From contig NW_027271849.1 of assembly GCF_040938485.1 (NCBI RefSeq), forward strand, positions 248,001-312,000: a stretch of 64,000 bases of DNA. The letters run 5' to 3'. Positions 1 through 64,000 of the stretch are shown here, one piece after another. This DNA comes from Diadema antillarum. Taxonomy: Eukaryota. Within the stretch, counting starts at the first letter, position 1. Every line of letters begins with the position of its first letter. A program made the position numbers and the translations under genes. The notes under the pieces were generated by a model that saw nothing but the letters and a program-made list of their open reading frames with translations, was not told where the DNA came from and ran no database searches.

Positions 1-1182
1 GAATTTCATATTCCTACAAAACGATGTTCGCATACAGTTCGCGGGAATATTAGACCTAGATGAGGGTCTGATTGCTCTTCAAAATCTGGTGAACGTTTCA
101 GAATGAGGATTATGTAGATATGTGTAGTGCTATATTTTCAAATTCCACTTTGTTCCACGTATCTGGTTTCAGCCAGCGCTAGGCGCAACAAGCACGTGGC
201 TTCAACTGCAGGTTTCAGCGGCTGTCCTCGTGGTGCTGTGAGTAAATCGCTTGTTGTGAGCCAAACACGCGTCGTTGTTATGAAGTTACTAAGGTTACAC
301 TTTAGTCATGCCGCGATCGCTTTGGTGGTGGGTAGCTACGCAAAACAAGGAACTGACCATTGATCGATTACTCGTAGACTTTTGATGAAATAATAAGGAA
401 GGCATGCGCCGCATTGTCAATAAGATATTTTTTGGTCCGACAGTGTAGCACATTGTTCAAGGCATCCTCGGATTATCTCCGCCTGTGACCATGGGCTCGC
501 ACGCCAACGAGCCCCTCACCGACAAAGGACTGCCGATTTCAATAGGGCACGCTCGCCCCTCACACTAACAAAAGAGGGATTACTGTTGGCACTTCCTGCT
601 CAAATGGATAAAAGAGTGGAAAGACTCTCCTCCAAGACCCGGGACAATTACCTTTACTCTCAAAGAGGAACCGGGACTAAATAACCAAAGTTTGGGAATG
701 AACTACTCGGTCAAAAAAGTAAATTGCATGGGCAAAACAAACTGCGAATATCTTTGAAAGTATACGACTCTAGTTGACAAATGTGGTATCATTCGAAAGA
801 AAAAATGTATATCTAAAACTTTGTCACAGAGTCAAACACACGTTCTATTGAAGAAAATTCACAATTAATTCTTCCTTTTCATGCTACCCAAAATTTCTTA
901 ATAATTTTTTTATGATATGATTTCTTTCAGCAATATTTCAAATTAGGATAAATATTACTGCAAACTGACGACATGGCACGAAAGAATTACCATTTCTCCA
1001 CATTTTTTGTGCAGACAACATTTCAAAACAAGCAGTAATTACAGAGATATGACAGTTTGAAATTACCCTGTCTATCCAGATTCGGAGCTTCCGAGCACTG
1101 GCTAAAAATCTCTGGCACGTTAGGGGTTTTGGGCCTGGCACATTAAGAGTTAAAGACATCTCTTTCTCCCTAATTCTCCCAG

Positions 1183-4100
1183 ATAATCATGTGCTGCATC
1201 TTTGGGGTGTGCAAAGTGAGTGACCTTGAGCTGAAATTCAAGCGGATTGTGGATATGTACCGAGGGCTCCCCCATGCTTCTTCACAGGTATGNNNNNNNN
1301 NNNNNNNNNNNNNNNNNNNNNNNNNNNNNNNNNNNNNNNNNNNNNNNNNNNNNNNNNNNNNNNNNNNNNNNNNNNNNNNNNNNNNNNNNNNNNNNNNNNN
1401 NNNNNNNNNNNNNNNNNNNNNNNNNNNNNNNNNNNNNGACTATTGTCCATAAATTGACACATCCATTTATCAAATGAATTGGAAATTATGTTGTAACCAA
1501 ATCCAGGGGGATGGCAAAAATGTTTCATTTCCCCAGCCAACAACATTTTTTTTTCCCCTGTATGTTCTAATGGAGAAATTCAGCACTCTCATTTTTGTTT
1601 GAAATGTGTGCATTCTTTGATAACTTGAAGCCCATGTTGCTATGATACTGGAGTCATGTTTTTGCAAAGATCGTATCCTGTAGTATTTTCCTTTCTTTAG
1701 CGTGACTTCTGGCATGTTGTTACTCAAGAGCGCTAAAGAGGATTCTGTGCCTTGATTGGAAGGTAATGTACTGTGGGATGCGGTATGCATAATTTTATCA
1801 TCATGTGACATCGAGTTGTCTAGGCGACAGACGTGTAATGGGTTAGTAATAATCTTTTCTTCTTTTTTTTTGGTCTCCACAGACCTACAAGAGTGTTTAC
1901 ATGGGAGCTAACAGGGACGCCGTTTCCATTATCACGTTCTACAACGAAATCTTCATCCCAAACATGAAGGAGTTCATTTACAGATTCCAGCCCAATGCAA
2001 CGGTAAGTTCTGAGAAGTTATAGTCACCTGGTATGCTGTGTCAAGGTCCTGTTATTCCTCGCAAAGGATTTCCTGCATTTACCATTCTTCCTTTGTAATA
2101 CCTTGTTGGATAACATGATAGATTGTCATTACATGTGACAGAGAATGAAAAGTAAGTTGGTATTTTCAGTGGAATTCTGGAAAAATCATGAAAAGAAAAG
2201 ATTTCTCCGGGAAAGCTTGAACTGGAACGTTACAAATCATGTCCTGAAAGTAGAATATGAAAGACCTTCAATGGTCATGAGACAGATGTGACATGATAAT
2301 TGTTTATGCTTCACCATTTGAAATGCTTCGTAGACATTTAAAGAGCCATAGTTTGGTAACTATTCATACAACTTTGGTATCATAATTTTATTATCACTCA
2401 TTTCATGATAACTACAAAGTGTGTACTCATGTGAAAGATCTAGGAAGAATATATCTTTTCTTAACATTCTTGTTTTGAGGGGGAGCAGTGCCTCCCTACT
2501 CTTCTGCAGGAGGGTCAGTAAAAAGCTTGTAAAGTCATTGCAATTGCTACCTCTGCAAAGGAGGCTACTAGTGTGTTTTTGCTGGCATTTGTTCGTTCGT
2601 TTGTATGTCTGTTTGTAAAATAACTTGAAAAGTTAAAATCGGATTTGAATGAACCTGCCTGTATGGTTGGAAATGAACTGCTTGGCGGAGGTCTGCTCTC
2701 TCTTGGTACTCTCTAGTTATTCATGGATTAACCATGACATGAAACCAACCTTTCTTCATTCACAGACTCCGAACCATTCTCCCGTGCCATCTCGCTGCCA
2801 ACCTACCTCCACGCCAGGGACAACGGTGTACCAGTAAGCATGCCAGCCATTGTGTGTGTGTGTTTGTGTGTGTGTGGGGGGGGGGGGGGGGGGGAGAGAA
2901 TATCTATGGTATCCATGTGTTACTTTGGGAAAAAAATGTAACCTAGACATAGCATTCACTGCTGGGTGTGAGGTATTACACTCATACTGTAAAAGTGGAA
3001 ATTTGTTTGGGGCGTGGACATTTTTACGCATTTTGCGTGACCAAAAACCAGCGCAAAAATAAGAATATGTGAATGCTCTTGCACATCACTTGTTCCACTG
3101 ATAAATGTCTAGATTCTGTGGAATTTAAAACATGCGAAATTCATCTTACCCAGACAAGTACAAAAAATCACTCGCGGGTGCTAACTGTGAACTAGCTTAT
3201 TGATGCATGTGTTTGGCAGTGTAATAATATCCTGTGTGTATATAACATCTAATTTCTTCATGACAACAATACTGGAAAGTCATTTATATTTGAAAAGAAA
3301 AAACAAGATTAATATCTCATAGAATTTCCATGGAAGTGGAAATTACCTCTCTGATAGTTTTGCAGCATTACCTAGAAGTCTCTTCAAAGCACAAGTAATG
3401 TGTTTCCCTTGCAGACTGCCTGGTGCAAACCTCAACATTATTTCGATGACCGACTCGCCCTTTCGAAGCCCCCGCTCCCGCCCCGTCCCATCCCCTGGTC
3501 AGATGACCCCACAAACAAGGTAAGATGATCGACTTTGCATCGACTGTTCTTGTTAACACTTGGCAACCACATAACCGTGCCTTTGGCTTTTGATGAAGAT
3601 GTGCTTGCAACTTCTTTTCTGTCTCTGTACTCAAATAGTTTCTGAAAATCGCTGAATGAACAATGTTTTACTAGTTTGTAATACACGAACAAACAAAAAA
3701 AGATTGTATCATATCGAAATCTAACCCAACACATGACTGATATGGTGCTTCATTTTGCCCAGTTCTGGTCATTTTACTACTCCTTAGTATCTGTAATTTG
3801 TTCGTGGTATTTCTTGTATGAGATCATTGGCTAGTCTGTCTTCATATGGTTATTAGTATGATTTATCATGAACAGAATCATGTCCAGCCAACTAACTGTT
3901 AAGGCTGAAATTAATTTGTTTTCTCTTCCAATACTGCAAGGCAACTATCATCCTAGGTGTACTTGAAGCTATCATAAATGTAGAATTCATCGAAAGGTCA
4001 TTGTGTTGTTGTTTTTTTTTCCTGTGATACCACACAACATCTATAGTCTGTGATTACACTTTTTTTTCTTGATCATTTCTTAGAGCTATTCCAGTCACAT

Positions 4101-7100
4101 GAAAAAAACATTGTAGTAGTTGCTGTATTGAAGTTGCCTGAAGTGTGACATGTTTAATGTTGTGCTGACATTTATTCAAATGTTGCCTTTCTCCACTAAC
4201 TTCTACCATCTTATTTTATGCTTTGAGGTTTTTCACTTAAAAAAAAAAAGAATTGAAAGCTTACTTTCTTAGGATTTTTCCTGTCTGTGATGTTACTGTT
4301 CAAACTTGTTTCAATTGTTGCCCTTTCTTCACAGGCTTCTGTACAGCTTTGGAGAAACAATAAATGTAAGTTACCCATATTCCTCCTTTGCTGTTAATTG
4401 CAGACTTCTTCTAGATTGTTTAGCTCTGGAATTGGCATAACATCTGAAGCAATCAGAAAGTGTCTTGGGCAACAGAGTTTCGGTGAAATTTTTTCTTCAG
4501 CATACACAGATTTGTTAAGAGATACACAGCATGTATTCTTTCTTTTTTTTTAACTATACAAGGGGCCTCATTTTAATCTCCTCGTGATGGAGCAGTGGGC
4601 TTTTGCTATTTTGACGCAGTTAACCATGCTCTCAAACAAACCTTACAAAGTATGGAAGCATTAAAGCTCTCAATTGAAAGTGATGCGAGGATCTTGCATT
4701 GCCATGTCGGATGCACTACGTTTAGCTCATCTGTGATTGCCAGTATGGATGCATTGATGTCTTGCTTTTATTTTAATTTTTGTTTTTCTCCAACAGTCTG
4801 AGCAACTTCGCGAGTTCAACCAGGAGAACACCAAGAGACATCACCCGACTCGACGGACGGCTGGCAAGAGGCTGAAGTTGGATGACACCGCTGACTCCGA
4901 CGAGGGTGCAGGAGGGAGCGCTGGGGATGCCCCACCCAGTGGAAGGGACGGAGGTCAGGGGTCAGAAAGGTGAGCATACAGAGGAAGTCAATCTGACTCT
5001 GTCTCACCCACTTTCCATCCTTTCTCTTTCTGTCTTTCTTTGAAAATGACATTAAGAGTAGTTATGATGAAGATAATGATGAGAACAGTGAGTACAGGAA
5101 GAAAGATATTCTCTGATTTAAAGGGATGGTACAGTATTGGTGGAGATGAGAACTGGGCTTTTAACTTTTTGCGAGATACCAAGAAAACACTTATGAAATA
5201 CAGTGAAACCCTGTTATAACGAGGTCCGTGGGACCGGCGATATTACCTCGTTATAACCGGTACCTCGTTCTATCCGTACGCATCAAAAACAAAGAAAAAC
5301 ATAAGCACCACATCATATACCCATAAAGGAAACCTAACGACATCCTTTGCGTTGTTATTACACAATTATGGATCATTATTATTGAGAGAATAAAGGGAAA
5401 TTATTTGTGAATTAGACGAAAAAGTAGGGGCTGAAATTAGTTAAATATTAATTGTAATAATTCTTGTTTGTGAAGTTTTCCTAAACACCAGCGCAGATAG
5501 AGTAACGTACAGGCCTTGTTTACCGTAACTTGCGAGGTATTCTTATGCTTATAGTGCCCAGCGGGAATGCGATGATTTAATTAATCATTTCGGCTGTTAT
5601 CTTATACAACGTATGATCGTTGCGCCCGAAGGGATTAAAAATGCGCTCTTTATTTTCTTCCCAAAAATCTCTTCGCGTTTTGTACATCCGTTCTTGAAAA
5701 ATATGCGACAGCATTGAATGTGGAAGGTTGTGATTCTTTTTACGCAAATCTTTACCTGGTAGACCTTTCTGAAAGAAAAAAAAATCTTCTTTGTGAAGTG
5801 CAGTGTTAAAATTGTAATAATGAACAAACCAGATCTATTCAAACTAATGCGTTGGTTTCTTTTTCTGATTTAGGTTAACATGCGTCATTCAACTTTTTTA
5901 CGCTACTTTCACCTGGCGAGATCGCGATGATTTCAGGGTAACATACATGCGTTGTTTACCGTTAACTTGCGAGGTATATTTTACGCTGTTAGTGCCCAGC
6001 GGGAACGCGATAATTTCATGATTCATTTCGGCTGTAATTTTATACAATGTATGATGGTTGCGTCCGAAGGGATTAAAAATGTGTTCTTTATTTTCTTCCG
6101 AAAATATCTTCGCGATTTGTACATCGATTCCGTTCTTGAACTGTTAAATGCGTTTGTTTCTATTATTTACGCTACGGTCACCCGGCGAGATTGCGATGAT
6201 TTCTTCAGTTATTTCGGCTTCAGTCATACACACTCATATTTAAAATATCAGATAAATACTAAATACTAAATAAATGCGTTTGTTTCTTTTTCTGAACACC
6301 GATTAAGTAGGTTAACATGCGTTACTCAAAAATTTTTAGTAAGTTTACGCTACTGTCTCTTGACGGGATCGCGATGATTTCATTAATTATTTTGGCTTTA
6401 ATCATACACACTCATATTTGCTAGCCAGCAAAAGAACTGGAATTCGGAACTAAAAATGGAAAGGGGGAGTTGCACACGCATTCTAATTGTCCATTTTTTG
6501 CCCCAAGTGTCGTTACATGAAACGTTTTTGAATGCGTTATCTTTTTTTTTTCGCCTCGTCACGCACGCGTATCTCGCGAAAAAGAAAATCGAATGATTAT
6601 GTTTAATAATTCAGTAGGAACATCGGAAGGCATTCTTGTGTCTTATTGCGTGGTTTAGAAGAAAAAATGGAAGGAATTAACGGTTCTCTGCAAAGCGGGA
6701 AAAAGACGTGGATAGCGTGAATTCGGTTTTCAATGTTTCGTTTGTCGCGTGTTTGAAAGCGACAATATAGTCAAGAAATGGAACCTCGTTACATCCGATC
6801 AAATTGCTTATGTTTTTCTTTATCATGATGCACCGAAATTGTCCTCGTTATAACCGGAATCTCGTTATAACCGAACTCGTTATAACCGATTCGTTCTGCC
6901 ATAGGTTTGCATGCAAAGGAAAACGGGACCGACGCGATCACCTCGTTAAAAGCGGTTCCTCGTTATAACCGAACTCGTTATAACGGGGTTTCACTGTAGT
7001 ACTGAGCATACCATTTTAAGAGGAAATCAAAGTTTATTTGAAGAAAATCGGGTTTGGAATGACTGAAACATCCAAAAACAAAGTAAAACAAAGCGATCGT

Positions 7101-8401
7101 AATAAAAGGTGGGTCCCACACTTTATTAGAATCGCTCTGTTTTGGATATCTCAGCCAATTCATAACCAATTTTCATCAGATAAATGTTGAATTCCTCATG
7201 GAATTACATGATGATGATCTTTCATATTTCATAGGAGGCTTCTCATCTCATCAAAAAATGTTAGAAACCTGAAATTAGGTCTCAACCAAAACTATATGAT
7301 CCCTTTAATAGTTGCTTTTATGATGGTGATTCTGAAAATGATAATGACTTTATCTGCATTTCAGTCCTCTCTGGAATCCAGTTGATTATACACCCAAAGA
7401 AATTCTGACTTTCAAACTTTGCTATGCCAACATCCTTTTGCTGAGGGCAACTGGAGTTTTGTATTTTTCTCAAGAGTGAAGTGTGAATGCACAATGCTTT
7501 TATTGTTGTATTCGACCACAGTGCGGATGACGTTGACAGTGGCATCACGAGGTTGGACGATGCTGAGCGACCTGCGATGTCGTTCCTTGAGAGGAGGCTG
7601 TCACAGTATGGTGAGTGCTGGATGCTTTTCTGACTGTCATCATGAATGGGTGATGCTGCTACCCAATTTTAGTTGAAAAAGCAGCAAACTGAAAAGAAAC
7701 AGGCCTTGCATTTCGTCGGCAAAAAACCAGAAGGGCTGAATCGTATTTTGGGGGGTTATTTAGTTATTTGTATCATGTTGTAGAGCTCGATCTCCTCCAC
7801 ATTATGGTGTCAGGTTTAGATTATTTAATTTTCAGTAGAATATTAGATATTAGAACCACAAGGGCACTAAACACTACCTTATATTTGGAACAACGCTTTT
7901 AAATCTACTCACTTTTGATTAGATGAACTTTCTACATCTTAAAAATTGGGTGCTTTGTTTTTTTATATTTATGCTAACATCTTTAGGCCAGATTTTTTGA
8001 CAAAACCTTTACCATTGTGTTTGTTGGATTTTACTGTACTTGTGTCCATACAAAGCCAACTTGAACACGGTGTGAAATTGCCCTTTGGGGGAAAAATATC
8101 AAGTTTACTCTTATCTGACCAGCAATGCAGAGATCTCGGGTTCGAATCCCGATGGAATCCCATTTTCTTTGCTCATTTTTCCACTAATAGATTTTGAAAG
8201 GGAATGATTTGTCTGTTGAATGTTCAGTACATGCCGAATGCAGAGATTCAGAATCTCTCTGGGATGCACAGTACGCTTTAAAAGTCACTATGATAAACAC
8301 CAGAACGGATCTCTCTCTTTCTTTTCTCGTTATCAGCTTCTGCTCAGTCAGCTGTGAGGACAGCCGAGCCGGACCGTACCGAAGACGATGCCAAAGACTA
8401 G
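1183..8401 (+). CDS. RB1: Retinoblastoma protein RB1 orthologue, 3' part (end of pocket B and C-terminal domain); 5' exons lie upstream of the window
   Basis: Eight AG/GT-bounded, phase-compatible exons: 1183-1287, 1883-2002, 2766-2833, 3415-3519, 4335-4365, 4797-4969, 7522-7610, 8337-8401 (TAG). They translate to IIMCCIFGVCKVSDLELKFKRIVDMYRGLPHASSQ/TYKSVY...SIITFYNEIFIPNMKEFI.../TPNHSPVP.../...QMTPQTR/LLYSFGE.../...GKRLKLD.... This aligns with human RB1 IMMCSMYGICKV..LKFK.IV..Y..LPHA, SIIVFYNSVF, LSPIP, KMTPRSRILVSIGE and KKLRFD. Confidence 0.93.
1293..1437. other. Assembly gap (N run); other N runs at 10096-10227, 23872-24085, 30137-30291, 61053-61187
   Basis: Runs of n in the sequence. 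Confidence 0.99.
5122..7304. mobile_element. ~390-bp TTAA-flanked MITE (Kolobok-type termini), interrupted by a 1.8-kb nested element
   Basis: TTAA|AGGGATGGT...ATGATCCCT|TTAA with long imperfect TIRs. The same family occurs at 23060-23487 and 45484-45865. TTAA TSD with purine-purine termini fits Kolobok (established knowledge; assignment is inference). Confidence 0.7.
5201..6996. mobile_element. Non-autonomous Tc1/mariner (pogo/Tigger-like) DNA transposon
   Basis: TIRs CAGTGAAACCCTGTTATAACGAG / CTCGTTATAACGGGGTTTCACTG, TA on both sides (5199-5200, 6997-6998), repeated subterminal GTTATAAC motifs, internal ~435-bp duplicated units, no transposase ORF. Confidence 0.85.
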
Positions 8402-11400
8402 ACATCACAGGGGGGGTGGTTTCCCCGAGACTCCAATCTCCATGACGATGCCGGGGCGGATCCAGGAATTTCCTTGAAGGGGGGCCTTTACAAAATTAAA
8501 GGGGAACACGCGCCCCCACCATTTTTTCTATGTATTTCTTTTATCATTTTTTTTAAATTAAAGGGAGTGCGCACCCGGTGGCCCCCGCCCGGATCTGACG
8601 CCACGATGAATTACAGCTCCATCCCATCTCTGATGCCCCCCCCCCCCTTTTCGACACTGGTGCTTTCTGCCTCTCTTCTGCCTCCTACTACAACACACAA
8701 AGCTGCATGCCTGATGGCAATCCTTCAGATTTTTTAAGTGTCCCCTTTACACTCTTATAATATAATCCTTTCTAATTTGTTTTCATTCTGAAATGTTTTT
8801 GGTTTGCTTGTTGCAACCCTTCAGATTTTTAAGTGTCCCCTTTACACTCTTATAATATCATCCTTTCTCTTTCTTTTTTTTTTTCATTCTAAAATGTTTT
8901 TTTTCCCCCTTGCAGCTTCCTGCCCTTCCGGTACCTGCTAAAGTTTGTATTCAAGGGTGTTTGTGTGATGTCTTCATATTGCCTCTCAGTATACAGTCAC
9001 TGCATGTCTTCCATTTTTGGGGCGGAGGGGGGTCAGATAGATTTGGGCAGAGGGTTGGGCAGTGGCTCCTTCTGGAATTAAAATGCCTCTCTCTAGACAC
9101 TCATGTATTATCAATGTTCATCAGTGATCTTAGTTCTTCAGAGGTTTTCAAAATTGATGATTGAAAATAACAGAAAATAATGTAAAATTAGATTTAGAAA
9201 TGTTCATAAGCATGAAGTGCTGTAAGAGCCAGCATATTGGAGTGACAGAACTGATCTTCACCTTTTAAGACCTGCATTATATCTTGATCAGAAATGGATT
9301 GCCTAGTTATAGTTCATGAAACAGTACCAGCATGTTTTCAATTAGTTTTGAAATGAATGCATGGGACTGAGCAGCAGTTTGTAGATGGTGTTTTTTTTTT
9401 TTTTTTTTTTTTTTTTTGTTATTAGATTTGTATGGTGTATTGATAGACAAATGAAAACTTTTCAATATGACATGTTTGAACGAGAACTATTTGCCATGAC
9501 TTGTGTTACATTTTAGAGATGACTGCAAGCAAATGATATGCGTAGTGAGCAAGGCAGAAAATTTGCCTATCTGGCATTCTGTACCTGCTTGGAAAGAAGG
9601 GCAATGCTCAGTTGATTCAGGCTTATCAAAAGCGTTGTAAAGATTTGTTAATCAGATATATTTAAAAGACAAATTATGTAACATTGCTAAATGATGTTTA
9701 ATCACTTAACGGGACAGCATTGTATCAATAATTATTGATATTCTTAATTCAGACGCGCGGAAAAATGAAAAGTCCATTTTTTTTTCCTAGGCCTTTTCAA
9801 CAACTGTTTGTGATTTTAGTAGCCTATCTCGCTTAGGCAGTATTAGTGAATGCATAGACGTGTAAAGGGTTTGAAACAGTACATGTAAATCATAGAGCTG
9901 TGTTAGTTTCTGCACATTAGGGGACGTGAGTTGGTGCAGAGGAGTTGTTTTAAAGTCTTGCCTTACAAGTCATAAGGAGGATATTCAGTCATCTGAAATG
10001 TATATAACAGACATTCCACCATTTTTTTCGCATTTTTTGCATGCGACAATTTGTAAATAAGTTCCTTTTGTACTGCAAGTGTTTGTATATTTGTGNNNNN
10101 NNNNNNNNNNNNNNNNNNNNNNNNNNNNNNNNNNNNNNNNNNNNNNNNNNNNNNNNNNNNNNNNNNNNNNNNNNNNNNNNNNNNNNNNNNNNNNNNNNNN
10201 NNNNNNNNNNNNNNNNNNNNNNNNNNNCCTCTGCTTCCAATGGACATTTTTTTTTGTCTCTTTTTCAGGGCTTGTGTGTTCAAACTTTTTGCAAAGCAAC
10301 AAAGTGTGTGAAAAATGCATGAAATATATTTCTGTCAAATGTAATTGGTGTATTGTATATCTGTAGTGGGTTGTTACAAGCTTGAAATGCAGCCAGCACA
10401 GAAGTGAAACCAAAAAAGCCCCAAAACAAAATTAAGGGAACAAGTGTTTTAGATACTATAAATGCATATGTGTATATTATATACAATGTAGTATGTTGAC
10501 ATTTTTATTCATGATTTGCATTATAAGTGTCTGCAGACTTCTGAAGCAGTAGTGATATCAAGTGGAAACAGATAAAGAAAAATTACCTTTACAAGCAACA
10601 TTGTGCTGTGCATAGAAGGATTAGAGTGGTGTTAATTTGTCTGATTAGGATGAACACCTTTTGGCATGTTCATGGTACTGTAAAACATTTTATTTTCATG
10701 AGGGCTTGATATTATATTAATTTCACATATCACTGTTGGGCTGCAAATTTCAACAACACAAAAAAATATCACCCGACCTTGGTCACATTCAATTTGTGGC
10801 ATGAAAATATCAACATGCTCATTTCGCATTCTGTGCCTTCCCAACTTGAGTGAAACAATGGCCATGGCTGGCTGGCCAGACACATGCATACTAGTGAGTC
10901 CAGTGTTACGCATTCTTCCTCATTGACAATCAAAAAACCTCAGTACCACGTTCATGTACACTGAAGTGGCAGAGTGAAAGGACAGGCTCTAGTGTACATG
11001 CTATAGCATCGGTGTCAAATTGCGTCAACAACATCTCAAGAAAATGTATGTGACCTATTCGTGAAAAAAATATCTATGCAAAAATAACAGCATTTACATT
11101 ATTGAGAGAAGTGGTTAGTGCCCCCATTGAGACATACTTGTCGTGTTTGAATATTTGAATTGCGGCCGTCGTCTTGTGCCTTGTAGAGAAACCCCCTCTC
11201 TGGCGCATTAACGAGAATCTAACCGCTTGAGATATGGCAAAAGATCGCTTCTCTTTGATACCGTAGTTCTACATGTAATTTCGTGCAGTGGTCATATCTT
11301 CGGAGGACCGCTACTGTAACATAGGAAATTATGTGCGCATTTCGCTCAACCAGAAGCTCGTGCAAAAATAAAAGCATTCAGATATATTTGCATGCCATAT

Positions 11401-11882
11401 GTTCCTGTAATTAATATCCTGCTTTGGCAGAATTAAAAACATGCGAACTTCATCTTACGTGGCCAAACGCGAAAAATTACTCGTGTGAAAAATATCCACT
11501 TTTGCAGTAATCGTCTAACCTTGTATCCACAATGACATTGTCAAGATGATATGATTTTCAGAAATACATGCATTGTTCTATCTTTCTCTGTGTGGCTGGT
11601 ACCCTTCTGATACAGTTTGCACTTTACATTGCTTCCTCCTTGGATTATTTTTAATCGCAACTATAATCGAAAAGGAGTTTGTTCTGAAAAGCTTGATGCT
11701 CCAGAAAACGGTGTACCAGTCCTGTTGATATCAGTAGGTCAATACTGCTATTGCTCTCCTGCCCCAAAAAGAAAGAAAAGAAAGAAAGAAGAGTGAAAAA
11801 AAAAAGAGAATCCAAAAGGGGGAACCAAAATGCCCCTTCTTGCTTGCTGTGCAGTTATGGTTCACACTCTTCTCAAACTTAA

Positions 11883-11966
11883 GCTGTCGAGGACGAGTCC
11901 CAAGTATACTCAGGCAGGGGTCTATGGGAATTTGTGTTGTAGCAAAATCAGCCCGTCCTCAATGGG
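11883..11966. mobile_element. ~85-bp piggyBac-type MITE
   Basis: TTAA-flanked, ends ...CGTCCTCAATGGG|TTAA; same family as 32052-32143 and 45395-45479 (TTAA|CCC...GGG|TTAA consensus). Confidence 0.65.
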
Positions 11967-14900
11967 TTAAGATTCAGCATTCAGGCTGTTGTGTGTAAAT
12001 ATGAAATGATTTCTGTGTGTGATGATGAAATACTATCCATTCTCAAGGAACAATGTCTAACAGTAAGGAACTGTGATTGGAACATCTATTATATCCGTGA
12101 GGTGCTGTTTGACACATAATCAGTATTTTTCGTCTTTTTGTAATTTTGATGTACATACTGCTGTTATAGTGTCTCCGACGGAGGGGTGTGTATTTGCATG
12201 TCTTTCTATTTGCTAGTTTCCTGTAAGTCGTGCTACTCCCTTTCTGTTAGAAATATCAATCCGTTAAAGAAATGCAAGATGGCATACCCTATTATGGGTT
12301 GTTTTAAAGGCCTCCAAATTTGGGTCTGTCTTTAAGACAAATTCAAAAACAAAGACAAAAGCAGAAAACTTATGGGGGGAAAAAAATGTGAGTACCCCTG
12401 TTCATGTTCATTTGTGTGCCTTGTAATGTTGCCAGTTGTATCAAGAGTTTGTTATATCAATTCTCATGTAATGTAAATGGGTTGCCTTTGATGTTAATAA
12501 CATTCCTTCTAAAATGCTGCAATTTAGCTTTCAATGTATTAAGGCAATATTATTCTTCAATATTACTTCCTCAGTCATCCAGAGCTTTTTCCATGTTGTT
12601 TAATTTACACTGTCCCTAAAATGAGCAAAGATGGACACACGATTAAAGGGAATGTTCAAATTTGGTTCTGAGCTATAAAAAAACATTGGGTCATTTCTGA
12701 GGGCAGCTTAAGCCATCGTATGAACGCTGGTGGAGTTTCTCAGGCTCCAGCAGCAACTTCGTGAGTGATGGCAAAATCTTCGTGCACCTATCGTGCTTCC
12801 TTCATGTGTCCTTTGGGTAAACTTCACGAAGATTCACATCTTTCAGCGCAGTTCAGGTGCTATTGTGTGACTCTTTGTAGATATCGTCCTTGCTTCGGCT
12901 GTTGATTGGCTTCCAACGAAGTTCGGGGCCAGCTTTGTACGAAAGTGAAAATTCCGTATTCGGATGGCCATCTTTTGTCAATTTTGGGACAATGTGACCA
13001 CACCTTAAAAACAAGCATATATCTCCTGGTATGAGTTCTTGTTTTATTTTATTTCATTTCATTTTTTGTTTCTACAGACAAGATGTATTACCAAGGAAGT
13101 TGATTACTCATTGATAATCAGTGAAAACATTTCTGTACGAAAATTGGCTCAATTTATTTATAATATTATAATTAATTAATTTTAATTATATTATAATATT
13201 ACGTGGAAATCACAAATGCATATCACAAACTTGATGGTTACTCCAGGTGGCAAAAAGTACAAAGACAAATTCGGATTGAGAGGACTGAATGATTTAATCA
13301 CAACCGGGATGAATAGAAGATTTTTAATTGTCAATTTTCTTTATTACTTGACTTGGGTTTTATGCTTGAACTTCAGACTTGGCCACTTGCTCAACAAGGT
13401 GTCCTTTTGTCAATCCCATTTTTCAGAGTATTATGATGATGAGATATTTTTTGGATGTTTGAGTATCAAAACTTTTAATATTTCAGTTGTTTTTTATTTC
13501 TCATTCAGGAAGACTAGCATGTAATTTTAACGAAATAAAACTATGAAAAGTGAAAGCGCTGATTGAAATGTATATTCTTCTCTTTTTTGACAATTTTTGT
13601 ACTTTATGCAAGTTTATAAGTGCAGTACTTATTGTTTGATCGCGATATCATCTTAATGATTTCCTTATTTTTGTGGTGTATTGTACTGTAATCACATTTT
13701 GAGGAAAGAATAAAAGTGTCTTTTTTATTTTTGTTTTACTTTAATCCATTGTTTGACATGGTTTGGTATGAAAAAAAAAATGACTCAAATTAGATTGCTA
13801 CTACATGTAAGGTTGGTCAAATTTTACAGTGATTAATTGTCATCTAAGATCATTTCATTACCTACATCTTTCTCTCCATCAATTTAAGAAAATATGTTTT
13901 CTGAATAGGAAAAAGGTGTTTTTGTTTTCCTGGAACATGACTTGATATGCTAAGTACCGAATGCATAAGTTTCCATTTTTGTTTTAACTAAAATATGTTT
14001 TGGCCTTTAGATAATGTTTTGACAGTGCATCAGTATGTTTTGTGGGTTGTTTGCAATCACGGGTACAAATTCGCATACCAAAAATCACTGTTCAACAATG
14101 GGAGATTAAAGAACAAAAACAACACATGTCTTCTTCAGTATTAATATTATTAGCATCAATTTTATTTCATCAGATTTGCCAAGCAGTTACATGGATACAC
14201 CATAAAATATTCATTACATTATGCAGATTTGTGATACCACACAACTATTTACACATCAACACAATATATTCAAATGTACATGGCTGTATTAAAAGAATGT
14301 AATTGGAAAATTCAAAGTCAAGAAAATATCTTGTATGTTGACATTGCACCGTTTAGACACTGAATCTAGAATAAAATAACTACAAAGTAGCACAGTTGCT
14401 TACTTAATAGGCTGTATTATAGGCCTACCAATCAACAATCAAAACCTGAAAGGATTCCTCTTGCATAATTCAATTGATAGATAACAAATTGTTAGGAATA
14501 ATTACTACTTCCTTATCACCTCATGAACAGGTGGTCAACAAAGACATAATGAAATATGAACATAGAAAATATGTCATGATAAAAGCACCTTTTCAGAAGA
14601 ACCATGCAGTGTACAGCACAAAAACATAGGTGGGACTAAGGATTTTGTCAAAACAGCAAGGTTACCAAGTATTGGGGGATTGAGCTAAAGGCAACAAAAT
14701 ATTTTTAAAGTCATTTACATCAGAATGTAAACATAGAGGGAAGAGCAGTTGCAAACCTGAGGAAATTGCATAAGAATGTCAATCCATTTTGTATGGTATG
14801 AGAGCTTTCTGGTCCTAGCTCATAGTCTACAAGGATTTCAAAATCTTGCAGGGAATGCTATACACACGTAATTACACAAGAAAGCTTGTTTTTACAGTTG

Positions 14901-16877
14901 CTTGGAGTGTCAAGTGTGACAGAATCTGAACAACTGCCTAGAAGCATATCTTATAGTTGGTGTCTGACAATAATTCTTATTCCAGTCTTGGATTTCATAT
15001 TGCTCTTAAGTGCTCAGATACATACATATCATTGAAACTTTAACATTTCTCCATAGCTGCGTGTCGAAGTTTCAGAATACATGATGAAGAGAAAAATCTT
15101 TCCCATTCCCCTGAAATACTTACATGTAAGCTGTCAATGCATTTTTATTTCATTGTTTGTTTAGCATATTCACATGTAATCATTGTAATCACATGGCACA
15201 ACATCGATTTTCCTTTGTGGCAACAAGTTTAGCAATTCGACACTATTCACACAATGTTGCCAATTTGTTTTAAGATCAAAATCTCTCCTGTAATACGTAA
15301 GAGATCCAGCCCAAGAACGAGTTCCCACAACTATGATGTTATATCCTCAACACATGCTTCAGAAGACACTTCCAAAAACAATTTTTGCAAAATATTTCAC
15401 TGTAGAGGTATTGCATTTAATCCGCTAAGACTATTTTCATATCCAATTCATTTATTCTGGTATTTTCTCCTTTTTTTTTGTTTTCATGCTAAAAATTGCA
15501 ACAGACATACAATTTAAACATCAAACATAAAAACGTAGCAGCAAGTAAACACATTTACAAGAGCAAGAGTAAGCACTAGGAATCTTTCTGACAATTTATG
15601 CGCAGCACATCACTCTGATCTAAGCCATGTGTGGAGCTCTTGACCGGAAAACCCTACAGGTTGACATGAGACTTGTCATCTTGACCTATTAAACACTTCA
15701 CTCTTAATTTGCATAGAAATTTTCTTAATATTTGTATCTTTTACTTTGCTGGGTAGGCAAATGGAATAACCATCATGTGGTAGCATGAATTGAAATACCA
15801 GTAAGTTCATCATGCACCGATTCCAAGTTGCCAACTTAGCCTTATTTCAGAGGTAGAGTCAGAACAATATGTTTCTTAAATGTGCTAGCCATTTGTGTGA
15901 TCCTGAAATCAAGAAATTGGAAAATTACAGAAAATACTGATCTATTCATACTGTTTCCCAGTCATTATGATACACAATTTTCCAACAGAGCTGAGACTAC
16001 TGCAAAAAAAAAAAAAAATCTTGTCTCACTATTGAACAGAGTTCCCACTGAGCTATATGAAAAGACACAATTAACTCTTGGGTCAGTGCTCAAAGAACTC
16101 ATAACCACCAATGACTGCCCCTATTTGCACAGATAGGGTTGGATTATTATCTCACTGGTGTGAAAACCCATGGGATACAGACAGGAGCAAGAAATAAAAC
16201 TTTCCTTCCTTTAAAATGAATAATAATGAATTAGGTGAAAGATAATTATGACATCTGCGATTATGATAACATGCTATGACAGTTACAAAAATATGCAAAT
16301 GCAAGGATCCTTTGAAGGGGGGGGGGGGGGAGAACTGCATGGAAAGTTGAAACAAACTACATCAAACTTCTAAGTATGCTCTTGGCATCCATTCCGGCAC
16401 AGAAAAGAAAGAATCTGGACGGATGATTGAACACTAATCTCTTGGTTTTGAAGTTGTAACTCGAGGAGAACAAAAACAGTGTATATCTGTTTGAATAACT
16501 CTTCTAAATGTTACAGAATATGCATTGTAGAATATCTTATCTCTATACATATATTTACTAATATAAAGCCTAGAGCACATGGTATCCTTTTCTTTTCTGT
16601 CACTTTGAAATGAATACAAAAGCATACATGGCATTGAAACACTGCACCTTTCTTAACGCTCGTCCATCATCAAGCTGTTGCATACAAATTCGACTCGGCG
16701 TACTGCGACAACATCTGTAGAAGTCGCAGCACAATTGTGTAAAAACAAAAAAAGAAGAAACAAAATCGGTCGAATGATACTGCAGCGGTGATTTTCTGAC
16801 TCCATCTGAGTTTGTCACACAAGGTGTTCCTCAAGGACACCTCAAGGTGAGCTTCTGGCATCTCAAGGTGACCTTGT

Positions 16878-22439
<5,562 letters not shown>

Positions 22440-22850
22440 GGTGACTAAATGAAAAACACTTGTTGATGTGCCACGGGAAGATTATAATATACAGCGCTTG
22501 GCTTGAACGTCGATGATTTAAACCGTAGTTACGAGCCCCAGTTCCACTGGAAACTGGCAGTAGAACTTCTGCTTTGAATTATGACCCAAAACAGTCAAAA
22601 CTGTTGGTGAAAATCTTCTACTTTTATGTCTTCTTCTGCCGGTGCATAGGATTACCGCAACTGCACTGTCCCGTACTGAAAGTGTGTGGCGATCGCGATG
22701 TGTGTAGGGAATGGGGCAATGGGGCAATAACAAAATAACACACGCGCTATGCAGGGGTCGCTAGGCGATCGTATAATATGGCACAGCGCACGCGCATTTC
22801 GCCAATTCGCCCCGGCCGCGACGGCAGAGCCCTCGCGAGTTCCCTGTGAC

Positions 22851-22864
22851 GTAGTCATAGCAAC
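22851..22864. promoter_or_regulatory. Candidate RFX X-box upstream of the ciliary CFAP97D2-like gene
   Basis: GTAGTCATAGCAAC vs X-box consensus GTTRCCATGGYAAC, in a CG-richer patch ~410 bp upstream of the ATG and overlapping a TGACGT half-CRE. Confidence 0.5.
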
Positions 22865-23059
22865 CGGGAGTAGCGTGTTACTCATGCCGGGTCGATTCGC
22901 TGGGCCTATTCAATCCCCATTGACAAGTTAGTGGGACACTAGTTAAAAGAACCCCTTGTCACGTTACATGGTCATTTGTACACTTCGTTTGAAGTACGAG
23001 AGAAATCTCTGGAATCATTCTGTGGCCTGCAAAGTAATATTGATTGGAGTTAGAATTAA

Positions 23060-23390
23060 AGGGATGGTATAGTTTTGGTTGAGATGGGAATTAAGAACAG
23101 CTTTTAACTTTTTGCAAGATAATTAGAAGCTATTCATGAAATGCGAAAGAACAAACAATTCTGAGGGAAATTCTAGTATATTTGATGAAAATCGAGTTTG
23201 AAATGGTTGAGGTATGCAAAAAAACAGAGTAAAATAAAGCGATCCTATTTAAAGGTGAATCCCCCCTTTATTATGATTGCTTTGTTTTGGATATCTCAGC
23301 CATTTCAAAACCAATTTTCATCAAATAAACTTTGAATTCCTCTTGGAAATTTTATGTTCTCTTTAATAATTCATAAGAGGTTTCTCACTG

Positions 23391-23448
<58 letters not shown>

Positions 23449-23487
23449 AACATGAAGCCCGATCTCAACAAGAAATATACCATCCCT
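23060..23487. mobile_element. Kolobok-type TTAA MITE, copy 2 (contains a (CA)n tract)
   Basis: TTAA|AGGGATGGTAT...ATACCATCCCT|TTAA; homologous to 5122-7304 and 45484-45865. Confidence 0.7.
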
Positions 23488-26400
23488 TTAAGGGTAAATG
23501 TAGATACATCTCTAAATGTAGATACAGCGTAGGCCTACTTTCAAGTACAAACGATAATTCGCAATAACACCGACGAGCAATTCCACGATTTAAGTATAGT
23601 TCTGGGATACCACAATTCTAGCAGTATAGGCCTAACTTATTCACAAGATGATGAAAAAAATATACGAAATTAGGAATCCTGTTACAAAAAAAAAAAAATA
23701 GCACTGTTGATCTACTCTCTAGCAGACGCACTGTGAGGGGCACCATTTCTTAACCGGAAGGAAAAGATTTAATGAAAATGTAGCTCTCTAGTAGACTACA
23801 GTCTCTCCGATATTGTAATGCCACAGGTTAATTTGCGATTTTTTCTTCGAAATATAACAAATGTCATACACNNNNNNNNNNNNNNNNNNNNNNNNNNNNN
23901 NNNNNNNNNNNNNNNNNNNNNNNNNNNNNNNNNNNNNNNNNNNNNNNNNNNNNNNNNNNNNNNNNNNNNNNNNNNNNNNNNNNNNNNNNNNNNNNNNNNN
24001 NNNNNNNNNNNNNNNNNNNNNNNNNNNNNNNNNNNNNNNNNNNNNNNNNNNNNNNNNNNNNNNNNNNNNNNNNNNNNNNNNNNNNAATGCACGTGCATGC
24101 GCTAGAGATGATTTTTTTTAGCAGGGCCGTAATGGCATAGGGTCCAACTGTTTACGTGACGATAACTCACAAAAACTCACAACTCGCAATAAAGTACACA
24201 GTATGCCTTTTATGATATTTCCTCTTTTATTACACTCAATGATAAAAATGATAAGACGATGATAAGGTTTTCAGTATAAATCTATGTAAATTGTAGATAC
24301 TTGGATGTTGAGTAGGCCTAACTGTCACTTCACACATCAACATAATAACTCAGCAAAATATTTAAAAACTAATACATGTAAAGCTTTTAAACATCGAGGA
24401 AGTACTCCATTCAGAAAGACGTACATAGAATGATTAAACTGTTCAATGCTCAGAAGATGTGACATCCTGCCATTCTGAGACACTTTACTCGATTTCTATG
24501 TATTAAGTAAGGACACTTATACCTAAAAATCCCTAGTCATGACAGTGCATGCAAATACACGTTTTTAACCTTTAAGGTTTGACTATTATGTTTTTTAGAA
24601 TACACTTGGACCTAGCATATTAAGCGTTAAAGCCCTTGAGTATAACTCCACTGCATTTTCCTCACCAAGGGTTGTCAGTCGCGTAAGCAAAAGTCTAAAC
24701 ACTAAAGGTGGATTGGCAAAGTTGTCAAGCAGTTGTTTGGGGTTTTTTTAAATCGTGATATGCATGTTAATGAACTAGTCTGGCCCAAGAGCATGTTTGG
24801 TTATTCGGGGATAACAAATGGTAAGCATTCAATATAATGTATCTACGAATATATTTCGACTCTTCAATACCGACAGTGTTGCATAAAAATATACCAGTAT
24901 AATCTTTCTTAGCATATATCATATTATAGTACTCCATGCCTTCAACTGTAATAGACAAAGTTCTCTTCATATAGAAATGCATAAGAATGTCAATGAGAGA
25001 AGTAAAAGAAATCATGCATGCTTTCACAATCTTGTGTACACGTACTATTGTATTGTTTGTTTGTTTTTAAGAGAACGATTACTAACAGTGAAACATCAGC
25101 CTCTTCTTAATGAATAATTAATATGTTTTTTGTTCCATTAGCTATAGAGTTCATGGAAATCACGACTCTGTTTGTACTAACATGCAAGGTTTTGTATATA
25201 CACACAACCAATATCACATGCAACATACAAAACTGATCCTACAAAAGTTTTGTTTATTGCTCAATTATACTTTCAGATTACATTTGTATTGCAAATTGAA
25301 ATTTGACGTCTATATACTGATTTATATCACTATGATCTCAGTTAGCATTGTGTGTGTGTATTTTTATGTTCTTCCGCGAAAGGCAAGTTAATGTATCTAT
25401 TCAATTCATTTGCGAGACTATTACTTACAGGACTTTACTAGACACCTATCATCACTTTAATGCCAAAATAACGATAGCTAATAATAAGTCAGATGAAAGG
25501 AACTAGAAAGTTGTCAACTTGTTAACAGCGGTATATTCTGATATTTTCATTGAAAAGTGCTATAATTATCTATTGTGCCTTTTGTCTTTGAGGTAAACCG
25601 CAATTTATTTGCAGTATAGTTGTTGTATCGCCACATTGGCAGTTTTAAATAATGCTGACATTTTTTTTTCAAAACAGCTTGTTTCTCTATAATGCTTTCT
25701 CGCCTCTTCATTTCTGCAAGATTCTAGTCGTAATTATCTAGCCTCTCCATATTATTTTCCTTTGCATATCCTAAGAATATATTTTTCTGTTGTACAGTAT
25801 AATGGGTTTCATCAACAGCACGTCAGATCAAATTACTAACTTTTTTTTTTTCAGAAGAACTGAATGAAGTTGATATCGCCGCATTGTTTTTTTTAATAGG
25901 CGCTTTCATTTAGTTGCCTAGTAGACTTGTTCTCTGTGACACCAGTATAAATCATTCATTAAAATGTTAGATATAGTTCCTATTCTGTATTTATCGCGAT
26001 CTGTCAGTTTCAGGGTCAACTAAAAACGACTCGCTTCCACCCCTCTCCTTCAGCCAAAAAGAAAAAAAAAAGAAGGAAAAAGATGTACATGTATTGATGA
26101 TGTCATCACTCACCACACATCTTGGATTATCCCTTGTACTCCGTACATGAGTCTGCGTTGTATGTGTTTGCATTGTGTTTGTCTTTGTGTCTATACGCAT
26201 GTGCATTTCATGTGAATTTGACGTAATGACATTAAATCAGCACAGTTACATCATTCACAATCATTTTCATCTATATTATGTACCACGCCCATACAGGCAT
26301 GGCCGTGTTATTCCCTAATCCATCAAACAGGGTATATACACGGGTTTCTATGCAGTGGGAACGATATGGGAAACAATACTCCGCCACTGTATCCACATTT

Positions 26401-27516
26401 ATACCTAAAGCAATATTAAACAGCTATTCAAACAAGTCACTCGGACACAACTGGAAACCTAAATGTCCACCCACACTCAAATCACGCATAAAAGTCGGAG
26501 AAAGTTTCTCACCTACTCTGCACTTTCTAAAACCTAAAATGGACACAAACAAAAGCCACATCACCTTGCTTTCGAAAAAGACAAACATTATACACGTCCG
26601 TAAGAAGTTTGCAACGTAAAGACCTAGCCATATTATACGAATTTATCGCAAAATTGCCACCACAATGTATTTGGAATTGAGTTCATCCACCAAACAAAGA
26701 CTTGTATATCAATGTGCCATGAACGAAAAGCTAATTTCTTAACTTACCGATATTTACTATAACAGGTACAAAATTGCTATAAGTTTTAAAATATATTCAA
26801 ACCCAGTGTTATTATCATTGACATGAGAGTCAGTTAACAAGCAATTCAGCAATAAGGTTGTAATGTGGAATGCAAATAGGAATAGAGGCAAAAATTTGGT
26901 TGACTGTAATAATGGCGGTGATGGTGATACAGTTTAATCCTGCTTATTGTTCTTGATCTCCTTCTTTGGTTCCACACATGTGACCCCTTCGAGTGCACGA
27001 GGCGAAACCCATTCAAATCTGAAATATATAGGCCCATACACCACCACCCCACCCCACTAAGCACCAGCCTTACTCAGATCGCATGACCAACACAAATGGC
27101 TACCTACTAATTATACAATAAATGAAAATAACTGAAACGAAATGAATGCAATACGTCTCGGTCAAACTGTGGAAACGAAGGTAAATTCTGCTCTCAACGT
27201 TGTTTCTCCCCTCGGATGCGGTTAGAAGTGTACGGAAAAAAAGCCGTAAATAATCAATCAACCTATTTTACCTTTCGACATGATCTGTCATGCGAAACAT
27301 CCCAATTGTATTTTGAATGAATCAGATTCCACGACCTGACTTAATCATGATGTGATTTACTGAGTAAATTGTATAGCTGGTATTATTTCACTCCTTTCCG
27401 ATGCAATGCGGCCTTATAGGCCTCACAGTGATCCGTTTCGAAGGCAAGGCCCAGAGGCAAGGCACAATTACATGCCACTAATTTTGTTTGTATCCCTGCA
27501 GCTAAGAGGAGGGAAA

Positions 27517-29997
27517 TTACTTTTTTTCGTATGTCCCTTCTCCCTTGTAGCCGCCGACGTAGCCAGCCGCAGCTTTGGCATCGAAGTCCTTCCTTCCCTC
27601 CAGACCCTTGCCTTTGCCCGACTCATCGAAGCGCTCCTTGTGAGAACCAGTGTATTTCGAGGTGTCTGTCAGACGATCGACTCCTCCCGCCTTCACAGCC
27701 TTGGTGGCGCCCTACAGAGGCACCGTTGTCATAGGGGAGAGGGAGGTGTTGGAAAAGAAAAGAAAAAAAAAATGATTAAATCGGCCCCATCTGACAGATG
27801 AAATAAAGCTCTGACAATTTCGACCGCAAGGGTGAACTCAACGCGTTATTAATCTGCAACATGTCCCTTGTGTATTCTTCACGCCTAAAATGCAACAACG
27901 TCTTATTTGCTAAGAACATAGTTTCCTTTATGACATTATTTAAGATGCAACTATATAGTAACTTTTATAAATATATCCTAAAGCAAATGCCCACTCGCAA
28001 AGTAATGAATAATCAAACATGAGATAAAAGGTAGTAGGTAGTTTATAAATCGATGAGTATTCTCACGCACGTGACCTCGTGGTCATGTGACTTGAACAAA
28101 TCATGGGAGTACCAGCAGGATACTGGTGTTCGAACATGCGCAGACTTTGTGTCACTTTTTAGTTATCACTCAATTTCAATTGCAGCTGTATTAACTAAAT
28201 TTTGGTTGCAGTCCTCTTCTTCACTACTAGTACTATTATTTCCCTGTTGTTATTCAAAACAATGTTTTTAGATTTGAAGTAGGTCTAAATATCAAATTCT
28301 CCCATAACTTTCTAACTGCCATTGGAACATAATCTGCACTTCAAGTCAGTTTCATTGTTAGGTAGTGAGTTCTGAAAGATTTAACAGAGCAGCCAGCGAA
28401 AATTTGTATTTTCAAATATACCCCTTTTCGTTAACTTAACGTAGTGAGGAGTGGGTTCACGTGTTCACTTACCGTAGCTCCAGGTCCTTTTCCAGCGCAG
28501 ATCTTCTCGATGAGTTTACCCACGTCATCTTTGCTTCCATATTTCTTCTCTGCACACAATGCCAGTGCAGTCTTGAATTGCTTGAAGTTAATCTTTCGTT
28601 CGGTTTTTGCCTTGACCTCTGGCCTAAAAGTCATCAGAGAAAAAAGGAAAGATACAAGAGGCTCAGTTCGGTGAATATTCAATTCATTTAAATTAAATTA
28701 AATCAAATTAAAGTTCAGTTCAATTCAATTCAAATCAATTTAATTCAATTCATTTATTCTTCCAACAAAACATAACACATGAAAAATGCAACAAAAAAAA
28801 TAAAGCAGGCGAGAAAACAGCAAACCAACTTATCAACATCATTTGATATTCTTTTTATTTCTCAAAATACATTGTAGGCTACTAAACTGTTTACTGTCCA
28901 ATAGGGCACCTCGACCAAACCTTACAGCAGTAATAAAATATATGCTATACATCGACATTTACTTTGCATGCAGTCTGCGTACCAAAAATCTCCCAGAAAA
29001 ATTCGTTCGGTAATTAAAGGGGCATTCCAGACGATTTTCATAATTTCACATCATGTAGTACATAAATCAACGGCTCCATGTATAGATTTGTAGAATTTAT
29101 TGTGGTCCTTGAGCAGAGAAACAATACTCTGAAAATCTTAAACAAATTACACTGAATAGTGTTGATGACATAGGAGCCTCACATATGTTAGAAATGTAGC
29201 ATTGTAATTCCATTACAATACCACTAACCTTCCTTAACAAATTCACCTGTGTAGAATATATGGCATGCCATCTTGTGTCGTTCTGCTTCCTTGAGCCCCA
29301 ACTCATGCATTTTTATGGTGAGGCTGCCATGTCATCATCCTTGTTCATTGCAATTTGTTGTAAATTTTGAAAACATTCTTATTCCTCAACCCAATCACTA
29401 CAAATTCTGAAACTCTGTACTCGGTAAAGCTAATTCATAGTTGTTCAAATGTAAAAGTCTGAAAATCATCCTGAGGTCTCCTTTAAGGTGACTAGCAGAA
29501 GAGTGTTATGCGACACATCGATTGTGACAGTGAAAGGCACATGTCGCGAAAGTCAACCACCTATCGTGTAATTTGCATGTTCGTTATCTTTTTCTAAATG
29601 AGTAAAGTAAAACGATAATATCTATGTATTTGTATTTACATTTCTTTTGCACTTTAATCCCGAAATACAAACAAGCATCAAACAAACAGAATAATCATTC
29701 AATGTTCCTTTCTGATTGTTCATCACAAAGCGGCAATGGTAACAGGGATTAATCCATAAGACATAATGTACAACACATTTCTTATATAGAGAGGAAGGAA
29801 ATATTAAGAGGTTTAACCGCATAGTCCTACCTGCTAAATATAATGTCGGTATCTGTGGACGTGAATTTCTTGTCATACAGTTTGAGGTCCCGGAACAGTT
29901 TGCCGAATTTGGCGTTGTCCATCAGCGCGTCCCCGTCTTTCCCGGCGCCGAAAGCGCAAAAGGACTTGAAGACGGCTTGCAGATCGGCGTCGCTCAT
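27517..29997 (-). CDS. TPPP: Tubulin polymerization-promoting protein (TPPP/p25alpha family), ~170 aa, 3 coding exons
   Basis: Exons 29997-29831 ([17 protein letters not shown]...[30 protein letters not shown]), 28623-28473 ([21 protein letters not shown]...GKGPGAT), 27711-27517 (...[30 protein letters not shown]...GYVGGYK...TAA). The [22 protein letters not shown] and GYV.GYK signatures are diagnostic. Confidence 0.95.
29018..29482. mobile_element. TTAA-flanked MITE of a different Kolobok-type family, in a TPPP intron
   Basis: TTAA|AGGGGCATTCCAGACGATTTTCA ... TGAAAATCATCCTGAGGTCTCCT|TTAA imperfect TIRs. Confidence 0.55.
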
Positions 29998-32051
29998 TGT
30001 GCTTGATTAGCTCTCAAGACGGTCGGTTTTTGTCAGGCGCTGATACCGGCATATGGGGATGGAAGACATACGAAACCAAACGAACATTAAAAAAGTTAAT
30101 TTTCATAAAGTGTAAATGAGAAAAACAGAGACGCGTNNNNNNNNNNNNNNNNNNNNNNNNNNNNNNNNNNNNNNNNNNNNNNNNNNNNNNNNNNNNNNNN
30201 NNNNNNNNNNNNNNNNNNNNNNNNNNNNNNNNNNNNNNNNNNNNNNNNNNNNNNNNNNNNNNNNNNNNNNNNNNNNNNNNNNNNNNNNNNNGAATACGGA
30301 CGTATTCAAATTAACGCACGAATGAATGCATACACGAATGAATGAACAGATTAATAGATGAATTAATAAATGAATAAATGCGTATGAATAATTCAATCAA
30401 TTTGTAAACATATAGGCCTATACATAAACAACATACAAACATTATGCAAGTATGCACAGATACACAAAACATATAGGCCTACAGGCATACACACATACAT
30501 ACTCTGACATACTGACATGAAGAAGAAAATATCAATAAAGGCTTAATTTTTCACTGAAAAAAAAATGAATTGAGGAGAGACTGACATGATATTATATTTG
30601 CACTTTTAAGATAATGTGTACTTTCATAAAAAATTTGATGCATAGGTTAAAAAAAATGAGCGCAATCAAAAAAAAATGCGTAACACAGTATAAAATGAGT
30701 GCATTATTTAAGATTGTTTAGAATACTTTAGATAATTATATGCCGATGATTTGATATAATTTAGACTAAAGTGTAGTTTGGGGGAGCATACTTATAATGA
30801 GCGAGTAAGTTCTATCATTACTTTAAACATACAGCTCCAATCTTGACTCTGTATGATTCAATCTGTCAAACATTAATATGAGGAGGAATTTGGCGTGGAT
30901 GGAGTGTGGAGTTCAATGTCCGAAGCTTGTTTTCACATCCTTAATTAGACAACATCATAACAATGACTTTATGATAGATGAGGTCGATGTTTGATTCTGT
31001 GCAAAATTGTGCATTTTGAAGAGCATTGAGCAATCGATGGACGGGCCGGGATGCCCTGTTTTTTTTATAGCCATTGATGATTTAAGACAGTCACTGTTTG
31101 CCACTTTGGCATTCAAGAAGAAGAAGAAAAAGAAAAAGAAGAAGAAAAGACACGCGTTATGAAAATGTAACGTGCAATATGATCAGAACAACCTCACACA
31201 ATAGACTGCTTTTTGAAATGCTGGTCTTTTTACTCTAGCGAATACAAGTGATTTTAGGGCCCGCATAGAAATATACGTGTGAAGAAAAAAACAAACAAAC
31301 AAACAAGCAAACAGACAAACAAACAAAAAATAAACAAAATTAAAGTAAGCCTCCGGTAAGCATTTCGGCATATAGATAATTTTCATTTGTGCTACCTTTT
31401 TCCTTCCCGCTTCTATATTCCAGTCTTCCCTCGCTACTCTCCTCCATATTTAGGGATGCATCATGCATTTTGCGCTCTTCCATAAGGTATACACGCACTA
31501 CCTGCTATAAATACAGAGTTTATGTTCTTTCGAAATGTTGATGGATCACTAGCGTTTATCATAAAACAAAAGGCCCCCAAATTGCACGTACTGCGTGTTG
31601 TATTGATCACCCCTGGATACCCGTTGCCAGGCAGCCGCTGGTGCTATCACTCACAACACACATGCAGCACAGAGATTATCTTACAGACCAGCGAAAGACG
31701 CATTCCACGATATCGACGCATGCGATGAGTGGGAGTGGCTTTTTGGTTTTTTTTTTCATACTTTTGAACATAATCCTTTTTTAAGGAATGGGGACAAGAA
31801 TTTTTATATAATTGGTGACAGACATTTCAGTAATATTCGTTTTCTCCCCCTCGGCACTCTTGTCCTCATCTTTGATCCATTTTACGTCAAAGTACTTAAG
31901 TTCCTAAACAAAGATAATTCACCTTAACTTGATTTTTTTTTTCAGTGACCCTAGCTACAAATTTGAAGACTAATGAAAGACACAAACAACTTAAAAATCA
32001 CAGTGGTGTTCTACATTGCATTTGAGAGAGTTTATTCCTTCCCTGTATTAA

Positions 32052-32143
32052 CCCTTTGAAGGCTAGCCCTGACTTTACTCGGGCAGGTGTCTATGATTAT
32101 GGGAAATGTGTGTTAAAAGCAAAATCAGCTCGTCCTCAGTGGG
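32052..32143. mobile_element. piggyBac-type MITE, copy 2
   Basis: TTAA|CCCTTTGAAGG...CGTCCTCAGTGGG|TTAA. Confidence 0.65.
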
Positions 32144-44297: not shown

Positions 44298-46867
44298 CAT
44301 CTCATGTGAAGCTGTTGTGGTTCTGTGGCTTCGACAATGGACTGTTGATCTGGGCTCCATGGTTCACGTCCCCTGGCTGCAGTGGTAGTGCCCCCAGTCA
44401 GGGCGTGTTTATATCCTCATTGCCCACTCCTTTAGAGGGGACTTAAAACCATTGGTCCCATGATTACCTGCTTACAAGAATGCTGCCCGTGCAGCCACAT
44501 AAAACATATCGTAATACAAAAAACAACAACAACAAAGAAACAAAGAAACGCGTAATATATATATATCGTCGCTGGGGTGACAAGACCTTGTATCTGCAAT
44601 TTTGGTGAAAATGACTTTTTTGGATTAATGGTCAGATAATCAGTTAAACGATGTCCTGTCCAAATCCTAGATGTCTTACCCAAAAAATGAAGCCACCACG
44701 ACATGTCAAAGGAATGTCTATCCCATTGGATACAGTGCATTGGCTACCATGTTTTTTTGCTCTCCTGAACATTTGACATTTTGTAGATACGAGGTTTTGT
44801 CGCCCCACCAGCGATATATATGTATATAATCCAGTTAAAAACCAGTCTGCCCTGGTGCAGTATGTATCCACTCCTGCACTTAAGAATGTGAGCTAGTAGG
44901 TGCTGATTTTGGTCAGTAGAAAGTATTTGTTACCACAGAATTACACCTATTCCATAAGCACATCCAGTTCTGTAAACTTGATGCTGAGAGGAAATGCTTT
45001 TATGACTTTGTTTGTACCTAGTATGTTTGTTTATATTTGTTCGTTTTGCAGAACATTCACTGCAAAAAAAAAAAAAAGTGTGTGAAATGAAGAACCTTTG
45101 CAACCTAAAGTCAGACATAAAACTGTTGTGACATTTACACTGCTCTCTGTCCAGCATTATGCCTGTCGCAACGGCCATGGTGACATCGCTGCAACCCTTC
45201 TCCAGCTGGGAGCTAATCCAAATATCCAGACGCGGTCAGGAGGGGCCACCCCTCTCCACAGAGCAGCCTACGGGGGCCACGGCGACATTGTGACATCACT
45301 CCTGCGGAGCAAGGCAGACTGCACCCTGAGGGATGGTGATGGAAAGACAGCCCTACATAAGGTGATCTGAAGGCAGTGATGCAGAGTTGTTTAACCCATT
45401 GAGGACGAGTCCCGAGTCTACTCGGGCAAGCATTTATGTGAAATGCGTGTTGTAGCAAAATCAGCCCGTCCTCAACAGGTTAAAGGGATGGTATAGGATT
45501 GGTGAAGATGAGGATTGGGCTTTTAACTTTTTGCGAGATACCAAGAAACCACTTATGAAATGGTACAGAGCATACCATTCTAAGAGGAATTCAACATTTA
45601 TTTGATGAGAATCAGTTTTGGAATGGCTGAGACGTCAAAAAACAAAGTAAAACAAGGCTCACGTATTGTAAGGAGGGTTCCACCTTTTATTAAGATTGCT
45701 CTGTTTTGGCTATCTCAGCCATTTCAAAACCAGTTTTCATCAACTTAATGTGGAATTCTTCTTAGAATTACATGTTCTAACACATTTCATAAGAGGTTTC
45801 TCAGTATCTCACTAAATATGTTAGAAACCTGAAGTTTGGTCTCAAACCAAAACTATACGATTCCATTAAGCTGACTGTAGTCAATGGATATAACAGCAGA
45901 CAAACAGAACAGTAGAGGTGTCATCAAAATCAGACATATACTTCAAAATTTACGGAGTTTTGAAGTTTCATCTTTTCAATGAATGATACTAGTCAGAAAG
46001 GCTCGTGTGTATAAGATGAGACCAAGACTGCATGGCATCACAAGCATCCTATTGCCATATGTGCCAATCACAAATTACTAAATTTCGTATTTTTCTCCTC
46101 AAAATCATTTAGAAAAAATATTGCGTCCTTTGCAGCAGAGTTTTGGTGTGTTTCGATAGCATCGCAGTAATGACTTTCAGAGGGTTGTAATTACTAATGT
46201 ATCGTCTAAGGTAAAGACATTTTGTGCTCTGGTTAACGCCAAATAGTCATGAGTAGATAACATCTTCACCTCAGCTAATTTGCATATGTAATTGTGACTG
46301 TTATCACAATTCAGTGAAAATATATGAAAATTGAAAATTCCACAATTCTCTATTTTTTGTCCACTTTCGCTAAAACTGACATTCTGTTCCTCTGATTTTT
46401 ACTCAAATTGTAAAATTCAATTTTAACATGGTATTGAATTGAACTCAACAGTCTCACGATGTGGAAAAGTGGGTCTATGTTTCTAAGATATTGCCTGGTA
46501 CGTGCCACTTAAATGAGGTTTGCCCTGGTTCAGATTTGCACAAAATATTATTTTACCATTGTTTAATTTGTTTTTCATTGTAAAAAAAAAAAAAAAACAT
46601 TTTTGTACGATATAAAAAATGAAATATTGCATGCTTTATTTCATGGATTGCATCGTTCATTTCTACTTTTGCCACCATTGGTCACTTGCATTTTATATCT
46701 CTTTGTCTCCCTTTCATTTGAAGGCTGCTGAAAAGGGTAGTGTGGAAATCTGCGAACTTCTGATCCATGCAAGTCCTGACCTGCTGACAGTTGAGGACAA
46801 CAGGGGACGTCGTGCTATCGATTATGCGAAAGACAATCCTAAACTCAGCCGGATGCTGTCAAGATGA
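43717..46867 (+). CDS. ANKRD39: Ankyrin repeat domain-containing protein 39, ~184 aa, 3 coding exons
   Basis: Exons 43717-43920 (...CCAH...[27 protein letters not shown]...DKSGYTAL), 45155-45361 (HYACRNGH...GGATPLHRAAYGGH...DGKTALHK), 46724-46867 (AAEKGSVEICELL...TGA). These match human ANKRD39 [34 protein letters not shown] and GGATALHRASYCGH. Confidence 0.95.
45395..45479. mobile_element. piggyBac-type MITE, copy 3
   Basis: TTAA|CCCATTGAGGACG...CGTCCTCAACAGG|TTAA; the right TTAA is shared with the next MITE. Confidence 0.7.
45484..45865. mobile_element. Kolobok-type TTAA MITE, copy 3 (uninterrupted)
   Basis: Homologous to 5122-7304 and shows the empty site ATGAAATGGTACAGAGC. Confidence 0.7.
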
Positions 46868-47436
46868 CAAGAAGGAGAATGAATGAATCTTGGTGGGTCA
46901 AATCATGGAGGTACAAAGAAAGAAGGAGAAACATCTATGGGAAGTACAAAGGGTTAGTCCGTTACACTGAACTCTCGAAAGTAATCCCCCTTAATCCTAC
47001 ATAAGCAATCAGCCCAGCAGGGAGCGATCGTAAATTAGCTCACGATTGACTGGGCTCGGTGTCCGGTGCTGGTTTTGGGCATGCGCAGTTATTGTATTCG
47101 GCGTTTCACCTTTGACCCGACGCCGATAGCATAGTAACATGGTGTGCGCCGTTGATTGTGCGATGTGTGTGAACAGGTGGTGGAGCATTCTCGGGCCAGT
47201 CTGCTGCTTTATGTCCCACTCGTATACATCAATGATGTGTCTTCAAGAAATACTGAGTCTGAACTATTTTTTGCCAAAACATATAAATATATCAATATCT
47301 TATTAAAGGTGCATATGGTAAATACAAACAATTACTTACAACAACAGAAAATGTCTAGTCAAGCATTTCTCTAAATTTTCTATAAAAGTAACAATACATT
47401 TACATGTATGTACATGTACATGAAGGGTACAGGTAC

Positions 47437-47475
47437 AATGTACCATGGAGGTACAAAAGACCTCCATGAATGTAC
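47437..47475. other. P-element excision footprint (25 bp of fused TIR ends between a 7-bp TSD)
   Basis: AATGTAC|CATGGAGGTACAAAAGA-CCTCCATG|AATGTAC. Confidence 0.8.
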
Positions 47476-47885
47476 ACATCAATGTGCCACTCTGGGCTGA
47501 ATTTTCCACATCAAATGGCAATTGATACGATTTAAAAAATTACAGCCTTTAACTGAATATCGTAGGCTCTTTCATCACTAAAGGAAAACAGCGTACTGAT
47601 AAATGGTTTGAGAGTGAAATAAAGAACTTCATTGAAATGTACAAATAAAATTAAGAGCATTTCTAACACTTCTCCTATTTCTCCACAAAGAGAAATTAAG
47701 TAAGTTGTTTAGAGGTTATTGTTTTTTGATACAGACATCATTTCATCGAGCTAATTTAGCTTCATAATCAAGGGTGCTACATAAATTATTTGAGCCACTT
47801 GCCCAGTCAGGCAAGCAAATTTTGAAATAATAAAAAAACAGTGGCCAGCAAATTAATTTAACAGTATCATTACATATATATATAT

Positions 47886-48964
47886 TGTAGCGAATCGCTT
47901 GTAGGTCGTAGAAAGGGTAGATCCCTCTGGTCCTGACACCATATGTGCAGCGAAGAACTTGTTTGGTGGTAGATGTGTGATGATAGATTGGTATCAAATT
48001 GAGGCCCTACGACGGAACTTCGATCAGGATGGCCGAGCTAGGTGTAAGTTCGTTTGGCCGCTATATACGGCCCAAGATACCAGTTAATTCGTGCTACCAA
48101 TTCATTTCTACCAGTTATGTACCAGTTCTCCATCAACAGTCCAACATACTAGCTTCGCACTTTATCTACTAAATTACATCTACCAATATCTTTACCACCA
48201 GTCACCACCAAGGTCCACTCACCTGCACTCGCTCAGGATTCTTTGGTAGGAAAGATTACTCTTCCAGTCACTCCTTGGTATAACTTTCAACAGGTAGTAT
48301 TTAATTCGCGAATACTTCTGCACAAACAACAGTCCAACTTGTTTCCGTAATACATGTACACAGTTCACCACACAGACCCGGTCCCATTACCTCCAAGTCC
48401 TGAACTTCCAAGTCCCGAACTTCCTGTCCCGTCCCGGCCTGCCACGTACGTTTAATACACAGATCTATGCTAGCTAGTGATCAGGAACACACTATCCTGA
48501 CCAATGCCTTACTAGAACTGCTAGTACACAGCTCGAACTTCGACAGCTCGATCCAACTCAACACGTACTAGACATGCCTACCTTATCCGTCCCAACTCGA
48601 CATCGATACCTAATCTATATTGCCGTATTATATTTTCACTCAATAATTGTTAGCGTAGTTAATCAATATTTCCACCACTAAAACACCAGTTTGGGAGGCG
48701 ATTCTTAACCAAAACCCTACAAATTTGGTCTCAAATTACTGGTATCTATTACCTCTCTCTGAATCTTAAGTCATCTTACCCCCCTAATGCCCTTATCTTA
48801 CGTAATAACCATAAAACTGACCAAAACCGTGACTTTTGGACATAGCCTATAGCAACGTTACTACCAACAACGATCAATTACACCTTAATACAATCGATAG
48901 TGAAAAATCAATACCCAGCTTATTGTATACAAGCTATACAGCGGAATTGATCGATTTCGCTACA
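47886..48964 (-). repeat. Complete 3' LTR (1079 bp)
   Basis: Minus strand TGTAGCGAAATCG...CGATTCGCTACA; preceded by a PPT-like tract at 48965-48981. Confidence 0.85.
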
Positions 48965-49781
48965 CGACCCCCCCGACCCACCAAGCTCGGTCCCCGAGCT
49001 TATACCACTTACAATCCTGAACACTTTAAACGTCAACACTTAAAACACAAACCGACCTCCATCACATTCCGACTGGTATCAACTACCAAAATACTTATAC
49101 TGGTGTCCACCACCAAATCTTTTAAAACATCATCTTATGATTTATAATAGCACTCATCATTCCTTTGGAACCATTAACACTATGTACATTTAACGCTACC
49201 TCTCCAACCTTGCCTAATACCCTTGCTTCCAACATGGGCACGACCAACTCAAAATTTGAGAAGAAGAAGAAGGCTAAGGCTCCAAAACCTGCCGTTATCA
49301 TAATATACCAATTGCAATGTGGATACCAATATGGTTCTACCAACTCTTCAAACAAATTCTACCAACACCTGGTATCGCTTCAATGACTTCCCTCCACTAC
49401 TCCTTGGAACCAATACATCTCCATACATAAGCTTCATTGATTCCAACTTAATACCATCGTTCTTTGAAAACAATTACATTGGTAATGTCCATCAATCTTA
49501 AAAAAAACCCCGTCTAACTGTAACAACTTAATGTCCAAATTAAATTGGGCAGATTATATTTAGCGTCCATATCTGCCCTTCTCCATATACCAACAATCGC
49601 TTCCACATCTTCCTTCCGGTATCCGCTACCACTTTCACTATCTTCGCGAACAATTAACTTGGTAATACTCATCAGTCCTCAGAAACATCCAATTATAACT
49701 TATTGTCCAAACTCAATTTGGGCAAAGTATGTTTAATGTCCATATCTGCCCATGCACTTCTTTTTAAAAATTTCGCTTCCA

Positions 49782-50480
49782 CTACTTTTCCTCCACGGTT
49801 TCGGTCACTACCTCCAAACACTCGCCACCGGTCGTCAAAAACCTCTCCGTCTTCCTGGTCCACGTTCGGCCAGGCCGCAACACCAGCGTCTCGGTAGTGC
49901 TGAAACTGGTCCTCCCTCTGCGACGTAATTCTCCCAGCCTCCTTCGGATAATCCCTCCGTCAATGTCGGATGGTGAGACCTGGACCCCGATTTCACATGT
50001 TACCGGGGCTTCTACTTCAGGTACCACGTTCTCGATCACCAATCGCCGCCTTCCGCCAGTCAGGTCGAAGACCCCGCTGCCATAGCTGTCCTCATCCAGC
50101 ACCGGGGTACTGCTTCTCTCAGAGGTGACGCTCCTCACCGGGCTGACACTCCTCTCCGGGGTGACGCACCTCTCAGGTGTGCGCCGGGACGGGGTTGAAG
50201 TAGAGGGGTGTAGAGAGGATCTACTCCTGGGTCTGCTTTCCGTCGACGGCGGCTTCTTATTCTTAATTAGCGCATAAACTGGGGTTTTCAAATGTACCCG
50301 CCCTGGAGCTACATCAGTGGCGTGAGTTCCGTAGTGGCGTTTTACTTCTCGCTCGTGCAGCGTCTGGAAAGCACAGCGATCACACTTAAATTTAGGGGTG
50401 TGCACGTCGAATTCGTGTCGTTGCATCGAGCTTCTACTGGAAAAGGACCGCCGGCACACCTTACAATGGTAGACTTCTCC
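49782..50480 (-). pseudogene. Retroelement-borne C2H2 zinc-finger ORF (2 fingers, Ser/Pro/Thr-rich linker); no ATG at the 5' end
   Basis: EVYHCKVCRRSFSSRSSMQRHEFDVH-TPKFKCDRCAFQTLHEREVKRHYGTH are two C-x2-C-x12-H-x3/4-H fingers. The ORF-track 'M' is a GTG inside finger 1. Confidence 0.75.
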
Positions 50481-50977
50481 CCTGTCTGACTTCTGTATGC
50501 CCGAAGTACAGGACGGGTAGTTTTCCCGTCTATGGACTTGAGCGCATGGCTTCCGTAGACCCGCAAACTTTCACCATTGTTTTTGCAGAAAATGCACCAA
50601 GACACTGAGCTGCTGAGTGGTCCATCACTTCCATCTCGTCCTCGTAGAGCGGTGATGTCTGGTAGAATCTCCTCGTTGCTCAGCCAACGGCTACCAGTTG
50701 ACAGACACCAAGTAGCATCGCCGTCCCTCCGTAAGGCCGGATACTGGTATCTCGTCCCTAGGTCCTGGGATCCACCCTTTTTCGTCACTGTCGCTTCCCA
50801 TTCGTCTAACCCCAGGTAGCTATTGAACGGGCCTCGCACCTGTTCAAAATCAAAGAACTGGTTGCCCGTCTCTTGGTCCACGGTCTTCCTCTTCTTCCTC
50901 CCCGTTGATACCAGCTTACTCAGCCCGAAATAATCGTTGAAGGGACTGTACAAATCCCCCTCTTTGGAAGATGCCAT
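50342..50977 (-). pseudogene. nanos: Nanos-like ORF inside the LTR element (NIM plus first CCHC finger; 4th ligand C->R; second finger absent)
   Basis: ATG at 50977 in a strong Kozak context (GACGCCATGG). N-terminal YSPFNDYFGLSKLV resembles the Nanos NOT1-interacting motif (e.g. FSSWNDYLGLATL). WCIFCKNNGESLRVYGSHALKSIDGKTTRPVLRAY matches Nanos C.FC.NN.E....Y..H.LK..DG...CP.LR.Y. Confidence 0.85.
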
Positions 50978-51091
50978 GGCGTCGCCTGCACTGCACCTGC
51001 ATATTAATAATACCACAGTCTTTAATCCTTGTTATTTAGCTCGTCGAATGTATTGAGTATCACTCAAATATTTAGATTCGTTACTTAGGGC

Positions 51092-51496
51092 CTAATTATA
51101 ATACTGCGGCCGACGCCTATCCCTCCTCGGATAACGCCTTCCTCCACTCCATTCATCACCGTCGTATGTCGTTGGCACAGTCGGAGACTCCCGGTTCCTA
51201 ACTGGCGATTGAGAATCCACTTCTCTCTCTTCATAGCTAGAGGGGTGAGTAGCATCAGCTTCTTCCAGCCCTGACTCTTCCAGCTCCACGTCGGCAGCAG
51301 TGCCTTGCTGCTGGTCTCCAGCCTGTACCACCTCCCTGTTTGGCTCGAACTCCCAAACCGGTCTTGGTACCCCAGTGTAGAGCTTCAACCGATCTACGTG
51401 GACAACCAAAGGCTTGGAGCGAGGCGTCACCTGGAGTTGAACAGTCACGTCAGATATTTTGGTGACTATCAGGTACGGTCCCAGCCATTTGGTCTG
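51092..51496 (-). pseudogene. Gypsy pol C-terminal (post-integrase) fragment
   Basis: LQTKWLGPYLIVTKISDVTVQLQVTPRSKPLVVHVDRLKLY is the W.GPY...VHV.RLK.Y integrase tail. It ends in RRYPRRDRRRPQYY, typical of a pol terminus. Confidence 0.8.
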
Positions 51497-52112
51497 TAAT
51501 ACATGTACACAGTTCACCACGCAGACCCGGTCCCGTTACCTCCAAGTTTCGAACTTCCAAGTCCCGAACTTCCAGTCCCGTCCCGGCCTGCCACGTACGT
51601 TTAATACACAGATCTATGCTAGCTAGTGATTAGGAACACACTATCCTGACCAATGCCTTACTAGAACTGCTAGTACACAGCTCGAACTTCGACAGCTCGA
51701 TCCAACTCAACATGTACTAGACGTGCCTACCTTATCCGTCCCAACTCGACATCGATACCTAATCTGTATTGCCGTATTATATTTTCACTCAATAATTGTT
51801 AGCGTAGTTAATCAATATTTCCACCACTAAAACACCAGTTTGGGGAGCGATTCTTAACCAAAACCCTACAAATTTGGTCTCAAATTACTGGTATCTATTA
51901 CCTCTCTTCGAATCTTAAGTCATCTTACCCCCCTAATGCCCTTATCTTACGTAATAACCATAAAACTGACCAAAACCGTGACTCTTGGACATAGCCTATA
52001 GCAACGTTACTACCAACAACGATCGTTACACCTTAATACAATCGATAGTGAAAAATCAATACCCAGCTTATCGTATACAAGCTATACAGCGGAATTGATC
52101 GATTTCGCTACA
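51496..52112 (-). repeat. Truncated 5' LTR (617 bp) fused directly to the integrase tail
   Basis: Near-identical to 48347-48964; lacks the distal ~460 bp of LTR, the PBS, gag and most of pol. Confidence 0.85.
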
Positions 52113-52139
52113 TGATATATATATATATATATATATATA

Positions 52140-52674
52140 CAGTGCACTCCCGTTATAACGAAATGCTCGGGACCGGCAGTTTTCTTTCGTTATAGCGAAA
52201 TTTCGTTATAACCGAACAAATACAATATATAACGAAAACAAGAAAACCACGTATATATATCATATTCTGTTTGCTGAATACTCATCATACACTGGAAAGC
52301 TATGTGAAATGTGATGGGATAACTGTATCACAATAATAAACGCTAGTTCCCCTCAGAAACTGTGCGTGACACAAAGAGCGAACACACAGTGGTGTGAAGC
52401 GTTCACCCATGCAGAGAAGCTATAAATGCTTGTTCCCCTACAAATTTTCGAAAGCAATTCGCATTTCGTTATAACGGAGCACATTTCTTTTGTTTTTCTT
52501 TGTCTATGGCGCTCGGAAAAGACTTCGTTATAACGGAAATTTCGCTATAACCGTGTTCGTTATAAGCGAATCTTTTACCATACACTTTTATGGCGATTAT
52601 TTTGGGACCAGAAGATTTACTTCGTTATAACGAAATTTCGTTATAACCGTGTTCGTTATAACGGGAGTGCACTG
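52140..52674. mobile_element. pogo/Tigger-like MITE (535 bp) in a (TA)n tract
   Basis: TIRs CAGTGCACTCCCGTTATAACG / CGTTATAACGGGAGTGCACTG, TA flanks, repeated GTTATAAC motifs; related to 5201-6996. Confidence 0.85.
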
Positions 52675-52707
52675 TAAATATATATATATAAACATAACAA
52701 AAATTAC

Positions 52708-54463
52708 CATCAAATTTCTTGACTTGTTGTGGAATCCTGAGTTTTCAAAGTTATTGCGACACGTCTTAAGGAGATGGGGGGCATCAATTATTAAGTAAAT
52801 GCGCTTCTGGGTAGAAGGGTGGATGAAGCTGAAGCTATCATCCGTTTCCATCAACATGCTATAAAAACTTCTGTTCGACGAAGCACCATCCGACACCAAA
52901 GCTCGAATGTTGAAGCCATATAGCTCCATTATTTCAGTGGCCTCCATGATGATGGCATAAAGTTGGTCACTAGACGCACTGTTTGTGGCAAAATATGCCA
53001 CAGTGGAATGATAGCTGTGGCAAATGCCACAAACCATGACTGGCCTTTGCAGGGGCTGCTTCCTTGGTACAAGTTCTTGCATATGACGCAAATCCATCAT
53101 TAAGAGTTCCCATGGATGTGAACCCAGTAATATGTCCTGTTGAATGGCTGTACACCAATCCTTCGATGATCTTGACCTCATCAAAACATAAGGTTGCATT
53201 CTTCTGGTGTGGCTTGAGATTCTCCAGGTTTATGTCTGTCACTATTCTGCATATGAGGTCTCTGTTGAAACCAGGGTTGTTAACAGTGAAATTGGTGTAT
53301 TGTTTGAGAGTATTGTGATGGGGAAGGGTGAGAAATCCTGAGTTTCTTAGAAGATCATATGCTGATGACGATTTCGCGTATAGGGCAATGCATAGGCGTA
53401 ATATGGCCGGATGCCATCTAGTGGCCTGAGGGTGTTCCTTCAGTCTTTTTACTTGATGGTCCCAAAGGACACGCATCGGGGAATTCTCTTCAAAATGATT
53501 GTGTACAGTCTTAGTCTCAGAAGAGACTATCGAAGAGGAAGACTGATTTTCTTCCTGTTCAAGGATTTGTGCCTTTTCCTCAAACAGCCTTGTCATTTTT
53601 TCTTCTAACGAAGTCACATGCTTCTTGAGGTTTCTTCCGTGAGCTCTACTCTGTGATAATTTTTTTGAAAGTCTTTCTTTGTTCAAATATCTGAAATTTG
53701 CTTTGGGGGCTGGTGAGTGGTCAGCCTGTAGGTGGTTGTGAAGACAGGAAAGATTAGATCTGTATATTCGACATTCTCTACACCGTGATGTTTCACTAGT
53801 TAGTAGTGGACAGGAATTATGACGAATGGTGGTCGAGTAAGCTAGATGATGAACATATACAGGTCTATTTTCCAGAAGATGGTACTCTGTGTTCCCGGGG
53901 CAGACTGAAAGCTCCCTAAATGTGCGAACGAGGCTCTGAACAAAGTCACAAGTCAATAAATTGGGTATCTCGGTGAAAACGGACTGCTTATTAACATCTC
54001 TGCCATTGACTTTTACCATCCATTCCCCTGTCAATGTCACAATCAAGCATTTCCCTGAATTTCCATCACTGTCGAGTGACAAAACATACAGTTTGGAATT
54101 CTTCTGGTTGACAACTAGGTTATGGCTTCTTGCTTCTCCTTCAATTTCCTTGAACAGTTCATCTTGTTCTCCTGGGGAGCATACCTTGCAGTCTCTTTCA
54201 TGGGGATTAAAGCTTGCGAGAGTGATGCCAATCTCACAAACCTGCTTCTTGATTCGCTTGCAATTCCATTGGTAGATCTTCCTCTCACAGCAATGGCAAA
54301 TCTGTGAAGGATGCACGGCAACATCATCGCTTGAAACATCAAGGGAAAGAGATTGTTGAATGTGTTTCTTGAATTTTTCTCTCGGATACCATCGGTTAGA
54401 GTTCTTTCGTCCACATAGCCTGCACAGAGATGCAAGCCTCCTGGTATGCAGGTCCTCTGCCAT
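52708..54463 (-). pseudogene. P-element/THAP9-like transposase with RAG1-N-like zinc-binding N-terminus; frameshift ~53040; C-terminal half not found
   Basis: The 497-aa ORF has RWHPAILRLCIALYAKSSSAYDLLRNSGFLTLP...LCFDEVKIIEGLVY (first catalytic D). It continues in another frame as MVCGI...VAYF...LVSDGASSNR (second D) ...DAPHLLKTCRN (D-x2-H motif), up to a GT donor at 52707. A splice acceptor lies 7 nt before the ATG. Confidence 0.88.
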
Positions 54464-55804
54464 TTCGTTACTAATAAAAAGTGAAAAGAATTAGAAAAAG
54501 AAATAAATATTCATGATGTATATTCATTGTAAATAAAAGTGATCAAAAATCATAGAAAGATTTAGTGTGTAATAATAGAGTGGATTTGGTGCAACATAAG
54601 TAACAATTATATCATTATTATTATCACTATCATTCTTAGAATTTCATCAAAAATCCAATAGCTATATGTATGGCACATAATTACATAGGAAAAGTTGAAC
54701 TTGAGTTTGCAATGTTCATGTTTAGATGATGGAATGGCTGCAGAACCATGGCAGAGCTTGATGGCACAGCTAGGATTGTATTTTAGAAGGGGCGGTAGCG
54801 AACATGTGAAATGTGCTCCATTCTGGCAGAGGGCAGTTTCCCCATTTTGCATGAAGGGCAACATGAACAAAGTACAAGTTTAAAAAAAAATCATAAGCAT
54901 TATATTTCGTTTCACAAAAGAATTCTTTGAAATATCATTTTAGACAGATACAATCTATATGAAAAAAAAGACACAATTTCATAAAACCCCATGTCCAGCA
55001 TGTAAACATTAAAAAAACATTAACCAAATTATTGCAATATGCGCATCGACGGATCTTGCCACGGAGGTAGAAAGAGAACCTCCATGACCATGATCTTGCC
55101 ATCTTGCCAAGCAGCACACTGACTTGGCCTACATGAGCATACGGGCGGGTCGTTCACCATTATGCCAATGAGCAGCAAGGCAATATTGCTATCAATTTAC
55201 ATGTAACACTTACACTTTTAGCTGAATTTAAGATTATGAGAAAGTAATATAATATGGCTCTTATGATATATTGATAAGAATATAAGTTAAAAAGTACCGA
55301 CACGGAACCGGAATTTCATTGTACTTTAAGATTCATTAACATAATTTACAGAGAAATAAAGAGAATATGATTACTAATACGTCAAAATACGAATATAGAA
55401 TTAACCATTTATTTTAGTATATGAATCGTAACTTACTTATTTGAAGTCCAATCGAGCTGTTTTTGGTATCAAATCGACGAGTGGCTCACTGGCTTTCACA
55501 TGTGAAAAACCTACGTTGACGTGTACACATGCGAGGCGAGCTAAGAAGCCGTACGTTGTATATGTCGTCCAGCCTTTCGATTCAGACTGTGGATGGCTGT
55601 ACGATAGAACGTCACGGTGTTGCGCATCTGTTTTCAAAGAGCTTCAGCTCAGTGCGGCTTACGAGGGGATTACGGTCTTACGTAAGAGGGCACTTTGTTT
55701 CCTGTTGCGGTGAGTTGTTTCATGTGGGTGAGGGACTTAAATAGTAATTTGTCCTCTGGGGCAAGTTTTATGGAGCTGTTTCTCCTGTCTTTTGTACCTC
55801 CATG

Positions 55805-56460
55805 GTCAAATCTATGTGCAGTTTGCATGTAACACCTGCTAACTTGCCAAATCCAACAAAACTGATCACTGAATTCGTCGACGACCGGCGGTGTGGCCTG
55901 AATATTTTGTGTAACAGCGATCATGTGGAGCTCTTTCGCAGTGTTCAGACGTAACAGTGTGGACCACTATGCTCCGTAATGAAGAATACAGCCGTTTGTA
56001 TCTGCGCTTTGTGACGTACTAGCAGTAGAGAGATATTCCCGAGAACACCGATAGGACTGTTGGCACCAAATGCATAGACTTACCTATCTGTAGGTTCGAG
56101 GGGTGACTGTTTCTTATAGATGGTGTTCAGAGTTTCTCAACTCATTATGTTCACTGACGCCCCTGTGTCAATGATAGCTGTAGTCTTGACATCATTGATG
56201 AACATAGATGCTTTGAGTTTACAATTGATTGCTCTCATCCGATGGACTTAGAGCGAACAAATAGTCCTTGTTGGTTGAACCATTTTGTGCTGCTTGTACA
56301 GATGGTTGTGATTGCGGTTGCGACTGTGAGTGTTGTGCTGTCTGTTCCCCAAGGTTGACCTCAGCTTGTTGTCTCATCCTGGTTTTACACACTCTTGCAA
56401 AATGAGCAGGTTTTTCCTTGTCTTGAAATGGGTGATCAATATGTGGATATTTGTCACCAC
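55805..56460 (-). mobile_element. Degraded Gypsy gag-knuckle/protease fragment
   Basis: GDKYPH...HFARVCK, then MFINDVKTTAIIDTGASVNIMS*...GPTLL...TCKLHID with stops and frameshifts; cut at the P-element TSD. Confidence 0.75.
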
Positions 56461-58480
56461 CATATCCTTGCTCAACTGGGATAAGGGAGCGACTAGCGAG
56501 AGCAACGACGACAGGCTTGTCGTTGGCTGGATCATGTTGAACTAGCATGGCGCACAGTCCAATGGGGCTTGCGTCTGTTACCACAGCTGTGCGAAACTGT
56601 GGGTTGAAGTATGCCATGTTGCAGTGGTCAACGATAGCACGCTTGATGTCGTCGAAGGCAGATTGATGACGATGACCCCATTCCCATGCTGCATCTTGCC
56701 TGGTAAGCATGCGGAGTGGCTCAGATAGGGTCGCTAATCGTGGGATGAAGCGTGCACAATACGTAGCCAACCCGAGGAAACTGCGCACTTCATTGCGAGA
56801 AGTTGGAGGGGGTGCATCAACTAGCGATTGAACTTTTGCTGGGCTCGGTGAAACACAGGTCGATGAGAAGATGTGTCCAAAGAACTCAATGGATGACTTG
56901 TTGACTTCACATTTCGCTTTGTGAAGGGTGAGATTCTTGTCTCTTAACCGCTGCAGGCAATCGCGAAGACGATGATCTTGCTCAGTCTGATCACGACCGA
57001 AGATGAGGATATCATCGCTGATATTGATGACACCAGGTAGGCCTGCGAGAGCTGACTGAATGAAGTTCTGGTACTGCTCTGCACCGCTGTTCACTCCGAA
57101 GTTCAAGCGTTTGTACTGAAACAAATCAGCATGAGTCGAGAACAGAGTTAGATAGCGTGAAGCTTCATCGAGCTCGATCTGATGATAGCCACTGTTGAGA
57201 TCGAGTTTAGAGAAAGCCCGGGCTCCATTCAGCTTTGCGATGATGTCATCGATGGTTGGGGTAACGTGTCGTTCACGCCTGATTGCTTGGTTGACAGCTC
57301 ACATGTCCACGCAAATTCTGATCTGATATGGCTGTTTGGGTTTCTGTACGACACGAATAGGCAAAACCCATGGTGTTGGTTGATTACGCACAGGCTCGAT
57401 GATGTCTAGCTGCTAGAGACGTTCAAGCTCGGCTTCGACACGCTTACAAACATGGAACGGTATGCGTCTATGGAGTTGCGTGATGGGCGTAACTGACTCA
57501 TCAATATGGAGCTGACAAGTTGCATCCTTCAGCTTACCCAATCCGGTAAACCGATCAGCGAATTCATCGAAGATTGATGAGTTGACCTGTCCACTGATGT
57601 TGTATGCGATGCTGATGAGCTGTAATTCACTGGACGTTGACAGGCACAGCAAGGTAGGCCCAGCATGCTGTGTGATGAAGAATGTTGCACAACAGTATCC
57701 AGACTTGTAGCGAACTGGAAGTTCGATCTGCCCAAGAAGAGAAAATGGACGAGTAGATCCAAATGCGAAGATTTGCTGGTGGGCAGGTTTCAACGCTGGT
57801 TGACGGGAAGACATTTTACGCAGGGTTGCTTCGCTCATGATGTTGACTGGAGCACCAGTGTCAAGAATAACATCGGTGTTGACACCATTGATGGAGACTG
57901 TCACGGTAGTCACTTTGTCCTTTTGGGGAGAGTTGACCGTGAAAAGGTAGTTGTCACTGTTGGGACTCTCAGCATTCACAGTGTTGTGATGTGAAGGGGT
58001 AGAGGTAGACGGTGTAACAAGTTCATCGGTCACACTCGAGCTCCCTGTGGTGTGATCATGCTGTGCTAGCACATTGACATGTTTCCTGTCACGCTGTCGT
58101 TTTCGGCAGTACTTAGCGAAATGGTTCAATTTGTGACAGTACACGCACGTTTGACCTCGAGCTGGACATGGTTTACGTGCATCATGCGGGTAGCGACCGC
58201 CACAGTTCTGACACATTGTGGTAGTGGGACTGCGATTACTGTTCACTGAATTGCTCTTACCCACTGGCTGTGGCATGGGCTGAGAGCGGTGTGATCGTGA
58301 AGACTGCTTTGGAACATAGTTCACAGATGATGATGCATGAGTTTTTATCTCATCCGCCTGTGAAGAGGCTGCATTCGCGGCACGGATGATAGACACTGCA
58401 CGGTCGAGCGACAGATCCGATTCGCGAAGCAGACGTTGTCTAATGGCTGCATTGTTCATGCCAATGATGATGCGATTCAG
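56461..58480 (-). mobile_element. Degraded Gypsy gag-PR-RT-RNaseH fragment
   Basis: IRQRLLRESDLSLDRA (gag), CQNCGGRYPH...CVYCHKLNHFAKYC (knuckles), ILDTGAPVN (protease), HRRIPFH, FQYKRLNFG, NISDDILIFG (RT), VVTDASPIGLCAML...ASRSL (RNase H); stop and frameshift near 57410. Confidence 0.9.
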
Positions 58481-58489
58481 TTATCAAGA

Positions 58490-58875
58490 AAGGTTTAGTG
58501 TTACTGTTCATCTCTCGGATGGGCACTCTGTACTTCTGCGTTTGAAGACTTTCCTCTTCTCCACCAATCTTGGTTATCGTGATTGTAGTTGGCACCCTAC
58601 TAAGCTGCATTTCTGAAGCCAGGTCTTGCCAAATCAAGCTGAATCTTAGACCCTGAATCCAAGAGCAGATTTCCTTTCCGTTTCGTTCCCTGGTTTCCAT
58701 GCAGTTCCATTGTCACAAGCAGAAGTAAAGCACTAGTTGAGCTCACTGATGCTACTCCAACTCTGTTGTCATTGGTATTGCCTTGGTTACCTGCAGCCTC
58801 ATCTTCTGTGTGCAGGAGCGGATGATGGTAGAATGTGCGTCTCTCCCCATTCTTGACTTCAGGACATTGTTTTCT
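58490..58875 (-). mobile_element. BEL/Pao gag-protease fragment
   Basis: Minus-strand translation CPEVKNGERRTFYHHPLLH...GNLLLDSGS, then after a frameshift TITITKIGGEEE...KYRVPI; these are BEL/Pao knuckle-end and aspartic-protease motifs. Confidence 0.7.
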
Positions 58876-58920
58876 GTAATTATCCAGTTCAAGCCCGGGT
58901 GTACCAGTCTGTTTTGTCGC

Positions 58921-59088
58921 TGTTATGTGATGTGATGCTTGTGAATGTTCAGAGACGCCATGTCAAGGCCGACAATCATGACACGATTGGACACGGTAGC
59001 TCTTAAGGTTCAGCCATGTTTAATGTGCAGTGAATATCGATCACTGATATCAGTTGGTGATATCGATAACAATCGTGATATCGTAACA
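58921..59088 (-). repeat. Short (168-bp) 3' LTR
   Basis: Minus strand TGTTA...TAACA, immediately preceded by PPT AGAGAAAGGGGGA. Confidence 0.7.
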
Positions 59089-60447
59089 TCCCCCTTTCTC
59101 TGAAAACATAGTCACAACACTATTGTGAACGCATTCCTGTGGGGGTTACAGACTCTGTAGTAAGTTTCTTAAACTTACCTTTCAAACACATTTGACCTTG
59201 ATATCCAGGATGAGACAACTATGTCATTAACATTTTTACTTTAGTCATTACATCTGTGTAGTTCCAAGGTTAACTCAAGCATTAACATATGTGGTGGAAT
59301 TGTCTCAAAATAAGAGTATGACTGCAAATATATCTGGAGTTGCTTTTTCCTAATATTCTGTCTGTGTTCGTTTAAATACCAACACCAATCACTGGATAAC
59401 ATTAGGAACCATAAGCATGTCCTGCTATTGTCATATGAACAAAACGTTTGAAAAACATTGTGAACCTTTAACTTCTGGCTAGTGTTACAACTGTGACTAG
59501 CATCTACAAACAGCATTTAAGCAACACAACACTTTGGCCTTTCATTCAACACTTTTGGCCTTGAACTCATGTCCAACTTTAACACTGTTTTTGGTATGAG
59601 TCTTACCAACAACTTCTAACTCTTACATTGTTCGTGATATATGATTTCTACATATACCTTCTCCCTTTTCACACATGAATTTGAATGGTGTGTATCTTGT
59701 ACACCGGTCAAACATTTACCATATCATGCACAATTAAAATGATTAACAACAACTTTAAGGACTTTGCTTGACTCTTATCTGCATCTGTTTCTCATGAGTA
59801 TTTATGTGTATTGGTATCTGGTTGGCTTACGGATCTTACGACCGTACCTACTGACCATGGGAGTGGTACTTGAGGTTGTGTTCTGACTGCGATTGTTGAT
59901 TGTGTTCTGTGTGTCTTTGTGAGGGTGATCTCGGTGACCCGGAGGGGTCTCCACGACAGACTTGCTGTCGTCAGCAAAATGTACACGCTTTCTGGGTGTA
60001 GGCGTACTGCTGGCTGGTACATCTCTCAGGTGAGAGCGATTGCGTCGTAGAATCGAACCGTTGGGCGTTGACACGGTGTACGACCTAGGTTCGTCACACA
60101 CCTGTGTGACCTTGGCAGGTATCCATGTGTGCTCCTGAGGGTGTAGAACGCGAACTTGCTGTCCTACATGTAGAGGTGGGAGTTCATCTCCTGCATGCTT
60201 GTCATGCGTTTCCTTCATCTTTGACTACTTTCCAAGAAGGCATTCCATAGTTGATGAATCTCTCATGAGGTGATGGCTCGGAAGGCTGGTTCTGATTGGT
60301 CTGCCAAACATGAGTTCAGCTGATGACTTCATACCGGAGTCGATAGGTGTTGCTCGGAGGTGCAACATCGCTATTTGTGTGTCCTGACCAGTCTTCGCAC
60401 ACTCCTGTAAAGTGGACTTTACAGTACGCACCATCCGTTCTGCTTTG
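59089..60447 (-). mobile_element. Gypsy integrase C-terminal fragment plus 3' UTR
   Basis: AERMVRTVKSTL...LHLRATPID...SSAELMFGRPIRTSLP and LPPLHVGQQVRV...W.PAKV...PRSYTVSTPNGSILRRNRSHL. Confidence 0.85.
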
Positions 60448-60449
60448 CT

Positions 60450-60755
60450 GTGCTACAAGCGTTTCGAGCTATCAGAGAGAGGGAGGAGTTTGAGAGAGTG
60501 AGAAGGAGGGAGAGGGTGTTCAGAGACAGAAATCACCCGCTAGATGTGTACAACGATGAGGAGATATTTAGAAAGTACCGGTTCACACGCGAAGGCTGCA
60601 TCAGGATCATCGACATGGTGGGTGATTCTCTCCAACACAACACAAGAAGAAACCATGCACTGAGCCCCAGACAGCAAATCTTTGTAGCCTTGAATTTTTT
60701 CGCCACTGGGGCCGTGATTGACACCACCTCAACTGTCCATGGGATTACAAGGAAT
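60450..60755 (+). mobile_element. PIF/Harbinger (HARBI1-like) transposase N-terminal fragment
   Basis: RERVFRDRNHPLDVYNDEEIFRKYRFTR...TRRNHALSPRQQIFVALNFFATG. Confidence 0.75.
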
Positions 60756-61015
60756 CCGGTGCTTTTCAATTTCGTGCATAAACACGCGCGCAACAATGTA
60801 CAGTATGTATTACGTACGCGTCGCGTATTTGTAGGATGCAGACGTAGCTGTAGAAATACAGTGTAAACGTCCTCACGTCATCACGTTGATGGCAAGTTAC
60901 GGTCACCCGTACCGCATTTATAGTTTGCGCCATCTCGTCATCTCCCTCAAACCTAGCAGACGACAATATCGCTGATCCTGCGCATGTGTGACATTTCCCG
61001 CCTCGATCAAGTTCT

Positions 61016-62218
61016 ATTTTTATGCCTCCGCCACGAAGTGGTGCCGGAGGCANNNNNNNNNNNNNNNNNNNNNNNNNNNNNNNNNNNNNNNNNNNNNNNN
61101 NNNNNNNNNNNNNNNNNNNNNNNNNNNNNNNNNNNNNNNNNNNNNNNNNNNNNNNNNNNNNNNNNNNNNNNNNNNNNNNNNNNNNNNACAGGGTAACTAC
61201 CAAAACCTTTTGAGGTATCCTAATGAAACTTGGCATGTATGTGTATTAGGGGATGAAGTTGTGCCTATCAACTTTTGGGTGCACATGCTCAAGGTCAAAG
61301 GTCAAAAGGTCAAGGTCAAATGCTTAAAATTTCACTATTTCCCCCATATCTATGCAATGCCTGAAGATATTTTCTTGAAACTTATTGTATACATGTATTA
61401 CCCAATTAAGATTCTCTGGTGAAAGTTTGGGGTCATGAGGTCAAAAGGTCAAAGGTCAAAAGGTCAAGTAAAATGTTAAAATTTCACTTTTTTCTCTGTA
61501 TCTTGGAAATTGTTCAAGGTATCTTCATGGAACATAGTATATATGCATGTACTGACTGGCAGTAGTTATCTAGGGAATTTAGGGTTCATGGGGTCAAAGG
61601 TCAGGGGTCAAAGGTCAAGGGCAATACTTCAAAATTTTACTTTTTTCCTTATATTTATGCAATGCCAGCAGGATTATTTTTTTTAACTTGATGTATGCAT
61701 GTATAACCCAATAGAGATTCTCTGGGATTTTTTTTTTGCCAAGGAGGTCAAAGGTCAAAAGGTCAAAGATCAAGTGAAAGTGCTGAACTTACTTCTTTCT
61801 CCATATCTCGGAAGTGGCTCAAGTTATCTTGAAACTTAGTACATATTTATGTATGTTCTGCCTGACAGTGATTCTCTTATAAATCAAAGGCCAGATGAAA
61901 ATGATAACAATTTACTGTTCAATACAGAAATTGCACTTTTTCTCCATACCTTGAAAATTGCTCAGTGCATAAACTTATGAAAGGATCAAAGTCAAGTTAA
62001 AGTTCTTAAATCCCCAAATACATGCTCTCCTATTCATCCAATTAAACATAGGTCAAGGAAGGTAAGCATTCAATACATTTGTGACAAACCTGTCATTTTA
62101 ATATTTTGCCAATTTTGTGAAAATGTAATCACACATTGTCCACATGTACTATAGACCTATTAGGAGAATCATGCATTATGGCGGAGGCATACCAGTCGCC
62201 ATAGCGACATTTCTAGTT
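61016..62218 (+). mobile_element. DINE-1/Helentron-associated element, copy 2
   Basis: TTTTTATGCCTCCGCC + inverted GGAGGCA, GGTCAAAGGTCA arrays, 3' GGCGGAGGCAT subTIR followed by GTCGC-CATA-GCGAC stem-loop and CTAGTT. Confidence 0.75.
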
Positions 62219-62359
62219 GTATATTTCGTTTTAGCTAATATCTGCTTTATGCAACGTATATTAAGCAACTATATTAGTTAATTTTGATGATAAGGCAAAG
62301 TGTCTTAACTCCAAGATTAACTAATTTAGTTTCACAAAGTTTTATGCAACGGGCCCCTG

Positions 62360-62480
62360 GTATGTCAACCACATAGAACGTCCGAGTGTTCCAATCAGTG
62401 CTCTTGTATCGGCACATGAGGTCAATCGTGCCAACACAGTTGATTTGGCTGCCGTTGTATGCAGTGAGTCTCGTCTGTGT
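62360..62480 (-). mobile_element. Small Gypsy protease-region fragment
   Basis: TRLTAYNGSQINCVGTIDLMCRYKSTDWNTRTFYVVDIPG. Confidence 0.55.
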
Positions 62481-62481
62481 A

Positions 62482-63012
62482 TCTATTGGCCGATAAGAGT
62501 CTGGACTGCTTTTGTTTCCTTTTTTTATGCCTCCGCCTGGAGGTGTCGCTGGAGGCATTATGTTTTTGGGTTGTCTGTCTGTCCTTCTGTCTGTTATCAA
62601 TTTTGTGGACAGTGTAACTAAAAAACAGTTCGAGGTATCTTCATGAAACTTGGCATGTACATATGAGTTCTAATGGTCATAAAGTCCCAGGGGGTCTGTG
62701 CAACAACAGTCGGACCTGAAAACACTTTCTGCTGGTGTTAGCATATAATTTTTTCCAAATACCACACAAGACGATTATTAACTACGGTAATCTTTCAATT
62801 AATTTCTTTAGCGTGGGCATCAGGGCTATTGGCCGATAAGAGTCTGGACTGCTTTTGTTTCCGCCTTTTTTATGCCTCCCCCTGGAGGTGTCGCTGGAGG
62901 CATTATGTTTTGGGGTTGTCTGTCCGTCCTTCTGTCCGTTATCAATTTTGTGGACAGTGTAACCAAAAAACAGTTTGAGGTATCTTCATGAAACTTGGCA
63001 TGTACATATGAG
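62482..63012 (+). repeat. Direct duplication (~185 bp) containing truncated HINE 5' ends
   Basis: TATTGGCCGATAAGAGTCTGG...GGCATGTACATATGAGTTCT occurs at ~62482-62668 and ~62827-63014. Confidence 0.7.
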
Positions 63013-63379
63013 TTCTTTTTTGAGAGCTTTTGTGATAAATGCAAGGAAACGAAGGGTCGATACAGTTTGAAATTCCAACAAAATCTTGAGTGATGTAATG
63101 TTGAGCGAGTTTAGGATTAGGAGCAGTCTTCTTTTTAGCTGATTCCTGAGATACGGAAGGAGTGTGTACTTGAGGGAGGTTTTCTTTTTTGTTACCATAG
63201 TGAGAATTTTTGCTCTGGATTCTCGGGGATCTCTGATATTGTCCAGATGTTGTGTATTTCACAATGGTGCATCGGGTCGGTTTGCTTAGGGATCAGTTTA
63301 TCGGTTTGGTTGCTGGGGATGTTTGGGGTTGTGTTCTGATCATTGATTGTATTTTTGACCTGCTTTGTTTCTTCAGCGT

Positions 63380-64000
63380 ACGATATGTTGTTAAAGGTTT
63401 TGACCTTGATTATTTCCCATGCATTTTGTGCTCTTTACAGCCTTTGTATGCTGCTGAGTGTGGTCCTCTACAGCATGCACATTTTGGATTTTCTGTTTCC
63501 TTACATTCTTTGAATTTGTGCCCTTGTCCACATTTTACACGGCACAACTTGCCATGACACTTTTCTGAAACATGGCCAAAGTGTTGCCATTTGTGGCACC
63601 ATATAAGTTGCCCTACCTGGAAAATTTCGGATCCCTTTTCCACTTTGCTAGGGAGATGAAATCCCAAGAAAGTGATCAAAAGTGATTATGACAGTACGAG
63701 ATTCCCATTTTCTCGGCGGTGCAGTGGCCTCGCCCATATTTTGTTCTGTTTCTTTAGTTCGATTAGCAATTCATCTTCGGTGATATCTAATGGGATATTG
63801 CTTACAACACCTTTGATATTATTGATTCCAACCATGACTTTGACCGGTATCCGGCCAAGCTCGGTAATGTCCTGCAGAGATCGTGCCTGCCGATATGTAT
63901 TGCAACGAACATTAAATTCATTTCTCATTCGTTTGATATACCTCGCCATAGTTCCTCTGTAGCCTTGGTTATTTCATTCGTGATGTGGATAGGGTTCAGT
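63380..64000 (-). mobile_element. Degraded LINE ORF1 (gag-like CCHC knuckles; Jockey/I/L2-type)
   Basis: IKGVVSNIPLDITEDELL... and CHKWQHFGHVSEKC...CRVKCGQGH...C...KCACCRGPHSAAYKGC, with frameshifts. Confidence 0.75.

What the first reader, a model, noticed from the sequence alone, without database searches (positions are those of the whole stretch)
50342..50977. A Gypsy LTR retrotransposon carrying a captured nanos germline-determinant gene
Seen: an intronless ORF with a strong Kozak ATG between the integrase tail and the 3' LTR, in the element's sense orientation. It encodes YSPFNDYFGLSKLV, a second similar PFNSYLGL motif, and WCIFCKNNGE..VYGSHALKSIDGKTT(R)PVLRAY. Established: Nanos proteins combine an N-terminal NOT1-interacting motif that recruits CCR4-NOT with tandem CCHC fingers, act with Pumilio, and maintain germline/multipotent cells. 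In this copy the fourth ligand is CGT (one transition from TGT Cys, 50513-50515) and the second finger is missing at an apparent deletion, so it is probably defective. Inference: the parent family carries nanos in the env-like position and could manipulate germline fate, survival or host silencing mRNAs to favour its own transmission. A CAG|GTGAGT donor in the LTR (48225-48217) and AG acceptors just upstream of the ATG would allow a spliced subgenomic mRNA. I know of no described nanos-bearing LTR family, but this needs a literature and Repbase check.
Basis: partly seen in the sequence, partly recalled or inferred. Interest (0 to 1): 0.9.

Follow-up and report, generated by a model that had tools for sequence, protein, structure and literature searches.

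The report
Sea-urchin retrotransposon family carrying nanos
The window holds a broken copy of a jumping-gene family of Diadema sea urchins whose complete, recently active members carry, after their own replication genes, a full copy of nanos (a gene animals use to set up and keep their germ cells) plus a second zinc-finger gene, something not described before in the literature I could search.

Summary
The ORF is real (minus strand, 50342-50977) and passes Pfam's zf-nanos cut-off, but keeps only the first finger. It lies in a 4.2-kb deletion derivative (47886-52112) of a Ty3/Gypsy LTR retrotransposon.

Ten loci from Diadema antillarum and D. setosum carry the same element with a 222-codon nanos reading frame at the same place. 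Their annotated products include both CCHC fingers and an N-terminal NOT1-interacting-type motif. At least four copies are about 10 kb with an open 1754-1758-aa gag-pol, and one has identical LTRs.

A third ORF with two C2H2 fingers follows nanos. Every insertion with a readable end sits in an (AT)n run.

Between subfamilies, dN/dS is 0.13-0.16 for gag-pol, 0.26 for ORF3, and 0.45-0.5 for nanos (0.08-0.16 in its zinc-finger domain). The cargo groups with echinoid host nanos (98% bootstrap) but is only 36-40% identical, so the capture is old or the gene fast-evolving.

A perfect splice-donor motif in every LTR and acceptor-like modules before both accessory ATGs fit spliced subgenomic mRNAs. 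That is untested. Expression and function are inferred, not shown. No prior description was found.

The parts
47886..52112 (-). Whole element copy in the window: a deletion derivative, 4227 bp against about 10 kb for full-length relatives
   Evidence: BLAST against the full-length relative L001 and the LTR ends TGTAGCG...CTACA. It is 92.7-94.5% identical to the Diadema copies over the integrase tail plus the nanos part.
52115..52139 (.). (AT)12.5 run next to the 5' end of the element
   Evidence: TRF. The same kind of flank occurs at all related insertions.
51493..52112 (-). 5' LTR remnant, the first ~57% of the LTR
   Evidence: 621-bp direct repeat, 96.9% identical to 48344-48964. It starts TGTAGCG after the (AT)n run.
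51092..51492 (-). gag-pol remnant. Only the integrase C-terminal tail up to the natural stop is left. It was broken by one large deletion that also took the rest of the 5' LTR and the PBS.
   Evidence: Pfam Integrase_p58_C 42.6 bits. tblastn gives 88% identity to residues 1624-1743 of the 1758-aa gag-pol of L001.
50978..51091 (-). Spacer between the pol stop and the ORF2 ATG, with a T/A-rich tract and three AG dinucleotides (acceptor-like module)
   Evidence: Near-identical in all 9 copies compared across both subfamilies.
50342..50977 (-). ORF2, the nanos-derived gene, broken. One internal deletion (shared with ORF3) removes the second CCHC finger and the C-terminal tail, and one zinc-ligand position is substituted. 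The reading frame then runs on through foreign sequence to a stop. The NOT1-interacting-type motif is at residues 10-23 and a degenerate second copy at residues 50-57.
   Evidence: It is 87-91% identical to the 222-aa Diadema proteins over its first 77%.
49782..50459 (-). ORF3 remnant: two C2H2 fingers, a Ser/Pro/Arg-rich 18-nt-repeat region and a conserved C-terminal half. It has lost its start and about the first 20 codons through the same deletion that broke ORF2, and is otherwise open to its natural stop.
   Evidence: 88-89% identical to the 243-244-aa ORF3 of L001, L004 and L007. TRF finds the repeat at 50102-50174.
48965..49781 (-). Non-coding stretch after ORF3, ending in a G-rich polypurine tract (48965-48984) that abuts the 3' LTR
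   Evidence: The same tract stands before the 3' LTR in every copy.
47886..48964 (-). 3' LTR, full length (1079 bp). It contains the CAGGTGAGT donor-like motif at 48217-48225.
47874..47885 (.). (AT)6 run next to the 3' end of the element

Best explanation
SHOWN. The window, from a Diadema-type sea urchin, carries a dead, internally deleted copy of a Ty3/Gypsy LTR retrotransposon family. Full-length members are about 10 kb: 1.0-1.1-kb LTRs, a TGG-starting PBS, one gag-pol ORF (zinc knuckle, protease, RT, RNase H, integrase), then ORF2, then ORF3, then a polypurine tract. ORF2 is a complete 222-aa Nanos-type protein with an N-terminal NOT1-interacting-type motif, two CCHC fingers and the echinoid Nanos C-terminal tail. 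ORF3 is a 243-244-aa protein with two C2H2 fingers and no detectable relatives. The family is present in D. antillarum and D. setosum, inserts into (AT)n runs, and was active very recently (one copy has identical LTRs and all three ORFs open). ORF2 descends from an echinoid host nanos gene and its zinc-finger domain is under purifying selection. The window copy lost gag-pol through one deletion, and the second nanos finger plus the ORF3 start through another. INFERRED. ORF2 and ORF3 are expressed from spliced subgenomic mRNAs that join the single consensus donor in the LTR to acceptor-like modules a few bases before each ATG, as env is in errantiviruses. The ORF2 protein works like Nanos: it binds RNA through its fingers (probably with Pumilio), recruits CCR4-NOT through the N-terminal motif, and so represses chosen mRNAs where the element is expressed, presumably in germline or early embryonic cells, to the element's advantage. 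The confidence of 0.8 refers to the structural and evolutionary part. I put the functional part at about 0.4.
For: The same architecture occurs in 10 of 10 related loci (mapped). Pfam on L001 gag-pol finds zf-CCHC, protease, RVT_1, RNase H, Integrase_H2C2, rve and Integrase_p58_C in that order, and ORF2 scores 80.7 bits for zf-nanos over profile positions 1-53 of 54. gag-pol is open in L001, L004, L007 and L008, and ORF3 is open in L001, L004 and L007. LTR pairs are 98.9-100% identical. LTR ends, PBS, PPT and (AT)n flanks are shown. Thirteen distinct annotated proteins sit on different chromosomes or contigs. dN/dS is 0.13-0.16 for gag-pol, 0.26 for ORF3 and 0.45-0.5 for ORF2, with the ORF2 finger domain at 0.08-0.16, p 0.0006-0.007. 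Between subfamilies, coding parts are 92-94% identical against 80-89% for the LTR and the post-ORF3 stretch. The closest relatives are the host nanos genes of Diadema and Lytechinus: collinear over the full length at 36-40% identity, and standing alone with no LTR, pol or ORF3 nearby. The cargo-plus-echinoid-host clade has 98% bootstrap. Solved structures matched are zebrafish Nanos 3ALR (E 1.2e-18) and Drosophila Nanos 5KL1. The spacing Y10-F13-D15-Y16 equals the F40-W43-D45-Y46 contacts of human Nanos1 with CNOT1 (PMC4003280). CAGGTGAGT occurs exactly once in every LTR of every copy and almost nowhere else in the loci. Similar acceptor-like modules precede both the ORF2 and ORF3 ATGs.
Against: There are no expression data of any kind, so splicing, translation and germline activity are untested. 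All related loci were found through annotated nanos-like proteins, 9 of the 10 with the full 222-aa product, so the intactness of ORF2 in them is ascertainment, not evidence. The one copy sampled independently, the window, is broken. Overall ORF2 dN/dS is only moderately below 1, and the N-terminal 60 codons give about 1. The donor lies in an averagely conserved LTR block, not a conserved island. The acceptor tracts are only weakly pyrimidine-rich. Individual copies carry private substitutions at key motif positions. The NJ tree places the cargo outside the Diadema+Lytechinus host clade (86%), so the donor lineage and date are unresolved. Ectopic Nanos is reported to be toxic to embryos (bioRxiv 10.1101/2022.08.12.503758), which makes a freely expressed cargo costly to the host.
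Confidence: 0.8

Rival explanations
1. Passenger cargo. The family picked up nanos (and ORF3) and carries them without benefit. The ORFs look conserved only because the sampled copies are young and were chosen for being intact.
For: Ascertainment bias, since the loci came from annotated nanos-like proteins. Overall dN/dS is 0.45-0.5 and about 1 in the N-terminal third. The window copy and L012 have a broken ORF2.
Against: The cargo is only 36-40% identical to its nearest host relative yet keeps all eight zinc ligands in 11 of 12 two-finger proteins and the four motif contact positions in 12-13 of 13. The finger domain has pN/pS of 0.08-0.16 between subfamilies that differ by dS of about 0.12-0.19. 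The ORF is more conserved than the neighbouring non-coding DNA. A useless 0.8-kb insert would be expected to be lost from a compact element over that time.
Confidence: 0.12
2. Host gene family spread by a vehicle. The nanos copies are kept because they serve the sea urchin as extra nanos paralogues, and the retrotransposon is only how they were duplicated.
For: RefSeq annotates them as nanos homolog 1-like or 3-like genes. Selection on the finger domain does not by itself say who benefits.
Against: The copies sit inside elements with open gag-pol and near-identical LTRs at different places in the two species. That is turnover, not conserved orthologous loci. Separate single-copy host nanos genes exist (L009, L011). 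Individual copies decay.
Confidence: 0.06
3. One-off capture or chance. A processed nanos pseudogene landed by accident between two LTRs in this window only, or the ORF is a chance reading frame.
For: In the window alone the ORF is truncated and the element has no gag-pol.
Against: Ten other loci have the same gene at the same place in the same element. The Pfam score is above the curated cut-off. Identity to the 222-aa proteins is 87-91%.
Confidence: 0.01

Closest known systems
Host Nanos proteins of echinoids (Diadema P0179/P0020, Lytechinus P0023/P0185; the Nanos2 class studied in Strongylocentrotus and Lytechinus)
   Same: Single-exon coding sequence. N-terminal aromatic-x2-aromatic-x-D-Y-F-G-L motif, two CCHC fingers (about 79% identical in that domain by my count) and the C-terminal TPR..GR.R tail. 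All are collinear.
   Different: The cargo is encoded inside a retrotransposon, is multi-copy, and is only 36-40% identical overall. It has an N-terminal extension and an extra ~20-residue segment with a degenerate second motif. It has no detectable DNA similarity to the host gene or its flanks, so it lacks the host UTRs that restrict Nanos2 to germ cells.
Env-carrying Ty3/Gypsy elements (errantiviruses of insects and other metazoans; PMC13524379)
   Same: An extra gene between pol and the 3' LTR. The likely expression route is a spliced subgenomic mRNA running from a donor near the 5' end to an acceptor just before the extra ORF.
   Different: The cargo is a cytoplasmic RNA-binding repressor plus a C2H2 protein, not a membrane-fusion glycoprotein (Pfam). 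[quoted passage not shown]
Bdelloid rotifer LTR retrotransposons with non-env ORF3s (GDSL esterase, DEDDy exonuclease, dUTPase; PMC5408684)
   Same: LTR retrotransposon families that keep a captured non-envelope gene downstream of pol.
   Different: Those cargoes are enzymes shared among retroelement classes. Here the cargo is a developmental regulator taken from the host germline toolkit.
Drosophila TART-A, which captured part of the host piRNA-pathway gene nxf2 (PMC7785250)
   Same: A retroelement carrying host germline-pathway sequence in a way thought to serve the element.
   Different: TART-A is a non-LTR element that carries a gene fragment acting through antisense small RNAs. Here a whole protein-coding gene is kept open and constrained.
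Acutely transforming retroviruses carrying cellular oncogenes (own knowledge, not tested here)
   Same: Capture of a cellular regulatory gene into a retroelement, expressed under LTR control.
   Different: Those captures usually replace viral genes and make the virus defective and short-lived. This family keeps an open gag-pol and has persisted in two species.

Membership tests
Nanos (Pfam zf-nanos, PF05741) | Two consecutive CCHC zinc fingers with the family's spacing, scoring above the curated cut-off | tested here: met
   Family members score 80.7 bits over profile positions 1-53 of 54 and match PDB 3ALR at E 1.2e-18 and 5KL1 at 2.3e-16. All eight ligands are kept in 11 of 12 two-finger proteins.
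Nanos (Pfam zf-nanos, PF05741) | The same feature in the window copy itself | tested here: not met
   The score is 33.9 bits, above the cut-off of 27, but covers only profile positions 1-35 of 54. The second finger is absent and one ligand of the first is substituted. The window copy is a remnant of a nanos gene, not a working one.
Nanos with NOT1-interacting motif (vertebrate type, PMC4003280) | N-terminal motif with three aromatic residues and an invariant Asp at spacing i, i+3, i+5, i+6 | tested here: met
   Y10, F13, D15 and Y16 correspond to F40, W43, D45 and Y46 of human Nanos1. They are kept in 12-13 of 13 proteins and shared with the host echinoid Nanos. This is a pattern match only.
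Nanos with NOT1-interacting motif (vertebrate type, PMC4003280) | [quoted passage not shown] | not testable with these tools
   The PDB sequence search returned no NIM-CNOT1 entry; the tool leaves out chains shorter than 20 residues. No binding data exist.
Nanos-Pumilio repressor | Partnership with Pumilio on target RNAs | not testable with these tools
   There is only the domain-level match to Drosophila Nanos from the Pumilio-Nanos-RNA complex, 5KL1.
Ty3/Gypsy LTR retrotransposon (Metaviridae) | Domain order: gag zinc knuckle, protease, RT, RNase H, integrase | tested here: met
   L001 gag-pol residues: zf-CCHC 404-419, protease 506-596, RVT_1 838-998, RNase H 1061-1189, integrase 1310-1664. 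The window copy keeps only the integrase tail.
Ty3/Gypsy LTR retrotransposon (Metaviridae) | Direct LTRs ending TG...CA, a polypurine tract before the 3' LTR, and a short target duplication | tested here: met
   LTRs run TGTAGCG...(C/T)ACA and a G-rich tract abuts the 3' LTR in all copies. L008 shows a 4-bp ATAT duplication. In the others the duplication cannot be read inside (AT)n.
Ty3/Gypsy LTR retrotransposon (Metaviridae) | Primer-binding site complementary to the 3' end of a host tRNA | tested here: inconclusive
   An 18-mer starting TGG lies 2 nt after the 5' LTR in all full-length copies. The two tRNA genes found in the sequence I held do not match it. The window copy has no PBS.
Errantivirus / env-carrying Gypsy | The extra ORF encodes an envelope or fusion glycoprotein | tested here: not met
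   ORF2 is zf-nanos and ORF3 has two C2H2 fingers, with no glycoprotein family hit. It resembles these elements in gene position only.

The most novel reading that the evidence does not exclude
A retrotransposon family encodes its own germline determinant. The element-made Nanos, freed from the UTR and protein-stability controls that confine host Nanos2 to primordial germ cells, would reprogramme translation through CCR4-NOT and Pumilio. It would act in the cells where the element is transcribed, so as to favour its own inheritance. A second private zinc-finger protein (ORF3) may help steer integration into TA microsatellites. That would be a new way for a genomic parasite to act on the germline: by supplying the regulator itself rather than by evading silencing.
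Probability: 0.35. Interest if true: 0.92.

Novelty: new variant of a known kind. Interest (0 to 1): 0.85.

Why it matters
LTR retrotransposons with an extra gene after pol are known, but the known cargoes are envelope proteins or enzymes. A complete, constrained copy of nanos is a different kind of cargo. Nanos is one of the few regulators shared by germ cells across animals. Sea urchins confine it to primordial germ cells by several layers of control, and its ectopic expression is reported to be toxic.

The finding turns a general question into a testable case with named sequences in two sequenced species: can mobile elements manipulate germline fate or translation directly? The held survey of metazoan Ty3/Gypsy elements found no env-carrying members in echinoderms. 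This family shows that the env position is in use there, for something else.

There is also a practical consequence. At least 13 RefSeq models named 'nanos homolog 1-like/3-like' or 'uncharacterized protein' in Diadema belong to this cargo family, and all ten loci examined lie inside copies of the element. They would inflate any count of nanos paralogues.

The strict (AT)n target choice and the orphan C2H2 ORF3 are further leads.

Tried and rejected
- **Upstream Gypsy-type ORFs as the missing gag-pol.** I considered whether the ORFs at 56219-58459 (-) are the missing gag-pol of this copy. They are not: only 32% amino-acid identity, so it is a different element.
- **Top hits of the exhaustive search.** The top non-family hits (P0014 from a fish, P0015 from a moth) looked like possible cross-phylum relatives. 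They score high only because their nanos finger domain is duplicated within the protein.
- **ORF3 relatives.** 2560 word-sharing candidates, none with E at or below 0.001. PDB gives only generic tandem C2H2 matches.
- **ORF3 fold.** The AlphaFold2 single-sequence model has mean pLDDT 35 and is unusable, so I made no fold search. Tool rules barred handing in locus-derived relatives as an alignment, and I did not try.
- **Source species of the window.** An exact look-up of the 497-aa neighbouring ORF is not on record. By diagnostic sites the copy is nearer the subfamily common in D. antillarum (36 of 49) and has 24 private differences per kb. The species stays open.
- **PBS tRNA.** No matching tRNA in the sequence held.
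- **Rfam.** Nothing on 47000-53000.
- **Same ORF2/ORF3 deletion elsewhere.** I checked whether the truncated protein P0006 marks a second copy with the same deletion. It does not.
- **Prior description.** Nine full-text searches found no nanos-bearing transposable element (among others). Repbase could not be checked.
- **Run failure.** The first phylogeny script timed out and I redid it.
Full report
**1. What is in the window**

The ORF named in the finding is on the minus strand, from the ATG at 50977 to the stop at 50342-50344 (211 aa). Pfam zf-nanos scores 33.9 bits against a curated cut-off of 27, but only profile positions 1-35 of 54 are matched.

Immediately upstream, in the same orientation, lies the C-terminal tail of a Ty3-type integrase (Integrase_p58_C, 42.6 bits). 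In a second frame, overlapping the end of the ORF, runs a 225-codon open frame with two C2H2 fingers.

A 621-bp direct repeat (48344-48964 and 51493-52112, 96.9% identical) brackets all of this.

**2. Relatives show what the window copy is a remnant of**

A protein search returned four clusters of 222-aa proteins from Diadema antillarum and D. setosum. They are 87-91% identical to the first 77% of the window ORF, and the annotated proteins have both CCHC fingers. The clusters hold 13 distinct RefSeq proteins on different chromosomes or contigs, named 'nanos homolog 1-like', 'nanos homolog 3-like' or 'uncharacterized protein'.

I fetched ten of their loci (L001-L008 and L012). In all ten the nanos ORF has the same neighbours as in the window: integrase tail upstream, the C2H2 frame downstream, then a G-rich tract and an LTR.

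Five loci hold copies with both LTRs. L001, L007 and L008 are 10,022-10,040 bp, L004 is 10,441 bp, and L002 is 12,382 bp because foreign DNA sits in its 3' LTR. The layout of the full-length copies is:

- LTRs of 995-1124 bp that begin TGTAGCG and end (C/T)ACA.
- A TGG-starting 18-mer 2 nt after the 5' LTR.
- One gag-pol ORF.
- A 115-nt spacer.
- ORF2 (nanos, 222 codons).
- About 160 nt of spacer.
- ORF3 (243-244 codons).
- About 0.8-1.0 kb of non-coding DNA.
- The polypurine tract and the 3' LTR.

The L001 gag-pol (1758 aa) gives zf-CCHC, aspartic protease, RVT_1, RNase H, Integrase_H2C2, rve and Integrase_p58_C in the Gypsy order. Its ORF2 gives zf-nanos at 80.7 bits over the whole profile.

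gag-pol is open in L001, L004, L007 and L008. ORF3 is open in L001, L004 and L007. LTR pairs are 98.9-100% identical. L007 in D. setosum has identical LTRs and all three ORFs open. The family has therefore been active very recently.

**3. State of the window copy**

Measured against these relatives, the true LTR is about 1.08 kb. The window's 3' LTR is complete (47886-48964). Its 5' LTR is only the first 621 bp and is joined directly to the integrase tail. The breaks are:

- gag-pol: broken once, by a deletion that also removed the rest of the 5' LTR and the PBS. About 7% of the ORF is left.
- ORF2 and ORF3: broken together, by one further deletion of about 370 bp. It took the second nanos finger, the nanos tail and the ORF3 start.
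- ORF2: also has one substituted zinc ligand.

The remaining parts have no stops or frameshifts.

The copy carries 24 private differences per kb and 3.1% LTR divergence, so it is an older insertion than the others. By diagnostic sites it is nearer the subfamily common in D. antillarum (36 of 49 sites). I could not establish the species of the window.

The Gypsy-type ORFs at 56219-58459 belong to an unrelated element (32% identity).

**4. Origin of the cargo**

The closest proteins outside the family are host nanos genes: P0179 (D. setosum), P0020 (D. antillarum), and P0023 and P0185 (Lytechinus). They are collinear over the full length at 36-40% identity. They share three features with the cargo:

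- the N-terminal motif,
- the fingers (about 79% identical by my count),
- a C-terminal TPR..GR.R tail.

The three whose loci I fetched are single-exon genes standing alone, with no pol, LTR pair or ORF3 within 10 kb and no DNA-level similarity to the element.

In a neighbour-joining tree on 165 columns, cargo plus echinoid host Nanos form a clade with 98% bootstrap, excluding starfish, molluscs and cnidarians. Inside that clade the cargo falls outside Diadema+Lytechinus (86%). This may reflect an old capture or fast evolution.

No cargo-type protein of 50-87% identity exists in the 5.8-billion-protein collection, and the exhaustive search gave one representative for the whole family. In these databases the nanos-bearing family is therefore confined to Diadema.

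The fish and moth proteins at the top of the exhaustive search are artefacts of internally duplicated finger domains.

**5. Constraint**

Values between the two subfamilies (gag-pol dS about 0.18):

| Region | dN/dS or pN/pS | Note |
|---|---|---|
| gag-pol | 0.13-0.16 | |
| ORF3 | 0.26-0.27 | |
| ORF2, whole | 0.42-0.50 | binomial p 0.004-0.02 for a deficit of replacements |
| ORF2, finger domain | 0.08-0.16 | p 0.0006-0.007 |
| ORF2, middle | about 0.3-0.4 | |
| ORF2, C-terminal tail | 0.5-0.7 | |
| ORF2, first 60 codons | about 1 | |

Coding parts are 92-94% identical between subfamilies, against 80-89% for the LTR and the post-ORF3 region.

Within the N-terminal part, the four positions that correspond to the CNOT1-contacting residues of human Nanos1 (F40, W43, D45, Y46; PMC4003280) are Y10, F13, D15 and Y16. 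They are kept in 12-13 of 13 proteins.

Caveat: because the loci were found through annotated nanos-like proteins, 'ORF2 is open' in them is ascertainment. The dN/dS contrasts are much less affected by this.

**6. How the accessory genes may be expressed (inference)**

CAGGTGAGT, a full match to the splice-donor consensus, occurs once in every LTR of every copy. That includes the subfamily whose LTRs are only about 80% identical. AGGTRAGT occurs almost nowhere else in the 20-kb loci.

The donor lies in an averagely conserved block and survives an adjacent indel.

Before the ORF2 ATG all copies have GGTATTATT, then three AGs, then ACGxCATGG. Before the ORF3 ATG a similar module recurs (GGTATTATT..TGCAG..ACGATG).

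One donor and two acceptor-like modules placed 4-25 nt before the two ATGs fit two spliced subgenomic mRNAs. No transcript data were available to me.

In the window copy the donor survives only in the 3' LTR and the ORF3 module is gone.

**7. How it most likely works**

Shown: the gene content, its origin, its constraint and the recent activity of the family.

Inferred: the ORF2 protein acts as Nanos does. It binds RNA through its fingers (matches to solved Nanos domains) and recruits CCR4-NOT through the N-terminal motif.

In sea urchins, host Nanos2 is confined to primordial germ cells by a 3'-UTR element and a protein degradation element. It works with Pumilio on targets such as CNOT6 and eEF1A, and ectopic Nanos is reported to be toxic (bioRxiv 10.1101/2022.08.12.503758). 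The cargo gene has none of the host's flanking sequence, so it would escape the UTR-based control.

I think the most likely role is to set up Nanos-type repression in the cells where the element is transcribed, to the element's benefit (about 0.4). Less likely roles are:

- competition with host Nanos for partners,
- a role in handling the element's own RNA,
- no role at all (passenger, about 0.12).

ORF3 is an orphan. Its two C2H2 fingers and the family's strict insertion into (AT)n runs suggest a targeting role, but that is only an idea. The (AT)n evidence is seven insertions with both ends read, including a clean 4-bp ATAT duplication in L008, plus one with only its 3' end read (L005).

**8. 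Comparison with what is known**

In gene position and likely expression the family resembles env-carrying Gypsy elements, but the membership test fails because there is no glycoprotein. A recent survey found such elements in most phyla but not in echinoderms (PMC13524379).

It resembles the bdelloid LTR families with non-env ORF3s (PMC5408684) in keeping a captured gene after pol. It resembles TART-A/nxf2 (PMC7785250) in taking sequence from the host germline toolkit.

I found no description of a nanos-bearing mobile element in nine full-text searches. The D. setosum genome paper does not mention nanos or Gypsy. Repbase could not be consulted. I rate it a new variant of a known kind, with an unprecedented cargo.

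Noticed in passing
window 52115-52139 and 47874-47885; L001, L002, L004, L007, L008 at both element ends; L005 at the 3' end: Every insertion of this family with a readable end abuts an (AT)n run. L008 shows a clean 4-bp ATAT target duplication. This points to a strong target preference for TA microsatellites.
   Followed up: partly
window 49782-50459 (-); L001:10828-11562, L004:10848-11579, L007:10848-11579: A third ORF of the family (243-244 aa) has two C2H2 fingers, a Ser/Pro/Arg-rich repeat and a highly conserved C-terminal half. Its dN/dS is 0.26. It has no homologue in the protein collection and no usable structure model.
   Followed up: partly
L001:9950-10000 and L001:10780-10827 (window 50978-51030 for the first): The stretches just before the ORF2 and ORF3 start codons share a similar acceptor-like module (GGTATTATT, then TGCAG, then ACGA(C)ATG). 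It is conserved in both subfamilies.
   Followed up: partly
proteins P0001-P0013 (RefSeq XP_ models of D. antillarum and D. setosum): Cargo genes of the element are annotated as 'nanos homolog 1-like/3-like' or 'uncharacterized protein', while the open 1750-aa gag-pol next to them is not called. Counts of nanos paralogues in Diadema are therefore inflated by element copies.
   Followed up: partly
window 52597-54463 (-): Two overlapping ORFs (497 and 200 aa) look like a P-element/THAP9-type transposase remnant (TNP-like RNase H N-terminal domain). The N-terminus of the longer one scores 23.2 bits for RAG1_imp_bd, just under the 23.3-bit cut-off.
   Followed up: no
window 56219-58459 (-): Protease and RT/RNase H fragments of a different Gypsy-type element, only 32% identical to the pol of the nanos-bearing family.
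   Followed up: partly
L001:4423-4450 and 13355-13382 (also L002, L005, L008): In one subfamily the LTR contains, about 89 bp before its end, a second copy of the LTR-end motif followed by a PBS-like TGGTGTCAGGA. This looks like a short internal duplication of the LTR end and leader.
   Followed up: no
L002:12880-15220; L004:13031-13435; L005/L006 within gag-pol; L012 within ORF3: Several family copies carry nested insertions of other sequence in the 3' LTR, in gag-pol or in ORF3. I did not analyse them.
   Followed up: no
window 19810-20529 versus 61445-62140: Three inverted-repeat pairs (109-148 nt, 73-87% complementary) lie about 41 kb apart. They are probably two copies of another repeat family in opposite orientation.
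   Followed up: no
proteins P0014 (Coryphaenoides rupestris) and P0015 (Tuta absoluta): These annotated proteins contain two to four tandem copies of the nanos finger domain. They may be real tandem duplications or assembly or annotation artefacts.
   Followed up: no

What the first reader, a model, noticed from the sequence alone, without database searches (positions are those of the whole stretch)
52708..54463. P-element transposase with a RAG1 N-terminal-like zinc domain in place of THAP
Seen: the N-terminus HTRRLASLCRLCG..NRWYP..LDVSSDDVAVHPSQICHCC..FNPHERDCKVC is followed by a C-rich linker (CPGN..TIRH.SC.LL..RC.EC..YR), a coiled coil and a P-type catalytic region, inside TIRs with a 7-bp TSD. 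Established: vertebrate RAG1 non-core N-terminus reads HQANLRHLCRICG..RRYP..IDVKADVDSIHPTEFCHNC..WHPHTPSCDIC; a related domain occurs in Chapaev and N-RAG-TP transposases; P/THAP9 transposases normally begin with THAP. All zinc-ligand blocks align by eye, and I found no THAP motif between the ATG and the 5' TIR. Inference: this is a P lineage that swapped its DNA-binding module for the RAG1-N domain, showing that module moves between transposase superfamilies. This bears on how RAG1 was assembled in deuterostomes.
Basis: partly seen in the sequence, partly recalled or inferred. Interest (0 to 1): 0.82.

Follow-up and report, generated by a model that had tools for sequence, protein, structure and literature searches.

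The report
RAG1-type zinc domain on P transposase
This is a dead copy of a sea-urchin P-element-type jumping gene whose enzyme begins with the two-zinc domain of the immune recombinase RAG1, not the usual THAP finger, so that domain has moved between unrelated transposon families.

Summary
On the minus strand, 54463-52708 is one exon. It encodes an N-terminal domain with the ligand pattern H-CxxC-H-CxxC-H-CxxC, a conserved middle module with a Cys4 motif and coiled coil, and the first half of a P-type RNase H domain.

The exon lies in an 8.9-kb element (46904-55804) with CATGGAGGTACAAA termini and a 7-bp duplication, ATTTGAC.

Evidence that the N-domain is homologous to the RAG1/RAG1L N-terminal zinc domain (NZD/Chapa):
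- A profile of 28 P-type N-domains matches a profile of 9 RAG1-like ones (hhalign 99.8%, E 5e-28, 105 columns).
- The best solved-structure match by sequence is the mouse RAG1 NZD, 21wb (E 2e-6).

Evidence that it sits where THAP sits: the same middle module follows THAP in THAP-bearing P transposases. Of 144 P-core proteins, 38 have NZD, 15 have THAP and none has both. All 15 NZD rows of the core tree lie in one clade (echinoderms, amphioxus, a hydrozoan).

This copy is dead: a frameshift, a stop in exon 2, and the remaining coding sequence deleted.

I found no paper describing the fusion. Two papers say the domain occurs in no transposon outside the RAG1/Transib-Chapaev group. The scan found this architecture before on other DNA of this genome (s1-215022). 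What the domain does, and who donated it, remain open.

The parts
55805..55811 (-). Target-site duplication, 5' side (ATTTGAC on the minus strand)
   Evidence: The identical 7-mer abuts the other end of the element.
55770..55804 (-). 5' terminal inverted repeat. The first 14 nt, CATGGAGGTACAAA, are perfect. An imperfect match of about 35 nt includes an AGGAGAAACA box.
54464..55769 (-). 5' non-coding region between the TIR and the ATG; no THAP-like reading frame
   Evidence: A C2CH regex over all frames found nothing real. Pfam at E<=10 on its five longest ORFs found nothing.
54124..54463 (-). N-terminal RAG1-type zinc domain (NZD/Chapa-like), aa 1-113. Putative ZFa ligands are C14, C17, C56, C59. 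Putative ZFb ligands are H6, H88, C92, C95.
53444..54151 (-). Middle module, aa 105-340: an alpha/beta domain, a Cys4 motif (C188, C218, C228, C231) and a long coiled coil. It is shared with THAP-bearing P transposases.
52852..53278 (-). N-terminal half of the P-type RNase H catalytic domain (PF21787), including the conserved D428-E429. It is interrupted by a frameshift at about 53036-53041.
52708..54463 (-).
47264..52707 (-). Intron 1, swollen by later insertions. A MITE lies at 52140-52674 (TIR CAGTGCACTCCCGTTATAACG). An LTR-bounded element lies at about 48344-52115.
   Evidence: The GT donor and AG acceptor were checked.
47437..47475 (+). Excision footprint of a same-family element: AATGTAC, then 18 nt of one TIR, then 7 nt of the other, then AATGTAC
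47174..47263 (-). Exon-2 relic: 31 codons, one codon missing and an in-frame stop. The coding sequence ends here because of an internal deletion.
46904..47173 (-). 3' subterminal region, ending in the 3' TIR (..TTTGTACCTCCATG at 46917-46904)
46897..46903 (-). Target-site duplication, 3' side (ATTTGAC on the minus strand)

Best explanation
The locus is a dead, internally deleted copy (46904-55804, minus strand) of a P-superfamily DNA transposon. It belongs to a clade whose transposase begins with the two-zinc domain of RAG1/RAG1-like proteins (NZD, also called Chapa), not with THAP.

Shown here:
- The N-domain is homologous to the RAG1L NZD over its whole length, including both sets of ligands.
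- It occupies the exact slot that THAP occupies in other P transposases. The same conserved middle module, HTH and RNase H/GTP-binding core follow in both.
- The element has P-like termini starting CATG and a 7-bp duplication. A same-family footprint inside it keeps 18 + 7 nt of the two TIRs. That is the footprint expected from cleavage staggered inside the TIR, as in P elements.
- In Hydractinia, full-length 889-aa relatives are near-identical at 5 or more loci, so enzymes of this architecture have been active recently.

Inferred, not shown: the NZD takes over THAP's job. That would mean recognising sites next to the termini (a conserved AGGAGAAACA box lies about 20 nt inside both ends) or helping to pair the ends, while the RNase H/GTP-binding core does the cutting and joining.
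For: - Architecture: one ORF holds the NZD, the middle module and the start of RNase H.
- Homology: 21wb, E 2.2e-6, both halves aligned; RAG1L of Diadema setosum hit at 1.3e-11; hhalign 99.8%, E 5e-28, 105 columns; pairwise BLASTP against the Diadema RAG1L N-end: 27% identity, E 2e-13.
- Fold: the AF2 model has pLDDT 87 and helices at 2-11, 28-39 and 57-71. That matches the H1/H3/H4 layout described for invertebrate NZDs in bioRxiv 10.64898/2026.01.24.700457. Its core superposes on ZAD domains (Z 5.9), as that paper reports for ZFa.
- THAP slot: the middle module aligns after THAP in THAP-bearing proteins.
- Mutual exclusion: 38 NZD, 15 THAP, 0 both among 144 P-core proteins.
- Clade: all 15 NZD rows lie in one clade (SH-aLRT 99), and all THAP rows lie in another (96).
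- Mobility: TIR and TSD, the footprint and the Hydractinia copies, 886-888 of 889 residues identical.
Against: - The window protein's own Pfam score for RAG1_imp_bd is 0.1 bit under the curated cut-off.
- The solved RAG1 NZD structure is not in the structural libraries, so no direct superposition was possible.
- No experiment shows that any NZD binds DNA. Its closest solved fold, ZAD, is a dimerisation domain.
- Two other NZD-P loci that I fetched (L001, L002) showed no clear TIRs.
- This copy lacks the catalytic C-half, so nothing about activity can be read from it.
Confidence: 0.85

Rival explanations
1. The N-domain is homologous to RAG1's NZD but is not the DNA-recognition module. It would act in dimerisation, synapsis or regulation, as ZAD does. 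End recognition would then fall to the conserved middle module (Cys4 motif) and the HTH.
For: The best structural matches are ZAD dimerisation domains. The middle module with an invariant Cys4 motif is shared by the NZD, THAP and finger-less P clades. Hong et al. 2026 (bioRxiv 10.64898/2026.01.24.700457) propose that the NZD is a regulatory scaffold.
Against: The domain replaces THAP position for position. THAP is the known site-specific DNA binder of P transposase (established knowledge). A clade of P transposases with neither finger also exists, so the slot may be dispensable.
Confidence: 0.35
2. The N-domain is just a ZAD-like single-zinc finger, and the RAG1 resemblance is superficial.
For: Pfam zf-AD gives weak hits in relatives (E 0.02-0.25). 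Only ZADs appear in the fold searches.
Against: The profile matches the RAG1 NZD 10,000-fold better than ZAD (2.2e-6 against 0.023). The hhalign match to RAG1L covers the N-terminal His and the C-terminal H-x3-C-x2-C, which ZAD lacks. C92 and C95 are invariant and H6 nearly so across the 28 P-type domains, and H88 is invariant among the four closest. ZAD covers only residues 12-75 of the model.
Confidence: 0.05
3. The family still has THAP on an upstream exon that is spliced in, so nothing was replaced.
For: There are 1.3 kb between the TIR and the ATG, and an AG lies 8 nt before the ATG.
Against: That region has no THAP-like frame. None of the 38 NZD-P proteins has THAP. The longer RefSeq isoforms of S. 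purpuratus, Lytechinus and Branchiostoma also lack it.
Confidence: 0.03
4. The locus is a decayed host gene (a domesticated THAP9-like gene), not a transposon copy.
For: Relatives are annotated as single 'uncharacterized LOC' genes with introns. L001 and L002 show no TIRs.
Against: There are TIRs with a 7-bp duplication and a same-family excision footprint. The internal deletion is typical of non-autonomous P copies. Hydractinia has multiple near-identical copies.
Confidence: 0.05

Closest known systems
Drosophila P element transposase / THAP9 (P superfamily)
   Same: RNase H fold split by a GTP-binding insertion domain (PF21787/21788/21789 in full-length relatives). An HTH lies before the core and a coiled coil lies upstream. 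The TIRs start CATG, the duplication is 7-8 bp, and the footprint keeps about 17 nt of TIR.
   Different: The N-terminal THAP C2CH finger is absent and a RAG1-type two-zinc domain stands in its place. This copy has lost the C-terminal half.
RAG1 / RAG1-like N-terminal zinc domain (NZD; PDB 21wb; Pfam PF12560 region 137-230)
   Same: The ligand pattern and spacing match. hhalign gives 99.8% over 105 columns. The predicted H1/H3/H4 layout lacks the vertebrate H2 helix, as in invertebrate RAG1L.
   Different: It is attached to a P-type core, not a Transib/RAG1 core. No RING finger follows it.
Chapa domain of Chapaev transposases (Kapitonov & Koonin 2015, PMC4411706)
   Same: It is an N-terminal NZD-like domain on a DDE transposase outside RAG1 proper.
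   Different: The catalytic superfamily is different. No Chapaev sequence was available to compare directly.
ZAD (zf-AD, e.g. 7po9, 1pzw)
   Same: Residues 12-75 superpose (Z 5.9, rmsd 2.3-2.6 over 62 residues). The C4 site is shared.
   Different: There are an extra N-terminal helix with His and a C-terminal H-x3-C-x2-C, forming a second site. The Pfam zf-AD score is far below its cut-off.

Membership tests
P superfamily transposase | RNase H-like catalytic domain, N-terminal part (PF21787) | tested here: met
   E 1.3e-6 and 1.5e-10 on the two frame pieces, both above the cut-off. Together they cover profile positions 2-58 and 74-136.
P superfamily transposase | GTP-binding insertion domain and RNase H C-part (PF21788, PF21789) | tested here: not met
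   Both are deleted from this copy. They are present in full-length relatives such as P0003. The family has them; this copy has lost them.
P superfamily transposase | N-terminal THAP DNA-binding domain | tested here: not met
   no THAP in the protein, upstream of it, or in any NZD-bearing relative.
P superfamily transposase | Terminal inverted repeats with a 7-8 bp target-site duplication (the TSD size is from my own knowledge of Repbase classification) | tested here: met
   14-nt perfect termini (about 35 nt imperfect) and ATTTGAC on both sides.
RAG1 NZD / Chapa domain | Ligand pattern: one N-terminal His, CxxC, CxxC, then a C-terminal H-x3-CxxC (type I of Hong et al. 2026) | tested here: met
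   Over the 28 P-type domains, C14, C17, C56, C59, C92 and C95 are invariant and H6 is nearly so. H88 is invariant in the 4-sequence alignment.
RAG1 NZD / Chapa domain | Significant profile similarity to RAG1/RAG1L NZD over the whole domain | tested here: met
   Pfam PF12560 is just under its cut-off for the window protein. It is listed in the precomputed annotations of relatives P0012, P0166, P0167, P0177 and P0178.
RAG1 NZD / Chapa domain | Two interdigitated zinc sites in a compact helical fold | tested here: inconclusive
   The AF2 model is confident and has the expected helices. However, 21wb is not in the structure libraries and the model's coordinates could not be measured.
RAG1 NZD / Chapa domain | Binds two zinc ions | not testable with these tools
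   Needs metal analysis of the purified domain.
RAG1-like / Transib / Chapaev transposase | RAG1-type catalytic core (PF12940) | tested here: not met
   the core is P-type. A search with a RAG1L core hits none of the P-type proteins.
ZAD (zf-AD) | Pfam PF07776 above its cut-off; a single C4 zinc site | tested here: not met
   12-15.5 bits against a cut-off of 28. Extra conserved ligands lie outside the ZAD-like core.

The most novel reading that the evidence does not exclude
The RAG1-type zinc domain is an interchangeable transposon-end recognition or synapsis module. It can do THAP's job on a P transposase, and it has been exchanged among P, RAG1-like/Transib, Chapaev and Crypton-like elements. 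If so, RAG1's N-terminal zinc domain began as a transposon DNA-handling module, and P-type elements of early deuterostomes are as plausible a donor as Chapaev.
Probability: 0.3. Interest if true: 0.8.

Novelty: new variant of a known kind. Interest (0 to 1): 0.66.

Why it matters
The origin and function of RAG1's N-terminal zinc domain are open questions.

The literature I could search says the domain occurs in no transposon other than Chapaev and RAG1-like elements (PMC4411706; bioRxiv 10.64898/2026.01.24.700457). Here it heads a large, multi-phylum clade of P-type transposases, in the slot of a known DNA-binding finger. It also heads a Crypton-like recombinase of amphioxus.

That has three consequences:
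- The domain looks like a mobile module.
- The case for Chapaev as the only possible source is weakened.
- Intact P-type enzymes, such as the Hydractinia copies, offer a tractable system to test what the domain does.

Tried and rejected
- Direct structural comparison with the solved RAG1 NZD. 21wb is in the sequence copy of the PDB but in neither structure library, and only ZADs came up.
- DNA of the closest relatives' contigs (P0001, P0002, P0005), to look for TIRs. No DNA was served. P0003 was not on record.
- TIR search in two other NZD-P loci, L001 and L002. Nothing convincing.
- A tree of NZD domains to find a donor. It is unresolved: P-type and RAG1L domains interleave without support.
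- Fold search and PDB profile search for the middle module. Only coiled-coil noise and weak, unconvincing folds.
- The N-RAG-TP paper (Panchin & Moroz 2008) is not held. Secondary sources only say that it encodes a RAG1-N-like protein. I suspect, from memory, that it equals Chapaev3 of Aplysia, but I did not check this.
- The 20-nt inverted repeat 47442-47461/55787-55806 first looked like the TIR pair. It is the footprint, and the true 3' end is at 46904.
- The bacterial promoter scan is irrelevant for a eukaryote.

Full report
**What is in the window**

On the minus strand, an ORF runs from the ATG at 54463 to 52970 (497 aa). Its frame then breaks at about 53036-53041. About three codons present in all relatives (V-L-T after A-S-H) are missing there. 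The reading continues in ORF 53199..52597 as far as ..N-L-M at 52708, followed by gtaat.

Relatives from other echinoderms stop or splice at the same point. The S. purpuratus model continues F-R-G-L-D-I-S-W-K-H. A relic of that next exon lies 5.4 kb downstream at 47263-47174, after an AG. It lacks one codon and has an in-frame stop, and nothing of the coding sequence follows it.

The swollen intron holds two later insertions:
- A MITE at 52140-52674.
- An LTR-bounded element at about 48344-52115, whose repeats are 96-98% alike.

**Ends of the element**

CATGGAGGTACAAA occurs three times in the window, against 0.03 expected.

- The copy at 55804 (minus strand) and the copy at 46904 face each other.
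- They extend to an imperfect repeat of about 35 nt with a shared AGGAGAAACA box.
- Each abuts ATTTGAC.

The third copy, at 47437-47475, reads as AATGTAC, 18 nt of one TIR, 7 nt of the other TIR, AATGTAC. That is an excision footprint of a same-family element that once sat in the intron. It is the pattern expected from cleavage staggered inside the TIR, as in P elements.

**The protein**

Pfam finds the P-type RNase H N-terminal domain on both frame pieces. It also finds RAG1_imp_bd on aa 35-100, at E 5.8e-5 and 23.2 bits against a cut-off of 23.3.

Relatives at 40-49% identity over 96% of the query come from S. purpuratus and from an ENA sample; a Diadema model covers 71% at 45%. The S. purpuratus protein (862 aa) also has the GTP-binding insertion domain and the RNase H C-part. 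The family is therefore P-type throughout. This copy has lost the second half.

**Is the N-domain the RAG1 domain?**

Four N-domains share invariant H6, C14, C17, H51, C56, C59, H88, C92 and C95. That is the pattern Hong et al. (bioRxiv 10.64898/2026.01.24.700457) give for type I NZD/Chapa: a C4 site, plus a second site made of one N-terminal His and a C-terminal His and two Cys.

- The four-sequence profile's best match among PDB sequences is 21wb, the mouse RAG1 NZD, at E 2.2e-6 with both halves aligned. A ZAD follows at 0.023.
- Against 1.84 billion representative proteins the profile finds 839 hits at E<=1e-3.
- Among the top 150 is a Diadema setosum 'V(D)J recombination-activating protein 1-like' of 853 aa, at 1.3e-11. 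It has the Pfam RAG1 core at 4.5e-70.
- The top 150 also include proteins with NZD, RING and the start of a RAG1 core.
- A profile of 28 N-domains taken only from P-core proteins matches a profile of 9 taken only from RAG1-core proteins. hhalign gives 99.8%, E 5e-28, 105 aligned columns, with all ligands in register.
- Pairwise BLASTP of the window domain against the Diadema RAG1L N-end gives 27% identity and E 2e-13.

AF2 folds the window domain with pLDDT 87 and helices at 2-11, 28-39 and 57-71. That is the H1/H3/H4 layout without the vertebrate H2 helix. Its residues 12-75 superpose on ZAD domains (Z 5.9), which is what Hong et al. report for the ZFa half. The solved NZD is not in the structure libraries, so direct superposition is still to be done.

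**Is it in place of THAP?**

The stretch aa 105-340 folds confidently (pLDDT 91). It comprises an alpha/beta domain, the motif C188..C218..C228-x-x-C231, and long helices.

An iterated search finds this stretch in nearly all P-core proteins collected, including THAP-bearing ones. In those it starts right after THAP, at about residue 130-145. So NZD and THAP occupy the same slot, upstream of the same module.

With my own HMMs, 144 P-core proteins split as 38 with NZD, 15 with THAP, none with both, and the rest with neither or N-truncated.

On a core-only tree of 116 proteins:
- All 15 NZD rows fall in one clade (SH-aLRT 99), together with truncated models and one finger-less subclade.
- All THAP rows fall in another clade (96).
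- A third clade has basic N-termini without either finger.

Other checks for a hidden THAP exon were negative. No THAP-like frame lies between the TIR and the ATG. The longer RefSeq isoforms add only a few residues and no THAP.

**Distribution and activity**

NZD-P proteins come from:
- sea urchins (Strongylocentrotus, Lytechinus, Diadema);
- sea stars (Patiria, Acanthaster);
- a sea cucumber (Apostichopus);
- crinoids (Antedon, Anneissia);
- Branchiostoma;
- the hydrozoan Hydractinia.

In Hydractinia, five or more loci encode 889-aa proteins that are 886-888/889 identical. That marks a recently amplified family with this architecture intact.

**What remains open**

- The NZD tree is unresolved, so no donor can be named.
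- The root of the P tree is unknown, so 'THAP lost, NZD gained' is the likely order but not a shown one.
- No NZD has been shown to bind DNA. ZAD, its nearest solved fold, dimerises. I therefore put about one chance in three on the domain serving pairing or regulation and not site recognition.

**Literature**

[quoted passage not shown] Hong et al. 2026 call Chapaev the only lineage that consistently retains it. Searches for the Chapa domain, for RAG1 with P element transposase, and for THAP9 with echinoderms found no description of this fusion.

Public annotation already holds the signal silently. PF12560 is listed on several 'THAP9' or uncharacterized proteins.

The scan itself found the same architecture earlier on other DNA of this genome (s1-215022). 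My tests here were made independently and agree with it.

**Verdict**

This is a new variant of a known kind: a P-superfamily clade with a RAG1-type N-domain. This particular copy is a broken relic.

Noticed in passing
window 47437-47475: A 7-bp duplication (AATGTAC) brackets 18 nt of one TIR and 7 nt of the other TIR of the same family. This is an excision footprint inside the element's own intron.
   Followed up: partly
window about 48344-52115: An LTR-bounded insert with repeats 96-98% alike. Its interior carries a nanos zinc-finger-like ORF (50342-51016, minus strand; Pfam zf-nanos 3.8e-8). It looks like a degenerate host-gene fragment captured by a retroelement.
   Followed up: partly
window 52140-52674: A MITE with 23-nt TIRs (CAGTGCACTCCCGTTATAACGAA) and internal GTTATAACGAAATTTCG repeats. 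It is inserted in a TA microsatellite inside the intron.
   Followed up: no
P0080 / P0280 (Branchiostoma): An NZD-like N-terminus sits on a Crypton-type protein (DUF3504 plus Phage_integrase). The Crypton paper I checked (PMC3212892) reports no domain other than the recombinase in animal Cryptons.
   Followed up: partly
window 53444-54151 (aa 105-340) and alignment A4: A conserved middle module of P transposases: an alpha/beta domain, an invariant Cys4 motif and a coiled coil. The predicted fold is confident, but it has no Pfam family and no PDB match.
   Followed up: partly
P0007, P0009, P0011, P0017: Proteins with two or three tandem NZD domains. One, from Branchiostoma lanceolatum, ends in the P-type middle module.
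   Followed up: no
window 55805-57124 and 43717-46867: The element's 5' flank is an LTR-retrotransposon pol fragment (RT/RNase H). Its 3' end lies 36 bp past the stop of a plus-strand ankyrin-repeat gene. The two flanks do not obviously belong to one unit.
   Followed up: no
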